A DNA stretch of 64,000 nt from an uncultured Phycisphaerales bacterium (GTDB lineage Bacteria; Planctomycetota; B15-G4): NCBI GenBank assembly GCA_964537035.1, contig CAZIAK010000020.1, positions 19,297 through 83,296 on the forward strand. Reading direction: 5' to 3'. Below are positions 1 through 64,000 of this stretch, piece by piece. The notes below the pieces were generated by a model. That model searched no databases. It had not been told where the DNA came from and saw only the letters and a list, made by a program, of their open reading frames with translations. How positions within the stretch are numbered: position 1 is the stretch's first letter; each line of letters starts with the position of its first letter. The position numbers were made by a program, and so were the translations under genes.

Positions 1-63
1 CCTGGCCCGGTTCTATGCTCAGGCCGCCGGCCGTCCACCGCAGTCACCTCGAGGTTTCGCCTC

Positions 64-1404
64 ATGATGCCCCCACGCTGCTCAGCCATGGCCGCGATCA
101 GCGCCGTCCTCGCGGCCTGCCTGATACTCACCCACGCAACAGCGGGCCCCCTGACCGGCGACGCCACCAGCCTCTTCGCCGAGACCTTCGACACGCACTG
201 GGAGCGGCTGCGGGACGACTACCCCTACTTTGAACTCTACGGAGTCGATTGGGACGCAGAGCGCGCCGAGCATCGGCCCCGGGCCCTCGCCGCCAAGGAC
301 CCCACCGAGTTCGCCTGGGAGCTGGCGCGCCTGATCTCAGCGCTCCCCGACCCACACGTCGCGTTCATGCCGGCGATCGACACCATGAGGGGACTCTGGT
401 CCATCCCAGAGCTCGACACGTACATGATTGGCCAGCGCGTCTACGTGACCGATTGGCCTGAGAGTCAGCGCCCCGTGGCCCCCGCGTTGTTCGCTGATGC
501 GCGCCACGCCTACCCCGAGATCGTCTCCGTGCGGGGCGAGGCACCTCAGGGGTCCGCCCAGATCCTGGCCGCGGGCCCCGTGGGCACGACGTTTAGCGTC
601 CGTCTGCGCTGGCCCGACGGCAGTGAAGCCGATCACGAGCTTCAGCGCCCCCCTGAGTCGAACCTCCCGCCTCCGGACAAGCACTTCGGCGATCGCTGGC
701 TGGTCACAGGTCGCGTCGGATCGATCGGCTATCTGCGCGTGCAGACCTTCGACCCCGAGCGCTGCACGCTGGGCCCGGACGGCAAGATGACCACCATGCT
801 GCGAGCCGCCCTGGCAGAACTGAGCGACACGGACGGACTCATCCTCGACCTGCAGGGCAACGGCGGCGGGTTGGTCGCAGCCTCCGACCCGTTTCTGGGC
901 AACCTCATTCATCGCACCCAGCGATACCGTTGGGGAAACTCAGCGGGCAAGACCCGGGTGATCCGACCCCGCAGCCCTCGCTACCGCGCGCCCATAGTCG
1001 CCCTGGTCGATGGGCGGAGCGCCAGCGGCGGCGAATGGGCCGCGCGCATCCTGAGGGACGCCGGACGGGCGACCGTCATCGGCGAGCGCACCGCCGGCGC
1101 CGAAGCGGCCGTGCAAACGTCCACCGGAGCGGACGGATCGGTGGTCCACTTCAGCGCCTGGCCCATGGTGGAACCCGGGGTGACACCCTTTCAGGGCACG
1201 GGGATTGAGCTCGACCATGACCTGCCCCTGACCATCGACCAGGCCCGCACCCACGGCCTCGACAAAGCCCTCAAGCTGGTCCGCCGCGCACGACTCGCAC
1301 GAGCCCTCAAGGTGCTCGGTGCCCCCGCCACCGACGTGGAGGCCCTGGTCTCCCTGGCAGAAAAAGGCGATGCACCCGCCGAGGCCAGTACCGTCATCCG
1401 TTGA
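64..1404 (+). CDS. S41-family serine peptidase (C-terminal processing protease-like), secreted
   Basis: 446-aa ORF with a hydrophobic N-terminal signal-like segment (AAISAVLAACLILTHATAG). S41 catalytic-domain motifs LILDLQGNGGG and ALVDGRSASGGEWAA are present. Confidence 0.8.
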   Translation: MMPPRCSAMAAISAVLAACLILTHATAGPLTGDATSLFAETFDTHWERLRDDYPYFELYGVDWDAERAEHRPRALAAKDPTEFAWELARLISALPDPHVAFMPAIDTMRGLWSIPELDTYMIGQRVYVTDWPESQRPVAPALFADARHAYPEIVSVRGEAPQGSAQILAAGPVGTTFSVRLRWPDGSEADHELQRPPESNLPPPDKHFGDRWLVTGRVGSIGYLRVQTFDPERCTLGPDGKMTTMLRAALAELSDTDGLILDLQGNGGGLVAASDPFLGNLIHRTQRYRWGNSAGKTRVIRPRSPRYRAPIVALVDGRSASGGEWAARILRDAGRATVIGERTAGAEAAVQTSTGADGSVVHFSAWPMVEPGVTPFQGTGIELDHDLPLTIDQARTHGLDKALKLVRRARLARALKVLGAPATDVEALVSLAEKGDAPAEASTVIR

Positions 1405-1428
1405 AGCAGCGGGGCCAGAGCAGACAGA

Positions 1429-1890
1429 TCATAGGCCGCTGTCGAGCACCACCGTCATCGAGGAGCCGCCCAGCAGACTCTGGCCGGTCGCCGTGCTGAA
1501 CCCTCCCGTGACGAAAACAGGCGCGCCTGTTCCGGGGGCCAATCCCAAGTCGGGCACCGGCAGATTCAGTTGAAGCTGGCCGGTCGCACCCAGGTTGGAG
1601 ATGAGCACGAGCTGAGGCGTGGCACCGAGAAGGAACGCGCCGTTCAGACCGGGCACCAAGGCCTGCCCCTGGCTCGAGCCCAAGAAGAGGAACAGCGTGT
1701 CGCCAGGTTCACCGTCGACAGCCAGCTGCAGCGTGCCCAGTTCACGAACGGGCGATGACAGGGAGACCTCACGAAAGACGCCGGGAAGATCGAACAGCGT
1801 GCCGACGGTGCCCAGGTCGGCGGGCAAGCCCGGAGCGCCGTCAAGGCAGCCACCGCCTCCGCTGCCCCCCCGCTGGCTGGTTGCGCACAT
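1429..1890 (-). CDS. hypothetical protein consisting mainly of a beta-rich module also found at the C-termini of the 12279-13052 and 47116-48567 products; possibly a gene remnant
   Basis: 153-aa ORF starting 30 bp downstream of the kbl stop. No clear signal peptide. The pattern FLFLGSS...LQLNLPVP...VVLD parallels the C-terminal modules of two other secreted proteins in the window. Confidence 0.45.
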   Translation of the reverse strand: MCATSQRGGSGGGGCLDGAPGLPADLGTVGTLFDLPGVFREVSLSSPVRELGTLQLAVDGEPGDTLFLFLGSSQGQALVPGLNGAFLLGATPQLVLISNLGATGQLQLNLPVPDLGLAPGTGAPVFVTGGFSTATGQSLLGGSSMTVVLDSGL

Positions 1891-1920
1891 TGATCATGCC
1901 CGTGATGTCTGCCGTCTCGT

Positions 1921-3135
1921 TCAGCTCACCACGCCCAGCTCGCGGCCCACCGACCGGAACGCCGTGATGGCCCTGTCGACGTCGTCGCTGCTGTGGGCGG
2001 CAGAGAGCTGCACGCGAATACGGGCCTGCCCCTTGGGCACCACCGGGAACGAGAAGCCGATGACGTAGATGCCCTTCTGCAGCAGCGCCGCGGCCATGTC
2101 GGCTGCGAGGCGAGCATCACCCAGCATGATCGGCACGATGGGATGCACGCCCTCGGGGACATCGAAGCCCGCCGCCGCCATGCCGCTGCGAAAGCGCTGG
2201 GTGTTGTCATTGAGCTGAATGCGCAGGTCGTTGCTGCTGCTGATCAGCTCAAGAGCCACCTGCGAGGCCCCTACGATCATGGGCGCCAGCGAGTTGCTGA
2301 ACAGATACGGGCGGCTGCGCTGACGGAGCAGGTCGATCACCGGCTGACGGGCCACGGTGAAGCCGCCGCTGGCGCCGCCGAGCGCCTTGCCCAGGGTGCT
2401 GGTGATGATGTCCACCCGGCCTTCGACCCCGCAGTGCTCGGCCGTGCCCCGGCCGTTCTCGCCGACGAAGCCCGTGGAGTGGCTGTCGTCCACAACCACC
2501 AGGGCGTCGTGGGCCTCGGCCAGATCGCAGATGTCTTTCAAATTGGCGATGTGTCCGTCCATGGAGAACACACCGTCGGTGACGATCATGCGCAGCCGGG
2601 CGCCCGCCGACTCGGTCAGACAACGCTCGAGGTCAGCCATGTCGCCGTGGTCGTAGCGGTAGCGCTGAGCCTTGCAGAGCCGCACGCCGTCGATGATCGA
2701 GGCGTGGTTCAGCGAGTCGGAGATGATCGCGTCGTCTTTGCCCAGCAGCACCTCGAAGAGGCCGCCGTTGGCGTCGAAACACGACGTGTAGAGGATCGTG
2801 TCATCGAAGCCCAAGAACCTGGCGATGCTCTGCTCGAGCTCGCGATGGCGCGACTGGGTGCCGCAGATGAAGCGCACCGACGACAGCCCATAGCCCTGCT
2901 CGTCAAGGGCGCTGTGGGCGGCCGCCACCAGATCGGGATGGCTCGACAGTCCCAGATAGTTGTTGGCGCAGAAGTTCAGCACCTCGCCGCCGTCGGCCAC
3001 CTGAATGTGGGCGCCCTGGGGGCCCTGGATCTGGCGTTCGTGCTTGTAGGTGCCAGCCTCGCGCACGGCGTCGAGTTCGGCGTTGAGCGTATCGATGAAC
3101 TTGCTGTTGCGACCCACGATTTCGTCTCCGGACAA
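1921..3135 (-). CDS. kbl: 2-amino-3-ketobutyrate CoA ligase (glycine C-acetyltransferase), PLP-dependent
   Basis: 404-aa ORF with family-typical stretches [45 protein letters not shown] and [13 protein letters not shown] (PLP-lysine region). Confidence 0.95.
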
Positions 3136-3203
3136 GGGCCGGTGATCATAGCGAGCGACCCACCGGGACGACAGCCGCAGCTCGGGGCGCTAGGCTGGGC
3201 TCC

Positions 3204-3593
3204 ATGACGTCTCGAAAATCATCGGCCAGCCGCTACGACAAGGACCTCCACGGCCCGGTCCGGGTGGTGGGCGAGGGGTTTCACGCACAGGTCTGGGCGA
3301 TGGTCAGCCGCGTCCCCCGTGGGAGCGTCACCACCTACGGCGATGTGGCCGCTGCCCTGGGCCTGGCCTCCGTGGCCCGACAGGTCGGCTGGGCCCTGGC
3401 GGCCTTGCCCCCGGGACAAGACGACGTGCCCTGGCAGCGGGTGGTCAACGCCGCAGGGCAGATCAGCGAGCGGGGCCACGGCGCGCAGAGCACGGTCCAG
3501 GGCAAGCTGCTGGCCAGTGAAGGCGTGGAGGTCACGGACAAGGGCCGGGTGATCGAGTTCGCCGCCAAGCGCCACACGTTCGACGTGACCTGA
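3204..3593 (+). CDS. alkyltransferase-like (ATL) protein: MGMT DNA-binding domain without the acceptor cysteine
   Basis: 129 aa, with VTTYGDVAA...VPWQRVVNAAG. The canonical PCHRV active site reads PWQRV, with Trp (codon 3432-3434) in place of Cys. Confidence 0.8.
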   Translation: MTSRKSSASRYDKDLHGPVRVVGEGFHAQVWAMVSRVPRGSVTTYGDVAAALGLASVARQVGWALAALPPGQDDVPWQRVVNAAGQISERGHGAQSTVQGKLLASEGVEVTDKGRVIEFAAKRHTFDVT

Positions 3594-3730
3594 GCTGAGG
3601 CCCACACGCGGCGAGGCCAACCTGCCCCCGACGAGCCCCGAGGGCGCTGATCCTCCACCCAGCGAGCCCCGGATCCCCACGCCCTTGGGCTACAGTAGCC
3701 AGCCCCGTACCTCGCGTCGCGGAGTCTCCC

Positions 3731-6265
3731 ATGCGTCGATCTTGTCGAGCCTCACGGTCCACACGTGCCCTCGCCCTGCTGTTCTTCTTGTGCCTGAACG
3801 CAGCCGCGTCTGCCGACGAGTACACGAACGGGCAGTTTGGCTTCCGGCTCGATCTGGGGGACGACTGGACCCTCTCCGCAGACAACACGTCCGCGACGAC
3901 CTTGCAGCTGACGTTCTCCGGGCAAGGCGACTTGCAGCGCTGCCAGTTGCAGATCCGGGTCTATCCCCCGGGCACCAAGACCGGCCCCGACGACATGCGC
4001 GACGCTGTGATGGCGACCATCGCTGCTACGGACGGCTACGACAACGCGCAGCTCGGCCAACGGGAGATCGCTGAACGGGACTGCCCCGACCTGCGCTGCG
4101 ACACCAGCGCCGCAGGGTTTCCTGGTGTGATGCGCCAGACCTACCTCGCCGAGAACGACTGGCTCTACGTGCTGCAGGACTTCTTCCCTGCGGATGACGC
4201 GAAGCAGATGACCAGAACCCTCGATCGCCTCTGGGCCACGTTCGGGTTCATCCCCCTCGACGATGCCGCCGCCGCGCAGCAGCGTCTGTTGGGCCTGGCA
4301 GGTCGGTGCGGCAGTGAGATCGACTGGGCCATGAACTGGTCCGAGGCAGCCGAGCGGGCCAGATCGCTGCAGCGCCCCGTGCTGGTGCATGCGCGCATGT
4401 ACGGCGGCTTCTCGATCACCGACAGCACCATGTCCGGGCCGTTCATGGATCGAGACGTGGTCGCCATGATCAACTCCCGCTGCGTGCCCCTGGCCGTGAC
4501 CAAGACCGCCGGGCTGCCTTTCGCCCACACCGACGCCTACGGCCTGGGCCCCAACACCTTCGGCAGCTCATGCCTGCTGCTCTCTCCCGACGGCGACGTG
4601 CTCTGGGATGGCGTCTCTCCCGCAGACCCGCTGCTCATGGATGCACTGGCGAGCCTGGACAGCTGGCAAGGGACGCCCGTTGATGAGAGCGGCAGCGTCT
4701 TCGATCGGGCTCAGGCCCACATGGTTCGGGGCGAACTCGAGCAGGTGGAGGCCCTGCTGCCCACGCCTACCACCGCCGAGGAGTTTCGTCTGCTCGCCGC
4801 CGTGCATCGCCGCCGGATGGAGGGGCCCGCTGCCCTGGCCGCGTTGTCGGCGGCGGCCGACGCCCCCGGCGCTGCCGCACTGCGACATGACCTGGACGTT
4901 GACCGGGCGGAGGTGCTGCTGGGCACAGGCGCGACGGACGCCGCAGACACGTTGGCCGCCACCTTGCTGGCCCGCTCACCAGCGCACGAGCGGGTGCCCG
5001 AACTGCTGCTGCTCAGAGCTGCAGTGGCCTTGTCCCGTGACGATCGCACGGGAGCAGAGGCCCTGCTGCGAACAGTCGTCGACGCACACCACGACACTCG
5101 CTGGGCCTGGCTGGCTGCGGCCACGTTGACGAGCACCGCCTGGGCCATGGAGAAGAGCGGACCCAGCGCCTGGCCCGACGCCCGACTCCTGGCGCAGCTG
5201 CGCTCGCCCGAGTTCGAAGAGCTGCCCGTGGAGCGCTGGCGGGTGGCAGAGGCTCAGGCCTTGCAGTGGTTGCTCGACGCGCAGAACGACGACGGCAGCT
5301 GGCCCTTGCCCTCGAACATCGGGCGCGCGCCGGACGATCCTCCCCACGACTTCGACCTGGCCGCGGCAGCCTTGGCCTGCTCGGCGTTGATCCCCCACCG
5401 GGACGCCCCCGGGGCGAGGGTGGCGATCGACGGGGCGCTCACCTGGCTCATGGCTGCCTACCCTGCAGAGCGAGACGCCGAACCTGAAGTGGCCTTCATG
5501 GACTACGCCGTCTGGAGCCGCTCGGCCATGCTGAACACCTTGGCCGACCTGGTGGACAACGGCCTCAAGACCAAGAGCGAGCTGCGCCCCATGGCGGCGA
5601 ACCTGTACGACGAGCTCACCCAGCTGGCCAAACCCAAAGGAGGGTGGAGCTACTACCTCACCGGCGACGTGACCGCGGCCTCGCCCACGGCCCTGCAGTC
5701 CATGAGCTTCACCGACGCCTGGATCGTGCTGGCCTTGCAGCGGGCCACCGCGGCCGAGCTGATCGATGGAGACGAGCTCGAGCAGAGCGGCCTGGCCAGC
5801 CTCGATCGCGGTCGCCTCGACGACGGCAGCTTCCTCTACATGGTGCCGTCAAACGGCAGCCCTCAGCACGGAGCACGGGGCGATTCTGGCGCCGCGGGCC
5901 GGGGGCCGGTCTGTTCACTGGCCATGCATCAGGCCGGGCGGCTGACCCTGCAAGATCTCCGTGACGCTCTGGACACGTTCATCGAGCACAAGGGCAGCTA
6001 CACCCGGGAGAGGGGCAAGCACCTGATGCACGCCGGCGTGAATGGCCAGGGCTCCCACTATCTGCTCTTCGATTACGCCACCGCCGCCTGGACCGTGGCG
6101 GCCCTGCCAGCAGACGAGCGAGCACACTACGTGGCCCCGCTGCTCGAGATGGTGCTCAGCTCGAGGACCACCGCCGGGAGCTTCGTGGACAACCCGATCA
6201 TCGGCGCGCCCAGCTCGACGAGCCTGGCCCTGCTGGCCTTCGCGGCGTTGCAACTCGAACCCTGA
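3731..6265 (+). CDS. large secreted multidomain protein: helical/TPR-like region plus prenyltransferase/terpene-cyclase-like alpha-alpha toroid repeats
   Basis: 844 aa with a signal peptide (LALLFFLCLNAAASA). Repeated DDGSWPLPSN, KPKGGWSYYL and DDGSFLYMVP motifs are typical of squalene-cyclase/prenyltransferase-like repeats. A possible Cys-less thioredoxin-like segment lies near RPVLVHARMYGG. Confidence 0.7.
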   Translation: MRRSCRASRSTRALALLFFLCLNAAASADEYTNGQFGFRLDLGDDWTLSADNTSATTLQLTFSGQGDLQRCQLQIRVYPPGTKTGPDDMRDAVMATIAATDGYDNAQLGQREIAERDCPDLRCDTSAAGFPGVMRQTYLAENDWLYVLQDFFPADDAKQMTRTLDRLWATFGFIPLDDAAAAQQRLLGLAGRCGSEIDWAMNWSEAAERARSLQRPVLVHARMYGGFSITDSTMSGPFMDRDVVAMINSRCVPLAVTKTAGLPFAHTDAYGLGPNTFGSSCLLLSPDGDVLWDGVSPADPLLMDALASLDSWQGTPVDESGSVFDRAQAHMVRGELEQVEALLPTPTTAEEFRLLAAVHRRRMEGPAALAALSAAADAPGAAALRHDLDVDRAEVLLGTGATDAADTLAATLLARSPAHERVPELLLLRAAVALSRDDRTGAEALLRTVVDAHHDTRWAWLAAATLTSTAWAMEKSGPSAWPDARLLAQLRSPEFEELPVERWRVAEAQALQWLLDAQNDDGSWPLPSNIGRAPDDPPHDFDLAAAALACSALIPHRDAPGARVAIDGALTWLMAAYPAERDAEPEVAFMDYAVWSRSAMLNTLADLVDNGLKTKSELRPMAANLYDELTQLAKPKGGWSYYLTGDVTAASPTALQSMSFTDAWIVLALQRATAAELIDGDELEQSGLASLDRGRLDDGSFLYMVPSNGSPQHGARGDSGAAGRGPVCSLAMHQAGRLTLQDLRDALDTFIEHKGSYTRERGKHLMHAGVNGQGSHYLLFDYATAAWTVAALPADERAHYVAPLLEMVLSSRTTAGSFVDNPIIGAPSSTSLALLAFAALQLEP

Positions 6266-6375
6266 GGGCAGGGGCAACGCATGACCGCAGCGGCAAGGCA
6301 ACCCAGGCCGCTGCGCGCTGGCCCACGAAGACAGCACGCGACATCTGCGTAGACAAGCCCCGCCGATTCAGCCGC

Positions 6376-7533
6376 TCAGCTTCGAGACAGCAGGTTCAAC
6401 AGTCGTGGCAACAGGACGCGGCCGCCAGGAGAGCGCAAGCTGGACAGAGGCGTTCTGCGCCAGCGGCCCAGCTTCTCCAGCAAGTAGTCCACCATCATGT
6501 CGTCCAGCGCCAGCTCAAGCGGGTAGCCGCCTCGGCCTTCATGCATGTCGACGAGCATGCGCATCAGGCCCACCGCTTTGAGCCGGTCAGTGAGCGCGGT
6601 GGCAGTGACGTCTGCGGGCACGTCTCCCAGCAGGGCTGACTCTGCCCCGGTCAGCTCGGTCACGATGTCGGCGATCTGGAAGCCCACGCACCTCGACCCA
6701 GTGATCAACGGTGACAGGTGCAGCGCGCCGGCTGGTCGCAGAGCGGCGTCAGTCACCAGCTGCTCGCCGTGCTGCCCCGCATCGGTCTCCAGCTGTGGGC
6801 CGAGGCCCCCGGCGTCAGTCACCAGCTGCGGGCGACGCCCCCCTGCGTCTGCTGCCGCGGTCGTTCCGCCCGCCCCCCCCGCGGGTCGACAATGCAGCAT
6901 CCAGTGGCCGGTGGCGTAGTCGCGGGGTTCGACGATCTCACCCAGGGCACCGCTGGCCATGTGCAGGGTCACGCGGCCCTTGTCGACCTCCCGGCCCTGC
7001 CGCCTGGCTCGCACGATGGTGTCGCACTGCAACAACGTGCGGGTCATGGCCAGACCGTGATAACGCCAGGCCGAGTGCTCGAAGACGACGCGCTGCGGTG
7101 CGCCCAGCAGGCCTGCAGACTGGGCGGCGGTCAGCGTCTCCACCCAGGGCAGGGTCGACGTATCCTCGGAGACGAACACGGACTGAAAGGCGTCAAAGAG
7201 CGAGTGGGCACCCAGCTGTTTGAACAGCAACACGGGCGTCTCGATGAGCAACTGCACCTTGCGGGGATCACAACCCACCAGCCGGCGCAGTACCGAGGGC
7301 ACGGCGTGCTTGGCCACACAGAGGTAGACCAGGTCGACCCCGTCGAGGCGAGCCTTGCTGAGCGTGTCAAAGCTCTCGGTCTGGTACGGCACGCCACGGG
7401 CATCGATGGTCTTCTCGCTGCGGGCGAAGACCCCGTCGACAACCCAGCGCTCGGGCAAGGCAGCCACCGCGGGCAGGATCGTCTCTCGCACGCGCTGCCC
7501 CGCGCCCAAGATCAACAAGCGGCGGACGCTCAT
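6376..7533 (-). CDS. Gfo/Idh/MocA-like NAD(P)-binding oxidoreductase with an internal 11-aa tandem-repeat insertion
   Basis: N-terminal Rossmann pattern MSVRRLLILGAGQRV...VDLVYLCVAKHAVP...LLIETPVL. I chose the ATG at 7533 because it overlaps the upstream GMC stop as ATGA. The listed ORF extends to 7596. Confidence 0.7.
   Translation of the reverse strand: MSVRRLLILGAGQRVRETILPAVAALPERWVVDGVFARSEKTIDARGVPYQTESFDTLSKARLDGVDLVYLCVAKHAVPSVLRRLVGCDPRKVQLLIETPVLLFKQLGAHSLFDAFQSVFVSEDTSTLPWVETLTAAQSAGLLGAPQRVVFEHSAWRYHGLAMTRTLLQCDTIVRARRQGREVDKGRVTLHMASGALGEIVEPRDYATGHWMLHCRPAGGAGGTTAAADAGGRRPQLVTDAGGLGPQLETDAGQHGEQLVTDAALRPAGALHLSPLITGSRCVGFQIADIVTELTGAESALLGDVPADVTATALTDRLKAVGLMRMLVDMHEGRGGYPLELALDDMMVDYLLEKLGRWRRTPLSSLRSPGGRVLLPRLLNLLSRS
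6746..6849 (-). repeat. 33-bp x 3 (plus a partial fourth) in-frame tandem repeat encoding DAGG(R/L)(R/G)PQL(V/E)T-like units
   Basis: The plus-strand motif gc(g/a)tc recurs at 6746, 6779, 6812 and 6845 (period 33). The protein reads DAGGRRPQLVT/DAGGLGPQLET/DAGQHGEQLVT/DAALRP. Confidence 0.8.
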
Positions 7534-9308
7534 GGTGCGCCGTCCTCCTCGTCGGGGAGCTCCGCGGGCTGCGCCGAGCCTGCTGGTGGTGTCCATGTCG
7601 ACGACAGCGGCGAGGGCTCCGCCGATTCCTGGGCACCGGGCCGCTGCGACAGCTGACGAGACAGCTCCTCCGCCAGGCGAATCGAAAGGGCCACGAGGGT
7701 CAAGGTGGGATTGGCGCAGCCGCTCGTCGGAAACACCGACGACCCCGCCAGGTAGACGTTGGCCACGGTGTGCAAGCGGCCGTCCGGGCGTACGACAGAG
7801 CTCGCCGGGTCATGTCCCATGCGCGTGGTGCCCATGTGATGGCTGGCGTCCTGATCGATGGGCCAGGGATCTTCGGCGCCGGTCAGGGGGCCTTGCAGCG
7901 TGCCGAATCCGCTGGCCTCCAGGTCGCTGGCCAGGGCCTCGTGCACGGCCACGATGGAGCGCTTGTCGATGGCGGTGGCGCCGTGCCGCACCACGGTGAT
8001 CGGGCGGCCGTCGATGTCTGGCTCGCTGCCCAGCACCACCCGATTGTCCGGGTCAGGTTCCATCTCCAAGAAGTTGCGCAGGCGCACCCGGGAGATCTTG
8101 GGCGCCTTGCGATCGCGCACTCGGGCCACCACGTAGCGCAACACCATGGGCAGGTTCACCAGCACGGTGACGAGCAGCACCAGGTAGTCCGTCCACCGCT
8201 TGCGCTGGTTCTGCAGGTCGCTGTCGTCGCCAGTTTCTGAGTAGTCGCGCAGGTTCACCAGCTTGCCGCCGCGGCTGCGCTTGGTCATCAGCCCACCCAC
8301 GCTGCGACTGCGTTTGACCAGATAGACCAGGGCCTCCACACCCTTGCAGTCTGACCAGGGAAACAAGGGTTCGAAGCGGACGTAGGCATTGAGCAGGCCC
8401 TGCTCGCGCTGTGTCTCCGGGGGCAGGTGCAGCCCCGCATAGCCCGCGTAGTCCCCCACCAGGCAGCCGAACAGCCAGGGCAGCTCGCGGGCCGGCTGAG
8501 CCAGGCGCACGATGCCGTGGTAGTTCTTGGGGTGGTTCATCAGGTAGCGACCCACCTGATCATGCTCGTTGCCCAGACCAGCGGCGCACAGATCGGTGGA
8601 CGACAACAGCAGGCGCGGGTTCTCAAGGCCGCCCGTGGCCAGCACGAAGATCTTCGCACTGATCTCGAGCTCTTGACCGGCCGACGTGCGCAGGGCCGCG
8701 CGCTGAATGCTGTCTTCGGAGCCGTCGGCACAGAGCCGCTGCACAGTGGCGTCGAGATAGAGATCGACCCCGGGCAGCTCGAACACCTCACCGTGATCGG
8801 CGCCGAAGTCTTGCGCCTCGGCTCGGGCCAGGAAGACCTTCTCTTGCAGCGTCTTCCAGTGCGGGCAGGGGTCGCCCTTGGTCTTGACCTTGTCGAAGCC
8901 TCCGGGTGCGTACTCGTGAAGAGGCGCGAAATGGTAGCGCTCGGCGGCGGCGTCCCAGTAGGCCAGCAGCTCGTCTCGGGCGAGGGGCCAGCCCGAGTGA
9001 CGGAGCCAGGGGCGGTCCTCCAGGTCGATCTCATCGAGAGGCGCAGACAGCCCCGACCACGCGGTGGACGAACCACCCAACACCCGCTCCCGCGAGTACT
9101 CCTTGATCTGGATGCCTTCGCTCTGCACCAGACGCAGCGCATCGCCACGGCGGGTGGGCTGGCGACGACCGCTCTCCAGCACGGCGATGGCAAAGCCCGA
9201 GCGGGAGAGTTCCCGCGCCAGGGTCATTCCCGCCGGGCCCGAACCAATGATGCAGAGATCGACGGCGGGCAGCTGCTGCCGCGGATCGATCGCGAGGTCA
9301 TGGATCAC
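7530..9308 (-). CDS. GMC-family FAD-dependent oxidoreductase
   Basis: 592 aa with an N-terminal FAD fold (DLCIIGSGPAGMTLARELSRSGFAIAVLESG) and a C-terminal GMC motif region (HHMGTTRMG...NVYLAGSSVFPTSGCANPTLTLVALS). Confidence 0.9.
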   Translation of the reverse strand: MIHDLAIDPRQQLPAVDLCIIGSGPAGMTLARELSRSGFAIAVLESGRRQPTRRGDALRLVQSEGIQIKEYSRERVLGGSSTAWSGLSAPLDEIDLEDRPWLRHSGWPLARDELLAYWDAAAERYHFAPLHEYAPGGFDKVKTKGDPCPHWKTLQEKVFLARAEAQDFGADHGEVFELPGVDLYLDATVQRLCADGSEDSIQRAALRTSAGQELEISAKIFVLATGGLENPRLLLSSTDLCAAGLGNEHDQVGRYLMNHPKNYHGIVRLAQPARELPWLFGCLVGDYAGYAGLHLPPETQREQGLLNAYVRFEPLFPWSDCKGVEALVYLVKRSRSVGGLMTKRSRGGKLVNLRDYSETGDDSDLQNQRKRWTDYLVLLVTVLVNLPMVLRYVVARVRDRKAPKISRVRLRNFLEMEPDPDNRVVLGSEPDIDGRPITVVRHGATAIDKRSIVAVHEALASDLEASGFGTLQGPLTGAEDPWPIDQDASHHMGTTRMGHDPASSVVRPDGRLHTVANVYLAGSSVFPTSGCANPTLTLVALSIRLAEELSRQLSQRPGAQESAEPSPLSSTWTPPAGSAQPAELPDEEDGAP

Positions 9309-9318
9309 GGCGCGGTCA

Positions 9319-11163
9319 TCAAGTGGCGATGTAGAACAGGTCCAGATCGAAGAAGGCCAGGGCCTCGACCAACACGATGAGCAAGATGCTCAGGATCGCC
9401 GCGGCCGCGAAGACGGACGCACCGGCGAGCATGGTGTCGTTGCTTGCATGGTGATCGGCGTCAGCACGTTCGCCGCCACTCTTGCCTCGGGTGTAGAACC
9501 AGGTGGCCACGCCCTTGATCAAGCCGCCCACGAAGATGCCCGCCGAGGTGGGCACGCCTACCAACATGCCGATGCCGATGCCGAAAATGGACGGCATCCA
9601 TTTCGCGGTGGCAGGCCAGACGGTGAGGAACGCGTAGACCGTGCCTACCACGCTGACGATGAGAATGGCCGTGAGCAAGGCGCCGCTGGGTTCGAAGCCG
9701 CCGGTCATGGCTTCGGCCATGGCGGCCCAGACCTGGGCGCCGGGAGCTGGCAGTGACGAGCCTTCACCGATGCCCTGCTGATCCACGAGCATGTTGAGCA
9801 CGGGGATGGATGCCACCGCGCCGATGATGGCGCCGAAGAACTGCACCGACGTCTGGTGCGTGGGGTTGGCGTCGACCAGATGGCCGGTGCGGTAGTCCTG
9901 CATCATGTCCACGGCGGCGGCCGCCAGAGTGCCGCCCACCACGGCCATGCCCAACATGGCGATGGTCCCCGAGGAGATCAGCCAGAAGAAACCGGACAGC
10001 AGCACGATGGCCACCAGGCGCACCGGGTTGATGTCCGTGTCGCCGGTGACCCGCCCGTTGACCACGCACAGGGGCCAGGCGATGGCGATGGTGATCACGG
10101 CCACGTGCCAGGGCAGGTCGAAGACCAGCTGGGCGGTCCAGCCGATGGTCAGGGCGGCCAAGGCACCGATCACACCGTAGACGAAGGCCTTTCCTGCCGG
10201 TGCGGGGTAAGACGTGCGTCCGGGGGTGAACCCTGGGGGCACAGACGCTGGCTGGTGAAACATGTAGGCGAACAAGATCGTGCCGAAGGTCGGCAGGGTC
10301 ATGACGGCGATGGCCAGCCAGCGGTTCCAGTCGCCGGCGTTCTCGGTCACCGTGGTGCCCAGCTCGTTCACATAGGTGAACGCAGCCAGGCCGCCGACGT
10401 AGTCCTCAAGGAAAAACGGCGCCGCCAACGCGCCGATCAACATGCCGATGCCCACCCGAGGGCCGACCACGATGCCGATGCCGTAATAAAGGGGGTCAAC
10501 GCCGAGGCCCACGCCCTTGCCCGCCCAGCGCTCGCCCTCACCGTTGAACATCATCCAGTCGGTGACCCAGGCCGCGCCGTCCTTCACGCCCGTGAGCTTG
10601 ACCGGGATGGTCAAGATCGCCGCCACGGTGCCCCACAGCTTGAGCAGGAACATGGGGCGGTTGCGCTCGCCCGGGGCCAGCTCCTTGCTCACGGCGGTCT
10701 GGATCACCGCGCAGGCCGTGCCCGAGGGGAAGAAGTAGCGCACCATCTGCTTGCGCACGGTCGAGCCGATGATCGCGCCCAGCATGCCCATGGCCGCGAA
10801 GAGCACGATGAGCAGGGTCGTGTCCGGCTTGAAGTCGGGCTGGATGATGCGGACCGCTGCGTAGCTGGCCACGGCGAAGCCCACGCTACCGCCGGCGCTG
10901 ACCATGGTCTGGCCCAGATTCAGGGTGTGCACCGACGGCTTCACCGGGCTGATCACACCCAGGATCAAGACCGAGAGCATGACCGCGATGATCGACCCCG
11001 TATCACCCCAGCCGATGAGCAGGGTGGTGTAGATGTTGGCTGCCGCCAGAACCGCCGCCAGGATGGCGAAGGTCACCCACTCGGCGAGGCGCAGGGGCGG
11101 CATGTGCCCCGAGGGCTCGGCCTCGATCACGGGGACGGGGTCAGCGGGCGAGTCAGCAGCCAT
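9319..11163 (-). CDS. OPT-family oligopeptide transporter (polytopic membrane protein)
   Basis: 614 aa, highly hydrophobic throughout. OPT-like stretches include TTLLIGWGDTGSIIA and DYRTGHLVDANPTHQTSVQFFGAIIG. Confidence 0.9.
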   Translation of the reverse strand: MAADSPADPVPVIEAEPSGHMPPLRLAEWVTFAILAAVLAAANIYTTLLIGWGDTGSIIAVMLSVLILGVISPVKPSVHTLNLGQTMVSAGGSVGFAVASYAAVRIIQPDFKPDTTLLIVLFAAMGMLGAIIGSTVRKQMVRYFFPSGTACAVIQTAVSKELAPGERNRPMFLLKLWGTVAAILTIPVKLTGVKDGAAWVTDWMMFNGEGERWAGKGVGLGVDPLYYGIGIVVGPRVGIGMLIGALAAPFFLEDYVGGLAAFTYVNELGTTVTENAGDWNRWLAIAVMTLPTFGTILFAYMFHQPASVPPGFTPGRTSYPAPAGKAFVYGVIGALAALTIGWTAQLVFDLPWHVAVITIAIAWPLCVVNGRVTGDTDINPVRLVAIVLLSGFFWLISSGTIAMLGMAVVGGTLAAAAVDMMQDYRTGHLVDANPTHQTSVQFFGAIIGAVASIPVLNMLVDQQGIGEGSSLPAPGAQVWAAMAEAMTGGFEPSGALLTAILIVSVVGTVYAFLTVWPATAKWMPSIFGIGIGMLVGVPTSAGIFVGGLIKGVATWFYTRGKSGGERADADHHASNDTMLAGASVFAAAAILSILLIVLVEALAFFDLDLFYIAT

Positions 11164-11331
11164 GGACAGATCCTCGGTGGTCGGGGACCGCCTCTATACC
11201 AATCCTGTGCTTCAGGCACACGCTCGGCGGCTCGACCTTGCCGGTTTGAGCCCGTCCCCCGCAGGCGCAGAAGTGATCATTCGCCCGGTTCTTTCTGGGA
11301 TCTGCGGCCCAACCCTGATACCTACGGGGCC

Positions 11332-12150
11332 ATGGCAACCAACAAAGAGCACAAAGTGGTCAAGGCCTACGAGAACACGGCCTTCATGAACGAGCCCAAG
11401 GCCCGGTCTCTGCGCATCCTCGCAGAGTACCTGGAGCCCAAGACGCGCTTCGAAGAACTCGGCGTGCGAGACACGATCGTGATCTTCGGCTCGGCTCGCA
11501 TCAAATCGAAGGTTGAGGCCGAGGCGGCGCTGAAGGCGGCCCGGGACGAGGGCGGGGATCTGGCCCTGGCCGAGCGCAACATGGCCATGTCCAAGTACTA
11601 CGAGGCCGCTCGCGAGCTGGCTGCTCGGCTGACCACCTGGTCGCTGGGGCTCTCCGGCACTGAGAAGCGCTTCGTGGTCTGCTCAGGCGGTGGCCCGGGC
11701 ATCATGGAGGCATCGAACCGCGGCGCCCACGAGTCCGGCGGCCAGAACATCGGCCTCAACGTGTCCCTGCCCTTCGAGCAGTCAGGGAACCCTTACAGCA
11801 CCCCTGAGCTGACCTTTGAATTCCATTACTTCTTCATGCGCAAGTTCTGGTTCACGTATTTGGCCAAGGCCATGATCGTGATGCCAGGGGGCTTCGGCAC
11901 CCTCGACGAGTTCATGGAGGTCATGACCCTGGTGCAGACGCTCAAGATCAAGAAACACCTGCCGGTGGTGCTTTTCGGCACCGAATTCTGGTCAAAGGTG
12001 CTGAACCTCGAGGCCCTGATCGAAGCGGGCACGATCAACGCCACCGATCTCGACCTGTTCTTCCGCACCGACTCCGTGGACGACGCCTTCGACTTCCTGG
12101 TCCAGCAGCTCACCGAGCACGGCCTGACCGACGACGGGCTCACCCTCTGA
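11332..12150 (+). CDS. LOG-family (TIGR00730-type) Rossmann-fold nucleotide/cytokinin riboside-5'-phosphate phosphoribohydrolase-like protein
   Basis: The real gene starts at the internal ATG 11332 (MATNKEHK...) of the 764-aa shadow-extended ORF. Motifs are VIFGSARI, VVCSGGGPGIMEA and MPGGFGTLDEFMEVMTLVQT. Confidence 0.9.
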   Translation: MATNKEHKVVKAYENTAFMNEPKARSLRILAEYLEPKTRFEELGVRDTIVIFGSARIKSKVEAEAALKAARDEGGDLALAERNMAMSKYYEAARELAARLTTWSLGLSGTEKRFVVCSGGGPGIMEASNRGAHESGGQNIGLNVSLPFEQSGNPYSTPELTFEFHYFFMRKFWFTYLAKAMIVMPGGFGTLDEFMEVMTLVQTLKIKKHLPVVLFGTEFWSKVLNLEALIEAGTINATDLDLFFRTDSVDDAFDFLVQQLTEHGLTDDGLTL

Positions 12151-12278
12151 GCACCCTCTCTCAGGGCCTGAGGGGGCTCTGAGAGGCTCCTCCAGCCCTG
12201 AGGCCCCGCTGGCCCCCGGGGGCTGATATGCTACCGCACAGTTCTTGCCAAGGCCCTGAAGCTCCCCCGAGTGCTCCC

Positions 12279-13052
12279 ATGGTTTCATCGATGTTGCGTC
12301 GGCTTTGCGCCGGCATGCTCTGCCTTGCTGCGCTGGTCTCGACCAGCGGCACCGTCGCAGCCCACCAGACGATCATGACCCCCAATGGCTCGGACGTGCT
12401 CATCGTCGGCGAGCAGGCCACCATGTCCTGGGTCATCGTGCTGCAGCACGACACCATCAACTGGGACATGCACTACTCGATCGACGGCGGCGACTCCTGG
12501 ATCCTGCTGGCCAAGGACGTGCCCGCTATCGGCGACCTCTCCCCGGGCTCCATGCACAGCTACGACTTCCTGGTCACCCCGGCCATGGTCTCGAACACGG
12601 TCCGCTTCAAGCTGAAGATGGACAACCTGTTCTCGCCCGACATGGTCGACGTGAGTGACGACGACACCATCGTCACCACCGGCCCCTGGGCCGACATCGG
12701 CACCGCCCTCCCCGGCGCACAGGGCACGGCCCAACTCGGCGGCAGCGGAGATCTGACCCCCGGTTCTGCGGGCGTGCTCACCCTCGACGGCGCTCCGGCC
12801 GGCGTTCCGGTGACCCTGTTCTTCTCGGGCACCACCATGTTCGAGCCTCTCCTTGGCGGCACCATGGTCCCCGGCTGGACGCTCTACTCCGTGCAGACGG
12901 GCACGGACAGCGGCGGCTCCCTGGCCTTGCCCTTCCGTTGGCCTCTCGACGCGGTGCAGGGCGACAAGCTGATCGTGCAGGCCTGGTGGCCCGACCAGGG
13001 TGGTGCTGAAGGCGCCGCTGCCTCCAACGCCATGGTGCTGGCCACGCCCTAG
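12279..13052 (+). CDS. secreted hypothetical protein: Ig-like domain with an Asp-box plus the shared C-terminal beta-module
   Basis: Signal peptide MVSSMLRRLCAGMLCLAALVSTSGTVAA. Asp-box-like YSIDGGDSW. The C-terminus TLFFSGTT...LLGGTMVPG...GSLALPFRWP...LIVQAWWPD...ASNAMVL resembles the modules at 1429-1890 and 47116-47460. Confidence 0.65.
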   Translation: MVSSMLRRLCAGMLCLAALVSTSGTVAAHQTIMTPNGSDVLIVGEQATMSWVIVLQHDTINWDMHYSIDGGDSWILLAKDVPAIGDLSPGSMHSYDFLVTPAMVSNTVRFKLKMDNLFSPDMVDVSDDDTIVTTGPWADIGTALPGAQGTAQLGGSGDLTPGSAGVLTLDGAPAGVPVTLFFSGTTMFEPLLGGTMVPGWTLYSVQTGTDSGGSLALPFRWPLDAVQGDKLIVQAWWPDQGGAEGAAASNAMVLATP

Positions 13053-13073
13053 CAGGCCGCGACCTGCCTGGGC

Positions 13074-14474
13074 TCAGTTGCCGGGCAGGGCGCTACGCCC
13101 CCCGGCGATCAACTCGAACGTCCGCACGCCCACGGGCCGGGTGTCACCGATCTCGTAGGTGGTGACCTGCTCCAAACGCAAGAGCCCTTCGAGGGGGAGT
13201 TCGGGCGAGACGATCGTCTCCAGCTCCACCGTGAACGGGATCTTGTTCGTGCGCGCCGTGAAGCTCCCGCGCAGGCTCGCGTTCACGCGATAGACACGGA
13301 GTTCTCCGCCGTCGTCCGACTCCCAGACGCCTGAAGCAATGTGGGATGCGTCCAGCTGCAGGCCTCCGTCGAGAGGCTGGCCGTCGTCGCGCAAGGCAGT
13401 CCAGCGCTCGATGACCGACAGGTCGGCGGCCCGCAACTCCTGGGTCTGCAGGCGTTGATCGCCCAGCGTGCTGGAGCACTGCAAGACGATGCCAGAGGCA
13501 TCCGTGCGGGCGACCATGCGCAACATGTCCATGGTCCCGCTGCCTTCGCCGCCGCCGACCTGGTAGCGAGCCCAGTCTCCGAACTGGCTGCTGGCCAACT
13601 GATCCGTGAGCACATCCATGGAGCAAGGCTTGCCATCGGGGACGAATCGCCCTGATTTGGGGACGCGCTCAACGGCGACATCGACCAGGCCATCAGCCAC
13701 GTCGATCCAGCGGGGGTCAAGGGGCTTGTAGCGATAGGTCAAGAATCCCGCGCCCTCAAGCTGGGACACGGTGTAGACCGTCTCCTTCACCTTGGGAAAG
13801 GCCGCCTCGATCACGCGGACTCTCGTGTGGCCCTCATCGGCGAACTCCTTGAAGACCATGGCGTGGGCGTCGAACTTGTTGATCAGATCGCCGGCGAGCA
13901 GCGAAGCGTAGTCGGGCAGCTCGTAGCACAGCCGGGCCAACGAGCGAGTGGACTGCTTGACCGGCAGCTGCCAGCAGCGGGCCACGAAGCCTGAGCAATC
14001 CACCCCCACGGCGACGGCCGAGGCGTCCAGGTTCACGCCGTCGGTGAGCTGGCCTGCAGGCGAGCCAGCCGCCACCGCCCGGTCGAACTGAGCGAGGGTG
14101 CTGAAGCCGCCCCACTTGTAGGGCACGCCCACGTTCAGTCGCCCGTCGCCGTGCCAGCCGTCGTCACGATGACCGTCGTCAGGTGTGTCCACGTGGATGC
14201 CGTCGCCGTCAGGGCCATGCAGTCGGTTGGCATCACTGGCCCACCACTCGTGCTGCGCGTACGACTCGGCGATGGCCAAGATCTCCTCGCGGACGGTGGC
14301 CTCGCCTTCGTCTGGCCGCTGGACGGGCACACCCCCGGCGGGCAGGGCCGCAACCTCGAGTCGCTCGGAGGCCTGAGGCCTCGACAGATCTTGGCCGGCG
14401 AGCACAGGGGCCAGGGCGAGCTGAATCGCCAACGCGAGGCCAGGGCCAGCCAACAACCAACGGCGTGGGAGCAT
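13074..14474 (-). CDS. secreted NlpC/P60 (C40)-like cysteine peptidase-domain protein with a C-terminal extension
   Basis: 466 aa with a signal peptide (LAGPGLALAIQLALAPVLAG). Motifs are VPYKWGGFS and GVDCSGFVARCW (catalytic Cys context), with a downstream His (FDAHAMVF). Confidence 0.7.
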   Translation of the reverse strand: MLPRRWLLAGPGLALAIQLALAPVLAGQDLSRPQASERLEVAALPAGGVPVQRPDEGEATVREEILAIAESYAQHEWWASDANRLHGPDGDGIHVDTPDDGHRDDGWHGDGRLNVGVPYKWGGFSTLAQFDRAVAAGSPAGQLTDGVNLDASAVAVGVDCSGFVARCWQLPVKQSTRSLARLCYELPDYASLLAGDLINKFDAHAMVFKEFADEGHTRVRVIEAAFPKVKETVYTVSQLEGAGFLTYRYKPLDPRWIDVADGLVDVAVERVPKSGRFVPDGKPCSMDVLTDQLASSQFGDWARYQVGGGEGSGTMDMLRMVARTDASGIVLQCSSTLGDQRLQTQELRAADLSVIERWTALRDDGQPLDGGLQLDASHIASGVWESDDGGELRVYRVNASLRGSFTARTNKIPFTVELETIVSPELPLEGLLRLEQVTTYEIGDTRPVGVRTFELIAGGRSALPGN

Positions 14475-14648
14475 GGAAGGTCTTCTCAGTGGTCGCGGGA
14501 TGAAACCCCTCGCACGGCGGGCAGCTGAAAGCCACGCGAGAGCGGCGGGTCGGCGGCATCAAGGGAGCTGTCATCCTGCCAGTTCTGTAGCTTCGCGGCG
14601 CCCACAGGCCTTTCCCGTCACGAGAACGCTCCCCTCTGAGAGAATCAG

Positions 14649-14664
14649 TTGACCACTGAGTCAA
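14649..14664 (+). promoter_or_regulatory. perfect inverted repeat TTGAC-N6-GTCAA upstream of had; candidate operator overlapping a -35-like TTGACC
   Basis: ttgaccactgagtcaa sits about 60-75 bp upstream of the had ATG (14725), in a locally AT-richer stretch. GATAGT lies 17 nt downstream as a possible -10, and TATATT is at 14701-14706. Confidence 0.3.
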
Positions 14665-14724
14665 TAGAGTGGATAGTCATGTGAGTTCCTGACGAGGCAC
14701 TATATTTCCTTAGAGAGACGCGCC

Positions 14725-15798
14725 ATGCAGGTCGCTGGATGGATGGTCAACCAAGCCGCCGAACCCATGGTCGAAACGTCCCGGGAGGCCACCCCTGGAC
14801 CTGACGAGGTGCTCGTCGAGGTGGCGGGCTGCGGCGTGTGCCACACAGACCTGGGCTTCTTCTATGAGGGAGTCCCCACCCGACACGCCTTCCCACTGAC
14901 CCTCGGTCACGAGATCTCTGGCTCCGTCGTGGCTGCGGGGGCAGGGGCGACGAGCTGGGTCGGCCAGCAGGTCGTGGTGCCAGCGGTGATCCCCTGCGGC
15001 CACTGCCCGGCCTGCGACGACGGCATGGGCTCGATCTGCAAGGCCCAGATCTTCCCGGGCAACGACGTGCACGGCGGCTTCGCCACCCACGTGGTGGTGC
15101 CAGCCGAGGGGCTCTGCCCCGTGCCCGACCTGTCCGACCCGAGCATCAACAAGGCCGACCTGTCCCTGGCAGACCTCTCGGTCATCGCGGACGCGGTCTC
15201 CACCCCCTACCAGGCGATCCTGCGCAGCGGACTGGGCAGCGGCGATGTGGCCGTGTTCGTGGGCGCGGGAGGCGTGGGAGGATTCGGCGTGCAGCTGGCC
15301 GCCGCCCTCGGTGCCCACGTGGTGGCCATCGATGCGGACAGCGATCGCCTTGAGCGGCTGCGAGACCATGGCGCCGGGCTCACCCTCGACGTCACCGAGT
15401 TCGACTTCAAGTCGATCAAGAAAGCCGTACGGGGCTTCGCCGCTGAACACGCCGTCCCCAGCTGGCGGGTGCGCATCTTCGAGACGTCAGGAACCCCCGC
15501 CGGACAACAGACCGCCTTCGGCTTGCTAGGGCACGGGGGCTACCTCTCGGTGGTCGGCTTCACGCCCAAGAAGGTCGAGCTGCGCCTCTCCAACCTCATG
15601 GCCTTCGACGCCAAGGCAGAAGGCAACTGGGGCTGCCTGCCCGAACACTACCCGGCCATCGTCGACCTCTGCCTCTCGGGCAAGGTCCGGCTGGCACCGT
15701 TTGTCGAGCACCGACCGCTCTCGTCCATCAACGAAACCTTTGCCGAGCTGCACGACACCAGCCTTCCCCGGCGCGTCGTGCTCATCCCGGAGTCCTGA
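14725..15798 (+). CDS. had: 6-hydroxycyclohex-1-ene-1-carbonyl-CoA dehydrogenase (Zn-dependent MDR alcohol dehydrogenase family)
   Basis: 357 aa with Zn-ADH motifs GCGVCHTDLG and GHEISGSV and a Rossmann motif VFVGAGGVGGFG. The functional call rests on adjacency to oah, dch and bcrCBAD. Confidence 0.8.
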   Translation: MQVAGWMVNQAAEPMVETSREATPGPDEVLVEVAGCGVCHTDLGFFYEGVPTRHAFPLTLGHEISGSVVAAGAGATSWVGQQVVVPAVIPCGHCPACDDGMGSICKAQIFPGNDVHGGFATHVVVPAEGLCPVPDLSDPSINKADLSLADLSVIADAVSTPYQAILRSGLGSGDVAVFVGAGGVGGFGVQLAAALGAHVVAIDADSDRLERLRDHGAGLTLDVTEFDFKSIKKAVRGFAAEHAVPSWRVRIFETSGTPAGQQTAFGLLGHGGYLSVVGFTPKKVELRLSNLMAFDAKAEGNWGCLPEHYPAIVDLCLSGKVRLAPFVEHRPLSSINETFAELHDTSLPRRVVLIPES

Positions 15799-15800
15799 TC

Positions 15801-16922
15801 ATGGCTGACCACACCGAGTTCAAGAACCACGACCTCGACCCCAACCTGTCGTTCGAGGGCGTGCTCTACGATGAGCAACCCCTGCGCGATCCGTCTGGCA
15901 ACGAGGTGGACGGCCTGCACGTGGTGCGCATCACGCTCGACAACCCCAAGCAGTACAACTCGTACACCACCACCATGGTGAAGGGCGTGATCTTCGGCAT
16001 GCGCCGGGCCAGCAACGACCGCGGCTGCGTGGCGGTGATCTTCACCGGCTCGGGCAGCAAGGCCTTCTGCACCGGCGGCAACACCGCCGAGTACGCCGAG
16101 TACTACGCCGGGCGGCCCGAGGAGTACCGGCAGTACATGCGCCTGTTCAACGACATGGTCACGGCCATCCTGCACTGTGACAAGCCGGTGATCTGCCGGG
16201 TCAACGGCATGCGCATCGCGGGTGGGCAAGAGATCGGCATGGCCTGCGACTTCACCGTGGCCAGCGACCTCGCGATTTTTGGTCAGGCGGGACCGCGCCA
16301 CGGCTCGGCACCCGACGGCGGCAGCACCGACTTCCTGCCCCTCTTCGTGGGCATCGAGGCGGCCATGGAGAGCTGCACCCTCTGCGAAAACTGGACCGCC
16401 CACAAGGCCAAGCGCCTGGGCCTGATCAGCGCCATCGCGCCGGCGCTGAAGATCGACGGCCAGTTCGTCCCCAACCCCTTGGTCGTCACCGACCAGATGC
16501 TCGATGAGTGCGGCAACCTAGTGCATGGCGAGAGTCGCACGGGTGACGAACTCGCTGCCGCAAAGGCCCTGCTCAAGTCGGGCGAGGTCGATCTCTCGCT
16601 GCTCGACGAAGCGGTCGACGAGCTGATCTGGAAGCTGGCCAATACCATGCCCGGCTGTCTGTCCAAGACCCTGGAGAGCGTGCGCAAGCACAAGCTGGCT
16701 CAGTGGGATCGCAATCGTGAGACCAACCGGGCCTGGCTCGGCCTGAACATGATGACCGAGGGCCGCACGGGCTTCCGAGCCTTCCACGAAGGGAACCGCG
16801 CCTGTCGCGAGGCGGACTTCCTGCTGCTGCGCCAGCGCCTGGCCGAGGGTGCGGTCTGGGGCGAAGCGCTGGTGGACGACGTGCTGGCCCGGGCCCACGG
16901 CAAGGAGCCCCAGCCCGCCTGA
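15801..16922 (+). CDS. oah: 6-oxocyclohex-1-ene-1-carbonyl-CoA hydrolase (ring-cleaving crotonase; Oah/BamA type)
   Basis: 373 aa, which is oversized for a crotonase, as Oah/BamA is. It has the crotonase core VIFTGSGSKAFCTGGN...RVNGMRIAGGQEIGMACDF and starts 3 bp after the had stop. Confidence 0.85.
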   Translation: MADHTEFKNHDLDPNLSFEGVLYDEQPLRDPSGNEVDGLHVVRITLDNPKQYNSYTTTMVKGVIFGMRRASNDRGCVAVIFTGSGSKAFCTGGNTAEYAEYYAGRPEEYRQYMRLFNDMVTAILHCDKPVICRVNGMRIAGGQEIGMACDFTVASDLAIFGQAGPRHGSAPDGGSTDFLPLFVGIEAAMESCTLCENWTAHKAKRLGLISAIAPALKIDGQFVPNPLVVTDQMLDECGNLVHGESRTGDELAAAKALLKSGEVDLSLLDEAVDELIWKLANTMPGCLSKTLESVRKHKLAQWDRNRETNRAWLGLNMMTEGRTGFRAFHEGNRACREADFLLLRQRLAEGAVWGEALVDDVLARAHGKEPQPA

Positions 16923-16969
16923 ACTCTCGCCCTTCCGAAATCTCGCCCTCCTGACCTCCCGAGACGACC

Positions 16970-17755
16970 ATGACCAGCGAGACCGCCAGCCCCAGCTCAG
17001 TGCGCCATGAAGTCCTTCACGATGGAGCGGTGTGGCGCATCGTCCTCGATTCGCCGCCAGCCAACATCCTCGATGGCGAGAAGATCACGGCGCTCAACGC
17101 GTTGTTCGAGCGGGCAGCCACCGAGGGCAAGCTGAAGGCGGTTCTGATCGCGGCGGAAGGCAAGCACTTCTGCTTCGGTGCCAGCGTCGAAGAGCACCTG
17201 CCTGGCAGCTGCGCGGACATGCTCGCGGGGCTGCACAAGCTCTTCGAGGTCATGCTCCAGGCCGCCGTCCCCACGGTGGTCGCGGTGCGCGGCCAATGCC
17301 TGGGAGCGGGCCTGGAGCTGGCGGCCTTCTGCCACCGGGTGGTGGCCTCCCCCACGGCGAAGTTCGGCCAGCCCGAGATCGTCCTGGGGGTCTTCGCGCC
17401 AGTGGCCTCGGTGGTGCTCCCCGGTCGGGTCGGTCGCGGACTCGCCGAGGACATGCTGCTCAGCGGTCGCAGCCTGGACGCCGAGAGCGCGCGGGCCGCG
17501 GGGCTGGCAGACGAGCTCGCCGACGACCCGGGCGCCGCAGCCCTGGCCTACATCGAGGAGCATCTGCTGCCCAAGTCTGCCAGCAGCCTGCGCCTCGCCT
17601 CCCGAGCCGCGCGACTCGACTTTCAACGTCGCTTCGTCGCTGACATCCGCGAGCTTGAGCGCCTCTACCTCGACCAGCTCATGGCCACCAGCGATGCCAA
17701 CGAGGGGCTGAACGCCTTCATCGAAAAACGTCCACCCGTCTGGAGCGACTCATGA
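16970..17755 (+). CDS. dch: cyclohexa-1,5-diene-1-carbonyl-CoA hydratase (enoyl-CoA hydratase/crotonase family)
   Basis: 261 aa with the crotonase pattern KHFCFGASVEEH...VRGQCLGAGLELAAFCH. Its stop overlaps the bcrC start (ATGA at 17752-17755). Confidence 0.8.
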   Translation: MTSETASPSSVRHEVLHDGAVWRIVLDSPPANILDGEKITALNALFERAATEGKLKAVLIAAEGKHFCFGASVEEHLPGSCADMLAGLHKLFEVMLQAAVPTVVAVRGQCLGAGLELAAFCHRVVASPTAKFGQPEIVLGVFAPVASVVLPGRVGRGLAEDMLLSGRSLDAESARAAGLADELADDPGAAALAYIEEHLLPKSASSLRLASRAARLDFQRRFVADIRELERLYLDQLMATSDANEGLNAFIEKRPPVWSDS

Positions 17756-18921
17756 CAGCCGCCGCAGTGTCCACGCTCATCTCCCGGGCCGAAGAACTGG
17801 TTCGCGACGACAAACTCGCCAGCGTGCAAGCCTGGAAGGATCGCACCGGTGGGCTGGCCATGGGCTTCATGCCCGTGTACGCCCCCCGGGAACTGCTGGC
17901 CGCCCAGGGTGTGCTGCCCGTGGGCATCGTGGGCAACGGTGACCTGGAGATCATTCGCGGCGACGCGTTCTTTCAGTCGTACATCTGCCACATCCCCCGC
18001 AGCACGATCGAGATGGGCCTGAACGGCAGCCTCGATTGCCTCGACGGGATGATCTTCCCCGCCACCTGCGACGTGATCCGCAACCTGTCGGGCATGTGGA
18101 AGATGCGTTTCCCTGACAAGCTCTCCCGCTACCTCGATGTCCCGCAGGACTTCAATCACGAGATCGGCGGGTCGTTCTACCGCATGGAGCTCGAGAGCCT
18201 CAGCGACGAGTTGACCTCCCGAGGAGCCAGGCCCTACGACAAGGACGCCTTGCGCGAGGCCATCGCCGAATACAACGTGCAGCGAGGACTCATCCGCGAG
18301 CTCTACGCCCTGCGTCGCGACCAACCCTGGAAGATCCCCACCGCTGAACTCTACTGGATCTTGCGCGCCTGCCTGCTGCTTCCCGTAGACGAACAGATCC
18401 AGTGGTTGACCGAGTTCAGAGACACCGCCCTGGCAGACGACGAACGCAAGCCCATGGACCAGGCCCGGGTGCTGCTCACCGGGTCGTTCTGCGAGCAGCC
18501 CCCCATCGGCCTGATCAAGACCCTGGAGCGCAGCGGCTGCTACATCGTCGACGACGATCTCTGTCAGGTGCATCGTTGGATTCCCCAGGACATCAGCACC
18601 GAGGGTGACCCTCTCGACGCCCTGGTCACCGCCTTTCTGGACGACGGCGTGGCCAGCCCCATCCGCTACATCGACAAGGAACCCAAGGGCGAGGCCCTGG
18701 TCCGCCGGGTGGCGGAGAGCAAGGCCGAGGGTGTGCTGTTCTGCGCGCCCAGCTTCTGCGACCCGGCCCTGCTCGACCAACCCATGGCCGTCGCCGCCAT
18801 CGAGAAGGCCAACATCCCCTGGACAGGCTTCAAGTACTCCGAGAACAACGGGCAGTTCCAGGTCATACGCGAGCAGGCCGGCACCTTCGCCGACTCGATC
18901 AAGCTGTGGAGTGAAGCATGA
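17752..18921 (+). CDS. bcrC: benzoyl-CoA reductase (class I, ATP-dependent) subunit C; HgdB/BcrC family
   Basis: 389 aa in the 2-hydroxyacyl-CoA dehydratase D-component-like family. Size and position match the first gene of Thauera bcrCBAD / Rhodopseudomonas badDEFG. ATGA overlaps occur on both sides. Confidence 0.85.
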   Translation: MTAAAVSTLISRAEELVRDDKLASVQAWKDRTGGLAMGFMPVYAPRELLAAQGVLPVGIVGNGDLEIIRGDAFFQSYICHIPRSTIEMGLNGSLDCLDGMIFPATCDVIRNLSGMWKMRFPDKLSRYLDVPQDFNHEIGGSFYRMELESLSDELTSRGARPYDKDALREAIAEYNVQRGLIRELYALRRDQPWKIPTAELYWILRACLLLPVDEQIQWLTEFRDTALADDERKPMDQARVLLTGSFCEQPPIGLIKTLERSGCYIVDDDLCQVHRWIPQDISTEGDPLDALVTAFLDDGVASPIRYIDKEPKGEALVRRVAESKAEGVLFCAPSFCDPALLDQPMAVAAIEKANIPWTGFKYSENNGQFQVIREQAGTFADSIKLWSEA

Positions 18922-20222
18922 GCACCACCGATACAGACAACGCCGTCCACAAGGACAGCAGCCAGATTCGCCAGAAGGAGATGCTCGCCGATCACTACGG
19001 CAAGCTGGCAAACTCACCGGAGACCGGCGCCAAGTGCGTGTACACCTTCGTGCCAGGCAACCTGACCGAGCTGGTGCGCAGCTTCGATCTGCTGCCCGTG
19101 CTGCCCGAGATCAACGCCTTGCAGAGCGCCATGCGCGGCAAGACCGGGGCCTATATCAACCACGCTGAGAAGCTCGGGCACAGCGAAGATGTGTGCACCT
19201 ACGTCAAGGCCGATGTGGGCATGCTCAAGAACGGCAACATCGGCCCCACGGGCGAGCACCTTCCCGACCCGGACCTGCTGCTGCTCTCGTACACCGGCTG
19301 CTTCACCTTCATGAAGTGGTTCGAGATCCTGAAGCAAGAGTACGACTGCCCGGTGGTCATGCTGCACACGCCCTACCAGGGTGACGGTGAGATCACCGAC
19401 TCCATGCGTGACTACGTGGTCAAGCAACTGAAGGAGAAGGTCATCCCCGCCTTGGAGAAGGTCTCGGGCAAGTCCTATGACGAGGACCGCTTGAAAGAGA
19501 TGCTCGGTCACTCGGCCGTGGCCGAAGACGACCTGGTGGCGGTGCTGCAGTCGGCCAAGCACAAGCCCTCTCCCATCGACGCCTACTTCGGCGGGGTCTA
19601 CTACATCGGCCCCATGTTCACCGCCTTCAGAGGCACCGAAGAGGCCGTGGGCTACTACAAGGCCCTGCGCGCCGAGGTCGAAGAGCGCATGGCCCTGGGC
19701 CTCGGGCCGGTGACTCCCGACGGCAAGACCACCGCAGAGAAGTACCGCATCGTCGTCGAGGGCCCCCCAAACTGGACCGACTTCAGGACCTTCTGGCGCA
19801 TGTTCTCTGACGAAGGCGCGGTCTCCGTGGCCAGCACCTACACCAAGGTCGGCGGCACCTACGACTTCGGCTTCCGCCACGACCCGGCCCGCCCTCTCGA
19901 GAGCCTGGCCGAGTACTGCATGGGCTGCTACACGAACCTCAACCTGCCCAGCCGGGTCGACATGCTCTGCAACTACATCGAGGAGTATCAGGCCGACGGC
20001 CTGCTGATCAACTCGGTGAAGAGCTGCAACTCGTTCAGCGCGGGCCAGCTGATGATCCTGCGCGAGGTCGAGAACCGCACGGGTGTTCCCGGAGGGTTCA
20101 TCGAGAGCGACCTCGTCGACCCCCGCTACTTCTCGGCGGCCAACATCAAGAATCGCCTGGAGTCGTACTTCCAGATGATTGAACAGAAGCGGTCCAGCCC
20201 GGCGTTGGGAGCGATGGGATGA
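18918..20222 (+). CDS. bcrB: benzoyl-CoA reductase subunit B; HgdA/BcrB family
   Basis: 434 aa, paralogous family to bcrC, second position in the four-gene block, translationally coupled (ATGA overlaps at 18918 and 20219). Confidence 0.85.
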
Positions 20223-21541
20223 AATACTGCGTAGGCATCGACCTGGGCTCGACCACCACCAAGGCGGTCGTCCTCGACGAAGAGGGCAACGTGCTGGGCC
20301 AGGGCATCACCAATAGCCGCAGCAACTATGAGGTCGCCTGCGAGGTGGCCCTGGGCGAGGCGCTGATCAGGGCCCGCTTCGGCATGATGGAAGCTCGGCT
20401 CGGAGACCTTGACAGCGAGACCCGCGCCGAGCTTCTTGGCGAGCTCGAGCGGCTCTTTCGGGCCGAGCAGTACAGCGAGCAGCTGGCGATGTTCGGCAAG
20501 GTCGTCCGACGCCTGGCAGACGAGAACAAGGCAGACCCTCAGATCTCCGAGGCCCTGACGGCCATCACTTCATCCATGCAAGACGAGGTGGGTGACCTGT
20601 TCGCTCCCGGCGCCTCACGCAAGAGCGACTTCTTTCGAGACCTGGCCGGCAGCCGCTTCCTGAAGGAAGCCGAGGGCATCGCCCGCCGCGGCGAAGTCAG
20701 CTTCGATGGACTCGTCGGGCTCTTCGACAAGGCCATCCTGGAAGCCGAGAACTGCCCGCCCAGCGCCGCCTTCGAAGACCACGCCCGCTCTGCCTTGACC
20801 ACCATGACCAAGCCCCCCGCTGAGCTGGAAGCCGCGGTGGAGTACATCTCAAAGCTCCCGTTGGAGCAGGCCGTCAGCGTGGGCACGGGCTACGGGCGGG
20901 CGACCCTGCCCTTCGAGAAGGACTGCATCCGTTCAGAGATTCTCTGCCACGGCCTGGGCGCCCACGCCATGTTCCCGGGCACCCGCACCGTGCTCGACAT
21001 CGGCGGACAGGACACCAAGGCCATCCAGGTCGATGACCGGGGCATCGTCACCAGCTTCCAGATGAATGACCGCTGCGCTGCCGGCTGTGGACGCTATCTC
21101 GGCTACATCGCCGACGAGATGAACCTGGGCCTTCACGAACTGGGCCCCATGGCCTGCAGCGCCAAGCGCACGGTGAAGATCAACTCGACCTGCACGGTGT
21201 TCGCTGGCGCCGAGTTGCGCGAGCGGCTCTCCCTGGGCGAGAAGCGCGAGGACATCCTGGCCGGATTGCACCGGGCCATCGTGCTCAGGGCCATGTCCTT
21301 GCTGGCTCGCTCCGGCGGCGTGCACGACGAGTTCACCTTCACCGGAGGGGTGGCCAAGAACCCCGCTGCAGTCGGCGCGCTCGAGAAGCTCATCGGCGAG
21401 AACTACGGCGAGCGGACGATCAACATCTCTCCCGATTCGATCTACACCGGCGCCCTCGGAGCGGCCCTCTTCGCCTGGCGCGACTGGACAGCGCGCATGA
21501 GCGCAGCGGATGAGCCTGCCCTGGCTGAAAGGAACAACTGA
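20219..21541 (+). CDS. bcrA: benzoyl-CoA reductase subunit A (BcrAD/BadFG-type ATPase with a long helical insertion)
   Basis: 440 aa with an N-terminal ASKHA phosphate-1 motif ([17 protein letters not shown]). [10 protein letters not shown] and [12 protein letters not shown] carry the cluster-ligand Cys context. Size matches Thauera BcrA. Confidence 0.88.
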
Positions 21542-22404
21542 TGACTGACGCCACATCTGCAGCAGACGCCCCCCTGGTCGCGGGTATCGACGTGGGCAGC
21601 TCCGCCGTCAAGGTGGTCTTCATGCGCGTCCCCCGAGACGGGCACCCCGAGATGCTGCTGGGTCGCCGGGAGCGCATCCGCCGCCGTGATCCCCAAGAGG
21701 TGGTGGCGGGGTTGTATCAGACGTGCCTCGACGAACTCGATCTGTCCAACGACGACCTGACCTACGTGGCCACCACGGGCGAAGGCGAGCTGGTCCCCTT
21801 TCGCACCGGGCACTTCTACGGCATGACCACCCACGCCCGGGGCGGCCTCTTCCTCGACCCCGAGGCCAGGGCGATCATCGACATCGGTGCGCTCCACGCC
21901 CGGGCGGTGATGATGGACGAGCGCAGCAAGGTGCTCGGCTATCGCATGACCAGCCAGTGCGCCAGCGGCTCCGGCCAGTTCTTGGAGAACATCTGCCGCT
22001 ACCTGGGCATCACCATCGACGAGATCGGACCGCTCTCGCTCGCAGCGGACAAGCCCGAGTCCTGCTCGTCGATCTGCGCCGTGCTCGCCGAGACCGACGT
22101 GATCAACATGGTCTCCAGGGGCATCACCGCGCCGAACATCGTCAAGGGCATCCACCAGTCCATGGCCGGGCGCTATCTCAAGCTGGCCACGTCGCTCGGT
22201 GTCACAGGCGTGGTGCTGATCACCGGCGGCCTGTCGTCTGACGAGGGGCTGCTGGCGGCCATGTCCGAGCTCTCTGAGGAGCAAGGCGCTGGCATCGAAG
22301 TGCGCGCCCACGCCGACTCCGTGTTGGCCGGTGCCATCGGCGCCGCCATCTGGGGAGCCTTCCGGGCGAGCAAGCTGGCAGCCAAAGGTGTGGCCCTGGT
22401 CTGA
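21541..22404 (+). CDS. bcrD: benzoyl-CoA reductase subunit D (BcrAD/BadFG-type ATPase)
   Basis: 287 aa with VAGIDVGSSAVKVVFM, DIGALHARAV and TSQCASGSGQFLE. The start overlaps the bcrA stop by 1 nt (TGATG). Confidence 0.88.
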   Translation: MTDATSAADAPLVAGIDVGSSAVKVVFMRVPRDGHPEMLLGRRERIRRRDPQEVVAGLYQTCLDELDLSNDDLTYVATTGEGELVPFRTGHFYGMTTHARGGLFLDPEARAIIDIGALHARAVMMDERSKVLGYRMTSQCASGSGQFLENICRYLGITIDEIGPLSLAADKPESCSSICAVLAETDVINMVSRGITAPNIVKGIHQSMAGRYLKLATSLGVTGVVLITGGLSSDEGLLAAMSELSEEQGAGIEVRAHADSVLAGAIGAAIWGAFRASKLAAKGVALV

Positions 22405-22413
22405 GTTGTCACC

Positions 22414-23175
22414 ATGACCGATCCAGCGACCCTACTCTCACTGCACGACCGTGTGGCCTTGGTCACCGGGGCCTCCGGCGGCATCGGTCGTGCCGTAGTG
22501 GCCCAGCTCTCTGAAGCTGGCGCCACCGTAGTGGCTACCGACCTGCAGCCCCACGACGACCACGACGGCGACTTCATCCCCTGCGAGCTCACCACTCCCG
22601 GTGCGGTGGGCGAGCTGGTCGACACCGTTGAGCGACGTCATGGGCGCCTCGACATGGTCGTGCATTGCGCGGGCATCACCCGCGACCGGGTGCTCTGGAA
22701 GCTGAGCGATGCCGACTGGGACGATGTCCTGTCGGTCAACCTGGGCACGGCCTTTCGGCTCTTGCGCCGGGTCACGCCGCTCATGCGTGCGACCACCGAG
22801 GCCGACGGCGCCGCTGGGCGCTTGGCGGACGGCTCCGTGGTGCTGGTGACCTCGATCAACGGTGAGCGAGGAAAGTTCGGGCAGGCCAACTACGCCGCCA
22901 GCAAGGCCGGGCTCATCGGCCTGGGCCGCACGGCAGCGAAGGAACTGGGCCGCTTCTCCGTACGCGTGAACCTGTTGGCTCCGGGGCTCATCGAGACGGC
23001 CATGACCGCCGAGCTTCCCGACGCCGCCCGCGCCGCCGCCCTGGCCGAGACAGCCCTGAATCGCTTCGGCCAGCCTGAAGACGTGGCCCGTTCCATTCTC
23101 TTCCTGGTCAGCGATCTGGCCCGCCACGTCACCGGACAGGTGCTCCGGGTGGACGGCGGCCAGCTCATGGCCTGA
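22414..23175 (+). CDS. short-chain dehydrogenase/reductase (FabG-like 3-oxoacyl reductase family)
   Basis: 253 aa with TGASGGIGRAV (cofactor motif), NYAASKAGLIGL (YxxxK) and a C-terminal GQVLRVDGG. Starts 9 bp after bcrD. Confidence 0.9.
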   Translation: MTDPATLLSLHDRVALVTGASGGIGRAVVAQLSEAGATVVATDLQPHDDHDGDFIPCELTTPGAVGELVDTVERRHGRLDMVVHCAGITRDRVLWKLSDADWDDVLSVNLGTAFRLLRRVTPLMRATTEADGAAGRLADGSVVLVTSINGERGKFGQANYAASKAGLIGLGRTAAKELGRFSVRVNLLAPGLIETAMTAELPDAARAAALAETALNRFGQPEDVARSILFLVSDLARHVTGQVLRVDGGQLMA

Positions 23176-23221
23176 CCGCACAGCGACCTCACACAGCACA
23201 CGAACTCCCGACGCACACGCA

Positions 23222-23716
23222 ATGGAGCAGCAGAACATGCAGCAACAGGACATGCGCGAGCCCAGTCTCGAACACAGCACCGTCACCGTACGAGGCCTCC
23301 TCCCCGAGGACATGCAGGCCGTGATCGCCCTCGACGCCAAGACCACCGGCCGTCGGCGGGAGGAGTACTTCAAGGTCAAGCTCGAGCAGAACCTGGTGGA
23401 GACGGGTATCAAGGTCTCCTTGGCTGCCGAATACGACGATCTCTTTGCCGGCTTCCTGCTGGCCCGGGTGTTCTACGGTGAGTTCGGTCAGAGCGAACAG
23501 GTCGCCGTGCTGGACACCCTGGTGGCGCACCCCGACTTCCGCCGCAAGGGCATCGGCAAGGCCCTGCTTGAGCAGCTCTGCATGAACCTCAAGGCCCTGG
23601 GTGTCACCCGGCTGCAGACCGAGGTGCTCTGGGACGACATGGACCTGATACGCTTCTTCCACGACGTCGGTTTCAGCCCGGCCCAGCGTCTTTGCCTCGA
23701 CTACGACCTCGCCTGA
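23222..23716 (+). CDS. GNAT-family N-acetyltransferase
   Basis: 164 aa with the acetyl-CoA binding motif LVAHPDFRRKGIGKALL. Confidence 0.85.
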   Translation: MEQQNMQQQDMREPSLEHSTVTVRGLLPEDMQAVIALDAKTTGRRREEYFKVKLEQNLVETGIKVSLAAEYDDLFAGFLLARVFYGEFGQSEQVAVLDTLVAHPDFRRKGIGKALLEQLCMNLKALGVTRLQTEVLWDDMDLIRFFHDVGFSPAQRLCLDYDLA

Positions 23717-23719
23717 CGA

Positions 23720-25117
23720 GTGAGCCGGAAGCAGCGGTCACGAGCTCACCCTGACCCGCTCCCTCCTCTGATCGAAGGCCTCACTGACTTGCACGCCTCT
23801 TTCCCCTGGCGGCGTGCCGCCCTGTGCTCCTCCCTGCGACTCGGTCTGCTGGTCACAGCCACGATGGCGATGGCTGGGCCGGTCGTGGCGGCCCGAGCCG
23901 ACGACGAGGAGCGCCCACCGGTCTGGCAGCTGGCCCAGAAGATCATCGCTGCAGAGCAGCTAGAGCGGGCCAGCAACGTGGTCTTCGACTTCATGGCGGG
24001 CGTCCCCGAGCGGCGCGATCAGGTGACCGGCACCGTGTCCCGGATCACCTCGGCCCTGACCCAGCCCTGGACCCCTCCCGCATTGGCCAAAGAGTTGCGC
24101 GACGGGCTGGCAGCCCCCGCCGCCAAGACCAAGGGTGATCGTTGGGCAACGCTCATGCCGCAGATCGGCGAGTGGCTCGATCTGGACGTGGCCGCCAGCG
24201 CCCGAGCCAGCGACGACTCCCCCGGGCTCGCGGCGCTCGAGTTGCAGTGGGCGGTTGTCAACGACAGCGACGTCACGGGTGCCGCGCTGCTCAGCGCTCT
24301 CAGTGAGTTCATGGCCCTCGCCCATGCAGCAGCGGCCAACGCCCTCTCTGGTTTCAGCCCCGAGCAGCAGTCCCTGATCGAACGACTGCGGGGTGAAGTG
24401 CTCACTCAACCCGGGCAAGACCGAGCGCGACTGCTCGCCGTGACCGACGTCGCTCTCAGGCTCACCGAAGACGCTTTCGTCAGCGGCTTGGCCAAGCGCC
24501 TCAAGGGCTACAAGCCCGGCAAGGGCAGCCCACGGCCACCCGCCGGTTTCAAGAAGGACATCGTCGCCGTGGTCGGAGACAGCGACGAGAACAGAGTCGT
24601 CCTGGGCGGCCGCAAGACCAGCGTCTACGGCGCCCCGGCCGCGTTGATCATCGACCTGGGAGGCGACGACAGCTACAGCGCCTGGGCCTACGCCCAGGGA
24701 GGCGGTCTGGGCCCTGGGCTGGCCGCGCTCATTGACGGCACCGGAGACGACACCTACACCTGCCGATCCGTGGCGCACGCCGGCATGGCCTGGGATGAAG
24801 GGGTCGGCTATTTCTTCGATGATGAAGGCAACGGCACGTATCGCCTGGGCGGCGCGGCCCAGACCGGTGTGGCCATCTTCGTCGACGGCGACGGCAAGGA
24901 TCAGTACCAGAGCGGCAAGGAAGGTCAGGGCGGCACCGGCGCCAGCGAGTACCACGACAAGCCCGCCTTTGCCCTGATGGTCGATCTGGGCGGAGACAAG
25001 GACAGCTACAGTGCACCCGGTCGAAAGGACGGCGAGCGCATCGCCACCACCGGCGTGGCGATCTTCCTGGATACCAAGGCGAAGACTCTTGAGAAGGCCA
25101 TCGCGGCCATCAAGTGA
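23720..25117 (+). CDS. secreted hypothetical protein with a C-terminal array of G-x-D/G-x-D-x-Y beta-helix-like repeats
   Basis: GTG start 3 bp after the GNAT stop; hydrophobic segment LGLLVTATMAMAGPVVAA. The C-terminal third contains GGDDSY, GTGDDTY, DEGNGTY, GDGKDQY and GGDKDSY at a spacing of roughly 20-25 aa. Confidence 0.6.
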   Translation: MSRKQRSRAHPDPLPPLIEGLTDLHASFPWRRAALCSSLRLGLLVTATMAMAGPVVAARADDEERPPVWQLAQKIIAAEQLERASNVVFDFMAGVPERRDQVTGTVSRITSALTQPWTPPALAKELRDGLAAPAAKTKGDRWATLMPQIGEWLDLDVAASARASDDSPGLAALELQWAVVNDSDVTGAALLSALSEFMALAHAAAANALSGFSPEQQSLIERLRGEVLTQPGQDRARLLAVTDVALRLTEDAFVSGLAKRLKGYKPGKGSPRPPAGFKKDIVAVVGDSDENRVVLGGRKTSVYGAPAALIIDLGGDDSYSAWAYAQGGGLGPGLAALIDGTGDDTYTCRSVAHAGMAWDEGVGYFFDDEGNGTYRLGGAAQTGVAIFVDGDGKDQYQSGKEGQGGTGASEYHDKPAFALMVDLGGDKDSYSAPGRKDGERIATTGVAIFLDTKAKTLEKAIAAIK

Positions 25118-25126
25118 GACGCTGCT

Positions 25127-27661
25127 TCAGCAGTCCTTGGCGCAGGATCCGCAACCACCGTCTGCAATCCGGGAGTTCTTCTGCCGGGCCAGAGAGCCCA
25201 GCAGTTCGGCGAGTTCGGCGGCTATGAGCGGCTTGCCGAGATGGCCGTCCATGCCCGCTTCGAGGCAGCGCTGTCGCTCGGCCTTCAACACGTGAGCGCT
25301 CAGGGCGATGATCGGCACGGGCGCTGAGCCCGCCGCTTGCTCTGCGGCGCGAATGCGTCGGGTGGCCTCCAGGCCATCCATGCGAGGCATCTGCACATCC
25401 ATGAAGATCACGTCGTAGCTTCCTGTCGCCGCGTGGGCCACAGCCTCCTCGCCGTCCGCCGCCACCTCCACCTGACAACCATGGCGACCGAGCAGCAGGC
25501 CGCAGACTCTCTGGTTCACCGGGTTGTCTTCTACCAACAGCACCGACAGCTCGTGTTGCCTGTGCTCGTTCTCGGATGGGCCCCGTTGAGGGTCGGCTGA
25601 GACCAGCCCCCAGGTGCGTTCGAGCGCACTGCGCAAGCTGTCCTGGCGCACTGGCTTGGACAGGCTCCCAGCGATGAGGCCGTCGCTTGACTCAGCGGCA
25701 GCGGAGTCTCTCGCCGACGACAACAGCAGCACAGGCGATGCCAGCCACGAGGGATGCTCGCGGAGCGACCGGGCCAGCTCCAGGCCTCCCATGCCTGGCA
25801 TCTGCTGATCAACAAGGGCCACATCCCAATGCCTCACGTCCAGATGATCGAGCAAGGTCAGCGCCCGTGGCCCAGACCTCACCTCGTGGACCTTGCACCC
25901 CCAGCCTTCAAGCGTGCGCCGCAGCAGAGCGCGGCGAGTCCGGTTGCCATCGGCGAGCAACACGCGCCGGTCCCTTATGGACGGACGTTCCTTGACCGCA
26001 CGCAAATCACTCGTCTCTGCAAGATCCATGGCCAAGGTGACGGAGAAGGTGCTGCCCTGGCCCGGCTCGCTGGTCACCCCCAGAGACCCGCCCATCAACT
26101 CGCTGAGCTGGCGGCAGATCGAGAGCCCCAGCCCCGTCCCTCCGAAGTGGCGTGTCGTGGATTCGTCGGCCTGGGCGAAGGCATCGAAGATCGCATCCTG
26201 ACGCTGGGGCGGGATGCCGATGCCCGTGTCTCGCACGCTGAAACGGACGATGACCGTGTCACCCGCCATGCGTTCCCGCGACACCGACAGCACGACCTCG
26301 CCTCGTTCGGTGAACTTGATCCCGTTGCTGCCCAGATTCGTGAGCACCTGGCGGAGTCGCACCGGGTCACCCTTCACGACCCGGGGCAGCTCAGGGCCGA
26401 CATCGACCACCAGCTCAAGACCCTTGCGCTGAGCCTGGTGGACGAGCAACTCACCCACGTCTTCGAGTGTCTGCCGCAAGTCCACGGGGACGGACTCGAT
26501 GGTCATCCCACCCGCCTCGATCTTGCTCACGTCCAGGATGTCGTTGAGGATGCACAGCAGCGTCTCCGCGCTGCTCCGGACCGTGCCCAGCATGTCGCTC
26601 TGGGTGTCATCCAACGGCGTGTCCCCCAGCAACTCGACCATGCCCAGGATGCCGTTCATGGGCGTCCTGATCTCGTGGCTCATGTTGGCCAAGAATGCCG
26701 CCTTTGCCTGAGCGGTCTGCAGGGCTTCTTCACGAGCTCGCAGCAGCTCAACCCGGGCTTGCTCCCGTGCCATCGCCAAGGCCAGCAGCTCGCCCACCCG
26801 ACCGAGCAACTCGAACCGGGCAGCGCCGCGATTGGGAAACGGATCGGTGTAGAGGAAGAGCACACCATGGACCACGCCGTCCGCCACCGCAGGCACGATG
26901 TAGTGCCCGTGGGCCGCCATGCCTTCGAAGCGATGCTCGTGCCGGGCATCGGCGAAGCAATCGTCCGAGATGATGATCTCGCCAGACTCGGCCGCACGCC
27001 CGCACAGACACGCACCCAGGGGGACGCGCTGCTCTCGGGCCAGAAATTCATCGGTGTAGCTCCCGTGGTGGGCGAACATCTCGAGCTCACCGGCGTCGCT
27101 GTTCAGCGAGAAGAAGCCCACCTTGTCCTGCCAAGCGGCGCCGGCCATGGAGGCCACGGTGCTGACAACGTTCTGGATGCGATCCTGCAGCGGCCGGTCC
27201 TCGGCCATGAGCCGGGCCACCACCGCTCGCATCTCGGCGGCCTCGAGAGAATGGGCTTCCTCCTCTTCTTGGGCCACGACCTCCGTGATGTCCCGCTGCA
27301 CGGAAACAAAGCCCGTGATCTCACCCTGCTCCCCCAACATGGGTGTGATCGTGGCAGACGACCACCAGGTCTCCGAACCCTCCGCCACCACCCTGCGATT
27401 GAGGAAGCGCCCGGTCCAGCTGTGCCCTTCTGCCAGAGCCTCCCGCAGCTCGGTGTAGGTCTCCCGAGGGGTCTCGCCGCTGGCCAGGATCTTCGGGTTG
27501 CGACCGACCACTGCCTCCAGCGTCAGGCCGGTCAGCAAGCTGAAGCCCCGGTTGACGCTGACGATGCGGCAATCACGATCGGTGACCACCACAGCCTCGG
27601 GAATAGCATCCAGGATGGCCTGGGATCTCGCAAACGGTTCGTTACGAAATGACTGTTCCAT
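25127..27661 (-). CDS. hybrid sensor histidine kinase/response regulator (PAS-GAF-HisKA-HATPase_c-REC-REC)
   Basis: I chose the start at ATG 27661 (MEQSFRNEP), preceded by GAGGGG 7 nt upstream. The listed ORF upstream of that is antisense to the ankyrin gene. Motifs: H-box [18 protein letters not shown] boxes [12 protein letters not shown] and DTGIGIP...GGTGLGLSI, and two receiver domains (VLLADGN..., [10 protein letters not shown]...[14 protein letters not shown]). Confidence 0.9.
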
Positions 27662-27757
27662 AAAAATCCCCTCGGCTGACACGACCGCCCGTCTTGAGTA
27701 CGGTTGCGAATCCACTCCCATCGCTGCCCTGCGGGGCTTTCTCTGCGGAAAACCACC

Positions 27758-29116
27758 ATGGCGCCTGAACTTCCCGAGATCCTCGCCTTCTGTCGCGCAG
27801 CCCACTCCGGGGACGTGATGGATGCCGAGGAGCTTCTGGACCTCCACCCCGATCTCGAAGGCCACGTGGCCGTGGCGGCCATGCTCGGTGACGATGAGCC
27901 CCTGGCCTCCCTGCTGGCCGAGAACCCCGAGGCAGCCTGCCTGGAGCTGCGCCCGGGCCTCACGCCTCTCTTCTTGGCCTGCCTCTCCCAGTACGGAGGC
28001 GTGGACGAAGACTGGGCCGAGCGCTGGCTGCGGTCCATTCAGTTGCTGCTCGACCACGGCGCCGTCGTCGACCTGGGCCCCGCAGACCCCAATCTCCTGG
28101 GCGGGCAATCCAGCCCCTTGGTCGCGGCCATCTCGGCCATGGGCCACGCTCCCCTGTGCGAGTTGCTCCTGTCTGCGGGGGCCAACCCCAACAACCCGGC
28201 GGCCTTGGTGTCAGGCGCCGCGCAACAACGGTGGGACTGCGTCGAGCTGCTGCTTCGCCACGGCGCCGACTGGAACGGCCGCAGCGCTGACGAAGACGAG
28301 ACGCCTCTCCATCGCCTGCTCGACGTTGGTGGCCTGACGCCCGAGTCCCTGCAGCGCATCCTTCTTGCGGGAGCCGATCCCAACCTTGGCGGCGGGGCCC
28401 TGGGCGAGACAGCCCTGCATGTGGCCACCCGACGTCGCCGGGTCGACCTGATCGCAACCCTGATCGAGAACGGAGCGGACATCCAAGGCCTGACCAAGGG
28501 CGGCATGAGCGCCTGGCGCCACGCCATCCGCCGCGACTTCGGCGATGCCGCCGCCGAGCTGGCTCGCCTGGGCGCAGAGACTGCCACCACCCCGGCAGAC
28601 GAGCTGGCCGTCGCCCTCTTGAATCAGGACATGGACCGGGCCTGGGAGCTGCTGCTGGCCCAACCCGACCTGGGCACCACCGGCCCCCCCGAAGAGCGTC
28701 GCCTGCTGCCAGACTTGGCGGCCAAGAACCACACCCAGGGCGTGCTGGCCCTTCTCGACGCGGGCTGGGAGATCGACGCCCGGGGGCTCGACGGGGGCAC
28801 GGCCCTGCACAACGCCTGCTGGTTCGCCGCCGAAGACGCCGCCCGATTGCTGGTGGAGCGGGGGGCGCCTCTCGACCTCCGAGGCGATGACCACAACACC
28901 ACCCCGCTGGGCTGGGTCGGGCACGGATCAGCCTTCAGCGGCGGCGCAGACGAGAACAGCGAGATCTATGCCCGATTGGCAGAGCTGCTCCTGTCTGCCG
29001 GTGCTCCACTGCCCGAGCCGGACGCCGCCCACGACAACCAGCAGCTCGCCGGGGCCGCTGAGTCTGTGCTCTCCATCCTGTCTGCCCATGGCTGGTCTCC
29101 CCCCTCCGCGCCTTGA
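27758..29116 (+). CDS. ankyrin-repeat protein (cytoplasmic)
   Basis: Start at ATG 27758 (MAPELPEIL). Multiple ANK-like units are present: [94 protein letters not shown]. Confidence 0.85.
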
Positions 29117-29198
29117 TCCCGAGTCGTGGAGTGTTCGTGGCGTGGGTCCGGAGGGCGTTTTCCTGTGACAAGATGGCCGGGTCCCCCGCCCGATAAGG

Positions 29199-31154
29199 AT
29201 GGCTGCCATGAATACACTCAGACTCCTCTCCACCGCAGCGGCCGTCCTGGTCTGCGTCTCCATCATCGCCCCGCGCCCCCTCGCCGGCACGGTCTCCCCA
29301 GAGCTGGTCGCTGACCTCGTCGACGCGGTCCCCGCAGGGACGGCCTCTGTCTGCAGCTGGATCTCAGGTCCTGAGACGGCTCAGCTCGAAGCCGAAGTGC
29401 TCGAGGTGGTCGACGCCATCGCGGCCGCCCGCTTCGATGACTTCGTCTTCGACACCATGGGCATCATGGGCGCTCCCGAAGAGCTGGTCACCGAGCTGTC
29501 CGCCATTCGCAACCTGTTCACGTCAGTGGGCGGCGTGGTGCCCTGGGCCGACCTTGTAGGGCATCAGCTGGTCTACGCCGAGACCGCAGCCAAGCCCTTC
29601 CTGCCCGGCGTCGACGTGCCCAGCATGATCTTCATCACCCAGCCTGAGGCGCACCGCATGGCGGCCCTCGAGTCCGGGCTGAACGGTGTGCTCGGGGCCT
29701 TCGCGGCGCGCATGGCCGGGCCGATCCGCTACGACATCGAGCGGCAGCCCGAGCTGGCCACAACGATCTACAAGCTGACCCTGCGCACCGAGCACGGTGA
29801 CACCGCCATGCTGTCCGTGGCCGTACTCGACGACACGATCCTGTTCGGACTGGGCCAAGAGTACTTCGAGACTTCCCTGGCCCTGCTGCGCGGCGCGGAG
29901 CTGCCCCGGCTCACCGACAGCAATCGCTGGCACGAGGCCTTCGGCGACCTGCCCATCTACGCCGCTGGCTGCACCTACCTCGATGTCCCCCAGATGGTTC
30001 ACGGGCTCGACGACCTGACGGCGCTGATCACCGACAGCACCTTCAACGGCGGTCTCTGGCAGGGCTTCCTCAACGAGACCTTCGAGCTGGCTGGAGCCAT
30101 CGACACGGTGGCCACCACCATCGACTGCCGCGGCGATCAGCTGGTGACCGCCAGCCTGACCCGGCTGAACCCCAGCACACCGCCCCTGGTGCGCTCCGGG
30201 CTGGCACGTCCCACTTCGGGCGAGCTGCTCGAGTACGTGCCCCACGATGTGATCGCCTTCAACAGCCGAGGTGCCGTCGACCTCGATCCCGCATGGCAAT
30301 GGACCCGGGAGAAGCTCTCCAGCGAGTGGTCCGCCGGCGATGACCTGCTCTGGTTGGCCGAGCTGGCCCAGGCCACTCTCGACCTGTGGATCGACCGGGA
30401 CCTGCTCTCCTGGATCGGCAGCGAGCACCTCTCCATGACCGTGCCAGGAGACACCGGCGCGGCGCCTGAGACGGTGTTCCTCAGCAAGCTGGCCGACCGG
30501 GCAGGGGCCCAGCGCTGCATCGGCCGCCTTGAGGGAGTCCTCAAGGTGCTGCTGCCTCGCCTGGTGGGCGGCGTGCAGAGCCTGCTCTCCGAAAACGAGA
30601 TCGACCTCCCCTTCGACGTGGCCATCCTGCCAGCAGAGGGTGTCTACCCCGGCCTGAAGCAGCTGCAGATCACCGTGGGGCAGCTGCCCTTGCCCACCAT
30701 GACCTACGGCTTCATGGGCAACCTCTTCGTGGCCACCACCTCTGAGCGAGCCCTCGAGCGCAGCCTGGCCGTGGCCGTGGGCGAAGAGGATGGCCTGTGG
30801 GACCACGACCTGCTGGCCGATCACATGGGCCGTAGTGACCTGTGCACGGTGAGCATGGTGCCGGTGGGACAACAGATCACCGAGACCGTGTCGGCCATCG
30901 CCGGCGCCCACACCATGGTGCGCGGCCTGCTCGGCGGCGCGGTGGCGAACGACCCTCAGGCGTCCGCGGTGCTTGACCAGGTGACGGTCCTGGTGGACCG
31001 GGTCACGGACATCATGCTCAAGGTCGACTTCCTGGGCGATGCGGTCACCACCAGTGAAGTGCGTGAGGCCGGCATGGCTCGTTACGAGCTGACCACCCAG
31101 GCGCTGGTGGGCTTCCCCGCCCGGACCCTGTCGTCACCCATCACCCAGCGCTAA
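29199..31154 (+). CDS. secreted hypothetical protein (651 aa)
   Basis: Signal peptide MAAMNTLRLLSTAAAVLVCVSIIAP. Long ORF with coding-like codon usage. I recognise no family motif. Confidence 0.65.
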   Translation: MAAMNTLRLLSTAAAVLVCVSIIAPRPLAGTVSPELVADLVDAVPAGTASVCSWISGPETAQLEAEVLEVVDAIAAARFDDFVFDTMGIMGAPEELVTELSAIRNLFTSVGGVVPWADLVGHQLVYAETAAKPFLPGVDVPSMIFITQPEAHRMAALESGLNGVLGAFAARMAGPIRYDIERQPELATTIYKLTLRTEHGDTAMLSVAVLDDTILFGLGQEYFETSLALLRGAELPRLTDSNRWHEAFGDLPIYAAGCTYLDVPQMVHGLDDLTALITDSTFNGGLWQGFLNETFELAGAIDTVATTIDCRGDQLVTASLTRLNPSTPPLVRSGLARPTSGELLEYVPHDVIAFNSRGAVDLDPAWQWTREKLSSEWSAGDDLLWLAELAQATLDLWIDRDLLSWIGSEHLSMTVPGDTGAAPETVFLSKLADRAGAQRCIGRLEGVLKVLLPRLVGGVQSLLSENEIDLPFDVAILPAEGVYPGLKQLQITVGQLPLPTMTYGFMGNLFVATTSERALERSLAVAVGEEDGLWDHDLLADHMGRSDLCTVSMVPVGQQITETVSAIAGAHTMVRGLLGGAVANDPQASAVLDQVTVLVDRVTDIMLKVDFLGDAVTTSEVREAGMARYELTTQALVGFPARTLSSPITQR

Positions 31155-31224
31155 CCCGCAGGTCGGCATCCCAACGTTGCGCTGGGCTGCCAGGGATACT
31201 GAGCCTGGCTGCCCCTGAAACGCA

Positions 31225-31260
31225 GCAGGGCTGCTCCGAGAAGACTCGGAACAGCCCTGC
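31225..31260. terminator. GC-rich hairpin between convergent genes (29199-31154 and csp); candidate bidirectional terminator
   Basis: GCAGGGCTGCTCCGAG-aaga-CTCGGAACAGCCCTGC forms a 16-bp stem with one mismatch. The minus-strand side is followed by GUUUC. Confidence 0.45.
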
Positions 31261-31291
31261 GTACTCCCGCAGATGAAGGCGGGATCAGTGG

Positions 31292-31498
31292 TCAGAGCTT
31301 GACGACGTTCTCAGCCGCGGGGCCCTTCTTGCCTTCGACCACGTCGTACTCCACCCGATCGCCTTCGGCGAGGGAGCGGAAGCCATCAGCCTTGATGGCA
31401 GACTGGTGGACAAAGCAATCGTCACCACCGCCTTCGGGAGCGATGAAACCGAAGCCCTTGGTGTCGTTGAACCACTTCACTGTTCCTGTGCTACGCAT
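31292..31498 (-). CDS. cspA: cold-shock protein, CspA family
   Basis: 68 aa containing [15 protein letters not shown] (RNP1) and DCFVHQSAI (RNP2). Confidence 0.97.
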
Positions 31499-31734
31499 AC
31501 TTTTTTACCTGTCCTGTGCGTCTGCCGAGTGATGTTCTGCCGGCAGAAGCGATCTTCGTGGAATGACGCCTCCACTGTCGGCGGTCTGGCTCGCCGAGCC
31601 TCGACCCTTGCGGGACGACCACTCGCCGAAGCAGACGTTTTGCTCGCCCCCCAATGAACTCGGACCCTGTTGGGACCGGCCCCGAAGAACCAAGCACTGG
31701 GGCGACCACACTGGCCACCCCTACATTGACCGGA

Positions 31735-31763
31735 ATTCTGACGATGGCCCCCTCCTGAGTCAA
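31735..31763 (-). promoter_or_regulatory. candidate sigma70-type promoter for csp, implying a 5' leader of about 230 nt
   Basis: The minus strand reads TTGACT (31763-31758), a 17-nt spacer, then CAGAAT (31740-31735). The 439-bp region between csp and icd is otherwise non-coding. Confidence 0.3.
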
Positions 31764-31937
31764 CACATCAGTTGAGGCGCGACCCGGCGGTCGGGGCCAT
31801 GCGCTGAGGCCAGGCTCTCTTCTCGGACGAGCACCCAGCAGTCCCACGGGGGATCTGCCGGGACGCCCGACAACTCAGAACCGGCCCGGGGCCGGCCTGG
31901 TGCGGCCTGAAAGGGGTCCTGGAGTGCCGTTCAGGGC

Positions 31938-33701
<1,764 letters not shown>

Positions 33702-33949
33702 GTGTCGATCCGGGGCGTCCCGGCCTCCTGCGATGCGTGTCTTTGAGCCTGCGAAACAGAAGCCTGAGTCTCGCAAACGAGTCCCCGGAAAGGACAGGGG
33801 AAAGCGCGCCCCGCACCGAGCGAGACCCCACCCAGCTCCAATCCGCTACACTCACTGGCTCAGGGACCTCCCAGGAGCAGGTCTGAGCGCCTCGCTCCCC
33901 GAGAATGGTTGCTGTTCACATCCCGATCACTTCAACAAGGGAGAAGATC

Positions 33950-34918
33950 ATGCTGTCTGTCGTCCTGGCTGGAGCCCTCGCTCTGGCAGCCGCTCCCCCG
34001 GCGGACAAGATCGTGCCCGCCCAAGGGGACCCCGCGCCCAATTTCGGTGGCACCTGGATGGGCTACGAAGACTCATCCCTCGCCCAGCTGCAAGGCAAGG
34101 TCGTCTTCATCGAATTTTGGCGAACCTGGTGAGGCCCCTGCACATCGCAGGTCCCCCATCTCAATGAGCTCTGGAAGAAGTATCGAGATCGGGGTCTTGT
34201 CGTCGTTGGCGTGACCAACGAACCCAAATCACTGGTCGAGAAGGCCATCCAGAAGAAGCACATGAAGTTCCCCGTGGCCATGGTCAAGACCAACGAGGAG
34301 CAGCCCTTCGCCATCCGCGGATTCCCCACTTCGTTTCTTGTGGACGTGGACGGGACCATTCTCTGGAAGGGTCATCCAGGCACCTTCGACAGCCAGTTTG
34401 GCACCAAGCGACTCGAGACCTACCTGGCCAAGACCGTGTCGCTCCCCAGCCTGCCTGACGACTACATCAAGTCGGTGGCCAAGCACGTCGAGAAGCGCGC
34501 CTATGGCAAGGCCCACAGCACCATTCTCAAGGCCATGGAGCGTGACCCGGAGAACGAGTCGCTGAAGACCTACGTCGAGAAGATCGAGAGCATCGTCGAG
34601 TTCAAGATCGCAGTCGCAGATGAGTTCCTCGACGACGGTGAGTACGGCCGGGCCATGGCCGTCTATGAACAGCTGCTCAGCCAGTTTCCAGGCGTGCCTG
34701 GTGCTGAGCTGGCCAAGCAGTCGGCGGCAGATCTGAAGAGCAACAAGGAAGCCCGAGACGAGCTGGCCGCCACAGAGAAGTGGAACTCCGTCATGAAAGA
34801 CTGGCGCAAGGGCAAGTTCGACAAGGCCTTGAGCGGCGTGCGCTCCATCGCCAAGAAGTACAGCTCGACGCCCACGGGCAAACGGGCAGACGAGATGGTC
34901 TACCGACACGACGGCTGA
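33950..34918 (+). CDS. TlpA/ResA-like periplasmic thiol:disulfide oxidoreductase with a probable selenocysteine (U-G-P-C) active site and a C-terminal TPR-like helical domain; in-frame TGA at 34130-34132
   Basis: ORFs 33905-34132 and 34211-34918 are in the same frame, and the frame stays open across 34133-34210. The read-through product reads KVVFIEFWRTW-[TGA]-GPCTSQVPHLNELWKKYRDRGLVVVGV, i.e. the WCGPC thioredoxin motif with TGA at the first Cys. ATG 33950 is preceded by GGGAGAAG and followed by a signal peptide (MLSVVLAGALALAAA). Confidence 0.7.
34148..34199 (+). promoter_or_regulatory. candidate SECIS-like hairpin 16 nt downstream of the in-frame UGA
   Basis: Imperfect inverted repeat caggtcccccatctc (34148-34162) / gagatcggggtcttg (34185-34199). 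By hand it gives 12 Watson-Crick pairs, 1 G-U pair and 2 mismatches. The apical region contains CUCUGGAAGAAG with a GG at 34173-34174. Confidence 0.35.
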
Positions 34919-34949
34919 ACGTCACACCATTCACCTGTGCAATGAAAAC

Positions 34950-34991
34950 GCCGCCGCCCTCTCCCCCGGGAGAGGACGGCGGCTGTCTTTC
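34950..34991 (+). terminator. Rho-independent terminator-like hairpin after the TlpA-like gene
   Basis: GCCGCCGCCCTCTCCC-CC-GGGAGAGGACGGCGGC forms a stem of about 16 bp with one mismatch, followed by TGTCTTTC. It lies 31 nt after the stop at 34918. Confidence 0.6.
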
Positions 34992-35014
34992 GGGAACGCC
35001 TGGTCAGGTCTTGG

Positions 35015-35119
35015 TCAGCCGAAGAGACCTAGCAGGTCGAGCAGCATCAAGCTGCCCACCACGACCACCAGCACCGTCAGCCGCTGAGCCATCAAGGCCT
35101 GCAACTCTTCACCGTCCAT
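35015..35119 (-). CDS. possible 34-aa small hydrophobic (single-TM-like) peptide
   Basis: My own translation, since it is below the ORF-track cutoff: MDGEELQALMAQRLTVLVVVVGSLMLLDLLGLFG*. GAGG lies 8 nt upstream of the ATG. It sits in the 319-bp gap between the TlpA-like gene and the ECF sigma gene. Confidence 0.3.
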   Translation of the reverse strand: MDGEELQALMAQRLTVLVVVVGSLMLLDLLGLFG

Positions 35120-35237
35120 GGATCTTGCCTCAAGGTGAGTTGTCCCACAGCCCAGGAAGAGGCCCCTGGCCAGCCCCAGATACACCCCACCGCAAATCCG
35201 TGTACCCGCGGCCAGGGGTCGTTAGACTGACGCGCAG

Positions 35238-35864
35238 ATGGTGAATAGTCTTGCGTGCCGAGAACGCCCCGTGTCCACGAGAACGCGAGCTACACGAACC
35301 AACGATCTGGCCCTGCGCTGCCAGGCACTGCTGCAGGCTGTCAGAGACGGGCAAGACGACGCCTGGGCGAACATGCTCGACGAGTTCGGCGGGCTGGTGT
35401 TCTCAGTGGCTCACGACGCCGGCCTCCGGGGCGCGGACGCAGAAGACGCCTACCAGACCACCTGGCTGGCTCTCCATCGCTCCCTGCCCAGCATTCGAGA
35501 ACCAGGCGCCCTGGTGGCCTGGATCAGCACCACGGCCCGCAGAGAATCGTGGCGGCTGTCCAAACGACGCCGGGGCCAGACCGACCTCGAGCCTTTCCTG
35601 GAGCAGGCCGCCGATCAGACAGTCGACGCCAACCCCCTCGATGAAATGCAGCGCCTTGAGCAGCAGCAAGCTGTCCGCCAGGGCCTGGCCACCCTCGACG
35701 AACGGTGCCAAGACCTGCTGAACCGACTGTTCTTCGCGCCCGAATCCCCTCGCTACGAAGACGTGGCCACAGCCATGAAGATGAAGACAGGCAGCGTGGG
35801 ACCGACCCGCATTCGCTGCCTCTCGAAGCTGGCCCACTGGCTCGAAACCAATGGCTCGCCCTGA
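35238..35864 (+). CDS. ECF-type RNA polymerase sigma factor (sigma-70 family, regions 2 and 4)
   Basis: 208 aa. Region 2-like: FGGLVFSVAHDAGLRGADAEDAYQTTWLALHRSL. Region 4-like HTH: YEDVATAMKMKTGSVGPTRIRCLSKL. Confidence 0.9.
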   Translation: MVNSLACRERPVSTRTRATRTNDLALRCQALLQAVRDGQDDAWANMLDEFGGLVFSVAHDAGLRGADAEDAYQTTWLALHRSLPSIREPGALVAWISTTARRESWRLSKRRRGQTDLEPFLEQAADQTVDANPLDEMQRLEQQQAVRQGLATLDERCQDLLNRLFFAPESPRYEDVATAMKMKTGSVGPTRIRCLSKLAHWLETNGSP

Positions 35865-35968
35865 GCTGATCTGAGAACCTTGTATCGCCAGGGGGCCTGC
35901 CTCCTCCTGCAGGCACACAGGTCGTCCATGCACCCAGCCGGTGCGTCCCCATTCCAGAGGTCGAGATC

Positions 35969-36652
35969 ATGAGCTGCCCGCCCTTCGAGGCGCTCCTCGC
36001 CTGGCGTTCAGGCCAGGACATCAGCGCTCATGATGCTCCCTCCGAGGCGGCTACCACGCCGGAAGACGAGGCCATCACCGCCGTCAACGGTCACCTGCAA
36101 GGCGGCTGCCCCGGCTGCCGTCGGCGGCTGCAGTTGCTCGACCAGCTGCTGATCAGCCTGAACGAGCCCGCACCGCCCATGGTCCCGGCGGCCTTGCGAC
36201 GACGGGTTCTCGATCAACTGCACGCCCTGCCCCAGGAGGGCTCCTCCGCCGCAGGGGCCGGCCCGTTGGGCAGGCTGGTAGGCCAACTGCAGGAGTTCAT
36301 CGCCGAGCTGGTCCAGCCCCTGGGCAGCCAGGCCCTGGCGGCCGGCCTCCGTGGCGAGAACGACCCAGCCCTGCACCGGTTTCGAGCCGGTGACTACCTG
36401 CTCGACGTGGGGCTCGTAGAACGTCGGGCCGTCCTGGGCCAGCTGCTCGATCAAGATGGCCTCGACGCCGAAGACTTCGACGGCGCCGCGGCCATCCTCT
36501 GCGGAGCCGACGGCTCCCAGCAGGCGAGCCTCGATGAAGACGGTGCCTTCCGCTTCGATCGCACGGGACCGGGCCGCTTCGCCTTGCTCATCGAATCCCC
36601 CACTGTGCGACTGGTCTTCCCCGACATCGACCTGACCGCGCCAGGAGACTGA
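35969..36652 (+). CDS. putative soluble anti-sigma factor (zf-HC2-like N-terminus, no transmembrane segment)
   Basis: 227 aa with Cys3 plus HLQGGCPGC (H-x4-C-x2-C) near the N-terminus, immediately downstream of the ECF sigma. No hydrophobic span long enough for a TM helix. Confidence 0.65.
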   Translation: MSCPPFEALLAWRSGQDISAHDAPSEAATTPEDEAITAVNGHLQGGCPGCRRRLQLLDQLLISLNEPAPPMVPAALRRRVLDQLHALPQEGSSAAGAGPLGRLVGQLQEFIAELVQPLGSQALAAGLRGENDPALHRFRAGDYLLDVGLVERRAVLGQLLDQDGLDAEDFDGAAAILCGADGSQQASLDEDGAFRFDRTGPGRFALLIESPTVRLVFPDIDLTAPGD

Positions 36653-36834
36653 CCCTGTCGCCCGCGGACGACAGCCTCGGCGCGGAGCAGCGCTGGTTCG
36701 AGCAGCTCCTTGACAAGCCCGAACCTCAGACCTGGAAGGCCTACGACGACGCAGGGCCAGAGCTGCGCAGCGACGTCGTCCTGCTGCTGAAGGGCAAGGT
36801 CGATGGCCTCTGCCGCAATGCGCCACCCGAGGCC

Positions 36835-39534
36835 TTGCCCGTAGCAGACGTCCTGGTGCGTGCTGCCAGCCAGCTGCCCGAGCTACTACCCCTGGCCCTG
36901 CGCGGCCGGGCCGCCGCCGCCCACTTCAACGGCCAAGAAGACACCGCCCGCCGGGACTTCGAACGGTCGTCCCGGCTCTACGAAGAGCAGGGCCTCCCCG
37001 TGGAGTCGGCCAAGGCCCTGCGCAGTCTTGTCGACGTGCACCAGATGGTCGGACGCACAGACGAAGCGCTGAGATGCGCCGAACGGGCCGAAGAGATCTT
37101 CGCCGCCCACAACGAAGACCGCCTGCTGGCTCAGCTGCACCTGAACGTGGGCAACGTCTACACCCGCATCGACGACTACACCGCCGCAGACCGCTTCTAC
37201 AGCTCGGCGAGAGAGACCTTCGCCACCCTGCAAGACGAGCTGGGCCTGGCCTTCTGCGACTTCAACCTGGCGGTGGTGGCCATGAACGCCAACCGCTGCG
37301 ACGACGCCGAGCGCTCCTGGCGCACCGCGCGCGACGGCATGGGCCAGGCGGGCATGGGCATGCTGGTCGCCGATTGTGACTACAACCTGGCCTACCTGGA
37401 GAGCCGCCGGGGACGGTTCGAACGAGCCATCGACGGGCTGACCCGGGCTCGTCTGGCCTACCTCGAGAACGGCAAGCCGTCAGGGCCCCCGCTCTGCGAC
37501 CTCGATCTGGCGGAGATCCAGCTGCGACTCGGCACGGTGCGAGACGCCTCCCGTCATGCAGCTGCGGCCGCGGAGGCCTTTCAGACCCTCGAGATGAACT
37601 ACGAGCTGGCTCGGGCCGAAGTGCTCGGGGGCATCGCCAGCGCCAGGCTCTCAGACAGCGAATCTGCGTGGCGGCTGCTCACCAGCGCCGAAGAGCGCTT
37701 CGAGCAACAGGGCAACGTGGCCTTCGCCGCCTTCGTCGCCCTGCAAAAGGCTCAGATCGAAGTGCAGCGAGGTCGTGCTGCAGCGGTGATAGACCAGCTG
37801 ACCCGGAGTCGGGCGGCCCTGCTAGGCAAGGGCATGATCTGGCTCGCAGACCTGGCCGGCCTGACCCTCTGTCGAGCGCTGCTGCGTGCCGACCGTCCCC
37901 ATGAGGCATTGGCCCAGGTGACCGAACTGGTTGAGCAACGCCCTGAGGGCAGCACCCTCGACGGACTGCTCCAGGCCATCGCCCTGCGGCTCAGCGCCGA
38001 CGCCCTGTCAGCTGCAGGCGATCAGCAAGGGGCCCTGTCTGCCCTGGAACAGGCAGTCTCCACCATCGATGCCACCTGGTCCCAGGTGCCGAGCGGCGAC
38101 GTGCGCATCGCCTTCTTCCGCGATCAGCACCCGGCCTTCGTCGATCTCACCTACCTGCTGCTCGATGTGCAGCGTACCCACGACGCGTTGCTGACCTTCG
38201 AGCGGGGACGGTCCCGCAGTCTGCTCGAATCGGCGCCCCTGGAGCGCGACCCGGCCTGGACGAGAGCCCGGGAGCACCTCGACTGGCTCCTGGCCCGTCA
38301 ACTCGATGCCGAGCTGGGGCCCTTGGCCGGTGGCACCGAGCTGCGCCCCGAACGAGACCTGGCCACGGGCTGGTCCGAACAGATCACCCAGGCCCGTGAA
38401 CAGCTGGCCCACCTCTCGGCGGCTGCCACGGCGACAGCGTCGAAGCTCCACCCAGCCCTCCACCTCGACGCACACCAGCTGCTCGCTGCGCGCCAGGGCG
38501 ACGAGTTGCTCCTGGTCTACCTGTCCGGGCCCAGAGGTGTGCGCGTCCTGGTCATCGACGATGACAACAACGGCGGCTTCACCGTGGACGCCGTCGACCT
38601 GCATCAGCCCGAAGCGAAGATCGCGGCCCTCCGCGACAAGCTGTTGTTTCAGCTCTCCCGCCGAGTGGTCGAGGGGGACGACGCCCGGGGGCTCCACAGC
38701 GCCCTGGCCAAGCTGGGCAGCCGGCTGCTGGGCCCCATCTCCGATCGCCTTCAGGGTGCGCAGGGACCCCGGCCCCTGGTCATCGTGCCCTATGGTTCCC
38801 TGCACGACCTGCCCATGCATGCCTTTGAGCTCGATGGCGCTCCCCTGGCCGCCCGCCACGACGTCACCCAGGGCATCAGCGTGTGGCACCTGGCCAAGCT
38901 GAGGGCCCGCGGCGCCCCGCCAACCCAGCGGGCCCTGGGTTGGACCGTCGGAGCGTCCCTCGGGGCCCTGCCGGCCATCGACCGGGAGCTCGCCGATCTG
39001 AGCCAGACCTTCGGCGGCCGGCTGCAGACCCTGTCCCCCGATCAGCTGCTGGGGGCCCTTCACGAGGGGGCACTCGACGGTCAGCTGCTGCATATCGCGA
39101 GCCACGGACGCTTCGAGCGGGAGCGGCCCCGATTCAGCGCCATCTGCCTGGGCCAGAGATTCTTGATGGCCCACGATCTGGCCTCCATGACCTTCGATAT
39201 CGACCTGGTGACCCTCAGCGGCTGCGAAACGGGCCGCAAGCGCCCCACGGGCGGAGACGAGCTCATGGGCCTCTCCAGGGCCCTTCTCGGCGCCGGAGCC
39301 CGGGCCGTGCTGGGCAGCCTGTGGCCCGTCAGGGACGACACCACGGCCCAGTTCATGCAGGCCTTCTATACCGCCTATGCCTCCGGAATGAGCGCCAGCC
39401 GCTCCCTCACCCATGCAAGACGGTCTATGCTTGGGCAGACGAATGACCCCGTCTCCTGGGCGGCCTTCTCCCTGCTGGGCGACCCCGACGTCTCCATCGC
39501 CCCGCCAAGTGCCTCTCACCTCTGCGCTGGATAG
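36835..39534 (+). CDS. TPR-repeat CHAT-domain protein (caspase-like protease fold); the N-terminus probably extends upstream of the listed TTG start
   Basis: 899 aa with an N-terminal two-thirds of TPR-like helices. The C-terminal CHAT domain has an intact His/Cys dyad context: LHIASHGRF (His codon 39103-39105) and LVTLSGCETG (Cys codon 39223-39225). The frame is open and coding-like from 36538. Confidence 0.9.
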   Translation: MPVADVLVRAASQLPELLPLALRGRAAAAHFNGQEDTARRDFERSSRLYEEQGLPVESAKALRSLVDVHQMVGRTDEALRCAERAEEIFAAHNEDRLLAQLHLNVGNVYTRIDDYTAADRFYSSARETFATLQDELGLAFCDFNLAVVAMNANRCDDAERSWRTARDGMGQAGMGMLVADCDYNLAYLESRRGRFERAIDGLTRARLAYLENGKPSGPPLCDLDLAEIQLRLGTVRDASRHAAAAAEAFQTLEMNYELARAEVLGGIASARLSDSESAWRLLTSAEERFEQQGNVAFAAFVALQKAQIEVQRGRAAAVIDQLTRSRAALLGKGMIWLADLAGLTLCRALLRADRPHEALAQVTELVEQRPEGSTLDGLLQAIALRLSADALSAAGDQQGALSALEQAVSTIDATWSQVPSGDVRIAFFRDQHPAFVDLTYLLLDVQRTHDALLTFERGRSRSLLESAPLERDPAWTRAREHLDWLLARQLDAELGPLAGGTELRPERDLATGWSEQITQAREQLAHLSAAATATASKLHPALHLDAHQLLAARQGDELLLVYLSGPRGVRVLVIDDDNNGGFTVDAVDLHQPEAKIAALRDKLLFQLSRRVVEGDDARGLHSALAKLGSRLLGPISDRLQGAQGPRPLVIVPYGSLHDLPMHAFELDGAPLAARHDVTQGISVWHLAKLRARGAPPTQRALGWTVGASLGALPAIDRELADLSQTFGGRLQTLSPDQLLGALHEGALDGQLLHIASHGRFERERPRFSAICLGQRFLMAHDLASMTFDIDLVTLSGCETGRKRPTGGDELMGLSRALLGAGARAVLGSLWPVRDDTTAQFMQAFYTAYASGMSASRSLTHARRSMLGQTNDPVSWAAFSLLGDPDVSIAPPSASHLCAG

Positions 39535-39539
39535 AACCC

Positions 39540-40979
39540 ATGTCTTTCCCATCCTTTGCACACGCCTCGCTCTCTTGCGACGAGAAGGGTGCGCGGCGTC
39601 AGCTGTCCGCGACCCTGCTGAGCGGCCTCTTCCTCGCCCTGGTCTCGGCCCCTCTCTCGGCCCAGACCACCGCCACCCGAGCGGCGGCCTCTGGAACCCA
39701 GCCGGGCAACGCCTTCGCTCGCGGCGGCACCGTCGATGAGCCGGTCCGGATCTCCCTGGTCTCGTCGTCAGACGATGTGATGAACCAGCTCACACAGTTT
39801 CCGGTGACGCTGCTCAAGGGTTCGATTCGCACGAACTCCTATCTGGTCGAAGCCCTCCCTGGCACCAGCGGCACCGTGCTCGACGACCTCCTCGATGATC
39901 TGGCGCAGCTGCCCGGCATGCTCGTCGCCGAGATCGACCTGCCCGTGTTCACCCACGAGATCGACAGCTGCATCGACGACGGCATGGGCGGCACCACACA
40001 GGTCGGCGCTCAGCAGTGCACCGTGGCCTTCGTGGACGGCACGCCCACACCTCCCGAATACTTCGCCCAGACCGCCCTCGAACAGATCGACGCGGCCAAC
40101 GCCCAGCTGATCATGACCACCTACACTCCTGTGGTGGCGGTGATCGACACGGGGCTCGACATGTCCCACAACATCTTCGCCGGGCGCCTGGCCTCTGCAG
40201 GTTGGGACTTCGTGGCGGGCCGACCCCGTGCCTGGGACCTTCCCGACGGCGTCGACAATGACGGCGACGGTCTCATCGATGAGGCCTACGGTCACGGCAC
40301 ACACATCGCGGGGACGGTCCTGGCGGTGGCTCCCGAGGCCTTGATCCTGCCGGTGAGAGTGCTCGACGCTGAAGGCAACGGCAGCGCCTACGACGTGGCC
40401 AGCGGCATCTTCTGGGCCGTGGCGAACGGTGCCGACGTGATCAACCTGAGTCTCAGCATGACGACGGTCTCCAACACCGTCGCCGGCGCGCTGCAGTTCG
40501 CCGAAGCCAACAACGTGGCGGTCTTCACCTCGGCGGGCAACACCGGCAAGGACGTCTTGTTTCCCGGCACCTACGACCCGGCCACGATCAACTACGTGCT
40601 GCCCGGGCTCGAAGGCGTCCCCCTCGACGGCGCCGAGATCGTGACCGTTGCGGCAGTCGATGACATGGACATCAAGGCCCTGTTCAGCGCCTGGGGTCTC
40701 GAGGTCGACGTGAGCGCGCCGGGCGTGGCGGTCTACTCTGCCCTGCCAGCCAACCAGTACGGATGGTGGAGCGGCACCTCCATGGCCACAGCCGTGGCCT
40801 CTGGCGTGGGGGCGCTCACCGTGGGCATCGCCGGTCCCTTCCCGGCCAGCTCACCGGCTCAACTGGTCATCGAACAGTCCCTGCCCATCGACGACCTCAA
40901 CCCCATGACCCCCGGCGGGCTGGGCGCGGGCCGCACGGACGCCCTGGCCTCAGCCTTGGCCGCGGTTCAGGGTCTCTAG
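39540..40979 (+). CDS. secreted S8-family (subtilisin-like) serine peptidase
   Basis: 479 aa with a signal segment (LLSGLFLALVSAPLSAQ). Catalytic triad motifs: VAVIDTGLD, HGTHIAGTV, GTSMATAVASG. Starts 5 bp after the CHAT stop. Confidence 0.92.
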   Translation: MSFPSFAHASLSCDEKGARRQLSATLLSGLFLALVSAPLSAQTTATRAAASGTQPGNAFARGGTVDEPVRISLVSSSDDVMNQLTQFPVTLLKGSIRTNSYLVEALPGTSGTVLDDLLDDLAQLPGMLVAEIDLPVFTHEIDSCIDDGMGGTTQVGAQQCTVAFVDGTPTPPEYFAQTALEQIDAANAQLIMTTYTPVVAVIDTGLDMSHNIFAGRLASAGWDFVAGRPRAWDLPDGVDNDGDGLIDEAYGHGTHIAGTVLAVAPEALILPVRVLDAEGNGSAYDVASGIFWAVANGADVINLSLSMTTVSNTVAGALQFAEANNVAVFTSAGNTGKDVLFPGTYDPATINYVLPGLEGVPLDGAEIVTVAAVDDMDIKALFSAWGLEVDVSAPGVAVYSALPANQYGWWSGTSMATAVASGVGALTVGIAGPFPASSPAQLVIEQSLPIDDLNPMTPGGLGAGRTDALASALAAVQGL

Positions 40980-40985
40980 AACTCC

Positions 40986-42050
40986 GTGACCCTCTGCCCT
41001 GCTGGCTCGATGTCGAGCACCCTGTCTCGCCTGCTGGCTTGCTGCGTTCTCGGTCAGCTCTCCGGGTGCGCGGCGCCCGCAACAGAGTGTGCGCAACTGG
41101 CCACCCTTCCAAGGTCCCAGCTGACCGAAGCCCAGGCGCCTGACCAGACCGCTGGCCCGGGCGCAGCACCGCTGGCAACAGAAGCCGCCATCCGGGCCGC
41201 CCAGGGCATCGACCCGGCCACCGCTCTTGAGCACGTCGAGTTGCTGGCCTCTGACGCACTGGCCGGGCGCTGGGCACGGAGCGCCGAGGCACGGGTGGCG
41301 GCCCGCTACATCGCCGACCACTTCGCAGAGGCAGGGCTCACACCGATCGGAGACGACAACGATTGGTGGCAGCCGCTCGGGGACGAAGAGCTGGCGCCGA
41401 ATGTGGTGGGCATGCTCCCCGGGCAAGGCGATGACTGGGTGGTCGTCGGTGCCCACTACGATCACCTTCGTCCCCGAGGCCGGGGCGACGACCGCATCTT
41501 CAACGGCGCCGACGACAACGCCAGCGGCGTGGCGGGGCTGCTTGAAATCGTGGCCGCCTTCGCTGAGCTGCCCGATCCCAACGGGGCCTCCATCGTCTTC
41601 ATCGCCTTCACCGGCGAAGAGCTGGGATTGCTTGGCTCGCGCCACTTCGTCGACCACCCTCCCCTGCCCCTCGAGCGGTTGCGGGCGGTGGTGAACCTGG
41701 ACATGATCAGCCGCGGTGAGCCCGGGCTGATCTTCTGCGAAGGCGGCGCCCGCTCGCCCTGGTTGCGCTCTCTGACAGACCGGGCCAACACCCGGGTGGG
41801 GCTGACCATTCGCCACGACGAGCATCCCGACTGGATCTCTGGCAGCGATCACTTCCCCTTCATGCAGAAGGGCGTGCCCACGCTCTACTTCGGCGTCGAA
41901 GACCATGCCGACTATCACCGGGTGAGCGACCACGCCGATCGGGTCCTGCCCGGGCTCATCGCTGACGTGGCCAGGCTGTCCTTCTGGATCCTGCTCGACG
42001 CCGCCAACAGCGGGCCAGGCGAGGCCGTCTCGGGGCAGCCCGCAAACTGA
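40986..42050 (+). CDS. M28-family metallopeptidase, probable lipoprotein
   Basis: Motifs VVGAHYDHL, NGADDNASGVAGLLEI and AFTGEELGLLGSRHF. Lipobox-like LGQLSGC. ATG 41010 (MSSTLSRLL) is an alternative start. Begins 6 bp after the S8 stop. Confidence 0.88.
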   Translation: MTLCPAGSMSSTLSRLLACCVLGQLSGCAAPATECAQLATLPRSQLTEAQAPDQTAGPGAAPLATEAAIRAAQGIDPATALEHVELLASDALAGRWARSAEARVAARYIADHFAEAGLTPIGDDNDWWQPLGDEELAPNVVGMLPGQGDDWVVVGAHYDHLRPRGRGDDRIFNGADDNASGVAGLLEIVAAFAELPDPNGASIVFIAFTGEELGLLGSRHFVDHPPLPLERLRAVVNLDMISRGEPGLIFCEGGARSPWLRSLTDRANTRVGLTIRHDEHPDWISGSDHFPFMQKGVPTLYFGVEDHADYHRVSDHADRVLPGLIADVARLSFWILLDAANSGPGEAVSGQPAN

Positions 42051-42165
42051 CATCGTCTGCGCGTTGACGAGACCTCCGAGGCGCACTAGCTTGGCTGGGC
42101 AATCTGTACGCGGCGCTCGGCACCGCTCGCACAGGCTGCTCACGAAGCCTCAGGACGCCTACAGC

Positions 42166-44472
42166 ATGGACACATCTCGGCCAACTCTTGCAGCCAGCCA
42201 GTGCATTGGCCAAAGAGCCGCAGCGCTGCGCAGATCACGGGCGAGAGTGGCGACCTTTCTGCTCCTGGCAACCACCGCGCTCGCCGCACCCCTGACACCA
42301 TCGCTCACGGCCCAGGCCGCGCCGGGCAGCGGGGTCTCTCGCGAAGCCATGTGGCCCGCCCCCACCGCCGCAGACTGGCAGCGCCCCTGTCTGATCACCT
42401 GGCAGCGATCCTTCGAGGACGCCCGGGCCGTCTCGCTCGACACCGGCCGACCGATCATGGTGGCGGTCAACATGGACGGCGAGATCGCCAGCGAGCACTA
42501 CGCTGGCATCCGCTATCGGCAGCCCGAGATCGCCGCGCTCTACGAGCCCTACGTCAACGTCATCGCCTCGGTCTACCGTCACACGCCCCGAGACCATGAC
42601 GAGAACGGGCGGCGCATTCTCTGCCCGCGCTTCGGCAGCGTGACCTGCGGCGAGCACATCGCCATCGAGCCCGGGCTGTACGACCGCTACTTCGAGGGCC
42701 AGCGGGTGGCGCCTCGGCACATCGGCCTCGAGCTCGACAGCGAGGAGATGTACGACGTCTTCTACGCCTTTGACACCGACTCGGTCTTCGCGGCGATCCG
42801 GGACGGCATCACGAACCGCCCCGAGCCTCCAGCGCAGGAGCCCCGAGGAGACCTGCCCCTGGTCGAGCGGGTCAGCAGTCGGGACATCGCCGACCGCCTC
42901 GCCGTCGAACAGGCCTACCAGGAGGGCGACCAGGCCCTGCGCTCCGCCCTCCTCGACGCGGCGGTGAACAGCGGCGGCGAGGCCCCCGTTGAGCTGCTCC
43001 GTCTGGCGCTCATGGGCTACGACACCCAGCTCAGCCGTCGGGCCCGCAGCGCCCTGCAGCAGAGCACCTCCCCCGATGCCATCAACCTCATCGTCGAAGC
43101 TCTTGGCGCGCCCCTCTCCGGGGTCGAGCGCGACGGGCTGATCAGCGCGCTGCAGCGCATCGGCGAAGACTCACCCCGAGCGCGCCGACTGGCTGTGGTC
43201 CATGGCGGGCTGGCAGCAGGCTCCGGTGACGTGAACGCGGGCGCGTGGTCCGATCGCCTGCAGCTCGCGGCCACCGAGTACGACACCACCGCCGCCGCTG
43301 CGCTTGCTGCAGAGAGAGCAGACCAGGCCCTGCTCGGTCAGCAAGACGACGTCCTCTCTGCGGCTGACAGCAGCGCTCACGTCGCTCTCGCCGAGGCGTT
43401 CTTGAGCCAGGTCTACGAGCTGCCCGAGCACGACAAGGAGTCCCGTTCGTTGCTGCTGCAAGATGCGCGCAACACGGCGGCCACTGCTCGCGCCCTCGGC
43501 GCCATGGGTTGGCGCGTCGACGCCGTCTCGGCCATCGCGTCGTACTACCTCGAAGACACCGAGGCCGCCTGGCAATGGTCCGGATCCGCCATCGCTGCGG
43601 GAGTTCCCGACGACGCCAGCGACTGGAACTCCATGGCCGTCCTGGCCATCTTCGCCCAGAGCCGGCAGCAGGCGATCCGGGCAGCGCTGCGGGACAAGAC
43701 CGAGTGGCCGGGTCAGTGGCTCGCGGACGTGCACGCCGCCTGTTCGGTGCTGGCCCTGCACCCCTACGGCACCGACGACCAGATCGTGGCTCACTACGAG
43801 TTTCTCGATGCCATGGGCGCCAACGGGCAGGCCGAACAGATCCTCCAGGCAGGTCTCCGTCGCTTCCCTGACTCACCCGACCTGCACACCAAGTACCGCG
43901 GGCGGCTGCTGTCCCGTGAGGGCGTCGATCAGCTGGAGGCCGCCTACAGCGACTGGGTTCTCCGCGACGACAGCGGTGAGAGCGCCTCCTGGTACGCGGG
44001 CTACGCATCCGCCGTGGCCGCCGAGTTTCACCGTCGGGCCAACCGTGAGGGCCAGGCACTGGCTGCCTACGAACGGGCCATCGCCCACTACGAGCAGGAC
44101 GCCACCGAGCACCCCGAGGCACGTCTAGCCGCTGACACCCAGATCGCCATGGCCCTCGCAGGCCAGGCCCGGATCGCCCTCGAACAGGGAGACGTGCTCC
44201 AGGCGTTGACCCATGTGCTGGCCAGCTTCGCTCGCCAACCCGACGCCGCCGCCCACCTCGACGGGCTCAACCTCTCTGCGGTGGACACGGCCAAGATGCT
44301 CCGCTCACGACTCGAGTCCCCCGAGCTCGCGGAGGCCTCGCGAGTGCTCGACGAGGCCCTCGGCCAGCTCGACCCGCGCTTGCTGCGCCTGCCGTCCTAC
44401 GAGCGACCCAACACAGAAAGCAACCGCCGGCGACCCTGGCGCCGGGGCACCGGGCCCAACCCACAGGGCTGA
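42166..44472 (+). CDS. large secreted helical-repeat (TPR-like) protein with a possible Cys-poor thioredoxin-like N-terminal domain
   Basis: I chose the start at ATG 42166 (MDTSRP...), which is followed by the signal-like segment VATFLLLATTALAAPLTPSLTAQA. The N-terminal segment RPIMVAVNMDGEIASEHYAG...YVNVIASV resembles a Trx-fold. The remainder is alpha-helical repeat-like. Confidence 0.65.
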   Translation: MDTSRPTLAASQCIGQRAAALRRSRARVATFLLLATTALAAPLTPSLTAQAAPGSGVSREAMWPAPTAADWQRPCLITWQRSFEDARAVSLDTGRPIMVAVNMDGEIASEHYAGIRYRQPEIAALYEPYVNVIASVYRHTPRDHDENGRRILCPRFGSVTCGEHIAIEPGLYDRYFEGQRVAPRHIGLELDSEEMYDVFYAFDTDSVFAAIRDGITNRPEPPAQEPRGDLPLVERVSSRDIADRLAVEQAYQEGDQALRSALLDAAVNSGGEAPVELLRLALMGYDTQLSRRARSALQQSTSPDAINLIVEALGAPLSGVERDGLISALQRIGEDSPRARRLAVVHGGLAAGSGDVNAGAWSDRLQLAATEYDTTAAAALAAERADQALLGQQDDVLSAADSSAHVALAEAFLSQVYELPEHDKESRSLLLQDARNTAATARALGAMGWRVDAVSAIASYYLEDTEAAWQWSGSAIAAGVPDDASDWNSMAVLAIFAQSRQQAIRAALRDKTEWPGQWLADVHAACSVLALHPYGTDDQIVAHYEFLDAMGANGQAEQILQAGLRRFPDSPDLHTKYRGRLLSREGVDQLEAAYSDWVLRDDSGESASWYAGYASAVAAEFHRRANREGQALAAYERAIAHYEQDATEHPEARLAADTQIAMALAGQARIALEQGDVLQALTHVLASFARQPDAAAHLDGLNLSAVDTAKMLRSRLESPELAEASRVLDEALGQLDPRLLRLPSYERPNTESNRRRPWRRGTGPNPQG

Positions 44473-44536
44473 CAGCCCGGGCCACCGCATCAGGCCAGCT
44501 AGCGAAGAGCCTGCCACGACCGAGCGACGGGCCAGC

Positions 44537-46909
44537 TCAGCCGCCGTCGGCGCGCCGGCGCGGCGCAGATCTGCCGTCCCTTTCGAGGGCAGCCACCACG
44601 TCGTCGTACCAGGCCATGGTCTCGCGAGTGCGCCAGCCTTCGTCGGGATCGATCGTCGGCAGCGCCTCCACCGCGGCTCGCAGCCAGGGCTCTGCTTCTG
44701 GAGCGGCTCCGCCCAGGGCCAACAGCCGCCCTCTGCAGCGCAGCGCTGTGTGCCAGGCCAGCTCTCCCTTGCCGTCCACGGCGTCCTCTCGGGTCAGCAC
44801 CTGTTCGACCAGCCTGGCCGCCTCGTCGCCCCGTTGCTGATGGACCAGGTTCCAGGCCAGCTGGGCAATCTGCGCGGAAGGCTCGGGCAACGCGCTGTCT
44901 CCCAGCGAAGCCCGAGCCTGGGACAAGGCCTCTCGCAGGAGCGCCTCGCCCTCGGCCAGCTGTCCAGACAGGGTCAGGTAGACACCGAGGTTGGCCACGG
45001 CCTGCCGGGTGTCCACGTGATCGCTACCCATGGACTCGCGCCACAAACCCAGGGCCACCCGCTCCTCGTGAACCGCCTCTGTGGCTCGGCCGTGATCCAT
45101 GAGCAGCTGGGCCTGGTGGTGATGCATGCCGGGATGACCAGGGCCGTCTGTCCGCTCCCGCGCGGCCATGAGCAGGCTGCGCTGCTCGCCCGCCACCAAC
45201 GACAACTGGCGCTCCCCCATCAGACCGTAGAGCCTGGCCAGGTTGTCCATGGCCACCAGGGCCTCATCGAGACTCTCGCCCGGCGCGGTCTCCGGCGGAG
45301 AGGCCTGAGCCAACGACGCCTCCGAGGCGGCGCCGCCCGTCGGCATGGTCTCGGTCACGGTGGGGCGGCGCGCCGCGGGGCTGAGCGCATCGATCACTGC
45401 GGCGACTTCGGCGTCCGATCCCTGCCAGCCCTGACGGCGCCCCAGCAGATCGCGCTTCACCACCGTCAGGGCATCCACCAGCCGGGCCTCCTGGCCCAGA
45501 CGTCCCGGTCCAGCCAAGGACGCCACTTCGGCCAGGGCGGCCTCTACGGCCTGGGCCCGCTGCTCTGCTCGACGGGCCTTTTCCCGGGAGGCGCTGGCGC
45601 CATTCCAGGCCACGAGGGCCGTGGACAGCAGCACGGTGCCGATGGCAGCGGTGGCCAGGGCCGTCGTGGGCGAGGGACGAGGCTGGCCCCGCCTCCCCCT
45701 GCGCAAAGAACCAGAGGGGAGACGCCTCGCCGTGCCTGCCGTGATGCGCCTGGACCCCGTGGGCGCGACGGGCTGGCAGCGCAGCTGGAGATAGCGGCGG
45801 ATGTCTGCGCTGAGGCGGGCCACGGAGCTGTAGCGGTCCTCTGGCCTGCGTTCCAGGGCGCACAGGACGATGTCCCGGAGCCGTGGCGGCAGCCCGGGGG
45901 CTTCGGTCAGCCGGGGTACGCTCCTGAGGATCTGCGCCGCCTCGAACAGGGGCACGCCAGAGAGATCGTGGGGCAGCCGGCCGCACAGCAGTTCGAACAG
46001 CACCACGCCCAGTGAATAGATGTCGCTGCGGGTGTCGATGCGCTGCGAGTCCGAGACCAGCCGCTCCGGGCTCAGGTAGGGCAGGGTCTCCAGCACCTGC
46101 CCTGGTTCGGCGGCCAAGCTGGCCTGGGCCTGGTCTGCCCCCACCGCTCGGGCCAGACCGAAGTCGACGACCTTGAGTTGGCCCGCACCGTCCACCAACA
46201 GGTTGGCTGGCTTGATCTCCCGGTGCAGCACGCCCTTCTGGTGACCGTAGTGCACGGCGTCGCAAGCCTGGCAGAACAGCTTGAGGCGCTCGGAGAGATC
46301 GAGACCATCGGCGTCGGCAGCAGCCACCAGCGAGCGGGTCGCCGACACGTACTCCATGGCCACGAAGGGGGTCGCCACCCTGTCACTCTCGATGTGGGTC
46401 CCCGCCTCGAGCAGCCGCGCCACGCCCGTGTGGCGCAGAGCGGACAGTCGGCGCGCCTCGAAGTGAAAGCGCTGCACCGCCGCATCGCTGGTCAGTCCCA
46501 GGCGCAAGATCTTCAGCGCCACGGTGCGTTGGGAGGTCTGCTCCGTTGCCTGATAGACCGTGCCCATGCGACCCGAGCCGAGGCGATGCTCAAGCCTGTA
46601 GCCGCCGACCACCGTCCCCAGAGCGGCGGTGTCCAGGCCCTCGCGAAGGATCTGCGCCAGGCGCTGAGACAGCCGGGGTGTCTCGTCGCTGCCAGCCTGG
46701 GCCATCAACCCTTCGACTTCCCAACGCAAGACGATGTCGCCGTGGCAAGCGTCGTCGAGGGCCACCCGACGTTCGCCAGGGGGCTGCTCCAAGACCCGCT
46801 CGCAGACACGGAGAACGTGCTGCCAGCGAGCCGGGGGAGAAGATCCGGTCGCTTCGGCCACCTCGGCTTCGGAACCTCCGATCGAGTGCGCGCAACAGCG
46901 ATTCTGCAA
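44537..46909 (-). CDS. Ser/Thr protein kinase with one TM segment and a C-terminal TPR sensor domain
   Basis: 790 aa with Hanks kinase motifs GSGRMGTVYQA, VALKIL, HREIKPANLLV, VVDFGLAR and PYLSPE. TM segment LATAAIGTVLLSTALVAW, then TPR-like repeats. Confidence 0.92.
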   Translation of the reverse strand: MQNRCCAHSIGGSEAEVAEATGSSPPARWQHVLRVCERVLEQPPGERRVALDDACHGDIVLRWEVEGLMAQAGSDETPRLSQRLAQILREGLDTAALGTVVGGYRLEHRLGSGRMGTVYQATEQTSQRTVALKILRLGLTSDAAVQRFHFEARRLSALRHTGVARLLEAGTHIESDRVATPFVAMEYVSATRSLVAAADADGLDLSERLKLFCQACDAVHYGHQKGVLHREIKPANLLVDGAGQLKVVDFGLARAVGADQAQASLAAEPGQVLETLPYLSPERLVSDSQRIDTRSDIYSLGVVLFELLCGRLPHDLSGVPLFEAAQILRSVPRLTEAPGLPPRLRDIVLCALERRPEDRYSSVARLSADIRRYLQLRCQPVAPTGSRRITAGTARRLPSGSLRRGRRGQPRPSPTTALATAAIGTVLLSTALVAWNGASASREKARRAEQRAQAVEAALAEVASLAGPGRLGQEARLVDALTVVKRDLLGRRQGWQGSDAEVAAVIDALSPAARRPTVTETMPTGGAASEASLAQASPPETAPGESLDEALVAMDNLARLYGLMGERQLSLVAGEQRSLLMAARERTDGPGHPGMHHHQAQLLMDHGRATEAVHEERVALGLWRESMGSDHVDTRQAVANLGVYLTLSGQLAEGEALLREALSQARASLGDSALPEPSAQIAQLAWNLVHQQRGDEAARLVEQVLTREDAVDGKGELAWHTALRCRGRLLALGGAAPEAEPWLRAAVEALPTIDPDEGWRTRETMAWYDDVVAALERDGRSAPRRRADGG

Positions 46910-46984
46910 CCCCGCCAGGCCGGTCTCAAGGATGGAGGTCAGCTCCGCACGAGCTGCTCAGCGCAGAGGCTCCCCCCAAACGGA

Positions 46985-47022
46985 GCACTCCCCGGGCGCC
47001 AGGGGCAGCGCCCGGGGAGTGC
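46985..47022 (-). terminator. perfect 15-bp GC-rich hairpin downstream of the LVIVD-repeat gene
   Basis: GCACTCCCCGGGCGC-caggggca-GCGCCCGGGGAGTGC. On the minus strand the stem is followed by UCCGUUUGGGG. Confidence 0.5.
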
Positions 47023-47115
47023 GTGATCGTCAGCGAGAGCGCCGCTGATCGGAGAGAAACGAGCAGAAAGTGCTGCTCGCTACCCGTTCAGCGGCCTCGG
47101 CAGAAGAACTGCCAG

Positions 47116-48567
47116 TTACTTCAGGACCAACTCGCCACCCTTGGTGAAGGCCCAGCCCCCGGGGTTGGGAGCGCCCACGTCCTTCACCGCCCACTGGGCG
47201 TAATAGGTCGCGTACTGCAGGCCGGCAGGCAGAGGCAAGGGCACCGAGGCGTTGCCAGCTGCGTCGGTGGTGACCGGGATCAACACGTCGATCGAGACGT
47301 TCAGCTCGGCGTTCGGCGCACCCACCGAGGCCAGATTGAAGGGCAGCATGTTGGGCCCCCAGTTGGTGTTGCTCGCTCCCAGGATCAAGAACGCGGGGGC
47401 GTTCGGTGCCGCGTTGGTGAGCCGCAGGGCGAAGTCGTCGTTGCCCGGCGTGGGCGGACCGAACGACCACCAGATCTCTGGCTCGACCATGCCCGCACCA
47501 TCGGAGCCGTTCCCGAAGGCCGGGAAGAAGTCGATGGTGAAGGTGCCCTTCGGGCTGGCGGCCGTGTTGTTCATCTGGTTCATGTACACGGCGTCGTGAT
47601 CAGGCACAGCCTCCCAGGCATCAGAGAAGGTGCTGCCAGTGTTGAGTCGGTTGTTGTCCCACACACCCACCTCAACAGGGTTCATCACGTCTCTCAGATC
47701 GAGAATACGCAGCTGGTCCTGGTAGTAGGACACGTAGGCGTAGGCACCCTTGACCTCCACGTTGTGCGTGGACGGCGCGGGGGCGCTCTGGTACGACGAC
47801 AAGAAGAACGTGTTCGACGGATCGGTCACGTCCCAGATGTTGATGTGCCCGCCGGTCTGCTCATCGCAGGTCAGTAGGATCTTCTCGCCCGTGGGCGTGA
47901 TGTAGAGGTCACTGGCGTGGTTGCCGTCGTTGACCGTGCCGATCTGAACGGGAAGCAGAGGGTTGGTCACGTCGAGAATACGCGTGGGAGTTCCCTGAAA
48001 GCCGTTCACGTAGACCAGGTCGCCGTCGGGGCGGCAGTCGTGGGCACCGCCGCTCCAGATGCCCAGCAGGGCCGGGTTCTCCGGGTCGGCGAGCAGGTCG
48101 TAGATGTAGAGGCTCGACGAGCGGTTCAGGTAGAGGCGATCACTGCTGTCATCGACACGCAGGGTGTGAGCACCCGTGCCAAACAGGTTGACCACGTTCG
48201 CCATGGTCGGATCGGTCAGATCGATGATCGCCGTGGGGCCAGTGTCGGTCGTGGCGTAGGCGTAGTTCTTGTAGACATGCACCTTGCGGAAGTTGCCGCC
48301 CAACGTGCGCACCAAGAACGGGTTCTGGGAATCGGTGGTGTCGATGATGTGCAGGCCGCTGGTGGAGTGGGTCTGCAGGCAGTAGCGCTTGCCCCCGGTC
48401 TCGTAGACCCAGAGCCCCTCGGTGCGCGAGGCGAAGTTGCTCAGATTGACGAAGCCCACCTGCTTGGTGTTCTTCACCAAGGTCTGGCTGGCGCTCTCAG
48501 AAGCCAACGACGACATGCACAGGCCCAGCAGCAGGGCAGCACGGAGAAGAACGGCAAGGTGGCGCAT
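47116..48567 (-). CDS. secreted LVIVD-repeat beta-propeller protein (choice-of-anchor-B-like) with the shared C-terminal beta-module
   Basis: 483 aa with signal peptide MRHLAVLLRAALLLGLCMSSLASE. It has repeated units (hydrophobic)x(I/V)(I/L)D(L/V)(T/S)(D/N)P, for example AIIDLTDPTMANVV, YIYDLLADPENPALL, RILDVTNPLLPVQI, NIWDVTDPSNTFFL and RILDLRDVMNPVEV. Confidence 0.8.
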   Translation of the reverse strand: MRHLAVLLRAALLLGLCMSSLASESASQTLVKNTKQVGFVNLSNFASRTEGLWVYETGGKRYCLQTHSTSGLHIIDTTDSQNPFLVRTLGGNFRKVHVYKNYAYATTDTGPTAIIDLTDPTMANVVNLFGTGAHTLRVDDSSDRLYLNRSSSLYIYDLLADPENPALLGIWSGGAHDCRPDGDLVYVNGFQGTPTRILDVTNPLLPVQIGTVNDGNHASDLYITPTGEKILLTCDEQTGGHINIWDVTDPSNTFFLSSYQSAPAPSTHNVEVKGAYAYVSYYQDQLRILDLRDVMNPVEVGVWDNNRLNTGSTFSDAWEAVPDHDAVYMNQMNNTAASPKGTFTIDFFPAFGNGSDGAGMVEPEIWWSFGPPTPGNDDFALRLTNAAPNAPAFLILGASNTNWGPNMLPFNLASVGAPNAELNVSIDVLIPVTTDAAGNASVPLPLPAGLQYATYYAQWAVKDVGAPNPGGWAFTKGGELVLK

Positions 48568-48692
48568 GGCGAGGTCCTTGAGTGATGGATGGGGAGTCGG
48601 GGAGGGCCGACTCTAAACCGGGGCAGCCGATCCCGCTAGCCGAGGGCTGTCCACAGGCACAAATCGGTGACCTCTGCCAGATCCGCAAACTA

Positions 48693-48742
48693 TCTCGGGA
48701 TCGCTGCCAAGAGACCGGGTAGCGTGTCCCCCGTGACGGTTG
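48693..48742 (+). promoter_or_regulatory. conserved upstream block, copy 1 (shared with 49186-49234), ahead of the small secreted-protein gene
   Basis: tctcgggatcgctgccaagagaccgggtagcgtgtcccccgtgacggttg versus tctcgggatcgctgcaacgaggccggtagcgcattccccctggcggttg, about 80% identical by eye. They lie about 85 and 98 nt upstream of the respective ATGs. Confidence 0.3.
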
Positions 48743-48826
48743 TCAGGAGAATCAGCCTGGCCGAGTCCCCATGGGGCCAGCTGTCCTCTGACACGGCGAG
48801 AACCACTACCGAGAGATGGAGTTGTG

Positions 48827-49150
48827 ATGAAATCGCACTGGAGAGCCACGAGCCTCGTTCTGACGACGACCTTGATCATCCTGGTCGCGTCTTGGGCATC
48901 CGCGCAGAGCCGCAGCAAGAGCAAGTCTGATGACTCCAGCGAACCTGTGGTTGTGGGCGCCGAGGGGCGAGTCGTGATCGAACGGAGCCGGGGGCGCTAT
49001 GTCCTCGCGCGTGGCTTCGCGGCCTCCAACGAGACCGACAAGTACTTCCTCTACGATTCATGGGATGTGGCCGAGACCAAGGACATCTGGGTGTTGACGG
49101 ATCCGCACAAGGTGAAGAACTCCTGGAAACGAGTGCCCTTCGAGAAGTAG
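48827..49150 (+). CDS. small secreted protein of unknown function (paralog 1 of a tandem pair)
   Basis: ATG 48827 is preceded by GGAG 5 nt upstream. Signal peptide MKSHWRATSLVLTTTLIILVASWASAQ. The C-terminal 40 aa are nearly identical to paralog 2. Confidence 0.7.
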   Translation: MKSHWRATSLVLTTTLIILVASWASAQSRSKSKSDDSSEPVVVGAEGRVVIERSRGRYVLARGFAASNETDKYFLYDSWDVAETKDIWVLTDPHKVKNSWKRVPFEK

Positions 49151-49332
49151 CAAGATTCGGTAGCCTCCGCTCGATCCCCGGACTCTCTCGGGATCGCTGC
49201 AACGAGGCCGGTAGCGCATTCCCCCTGGCGGTTGATCGAAGAAGATTCAGGCACAAGGAATCACCTGGTTCGCCTCCTTGTTCCAGCCATTTGAAGAGCA
49301 CCACAGAAGGACCAGAGAAAAAAGGAGTCTCG

Positions 49333-49662
49333 ATGAAGGAGTCCCATTGGAGAGCCATGAGCTTGGTCTTGACGACGAGCTTGATCCTCTTTGTTGCGTC
49401 CTGGGCGACGGCTCAGAGACCTCTCAAGTCCACGTCAACAGAAGCTGACGACTCGATTGGCCAGAGCCCGAGCGGGCAGGTCATCATCGAGCGGGATCGG
49501 CGGCGGTACGTCCTCGTGCCGGGTTACGCAACGTCCAACGAGACCGACAAGTACTTCCTCTACGATTCGTGGGATGTGGCCGAGACCAAGGACATCTGGG
49601 TGTTGACGGATCCACACAAGGTGAAGAACTCCTGGAAGCGTATCCCCTTCGACAAGAAGTGA
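49333..49662 (+). CDS. small secreted protein of unknown function (paralog 2 of a tandem pair)
   Basis: ATG 49333 is preceded by AAAGGAG. Signal peptide MKESHWRAMSLVLTTSLILFVASWATAQ. The shared C-terminus is SNETDKYFLYDSWDVAETKDIWVLTDPHKVKNSWKR. Confidence 0.7.
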   Translation: MKESHWRAMSLVLTTSLILFVASWATAQRPLKSTSTEADDSIGQSPSGQVIIERDRRRYVLVPGYATSNETDKYFLYDSWDVAETKDIWVLTDPHKVKNSWKRIPFDKK

Positions 49663-49759
49663 CCGGGGAACCCGACAGACATTGCCTCCGGATGCGGCGG
49701 GCCACCCATGGCCTGCCTGTGCCCGCAGCTCTTAGCGCTCAGAGAGACACTGCTGACGA

Positions 49760-52700
49760 GTGCCGGGCCAGGGCGTATCCTGCGGTCGCCCCGGTGAGTC
49801 GATCAGGGCGGCGCACACGGGAGTCGACCTGACACACTTCATCAGAAGCCTCGCGACCCTCTCGCTGACCCTGGCGACCGGATTCCTGGCCACAGGCTGC
49901 GGCGGGGGACTGGCCGCTGCGGGAGGAGGAGGTGGTGGTGGTGGCGGAGGAGGCGGCGCTCCCCCCGGCGGTGGGAACAACACAGCCCCCGTGGCGACGC
50001 TCGACGAGAGCACGTTCGTCAACGCCGGTGACCAGCGGCTGGGCTTGGTGGTCCCCTTCACGGTCAGCGACGCCGAGGGCGACGACGTGCAACTCGTCTT
50101 TCAGTGGACGCTGGCCGGCGCGGCGTTTCCGACCTTGCCCACCACGGCGGCCGCTCTCACCGCAGCCCTGGCCGACCCGGCTCAACGGAAGACGCTGCAG
50201 ATTGCCTCGTCGTACCCCGTGGCAAGTGGCGGCAGACTCATGGCCGCAGGGGCCACGACCGTCGAGTTGCCAGAGCTCGGCACCAGCATGGGCACATGGC
50301 TCGGCGGGTCCGCTGCGGCCGATGTCGACGACGCCCTCTTTGGTCTGGAGCTGCAGCTGCTGCGGCCCGGGCTTCAGCTGCAACAGCTCGCCGCTGACTG
50401 GTCCACCAACCCCCTCGACAACCCGGTGGCCGCCCTGCCAGAGGGAGCTGGTAGCACGGCCCTGGTGCTCGACCAGACAGCCGGCGGGCTCTCGCGCTTG
50501 CGGCGCATCGACCTCGGCAGCGGCGCCGTGCTCGCCGACCTGGCCCTGGGTCTCGCCGGCCCCGACGCCCTGGCTCTCGAAGCCGGGGGCAGCGCGGTGC
50601 TGATCGGCGAGCACGACGGCAGTTCGTGGCGAGTCCAGAGAGTCGATCTCTCGACCTTGACCACCACGCAGCTGTTCAACGTCAGCGCCCCGGGCAGCAG
50701 TGGCCTGCGAGGCCTGGTCAGCCTGGGCAGCGGGGTCGCCCTGGCCACCGTCGACGACACCTTGCTGAAGCTCGACTACCTCAAGACCCCGGCCGCCTCC
50801 ACCCCCGTGCTCGATGGGCTGGCCACACCTGGCGGGTTGGTGCTCGACCCCACCCAGCCCCAGACCGTCTTGGTAGCTGAGCAAGATGCCGGGGGCGGAC
50901 GGATCCTGTCCGTCTCCCTGACCTCACGCAGCGCTGAGGTCCTGGGGGGCAGCGCGTCGGGACTGCCCTCCCCCACGGCCCTGGCCCTCGAAGATGGGGG
51001 TGCCCGCCTGCTGGTGCTCACGGACGCCACCCCAGGCGACGGCACGAGAGAGCTGCGAGCCCTGCAGCGCTTCGGCACCGTGACACCGGCCATCACCCTG
51101 CTCGCGGACGACCTCCCCGACAGCGCCCTGGGCCTGGCGACGGGCCGCAGCAACTTGCGGCTGCTCGCCCTGGGTGGGGCCCACGACCTGGCCGCAGCAG
51201 GCGGCGTCCAGCAGCGGCGAGTCGTGACGGGTTACGACCCTGCCACCCGTCTGGTCACGGTCACCGACGCCTTCTCACCAGCCCTGCTCAGCGGACAGCC
51301 CTGGCGCCTGACCCTGCCCGCAAGCCTCTCGCTCATGCCCGGAGTCACGCGCAACGGCGTCTTCGTCTGGGACAGCAGAGATCTGCCCGGCAGCCAGGGC
51401 ACTGCCCAGCTGCGCCTCACGGCCATGGACGCCACAAGCACGGTCACCAGCCACGACACGGGCAAGGTCATCAGCGGCGGACTGTCTCGCCTGGCCACGG
51501 TGATCGGGGGCACGGGTGTCACCAATGGCCTTCAGGCCTTCGCCGTCGCTGACCTGAACAACGACGGCTCCCTCGACGTGGTCTCCGCGAACACCGTGGG
51601 CGACCGCCTCTCCGTCTTCTTCTCGGACGGCAGCGGGATGTTCGCCGCCCCACAGCTGAGCCTGGGCAGTTCGGCGGTGAGCGATATGCCAAGCGGTGTG
51701 GCTGCTGCCGACCTTGACGCCGACGGTGACGTCGATCTCATCTCTGCGAACGCAGGCACGGACAACCTGACGATCTTCTTTCAGACCACGCCGGGCGTTT
51801 TCGGGCTGCTGCCCACGGCGCTGGGCGGCCTGGGACCCACCACGGCTCCCGTGGCGGTGGCCACCGCAGACTTCAACGAAGACGGCTCCGTGGACATCGC
51901 CTCCGCGAACTCCGGCGGCGACGACCTGGCCCTGTTCTTCCAGCCGAGCCCCAGCGGGCTGCTGTTTCTCAAGCTGGGGGGCAGCGGCGTCACCGACGCC
52001 CCCCGAGCCTTGGCCACGGGCGACATGGACAGCGACGGCGACACGGACCTGGTCTCGGCCAACACCACCGGCGACTCCTTGACCATCTTCGCCCACACGG
52101 GGGGCGGGTTCTTCGGCGCCACCCCCACCACCCTCGCCAGCGCCTCGTCGCTCGATGCCCCCCTGGCCTTGGTCGCTGCAGATCTCGACGGCGATGGCGA
52201 CCTCGACCTGGCCTCAGCCAACGCCCTCAGCAACAACGTCACGGTCTTCCATCAGACTGGCTCTGGTGTGTTCAGTCCGCTGCCCGATGTGCTCGGTGGC
52301 GTCACCACCACTTTTGATTCTCGGGGGCTCGCGGCGAGAGACATCGACGGCGACGGCTCGATCGAACTGGTCACGGCCAATACGGCAGCCGACACCCTCA
52401 GTGTCTTCTTTCAGACAACTCCGGGCAGCTTCTCACCCAACCCCGCCACGCTCGGAGGGATGGGCACCACCGACGGCCCCCGGTCCGTGGCCGTGGCAGA
52501 TCTCGACGGCGATGGGGACGGCGATGTGCTGTCGGCCAACGTGGTGGGCAACGATCTCACCGTGTTTGCCTACGACGGGCCAGGACGCATCGATCAGGTC
52601 CCCTTGACCCTGGGCAGCAGCGCCACCACCAACGCTCCCTACGCCATCGCCATGGCAGACTTTGACGGCGACGGAGACAACGACCTGGCCTCCGCCAACC

Positions 52701-53698
52701 AGGCTGCCAACACCTTGTCGATCTTCAGGCAATCCGCTCCCGGCAAGTTCGACGCCACGCCCCTGACGGTGGGCGGAGGCGGCACGACCAGTGGTCCCCG
52801 GGCTGTGGTGGCGGCCGACTTCAACGGCGACGGAGACTTCGATCTCGCCTCCGCCAACTCGCTCAACGACAACCTGACCCTGTTTCTGCAGCAAGGCGAT
52901 GGCAGCTTCCCCGCTGCACCCATCACCTTGGGTGGCGACATGATCACCGACTTCCCCACCGACCTGGACACCGCCGACTTCGACGGGGACGGCGACCTCG
53001 ACGTGGTCTGCAGCAACGGTGGAGGCGACTCGCTGACCGTCTTCACCCGGGACCCCCTCGGATTCGACCCGGTGCCCCTGGTGCTGGACGGCATGGGCGT
53101 GATGGACTTCGCCTTCGACCTGGCCCTGGGTGACCTCGACGACGACGGCGACATCGACATCGTCTCCGCCAACGCGGCCAGCGACAACCTCACCGTCTTC
53201 TTTCACACCACGGGCGAGCTCTTCAACTTGACGCCTGCGGTGCTGGGCAGCACGGCCCTCACGGACAACCCGAGGTCCGTGTGCGTCGCCGACGTCGACC
53301 AGGACGGAGACCTGGACATCGTCTCCGCCAACGCAGGCAGCCACTCAGTGACCAGCTTCAGGCAGCTCAGCCCCGGTGTCTTCAGCGGCTTCCCCAACAC
53401 CATCGCCGACGCCTCGTCCGTGACCACCCCACGCTCGGTGGTGGCCGTCGACCTCGACGGAGACGGTGACCTCGACCTGGCCTCAGCCAACGTGGGAGAC
53501 GACGCGTTCACTGTCTTCCGCCAGATCTCTCCGGGTCGCTTCACCGCTGCCCCCACGATCATCGGGGGCGTGGGCATCACCGACGACCCCTTCGCCCTCG
53601 CAGGGTTGGACGTCGACGGTGATGGCGACAACGACCTGGTTTCGGCCAACAACGCCGGAGACAGCCTGACCATCTTCTTCAGCGGCCACGAGCCCTGA
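49760..53698 (+). CDS. giant FG-GAP/VCBS-repeat lipoprotein (N-terminal beta-propeller-like region plus 14 FG-GAP repeats)
   Basis: 1312 aa with lipobox LATGC followed by a (Gly)12 linker. There are fourteen D-x-(D/N)-x-D-G-x-x-D-(hydrophobic)-x-S-A-N units, for example AADLDGDGDLDLASAN, at a period of about 63 aa, each followed by a (D/N)xL(T/S)(V/I)F strand. Confidence 0.9.
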   Translation: MPGQGVSCGRPGESIRAAHTGVDLTHFIRSLATLSLTLATGFLATGCGGGLAAAGGGGGGGGGGGGAPPGGGNNTAPVATLDESTFVNAGDQRLGLVVPFTVSDAEGDDVQLVFQWTLAGAAFPTLPTTAAALTAALADPAQRKTLQIASSYPVASGGRLMAAGATTVELPELGTSMGTWLGGSAAADVDDALFGLELQLLRPGLQLQQLAADWSTNPLDNPVAALPEGAGSTALVLDQTAGGLSRLRRIDLGSGAVLADLALGLAGPDALALEAGGSAVLIGEHDGSSWRVQRVDLSTLTTTQLFNVSAPGSSGLRGLVSLGSGVALATVDDTLLKLDYLKTPAASTPVLDGLATPGGLVLDPTQPQTVLVAEQDAGGGRILSVSLTSRSAEVLGGSASGLPSPTALALEDGGARLLVLTDATPGDGTRELRALQRFGTVTPAITLLADDLPDSALGLATGRSNLRLLALGGAHDLAAAGGVQQRRVVTGYDPATRLVTVTDAFSPALLSGQPWRLTLPASLSLMPGVTRNGVFVWDSRDLPGSQGTAQLRLTAMDATSTVTSHDTGKVISGGLSRLATVIGGTGVTNGLQAFAVADLNNDGSLDVVSANTVGDRLSVFFSDGSGMFAAPQLSLGSSAVSDMPSGVAAADLDADGDVDLISANAGTDNLTIFFQTTPGVFGLLPTALGGLGPTTAPVAVATADFNEDGSVDIASANSGGDDLALFFQPSPSGLLFLKLGGSGVTDAPRALATGDMDSDGDTDLVSANTTGDSLTIFAHTGGGFFGATPTTLASASSLDAPLALVAADLDGDGDLDLASANALSNNVTVFHQTGSGVFSPLPDVLGGVTTTFDSRGLAARDIDGDGSIELVTANTAADTLSVFFQTTPGSFSPNPATLGGMGTTDGPRSVAVADLDGDGDGDVLSANVVGNDLTVFAYDGPGRIDQVPLTLGSSATTNAPYAIAMADFDGDGDNDLASANQAANTLSIFRQSAPGKFDATPLTVGGGGTTSGPRAVVAADFNGDGDFDLASANSLNDNLTLFLQQGDGSFPAAPITLGGDMITDFPTDLDTADFDGDGDLDVVCSNGGGDSLTVFTRDPLGFDPVPLVLDGMGVMDFAFDLALGDLDDDGDIDIVSANAASDNLTVFFHTTGELFNLTPAVLGSTALTDNPRSVCVADVDQDGDLDIVSANAGSHSVTSFRQLSPGVFSGFPNTIADASSVTTPRSVVAVDLDGDGDLDLASANVGDDAFTVFRQISPGRFTAAPTIIGGVGITDDPFALAGLDVDGDGDNDLVSANNAGDSLTIFFSGHEP
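49922..49957 (+). repeat. (GGN)12 trinucleotide run encoding a 12-glycine linker
   Basis: gga gga gga ggt ggt ggt ggt ggc gga gga ggc ggc, in frame with the FG-GAP gene. Confidence 0.9.
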
Positions 53699-53726
53699 TC
53701 TGAAGCGCCCCGCCAGGGGCTCGCGC

Positions 53727-54920
53727 TCAGTCGCTCGCCGCCGGGATGGCCATGGTATAGGTGCGCAGGAGCGTCTTGTCGGCGCCGCCCAAGAGCGCCA
53801 TGCGAAAGGTGTCTTCGCCTTCGTCGACATCCGGAATCAACAGGCGGATTTCGTAGCGGCGAGCGGCGCTCGGCCCCTCTCCGACCACGACGCCCTGGGC
53901 GAGCTTCCAGTCTTCGACCCGCCCGTCGATATCGACAAGACAATGGGTCAACCGGGCTTCGTCGCCCGTCCCGTGCACCGTGATCTGGGCGTCGATGTCC
54001 AACATGTTCAAGCCGTCATAGGTGACTTGCAGAGAGTCGAGGGTGATCTCTGCCAAGCGGGCCGGAGACTCGGCGCGCAACACGCCGTCACGCTGGGCCA
54101 GCACAAGCTCGGACACCTGCGCCCCCAAGGTGGACAAGGCCCTGGCCGACACCATGGCCGCCACGTCGTCACTCTCCTGGCCCACGACGAAGGTCGACGT
54201 GAACAAGCTGGCCAGGTACGCGGAGGCTGCCCCCGAGGAGCTGAACGACACACGATCCATGAAGTCCGTCTCGATGCCAGCGAAGCTGGTTTCGGCAGCC
54301 ATGATCTGCGCGGCAGGATCACCGGGGGTCGCGCCGGCGGCGCCCACGCCCCCCAGATCGAAGAGACTGACGGTCAGCTCGGCCTGGGCGTAGTAGGTGT
54401 ACTCATCGATCAGCCAGATGAAGGGCCCGCCCACGAAGAACAGGCCCAGATTCAGCAGCACCGGTGACGTGCGCTCGTAATGGATGGGCTCGGCGTAGTT
54501 GAGCTGGCAGAGCAGCACCATGTCCGCAGCACTCTCGACCACCGCCTGGCGCAAGCCCTCCACCCCCTGGCTCGGGGGCGACACGATGGCCGTGGCCCGG
54601 GTGAAGGCACGTTCGGCCAGCTCCCGGGCCAGCAAGGTGGAGAGCAGACGGTTGTCTGCCTTCAACAGCATGGGCGGCTCGCTGGCTTCGTCCACCTCAT
54701 CGACGGCGTCGTCCTGGGGGCCTCCCCCTGGGCTCATCTCAGAGCCGCTCTCGGCGTCAGCAGCCGAGTCGTTCTGCATGGCCACTCCCACCACTGCCAC
54801 ATGAAAGGGCAGGCGCCCCGAGACCGCCTGGTCTGTGGCCCCGGGCCCGGCGCAACCAGCGCAGAGGCTGGCCGCGATCAGAACGAGAGTGCTTGCTGAG
54901 TTCACGGATCTCATGGCCAC
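53727..54920 (-). CDS. hypothetical lipoprotein (397 aa)
   Basis: Signal peptide and lipobox MAMRSVNSASTLVLIAASLCAGC. I recognise no family motif. Confidence 0.6.
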   Translation of the reverse strand: MAMRSVNSASTLVLIAASLCAGCAGPGATDQAVSGRLPFHVAVVGVAMQNDSAADAESGSEMSPGGGPQDDAVDEVDEASEPPMLLKADNRLLSTLLARELAERAFTRATAIVSPPSQGVEGLRQAVVESAADMVLLCQLNYAEPIHYERTSPVLLNLGLFFVGGPFIWLIDEYTYYAQAELTVSLFDLGGVGAAGATPGDPAAQIMAAETSFAGIETDFMDRVSFSSSGAASAYLASLFTSTFVVGQESDDVAAMVSARALSTLGAQVSELVLAQRDGVLRAESPARLAEITLDSLQVTYDGLNMLDIDAQITVHGTGDEARLTHCLVDIDGRVEDWKLAQGVVVGEGPSAARRYEIRLLIPDVDEGEDTFRMALLGGADKTLLRTYTMAIPAASD

Positions 54921-54984
54921 ACGAGAGAGGGTAGCATGCGGATCTTGATCACTTCGCCCACCCGCGTCCGTCGGAGTTCAGACC

Positions 54985-55782
54985 ATGCTGTGCCGAGTCA
55001 CCTTGCTGGCCCTCATCACCTTTGCCGTGGCCTGCACCACTGTCCCGGGGAGCGGACGCTCGCAGTTCAACATCATCCCCCGCTCCACCGCAGACTCCCT
55101 GGGCAACGAGACCTGGGCCCAGACCCTGAGTGAATCGAAGGTGATCGCCACCGGCGCCCAGGCCCAGATGATCCAGCGCATCGGCAAGCGCATCGTCGCC
55201 GCAGCGGAGCGGATCTACCCGAAACGGGCTGCAGGCTACACCTGGCAGTTTGCGCTCATCGATGAGCCACAGACGGTGAACGCCTGGGCGCTCCCGGGAG
55301 GCAAGTCTGCGGTCTACACCGGCCTGTTGCCCGTGACCCAGGACGAGACCAGCCTGGCCATGGTCATGGGTCACGAAGTCGCCCATGTGCTGGCCCACCA
55401 CGGCGCCGAACGCATGTCCCAGGGGCTGGGTCTGCAAGGCGTCATGATCATCGCCCAGCTGGCCACCGCCGATCGGGAGCCCGAACAGCAAGAAGAGCTG
55501 ATGCAGCTTCTGGGCATGGCCGGGCAGACTGGCATCATCTTGCCCTTCAGCCGCGGACACGAGTCGGAGGCTGATCAGCTGGGACTGATGATGGCCGCCG
55601 ACGCGGGCTATGACCCGCGGGCCGCTGTGAAACTCTGGCAACGCATGGCCGCCGTCGGCGGCGACCGTCCCCCGGAGTTCTTGTCCACGCACCCCAGCGA
55701 AGCGACGCGCATCGAACAGCTGCAAGAGCTCATGCCCGACGCGCTCAAGCTCTTCAACGCCGCGCAAGCCGCTGGCCGCTAG
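54985..55782 (+). CDS. M48-family zinc metallopeptidase, probable lipoprotein (LoiP/YggG-like)
   Basis: 265 aa with HEXXH in AMVMGHEVAHVLAHH and a downstream third ligand context SRGHESEADQLG. The lipobox-like motif is ITFAVAC. Confidence 0.9.
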   Translation: MLCRVTLLALITFAVACTTVPGSGRSQFNIIPRSTADSLGNETWAQTLSESKVIATGAQAQMIQRIGKRIVAAAERIYPKRAAGYTWQFALIDEPQTVNAWALPGGKSAVYTGLLPVTQDETSLAMVMGHEVAHVLAHHGAERMSQGLGLQGVMIIAQLATADREPEQQEELMQLLGMAGQTGIILPFSRGHESEADQLGLMMAADAGYDPRAAVKLWQRMAAVGGDRPPEFLSTHPSEATRIEQLQELMPDALKLFNAAQAAGR

Positions 55783-55807
55783 CTCTGCAGTCTGCACCAG
55801 GTCCTGC

Positions 55808-56311
55808 TCACACGGGGCGACTGAGTCGTACCCACTCGTCGTCGAGGCGCGTCGCTGCATAGCCATGCGTGAGGTAGAGCTCTTGCAGTGGTGTGTTGTG
55901 GGCGTCGGTGTAGGTCACCAGCTCGACCGCGCCTTGGCTGGTGAGCCAGGCCTCTCCAGCAACGAGCAAGTGCCCGGCGACGCCCTGCCGACGGTTGCGC
56001 GGCACGACGTAGGTGGTGGCCACCAGACCGATGTCTCGCTCGTGCTCGCGCTCGACTCGCAACAAGGTGTGTCCGCTCAGGCGGCCATGTGAGTCGACGG
56101 AAACCAGCGCGAGAGCCCGGCGACCCGGCGCCGGCTCCATGTGCCAGAGCAAACGCTCCCGGATCTCGGCCTCTGTATGGACAGCTCGCGCCCGCCCCGA
56201 GCCCAAGACCTCCACCAGGGTCTCTCCCATGCGCGCCGCGACCAGATCGACCTCGTCAGCAACCCCGGCATCGAGAGGCCTGATCAGCGGAGGGTCGGCG
56301 TCAGCGGTCAC
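55808..56311 (-). CDS. GNAT-family N-acetyltransferase
   Basis: Motif VVPRNRRQGVAGHLL. I set the start at GTG 56311 (VTADADPP), because the longer listed ORF (to 56479) would overlap the divergent DUF2007-like gene. The start is uncertain. Confidence 0.7.
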   Translation of the reverse strand: MTADADPPLIRPLDAGVADEVDLVAARMGETLVEVLGSGRARAVHTEAEIRERLLWHMEPAPGRRALALVSVDSHGRLSGHTLLRVEREHERDIGLVATTYVVPRNRRQGVAGHLLVAGEAWLTSQGAVELVTYTDAHNTPLQELYLTHGYAATRLDDEWVRLSRPV

Positions 56312-56477
56312 CCGAGCAGGGTCCCATGCTGGCCGAGTCCATGACAGCCCATGAGCGTGAGGGCGCGAAATGGGCGTCGCGAGATGACGGCGTCTGGCCG
56401 GGCCAGCTGGCAAGCCCCGTCGTGTGAGCCCGGGGGGCATGCTAACGTCGTCGTTCTCCAATCTCTGGGAGCACTTC

Positions 56478-56738
56478 ATGTCGAACGCAGATCATCCCGA
56501 ACTGGTCGACTTCATGATGGCCAAGACCCCCATCGAAGCCCAGATCATCTCGGGCGTCCTGGCCGAGGCTGACATCCCGTCCTACGTACCTGGCGGGCAG
56601 CTCACCGACGAGTTCGCCGTGAGCCAACAAGTGCTGGGGCTGCAGAACGTGATCATCAGCGTGCGCAGCACGGACCTGGAGCGAGCTCAACAGGCGGTGG
56701 CTGCAGCACGCGACCTGGGCGAAGACAGCGACTCGTGA
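56478..56738 (+). CDS. small DUF2007-like (putative signal-transducing) protein
   Basis: Start at ATG 56478 (MSNADHPELV). The pattern ...IEAQIISGVLAEADIPSYV...ISVRSTDLERAQ is typical of this small alpha/beta family. Its stop overlaps the next gene's GTG (GTGA). Confidence 0.65.
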   Translation: MSNADHPELVDFMMAKTPIEAQIISGVLAEADIPSYVPGGQLTDEFAVSQQVLGLQNVIISVRSTDLERAQQAVAAARDLGEDSDS

Positions 56739-58681
56739 AGTCGACGCTGGTTGGGGCCGCGCTGGCCCTCTGGCTGACGCTCGGCACGGGCTACGCAGCT
56801 CTGCCGACCGACGACGACAGCCAGCTCTCGTCTGCTCAGGATCTCTCCGCACAGGTCTTCTCCGCACAGTTCGGATCGGGCAGCGGGCCGCTGGTCACCG
56901 AAGACGGCCACTACCAGTTGCTCGACACCGACGGCAGCTTCAGGCAGTCCAACGCGGTGGCCTTCGCGGCGGGTTCTGCAGAGGCACACGAGTCGTTCGA
57001 GCTGAACTGTCGCCTGCGCGTGGACGCAGGAGGCGAAGGAGGAGCTTTCCTGTTCTTGGCTGCCGACGCCTACGGGGAGCGAGGCCCAGCTCCCTTCGTG
57101 CCTCTCTGGACCGAGCCCAACCTGGCCCAGAGCCTGGCCGTGGCCATCGACGTGCACAACCCGCCGACCGAAGAGCCCTTCGGCCCCTGGGGAAACTACC
57201 AGGCACTGCCCCAACGAGAGGTCTCTCTGCACTGGGCCGGCCGCGAGCTGGTCAAGCGGGTGGCCCCCGCCGAGTTTCGCGGCGAGTGGGCCGACGTACA
57301 GATCTCCGTGGATCATGTGGTCGGTGGCGCAGAAGTCACCGTGATCCTCGCCGGCGCTGCCGTCTACGAACGCCACTTCGTGCCCGAGCTGCTGCCGTAT
57401 CCCTGGCGATTGGGCCTGGGCGCACAGACCCGGGACGACGCCAGCACCCGCTTCGATGTGGCCGACGTGCAAGTGTCCTACGGCGCGGTGGCCAGCCCCC
57501 GTCGACCGACCTTTCATGTGGACGTGGTCAACCACGTGCTCACCGACAACGCCACCACGTTCTACGAAGCCGAGGTCGACCTGCCCCCAGAAGAGTGGGC
57601 CTTCGGGCGGGTGCTGCTGACCCTGCAGCTTCACGACGCGGGCAGCTCCTGGGACGAGTGGGATCGCATCGGCGAGATCTCCGTGCAAGACGAGAGCGGC
57701 GCCTGGCTGGGCATCGTGCCCTTCATCACCAGTTATCGCACCGAGTGCCGCTCGGTCGTGGACGTGAGCCACTTTCGCCCCTTGCTGTCGGGCAAGACCC
57801 GCTTCAAGGTCGCCGCGGGAACTGGCTTCTACAAGAACCGAGGCTTCATGATGAGCGTGGACCTCGACTTCTATCACGGCACGCCGTGGCTCAACGGAGA
57901 AGCCTTGCAGCCCTTCGACGTGCAGCCCCTCTGGCACGGTCGAGCCCAGTACAAGTCAGCGGAGAATCACTTCCAGGATTTCTTCGCACCGGTCCACGTC
58001 ACCGTGGCAGACGAGACCCGTGCAGCGCGGGTCTGGCTCACGACCACCGGGCACAGCCAGGTCGGCGAGTTCACGCCGTCCGACCGCACCGTTGTTTTCA
58101 AACCCGACGTGAGCGGCAGCACCGAGAGAGCGGCGGTGCGCTTCGACAACACGCTGTGGAAGTCTGACTGCTACCTCAACCCCAACCGCCCCCAGTTCGG
58201 CACCTGGAAGTACTCCCGGGCAGGCTGGGCGCCCGGTGACGTGGTCGCCCCCTGGTGGATCAAGCTGAGCGATCATCTGCTGCCCGGGCGCGAGGCGCTG
58301 CTGACCTACGAGCCCCAGCCCTACGCCTTCGACGAAGGCGGCGAGGTCCCCGACGAGGGCCAGATCGCCGCGGCCAACCACGTGGTGCGCGCGTACCTGA
58401 TCAGCTATCGCGCTGCGGGCGAGTCCATCCCCGCCCCCACCCTGCGCATCACCAACGTGGTGGGCGGGAGCGCCGCAGCCGCCGCAGGGCTGAAAGTTGG
58501 TGACTACCTGGCCAGCTACGACGGCACCGTGGTCGACACCCAGGAGGAGCTGGGCGCCGCCAAGGCAGCAGCCCTGGAGCTGGGCAAGACCACCGTCGCC
58601 ATCGTGGCCTATCGTGGCGCCGAGAGACTCGCACTCGAGATGAGCAGCGGCCAGATGGGAGTGAACCTGAGTGCGCCATAA
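56735..58681 (+). CDS. secreted PNGase F-like (N-glycanase N- and C-domain-like) protein with an N-terminal beta-sandwich and a C-terminal PDZ domain
   Basis: Signal peptide MKSTLVGAALALWLTLGTGYA. WDEWDRIGEISV...VPFITSYRTEC and TTTGHSQVGEF...LWKSDCYLNPNRPQFGTWKYSRAGWAPGDVVAPWW match the PNGase F domain patterns as I recall them (WDR...RfITPYG; TGHG..GCaEF; RagWCPG). The PDZ-like tail is GLKVGDYLASYDG. Confidence 0.65.
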   Translation: MKSTLVGAALALWLTLGTGYAALPTDDDSQLSSAQDLSAQVFSAQFGSGSGPLVTEDGHYQLLDTDGSFRQSNAVAFAAGSAEAHESFELNCRLRVDAGGEGGAFLFLAADAYGERGPAPFVPLWTEPNLAQSLAVAIDVHNPPTEEPFGPWGNYQALPQREVSLHWAGRELVKRVAPAEFRGEWADVQISVDHVVGGAEVTVILAGAAVYERHFVPELLPYPWRLGLGAQTRDDASTRFDVADVQVSYGAVASPRRPTFHVDVVNHVLTDNATTFYEAEVDLPPEEWAFGRVLLTLQLHDAGSSWDEWDRIGEISVQDESGAWLGIVPFITSYRTECRSVVDVSHFRPLLSGKTRFKVAAGTGFYKNRGFMMSVDLDFYHGTPWLNGEALQPFDVQPLWHGRAQYKSAENHFQDFFAPVHVTVADETRAARVWLTTTGHSQVGEFTPSDRTVVFKPDVSGSTERAAVRFDNTLWKSDCYLNPNRPQFGTWKYSRAGWAPGDVVAPWWIKLSDHLLPGREALLTYEPQPYAFDEGGEVPDEGQIAAANHVVRAYLISYRAAGESIPAPTLRITNVVGGSAAAAAGLKVGDYLASYDGTVVDTQEELGAAKAAALELGKTTVAIVAYRGAERLALEMSSGQMGVNLSAP

Positions 58682-58694
58682 GAGCCCCCGGAAG

Positions 58695-59849
58695 ATGAGC
58701 CTGCCCCCCGTGCAACGCCTGTGTCTGACGCTTGTTCTCGGCGCACTGTGCGGCTGCGGTCTGCCTCATCGTGCCGACGTCGCCGAGAGCCTCTCAGAGA
58801 TCGATGAGGGCCGGCTGCGAGCCCATGTCGAGGCCCTGTGCGCCATCGGCCCCCGCCCCATGGAAGACAGCGTGGCCACCGCGCGCACCGTGGCCTGGCT
58901 GCGCCACACCATCGAGGACATGGGGCTCACCGTGCAGGAAGAGGCCGTTCCCGTGCCGCCTGCCGCCGGGCAGCTGACAGCGACTGTGCGCCGAGAAAGC
59001 GCCGACCCGGACAGCGACGACGAAGAGCTGGTGTTTCCGCTCTACTTCGCCAGCTATGGGTCCCGGGTGCTGTCCGGGCTCTCCCAGACCTTGCGCGACG
59101 ACGGCTGGGACGTGCTGGGCTACGCCATGACCGGAGCGGTCAACGCCACCGAGCCCGCCACGGTGCCCAACCTGTTGGTCGAGATCCCCGGCACCTCAGA
59201 TCGCCCGGGTCTCATCGAGATCTCGGCGCACTACGACACCGTGCCCGGCTGCCCAGGCGCCGACGACAACTCCAGCGGCGTGGCGGCCGTGCTGGAGATC
59301 GCCCGGTGGTTCACATTCCACCCGCCCGAACGCACGGTGCGCCTGTGCTTCTTCGCGGGAGAAGAGCAAGGGCTGCTGGGCAGCGAGGTCCATGTGGCCA
59401 ACATGCTGGCCCGGGGCGACGAAGTGGTGGGCCTGCTGAACCTGGACTCGGTAGGCATGGCGACCGACGCGCCCGATTCTCAGTTGGCCCCCATCCGCAT
59501 CGTCTTCGTGACCTGGATGCCGTCCACAGGCGACTTCATCACCGTGATCGGCGACTGGAACTCAGGGCCCCTGGGCAACCTGTTCGAGGCAGCCATCGAG
59601 ACCTACGCCCCCGAGCTGCCCTACTACAGCGCCAACCGCATCGGCGGCATGTTTGACGACGGCTACCGCAGCGATCACGCCCACTACTGGTGGGCGGGCA
59701 TCCCGGCGATCTTCCTCACCGACACCGGTGAGATGCGCTGGGACACCTATCACAAGCCCGGCGATGTACCCGCCGCCCTCGACTATGGGTTCTTGAGACA
59801 GGTGGCCCAGGCCACGGGTGCCGCGGCTCAGGAGCTGGCCCGGCAGTGA
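58695..59849 (+). CDS. M28-family metallopeptidase, probable lipoprotein
   Basis: I prefer ATG 58695 (MSLPPVQRLCLTLVLGALCGC lipobox) over the listed GTG at 58671. Motifs are ISAHYDTVPGCPGADDNSSGVAAVLEI and FFAGEEQGLLGSEVHV. Confidence 0.88.
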   Translation: MSLPPVQRLCLTLVLGALCGCGLPHRADVAESLSEIDEGRLRAHVEALCAIGPRPMEDSVATARTVAWLRHTIEDMGLTVQEEAVPVPPAAGQLTATVRRESADPDSDDEELVFPLYFASYGSRVLSGLSQTLRDDGWDVLGYAMTGAVNATEPATVPNLLVEIPGTSDRPGLIEISAHYDTVPGCPGADDNSSGVAAVLEIARWFTFHPPERTVRLCFFAGEEQGLLGSEVHVANMLARGDEVVGLLNLDSVGMATDAPDSQLAPIRIVFVTWMPSTGDFITVIGDWNSGPLGNLFEAAIETYAPELPYYSANRIGGMFDDGYRSDHAHYWWAGIPAIFLTDTGEMRWDTYHKPGDVPAALDYGFLRQVAQATGAAAQELARQ

Positions 59850-60016
59850 GCTGAGCCCGGCGAGCAGCCCTGCCTGTTCGGCGAGACCGGGCAGAGAACC
59901 CGGGCGCCAAGCCATTCCGTGCCCTGCAAGGTGCCTGCGGGGTAGACTGTGGGGCTCTCTTCATCGTTGCATTTGTCGGCCCCAGTGATCGGACAACCTG
60001 CAGCAACCACACCGAG

Positions 60017-61840
60017 GTGTCCCCCGTGCCCGCCGAATCCAATGTCCGACCCAGTGCCGAGAGCCAGGCCGATCCCCCCGGGGAGAAGACCTTCGCTGAC
60101 ATCGGCCTCTCCGAACCGGTTCTGAAAGCCCTGACGAAGTTGGGCTACGAGTCGCCCACGCCCATTCAGGCCGCGACCATCCCCCTGCTGCTCAGTGGCG
60201 GTGACCTGCTGGGACAGGCTCAGACCGGCACGGGCAAGACCGCCGCCTTCGCCCTGCCGCTCATCGACAAGCTCGACATGTCTCGCCGCGAGCCCCAGGT
60301 GCTGGTGCTGGCCCCCACCCGCGAGCTGGCCATCCAGGTGGCCGAGGCGTTCCAGCGCTACGCCAGCGGCCGCCCCGGCTTTCACGTGCTGCCCATCTAT
60401 GGCGGGCAGCCCCACGACTCCCAGGTGCGCTCCCTGAAGCGCGGCGTCCACGTGGTCGTGGGCACTCCCGGCCGGGTCATGGACCACATGCGCCGGCGGA
60501 CGCTCAAGCTCGGTGGCCTGCAGACCCTGGTGCTCGACGAAGCCGACGAGATGCTCAACATGGGCTTCCTCGAGGATGTCACCTGGATCCTGGAGCAGAC
60601 CCCCGACACCCGACAGGTAGCCCTCTTCTCCGCCACCATGCCCCCGGCAGTGCGACGGATAGCTCAGCAGCATCTGAAAGACCCGGGCGAGGTTCGCATC
60701 ACCACCCGCTCTGCCGCAGCCGGAACGATTCGCCAGCGGCACCAGATCGTGCCGTACATGCAGAAAATCGACGCCCTGACGCGCATCCTCGAGGTCGAGA
60801 CCGTCGACGGCATGCTCATCTTCGTGCGCACCAAGACCGAGACCGTCGAGCTGGCCGAGAAGCTCGAAGCCCGTGGCTATGCCACCGGCGCGCTCAATGG
60901 GGACATCCCCCAGCCCCTGCGGGAACGCACGGTCGACCGCTTCAAGTCGGGCAAGCTCGACCTGCTGGTGGCCACCGACGTGGCCGCCCGAGGGCTCGAC
61001 GTTCAACGCATCAGCCACGTGCTCAACTACGACGTGCCCCACGGCCCCGAAGCCTACGTCCACCGCATCGGACGGACGGGCAGGGCAGGGCGTACCGGCG
61101 AGGCCATCCTGTTCATCACCCCCCGCGAGCGGCACATGCTGGGGGTCATCGAGCGCAACATCGGTCAGCGCATCGACGTGATGACCGTCCCCACCACCGA
61201 TGAGGTCAACGCCCGACGCATCGAGCGCTTCAAGCAGCGCATGACCGAGGTCATCGAGAAGCAGGACACCTCGTTCTTCGAGCGCCTGCTCGAGGACTTC
61301 ATCGAAGAGACCGACGCCACGGCCCTGCAAGCCGCTGCGGCCTTGGCAGTGCTGGTGCAAGGCAGCCAGCCGCTGCTGCTGGCCGAGCCGCCCCGACGCA
61401 AACCCAAGCCGCGCGCCGAGCGCCCCCAACGGCGTTCACCCGATAAACTGCGCTTCGGTCGGCCCGATCGGGGCCCGTCCGCTCCAGGCAAGCCGTCTTC
61501 CGGGCCGCGCCAGATCGACTTCCGTCTCGACCCGGGCACACAGCTGTATCGCATCGAGGTGGGCAGTCGCCACGGAGTGAAGCCGGGCCAGATCATGGGC
61601 GCCATCGCCAACGAGGGCGGCCTTGAGGGGCGTCAGATCGGGCGCATCGCCATCAACTACGATCACAGCGTGGTGGGCCTCCCCGAAAACCTGCCCGGCG
61701 AGACGCTGAAGGCCATCGGCAACGCTCGGGTCTGCGGTCAACGCCTGCGGGTCTCCCAGGCAGGGGTCGGCCGCAACGCACCGAAGGGTCCCGATGGGCA
61801 GAAGCCGCCTGAGGAGCAGGGACCGCCTTCGCCGTCCTGA
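60017..61840 (+). CDS. deaD: DEAD-box ATP-dependent RNA helicase (DeaD/CsdA-like, with a DbpA-type C-terminal RNA-binding region)
   Basis: 607 aa with a Q-motif (FADIGL...TPIQ), AQTGTGKTAAF, PTRELA, VLDEADEML, SAT and HRIGRTGRAG. GTG start at 60017, with GTG 60026 as an alternative (GAGG at 60013-60016). Confidence 0.93.
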   Translation: MSPVPAESNVRPSAESQADPPGEKTFADIGLSEPVLKALTKLGYESPTPIQAATIPLLLSGGDLLGQAQTGTGKTAAFALPLIDKLDMSRREPQVLVLAPTRELAIQVAEAFQRYASGRPGFHVLPIYGGQPHDSQVRSLKRGVHVVVGTPGRVMDHMRRRTLKLGGLQTLVLDEADEMLNMGFLEDVTWILEQTPDTRQVALFSATMPPAVRRIAQQHLKDPGEVRITTRSAAAGTIRQRHQIVPYMQKIDALTRILEVETVDGMLIFVRTKTETVELAEKLEARGYATGALNGDIPQPLRERTVDRFKSGKLDLLVATDVAARGLDVQRISHVLNYDVPHGPEAYVHRIGRTGRAGRTGEAILFITPRERHMLGVIERNIGQRIDVMTVPTTDEVNARRIERFKQRMTEVIEKQDTSFFERLLEDFIEETDATALQAAAALAVLVQGSQPLLLAEPPRRKPKPRAERPQRRSPDKLRFGRPDRGPSAPGKPSSGPRQIDFRLDPGTQLYRIEVGSRHGVKPGQIMGAIANEGGLEGRQIGRIAINYDHSVVGLPENLPGETLKAIGNARVCGQRLRVSQAGVGRNAPKGPDGQKPPEEQGPPSPS

Positions 61841-61882
61841 GCACGGTGTCGCTCACTGCGCTGGCACACGCCCTCTCGCTCG

Positions 61883-62371
61883 GTGATGGATCGGGGCGGC
61901 ATCGGAGATTGTCTCGTGCTCGAAGTCTATGTGGATGCGGACAGCTGCCCGGTCAAGGATGAGATCTATCGCGTGGCCTATCGCTACGCCTTGTCAGTGC
62001 ACGTGGTGTCCAATCAATCCCACCGGGTGCCTGACGGCGAGGCCTTTCACACCGTCCTGGTCAGCGACCTCTTCGACGCGGCAGACGACTGGATCGCCGA
62101 GCACGCCGGCACGGGCGACATCGTCATCACCGCCGACATCCTCCTCGCGGCCCGCTGCCTCGAGCTCGGCGCCAGGGTGCTCGGGCCCCGAGGGCGTGTG
62201 TTCAAGGACACCTCGATCGGTGATGCCCTCGCCGCCCGGGAAGCCCAGGCCTACCTGCGCGAGATGGGCGTGCAGGGCAGCGGCCCGCCACCGTTTCAGG
62301 AGCGGGATCGGTCGCGGTTCTTGCAGCGCCTCGACGAGCTGGTGCAAGCGGTGCAGCGGCAAGGCCCGTAA
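61883..62371 (+). CDS. yaiI: YaiI/YqxD-family protein (UPF0178/DUF188)
   Basis: 162 aa with the family-typical N-terminus VYVDADSCPVKDEI and ITADILLAARCLE. Confidence 0.8.
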   Translation: MMDRGGIGDCLVLEVYVDADSCPVKDEIYRVAYRYALSVHVVSNQSHRVPDGEAFHTVLVSDLFDAADDWIAEHAGTGDIVITADILLAARCLELGARVLGPRGRVFKDTSIGDALAAREAQAYLREMGVQGSGPPPFQERDRSRFLQRLDELVQAVQRQGP

Positions 62372-62411
62372 CGCCCTGTGTGCGCCATGCCGTGCGCCCT
62401 CACCGCGCCCG

Positions 62412-63194
62412 TCACGCAGGCCGTGGGACCGCTGACACCCGACAGACGTAGATGGCGTTCGTATCGTCCCGGTCGAGCAGGGGGTTGAAGTACGTCACGG
62501 CGTGAGCCTCGACGCTGTCGAAGGCCAGCTCAAGGCTCTGGGCGAAGACAGGGTCTGGCGGTTCTGAAGACCAGAGAGCGAAGACGCCGCCGGGGTGCAG
62601 ATGGCTGGCCATGTGCCGCAAGCCCGTCGGTTCGTACAGCGCCGCATGGCTGGTGTGCAGCAAGCCTTCGGGGGAGTGATCGATGTCGAGCAGCACGGCA
62701 TGAAAGCGCCGGCCCGGCGTCGCTGCGTCGAAGCCCCGCTGTGGGTCGGCGGCGAGGGCGAAGAAGTCGCTCTCTTGCAGACGACAACGTTCATCGTCGC
62801 GCAACTGCTCGCCCAGGGGCACCAGACCCTTCTCGTGCCAGGCGATGACCTCTGGGAGGTACTCGACCACCAGCACGGAGCGCACCCGCTCATGGGCGAG
62901 AGCCGTGGCGGCGGTGTAGCCCAGGCCGAGACCGCCCACGACGACATCCCAGCGGTGATCGGCACCCGCGCCTGCCTGACTCTTGAGCGAGGTACCCAGG
63001 GCGGCCAGGCCCAGCTCGGTCAAGGCGATCTCTGACTGGGTGACCAGGCTCGACATGAGGAAGCTGCCGTCGAGTTTGACCTCGTACACATCGGTGTTGT
63101 CGAGGGACAGCACGCGACGGCGGCGCAGGATCAGCTCGCCGAAGCGAGTGTCCGCGAAGTCGAGTTCTTCGAAGTTGAGGCTCACGCCGCCCAC
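62412..63194 (-). CDS. spermidine-synthase-like class I SAM-dependent methyltransferase-fold protein
   Basis: 260 aa with VVVGGLGLGYTA (SAM/dcSAM-binding glycine loop), VLVVEYLPEV, FHAVLLDID and GGVFALW. Confidence 0.7.
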   Translation of the reverse strand: MGGVSLNFEELDFADTRFGELILRRRRVLSLDNTDVYEVKLDGSFLMSSLVTQSEIALTELGLAALGTSLKSQAGAGADHRWDVVVGGLGLGYTAATALAHERVRSVLVVEYLPEVIAWHEKGLVPLGEQLRDDERCRLQESDFFALAADPQRGFDAATPGRRFHAVLLDIDHSPEGLLHTSHAALYEPTGLRHMASHLHPGGVFALWSSEPPDPVFAQSLELAFDSVEAHAVTYFNPLLDRDDTNAIYVCRVSAVPRPA

Positions 63195-63272
63195 GATGAC
63201 AGGCGGCGGACGCGCAGACCATGGCCTGCTACCGCGAAACTGGCGAGGCCGCTCGCGGGAGCCTCACACCAT

Positions 63273-63304
63273 CTCCGGGTGGCCTCCAATGAGGCCACCC
63301 GGAG
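63273..63304. terminator. perfect 14-bp hairpin just downstream of the di-haem gene stop (minus strand)
   Basis: CTCCGGGTGGCCTC-caat-GAGGCCACCCGGAG. No clear U-tract on either strand. Confidence 0.4.
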
Positions 63305-63320
63305 ACCGGGACTCAGGGGA

Positions 63321-64000
63321 TCAGAGCAGGTCGACCGCGGGATCCGTGGGCGTGCGCAGCGAACGCAAGAAGGTCAGCAGCTCGATGCGCTGTGCCGGAG
63401 TGAGCGCGAAGAACGCGTCCTGGGCGAACTGAGCTTCTCCACCATGAAACGAGATGGCCTCGGTCAGGCTGAGCGCGCGACCGTCGTGAAGGTAGGGCGC
63501 GGTGTCAGCGATGCCCCAGAGCCGGCCGGTGGTGAAAAAGGAGTCGAGCTTGTCGCCGAAGTCTTCAGCCATGGCAGGGCCCAGGTCGTGGCGCTTGAGG
63601 TCTGCGAACAGGGGCACGGTGATGCCACCGCTCTGGTTCAGGGTGAACTGGGTGGGGCTCTGGCTGAGGTCGACGCTGTAGAAGATGTCTTTCAGCGGCG
63701 CGGTGTGAGTCTCGGGGAAGCTGTAGTTCAGAACCGGGCTCGACGTTTCCAGTGACGGGATGTGGCAGGTCGCGCAACCGATGCTGTTGAAATGCATGGC
63801 GCCCTGCACACCGGCGGGCGTCAGGGGGTCTTGAACTGGCGGCTCGATGTTCGTGTTGAAGATGTGCATGGCCGACAGCTCGCCGATGAGGATCTCATCG
63901 ACCACACCATCGCCGTCGCCATCAACGTTGGGCCCCACGTCTTCTACGGGCTGCATGCCCAGGTGGAAGTTCAGAGCACCCACATCGAACTGGCGCACCG
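63321..64000 (-). CDS. DUF1111-family di-haem cytochrome c peroxidase-like oxidoreductase (C-terminal part; the gene runs off the window)
   Basis: It has the haem-binding motif CATCH and the family-typical DTAPYLHDGRALSLTEAISFHGGEAQ. The frame is open to the window edge. Confidence 0.75.
   Translation of the reverse strand, partial: VRQFDVGALNFHLGMQPVEDVGPNVDGDGDGVVDEILIGELSAMHIFNTNIEPPVQDPLTPAGVQGAMHFNSIGCATCHIPSLETSSPVLNYSFPETHTAPLKDIFYSVDLSQSPTQFTLNQSGGITVPLFADLKRHDLGPAMAEDFGDKLDSFFTTGRLWGIADTAPYLHDGRALSLTEAISFHGGEAQFAQDAFFALTPAQRIELLTFLRSLRTPTDPAVDLL

Follow-up and report, generated by a model that had tools for sequence, protein, structure and literature searches.

Is the TGA at the active site of a thioredoxin-like gene in an uncultured Phycisphaerales bacterium a stop codon, a lesion or a selenocysteine (Sec) codon and, if the last, what signal directs its recoding? 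In the window analysed here (the whole stretch of DNA, 64,000 nt), ORFs 33905-34132 and 34211-34918 lie in one frame, the lone internal stop between them is the TGA at 34130-34132, and the 78 nt between the two ORFs (34133-34210) are open and without a stop. These frames and the open interval bear out an earlier sequence-only reading, which had described one frame split by a single TGA. Comparative evidence strongly supports TGA 34130-34132 as a selenocysteine codon that supplies the active-site residue of an exported thioredoxin-like enzyme, and we put at about 85% the probability that the gene is a selenoprotein with a two-hairpin structure (hairpins A and B) as its recoding signal. The gene is almost certainly an ordinary kind of mis-annotated selenoprotein, and the two-hairpin RNA signal its unusual part.

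One frame across a single TGA

The gene start was assigned to the ATG at 33950 rather than to 33905, a start position common to orthologues, and the joined 322-residue product from this ATG reads ...GKVVFIEFWRTW*GPCTSQVPHLNELWKKYRDRGLVVVGVTNE..., with the TGA as codon 61. The active-site context around it is FIEFWRTW-U-GPC, and the peptide carrying the proposed Sec is TW-U-GPCTSQVPHLNELWK. The gene and its flanking signals are as follows.

33937..33943, plus strand: Shine-Dalgarno-like AAGGGAG, read from the sequence 6 nt 5' of the start codon; putative function
33950..34918, plus strand: complete proposed selenoprotein gene, 322 codons including UGA-61, stop codon TGA at 34916-34918
34950..34983, no strand assigned: terminator-like 15-bp GC-rich palindromic hairpin 3' of the stop codon, from a consensus scan; putative function

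TGA is the stop codon of 29 of the 38 genes in the window, and the gene at 33950-34918 itself ends in TGA; TGA is thus a normal stop here and the code is not reassigned. A scan of the window found no other coding ORF split by a TGA, and across all loci none was found beyond the genes of this family.

A thioredoxin fold with a helical C-terminal domain

The predicted protein combines an export signal, a thioredoxin fold carrying the TGA and a second, helical domain.

33950..34009, plus strand: putative N-terminal hydrophobic export signal (MLSVVLAGALALAAAPPADK); the N-termini of orthologues are likewise short and of the form M-(K/R)-hydrophobic-AxA
34022..34369, plus strand: thioredoxin-fold (Redoxin/AhpC-TSA, TlpA-like) domain, residues 25-140, from Pfam and NCBIfam profiles
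34130..34141, plus strand: active-site motif U-G-P-C (TGA GGC CCC TGC), with TGA 34130-34132 as the proposed Sec codon
34457..34915, plus strand: C-terminal all-helical TPR-like domain, residues about 170-322, from an AlphaFold2 model and weak profile and structure matches

With U replaced by C, residues 25-140 score 64.7 bits against PF00578 (AhpC-TSA; gathering score 26) and 59.7 bits against PF08534 (Redoxin; gathering score 26.6) in Pfam, and the W-C-x-x-C-type active site, here W-U-G-P-C (residues 60-64), lies at the start of helix 1. Of the earlier proposal of a TlpA-like oxidoreductase, the fold is upheld by the Redoxin and AhpC-TSA scores above cut-off, and the closer assignment is not, as NCBIfam scores stay below the cut-offs for ResA (92 versus 170 bits, the best likeness), TlpA (43.6 versus 230) and DsbE (38.7 versus 123). 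The C-terminal helices were modelled with a pLDDT of about 90 by AlphaFold2 in P0001, a model of the C-terminal 235 residues only. In this domain TPR_14 (Pfam) scores 22.3 bits against a cut-off of 23.5, Foldseek against the PDB returned weak TPR-type matches alone (E at least 0.18), and a weak similarity (E 1e-5) links residues 173-315 to positions 195-341 of NF041382. This second, TPR-like domain probably serves partner or substrate binding. The layout foreseen from sequence, namely a hydrophobic N-terminal signal, U61-G-P-C64 and a C-terminal helical TPR-like domain, agrees with the Pfam, AlphaFold2 (C-terminal) and Foldseek results.

The product would then be an exported protein of about 322 residues in which a TlpA-like thioredoxin fold with a nucleophilic Sec (U61) is joined to a helical TPR-like domain. 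In the periplasm its selenolate/thiol pair would act on partner proteins in the manner of TlpA/ResA-type reductases, reducing disulfides or perhaps peroxides or sulfenates. A conserved gene neighbourhood was not found among the orthologous loci, nor were cytochrome-maturation or copper-chaperone genes found nearby.

The TGA column is conserved and aligns with cysteine

The same column holds a TGA in all 27 distinct orthologues (32-88% identity; Planctomycetota MAGs) and in three sequences from more distant subfamilies, a recurrence not attributable to chance. Altogether, the TGA is kept in more than 30 independent sequences from three subfamilies (UGPC, UPPC and UVPC), at amino-acid identities down to about 27-32%, and on both of its flanks the orthologues and the UPPC and UVPC subfamilies have an open frame and conserved protein. 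Other homologues carry Cys at this column, as in P0011 (FWRTWCPAC), P0012 and L033 (WCGPC), P0013 (WCPPC) and P0047 (VWRTWCGPC), and they include full-length two-domain proteins. The suggestion that the TGA falls on the nucleophilic Cys is supported by alignment, with Cys in some homologues and TGA in the orthologues of other genomes.

A recent TGC/TGT-to-TGA mutation that created a pseudogene, or a sequencing or assembly error, would also split the gene, and it is indeed split by gene callers in a window where Sec machinery was seen neither locally nor in related loci. More than 30 independent assemblies, drawn from various samples and lineages, would all have to carry such a lesion; the orthologues show no further decay (zero frameshifts or extra stops), with synonymous variation and amino-acid conservation on both sides. 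At E <= 1e-10 the family has 657 representative clusters; among its 150 best representatives, 114 are called as truncated products that start just after the motif. We regard a pseudogene or error as next to negligible, and the tests run (Cys homologues, TGA orthologues and downstream RNA structure) favour the selenoprotein over the pseudogene that the sequence-only reading had set against it.

A second possibility is that the UGA is a true stop, yielding an exported peptide of 60 residues and, by re-initiation, a C-terminal protein that begins at GUG 34211, a codon that lies in frame within an invariant block (the loop of hairpin B, below) and is taken as a start by gene callers. Residues 62-87, between the TGA and this GUG, are however among the most conserved and supply the rest of the CxxC motif and of helix 1, and a GUG-started protein would keep only half of the thioredoxin fold and no active site. 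The thioredoxin-fold remnant in the P0001 model (residues 1-40) has a pLDDT below 50, and there is no Shine-Dalgarno-like motif 5' of the GUG. Two separate products are highly improbable on this evidence.

Genes for Sec synthesis and decoding were sought in the window and in 443 kb of related loci, which represent only part of the genomes, and selA, selB, selD and tRNA-Sec were not seen there. Neither the window nor 31 loci gave a tRNA-Sec in ARAGORN, Pfam scans found no SelA, SelB or SelD domains in the 40 window proteins, and tblastn with E. coli SelA, SelB and SelD (approximate query sequences) gave zero matches. Complete selA/B/C/D sets have been described in some planctomycetes. In one planctomycete, split candidates annotated as 'thiol-disulfide isomerase-like thioredoxin' have been reported, for which bSECISearch returned no SECIS.

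The lack of visible Sec machinery in the window and related loci and a non-canonical SECIS are also what would be expected if the UGA were recoded to something other than Sec, either to Cys via a tRNA-Sec-like or allo-tRNA with a SelB-like factor, or to Trp or Gly via structure-stimulated near-cognate read-through. An engineered distal SECIS in E. coli reportedly led mostly to Trp insertion (Su, Li and Gladyshev 2005), which we count on the same side. The position, however, is the nucleophilic Cys of CxxC, the classic site of Sec/Cys exchange, and UxxC selenoproteins of the TlpA-like and Redoxin types are already catalogued. Trp or Gly would inactivate the enzyme, yet strong purifying selection acts on its motif and fold, and a Cys codon, used by relatives, is a simpler route to Cys. 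Non-Sec recoding is very improbable. Under the selenoprotein reading, UGA 34130-34132 would be read by Sec-tRNA(Sec) delivered by SelB and not by release factor 2.

Two hairpins follow the UGA

Canonical SECIS structure is absent from the window gene, which has a layout of two adjacent hairpins instead.

34147..34200, plus strand: hairpin A, a long irregular stem-loop of about 55 nt, with its base 14 nt and its apical loop 40 nt after the UGA
34203..34221, plus strand: hairpin B, UCGUUGG-CGUGA-CCAACGA, with 7 bp and a 5-nt loop containing GU; candidate SelB-binding SECIS core, loop 77 nt after the UGA

The bSECIS consensus places the apical loop 16-37 nt after the UGA, and the criteria used for the structure itself are a loop of 3-9 nt with a G in its first two positions, an upper stem of 4-16 bp and a minimum free energy (MFE) of at most -7.5 kcal/mol. 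Hairpin B has a bSECIS-type loop (CGUGA), stem (7 bp) and energy (-8.2 kcal/mol), and its 77-nt spacing lies outside the consensus range, as does that of hairpin A in the window (40 nt; 37-42 nt across the family). In the relatives L031 and L036 the spacing falls within the range (16 and 21 nt). Downstream RNA structure had been put forward as a check on the Sec assignment: conserved, covarying structure is present (hairpins A and B), whereas the orthologues do not keep the short hairpin that immediately follows the TGA, and the spacing is not that of a canonical bSECIS.

Hairpin A is conserved in architecture. It recurs in 26 of 27 orthologues in independent MFE folds, and across the family its base lies 11-14 nt and its apical loop 37-42 nt after the UGA. 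Within it 77% of cells pair, versus 31-49% with the partner slid, and its covariation score, 0.160, exceeds the slid maximum of 0.089 and is reached in none of 500 shuffles. Synonymous recoding gave a mean z of -3.4, compared with -0.43 for control regions; by this measure the copy in the window is a weak one (z = -1.3). The loop sequence varies, including GGGA, GCAG, GUAC, ACGA, CCA, AAGAA and 8-nt loops.

Hairpin B follows within 0-2 nt and is conserved in sequence, being identical in 26 of 27 orthologues and predicted as a local hairpin by RNAalifold on 26 sequences. Like hairpin A, it recurs when nearly all orthologues are folded independently. The only six single-codon columns in the whole gene, among 23 orthologues, are GTC GTT GGC GTG ACC AAC at 34202-34219, all codons of hairpin B. 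Its loop is invariant across three subfamilies, even at both of its synonymous sites. A compensatory G-C to A-U exchange in the stem was predicted beforehand and found in L043, from a distant subfamily, and L040 keeps the stem via a U-A to U.G wobble; the loop is unchanged in both. Covariation in hairpin B amounts to this one compensatory and one wobble event, a level that 35 of 500 shuffles also attain. The hairpin is disrupted in just three relatives: L031 and L036, where a canonical proximal hairpin puts its loop 16 and 21 nt after the UGA, respectively, and L034, a Cys homologue that spells the same peptide, VVVGVTNE, in other codons. These are the sequences in which a proximal SECIS or a Cys codon would make hairpin B dispensable.

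Other candidate structures were rejected. The short hairpin CCUGC-ACAUC-GCAGG (34137-34151) is not conserved in orthologues, and the 80-nt fold around the UGA is no better than shuffles (z = -0.09). A long-range pairing between the UGA flank and the invariant block, proposed by RNAalifold, explains just two of the six invariant synonymous sites and leaves the GGC/GGG variation after the UGA uncompensated. Rfam gave no matching family, whether at the gathering threshold or with E <= 10. Among the loci, one other 7-bp hairpin with a CGUGA loop was found (L015, minus strand, 17098); it has no preceding in-frame TGA and was set aside as a chance match.

Candidate roles of the two hairpins

If the gene is a selenoprotein, we lean towards hairpin B as a distal SelB site that is brought next to the UGA by hairpin A. 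Hairpin B would act as the SelB-binding SECIS core, and hairpin A would stay folded outside the ribosomal mRNA entrance as a looped-out spacer; once folded, it would put hairpin B at the canonical minimal SECIS position, despite a loop 77 nt along the chain. In E. coli, a minimal SECIS of 19 bases is enough for SelB binding, and hairpin B, at 19 nt, is of the same size. The 11-14 nt before the base of hairpin A resemble the spacer of the minimal fdhF SECIS, which is said to be 11 nt (Liu et al. 1998). For the more specific claim, that hairpin B is a natural distal bacterial SECIS binding SelB through its CGUGA loop with hairpin A as the looped-out spacer, we consider the odds even.

Hairpin A might instead be the SECIS by itself in the same selenoprotein, as a slightly over-long stem-loop whose apical G-rich loop binds SelB, with hairpin B as an accessory, for example stacking on hairpin A or pausing the ribosome. 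The apical loop of hairpin A, at 37-42 nt, is just past the 16-37 range; about 22 of 26 sequences have a G in the first two loop positions, often as GGNA, which is similar to the GGA loop that the L036 subfamily has in its proximal SECIS; and covariation is far greater in hairpin A than in hairpin B. This alternative is possible, though on balance rather unlikely. The loop sequence of hairpin A is unconserved and four sequences are without the G; that of hairpin B, by contrast, is invariant across three subfamilies, including two synonymous sites. Hairpin B has every bSECIS feature except spacing (7-bp stem, 5-nt loop, GU at positions 2-3, dG -8.2), and an accessory role leaves unexplained its loss exactly where a proximal SECIS is present.

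Recruitment of hairpin B over a distance would have an artificial counterpart. Su, Li and Gladyshev (Nucleic Acids Res 2005) reportedly engineered a distal SECIS in the 3' UTR in E. coli that was brought near the UGA by base pairing; the concept is alike, whereas the arrangement proposed here is natural, conserved and inside the coding region. If hairpin B is the SelB site, a bacterial SECIS beyond 16-37 nt would be workable with a structured spacer bridging the gap, and search tools built on that spacing would miss real selenoproteins, which would also explain reports of 'no SECIS' by consensus-based tools for such genes. The two-hairpin arrangement would then be a new architectural class of bacterial SECIS, common to hundreds of unannotated TlpA-like selenoprotein genes, and as a design rule it could relax sequence constraints in engineered Sec insertion into recombinant proteins. 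The question is tractable, as one family offers natural contrasts between the two-hairpin arrangement, proximal SECIS and Cys forms.

Relation to known selenoproteins and reductases

On this reading the protein is a UxxC selenoprotein of the TlpA-like, or 'thiol-disulfide isomerase-like', type, here in Planctomycetota and with an added C-terminal helical domain. The TlpA-like 'thiol-disulfide isomerase-like' (cd02966, UxxC) and 'Redoxin family' (PF08534, UxxC) selenoproteins of marine metagenomes likewise have Sec for the first Cys of CxxC in a thioredoxin-fold domain, and the 'Prx-like thiol:disulfide oxidoreductase' (PF00578, UxxC) shares the AhpC-TSA/Redoxin domain with UxxC. As in these catalogued families, Cys homologues are widespread and the gene is routinely split by automated annotation. 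Compared by description rather than by accession sequences, the present family differs in its extra helical TPR-like domain of about 150 residues, in having no NCBIfam model at cut-off and in its non-canonical SECIS. A canonical SECIS (E. coli fdhF type, bSECISearch consensus) is also a coding-sequence stem-loop 3' of the UGA; here there are two adjacent hairpins, not one, at UGA-loop spacings of 77 nt (B) and 37-42 nt (A).

Annotation systematically divides members of this large two-domain family into a 'hypothetical' protein of 60 residues and a truncated one of about 235-260 residues. Recognition of the Sec codon restores the active site and adds an exported selenoenzyme to the selenoproteomes of Planctomycetota. 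ResA, TlpA and CcmG(DsbE) reductases have the same exported thioredoxin fold and W-C/U-x-x-C motif; here Sec stands in for Cys, a C-terminal domain is added and scores are below cut-off. NF041382 (VPGUxxT thioredoxin-like selenoprotein, type 1) and NF041054 (WAxxUGC ResA-like selenoprotein) are likewise thioredoxin-like selenoprotein families, and the present protein, with the motif WRTWUGPC, scores 33.7 versus a cut-off of 300 against NF041054 and 24.9 versus 350 against NF041382.

An interrupted thioredoxin-fold gene

The open reading frames at 33905-34132 and 34211-34918 lie in one frame, the 78 nt separating them contain no stop codon and the TGA at 34130-34132 is the sole intervening stop, all as the sequence-only reading had described. 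Counted from ATG 33950, a start that is common to the orthologues and has AAGGGAG 6 nt upstream, the joined product has 322 residues, in agreement with the earlier estimate, and reads MLSVVLAGALALAAAPPADK...FIEFWRTW-TGA-GPCTSQVPHLNELWKKYRDRGLVVVGVTNE.... TGA terminates 29 of the 38 genes in the window, this one among them; it is thus the ordinary stop codon here, which argues for local recoding of the UGA and not for a reassigned code.

33950-34918 (+): gene for a TlpA-like oxidoreductase, in-frame TGA at codon 61, proposed motif U-G-P-C
34147-34200: hairpin A, 3' of the UGA
34203-34221: hairpin B, 3' of hairpin A

The protein search recovered nine close relatives (49-100% identity), all called as products of ~235-249 residues that align only with the C-terminal three quarters of the query. 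On the contigs of all nine, a small upstream open reading frame ends W-TGA-G-P-C at the same column and in frame with the downstream gene, which accounts for the short calls. With further loci, obtained by scanning metagenomes and a single genome for each species, the TGA is present in 27 distinct sequences at 32-88% identity to the window copy, mostly under record titles of Planctomycetota MAGs. The TGA is conserved in these 27 sequences, none of which has a frameshift or additional stop, and this in practice rules out a sequencing error as well as the pseudogene that the sequence-only reading named as the alternative. TGA also occupies this column in three sequences of more distant subfamilies (FFAHW-TGA-PPC, FFAFW-TGA-VPC and VFRTW-TGA-GPC...VGHL). 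Homologues whose frame is unbroken carry Cys instead: proteins P0011 (FWRTWCPAC), P0012 (WCGPC, as in locus L033), P0013 (WCPPC) and P0047 (VWRTWCGPC), the last of which is full length and has two domains. A profile built from the C-terminal part matched 657 representative clusters at E <= 1e-10. Among the best 150 of these, 114 begin just past the active-site position, as a call cut short by the TGA would; the full-length ones comprise 14 with CxxC and 21 whose motif is degenerate.

Two taxonomic labels are inconsistent, probably through binning or naming errors: the 77%-identical orthologue L013 lies in a MAG titled Pseudohongiellaceae, and protein P0006 is named 'Chlamydiales bacterium' in one source, the same contig (JBLHKW010000013.1, loci L002/L012) being titled Planctomycetota.

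A conserved two-hairpin RNA structure follows the UGA

A small hairpin immediately 3' of the UGA was rejected, as it is not conserved among orthologues. In a codon-wise comparison, third positions are 100% identical across six successive codons, GTC GTT GGC GTG ACC AAC (34202-34219), against 35-92% outside this block (single-codon Trp and the UGA aside); no other conserved, degenerate column anywhere in the gene uses a single codon across the 23 orthologues compared. Hairpin B folds as UCGUUGG-CGUGA-CCAACGA (dG -8.2 kcal/mol). One partner of each pair in its stem is fixed by the amino-acid sequence, so no covariation of the stem is possible inside the subfamily; in the loop, two synonymous sites are invariant all the same.

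Folded independently (MFE), 26 of the 27 orthologues share one architecture, in the order UGA, 11-14-nt spacer, hairpin A, 0-2 nt and hairpin B, which supplies the conserved downstream structure that the Sec proposal called for. Hairpin A is long and irregular, and its apical stem varies in sequence with pairing kept. In the combined structure, pairing holds in 77% of cells, compared with 31-49% for slid partners; the covariation score of 0.160 (at most 0.089 with slid partners) was reached by 0/500 shuffles. Synonymous recoding, with codons drawn from the same gene, gave a mean z of -3.4 for the region versus -0.43 in control regions; all 25 sequences were negative, the window copy being the weakest (z -1.3). 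No Rfam family matches the structure.

A conserved in-frame UGA at the catalytic Cys position is therefore followed by a conserved two-hairpin structure. Together with the Cys homologues, this supports the selenocysteine (Sec) proposed at the first Cys of WCGPC, and from these comparative data we put the probability that the UGA is read as Sec at about 0.9. Hairpins A and B together are likely to constitute the recoding signal.

Thioredoxin-fold selenoproteins with UxxC are already established, and the present gene shares both motif and fold. Complete selA/B/C/D sets occur in some Planctomycetes, and one planctomycete genome is reported to have two split "thiol-disulfide isomerase-like thioredoxin" candidates with no selenocysteine insertion sequence (SECIS) by bSECISearch, a blank that a non-canonical SECIS would produce, the likeness being one of description. 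The kind of selenoprotein is thus known, and this is an ordinary kind of mis-annotated gene; it is set apart by a recoding element of two hairpins, by its additional domain and by how large the unannotated family is, and the SECIS architecture is worth testing. No tRNA-Sec, selA, selB, selD or second selenoprotein gene was found in the window or in 443 kb of related loci.

Possible roles of hairpins A and B in decoding

SelB and Sec-tRNA(Sec) would decode the UGA, and the two-hairpin structure would serve as SECIS. The bacterial consensus (bSECIS) places the apical loop 16-37 nt from the UGA, a spacing found in neither hairpin (loop of A at 37-42 nt, of B at 77 nt). In the main rival reading, which we consider less likely, hairpin A is a slightly over-long canonical SECIS and B an accessory; the loop of A varies freely (GGGA, GCAG, GUAC, ACGA, CCA, AAGAA and 8-nt loops), whereas the loop of B is invariant. 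Hairpin B is favoured as the SelB site because it has every bSECIS feature other than spacing, because its 19 nt equal the minimal Escherichia coli SECIS in length, and because the foot of A coincides with the expected start of a minimal SECIS. B would then come to sit at the canonical place, provided that A remains folded outside the mRNA entrance. Overall, the odds that B is a distal SelB site are roughly even, and somewhat better if the gene does encode a selenoprotein. There is an engineered precedent: in the system of Su, Li and Gladyshev (2005), a distal SECIS is reportedly functional once base pairing draws the UGA near.

Homologous loci provide natural controls for B. The Cys homologue at L034 (P0013) has the same peptide, GLVVVGVTNE, encoded by GTC GTC GTG GGC GTC ACG AAC GAG, and B cannot form. 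L031 (W-TGA-SPC) also has this peptide, but GTG GTG GGC GTG... disrupts B; a canonical hairpin is present in this relative, AUGGCCC-AGGU-GGGUCAU (within L031 3151-3190), with its loop 16 nt past the UGA. L036, without B, has the canonical hairpin CCAGGUG-GGA-CACCUGG (within L036 9980-10020), loop at 21 nt. Across the loci compared, B is intact where a proximal canonical SECIS is missing, and it is degraded in those with such a SECIS or with a Cys codon. In L040 (UPPC subfamily, GLSIVGVTSE) B is kept as UCGUUGG-CGUGA-CCAGCGA, with U-A changed to U.G. For L043/L044 (UVPC, GLSIIGVTNE) we predicted beforehand that Val-to-Ile (GUU to AUU) would be accompanied by AAC to AAU. What the DNA reads, ATC ATT GGC GTG ACC AAT GA, agrees: a G-C pair has become A-U by compensation, and the loop is the same. 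All unpaired B-stem cells come from the three controls (L034, L031 and L036). With one compensatory and one wobble event, and the observed value reached by 35/500 shuffles, B-stem covariation is supportive, not conclusive.

L031 and L036 represent related Sec subfamilies in which Q-V-G-H-L follows the motif, the proximal SECIS is canonical and B is absent, which points to remodelling of the SECIS between two architectures within one protein family. Proteins P0207 and P0208 read VPHLDEL...VLAVTDE; by sequence logic their proximal-hairpin loop would be CCN instead of GGA, with B absent, so that, as predicted from protein sequence, they may not conform to the pattern. Separately, a perfect 7-bp hairpin with the loop of B, CGUCGCG-CGUGA-CGCGACG (L015 17087-17105, minus strand), is located close to the 5' end of a reading frame for a membrane protein and not 3' of an in-frame TGA; it was judged a chance match.

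Protein architecture and genomic surroundings

With U replaced by C, residues 25-140 match the Pfam AhpC-TSA/Redoxin domain above gathering scores, in line with the TlpA/thioredoxin-like fold first proposed; the domain does not reach the NCBIfam cut-offs for ResA, TlpA or DsbE, and no NCBIfam selenoprotein-specific model was reached. The N terminus is a putative short hydrophobic signal in all orthologues. The last ~150 residues are modelled as an all-helical repeat domain (pLDDT about 90), with weak resemblance to TPR proteins. Residues 173-315 (34466-34894) weakly match positions 195-341 of NF041382 (VPGUxxT thioredoxin-like selenoprotein type 1) at E 1e-5, well short of its cut-off, and the domain may be an accessory common to the two selenoprotein families. 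Judged by family, the protein is likely a periplasmic selenol/thiol reductase.

The gene looks monocistronic, as a terminator-like hairpin follows its stop codon. Neighbouring genes differ among orthologous loci, and the downstream sigma-factor/CHAT/peptidase run is not conserved beside orthologues. The surrounding features are:

34950-34983: 15-bp GC-rich perfect palindrome, terminator-like on both strands, 32 nt past the stop codon
31938-33776 (-): directly upstream, 612-aa fusion of isocitrate/isopropylmalate dehydrogenase with a C-terminal CBS-domain pair
35238-42050 (+): downstream run of ECF-type sigma factor, possible anti-sigma protein (no Pfam match), TPR+CHAT protein, subtilase and M28 peptidase
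15801-23175 (+): two HGD-D genes (2-hydroxyacyl-CoA dehydratase/benzoyl-CoA reductase-like), two BcrAD_BadFG ATPase genes, two enoyl-CoA hydratases and one short-chain dehydrogenase

The last of these resembles clusters for anaerobic acyl-CoA or aromatic metabolism.
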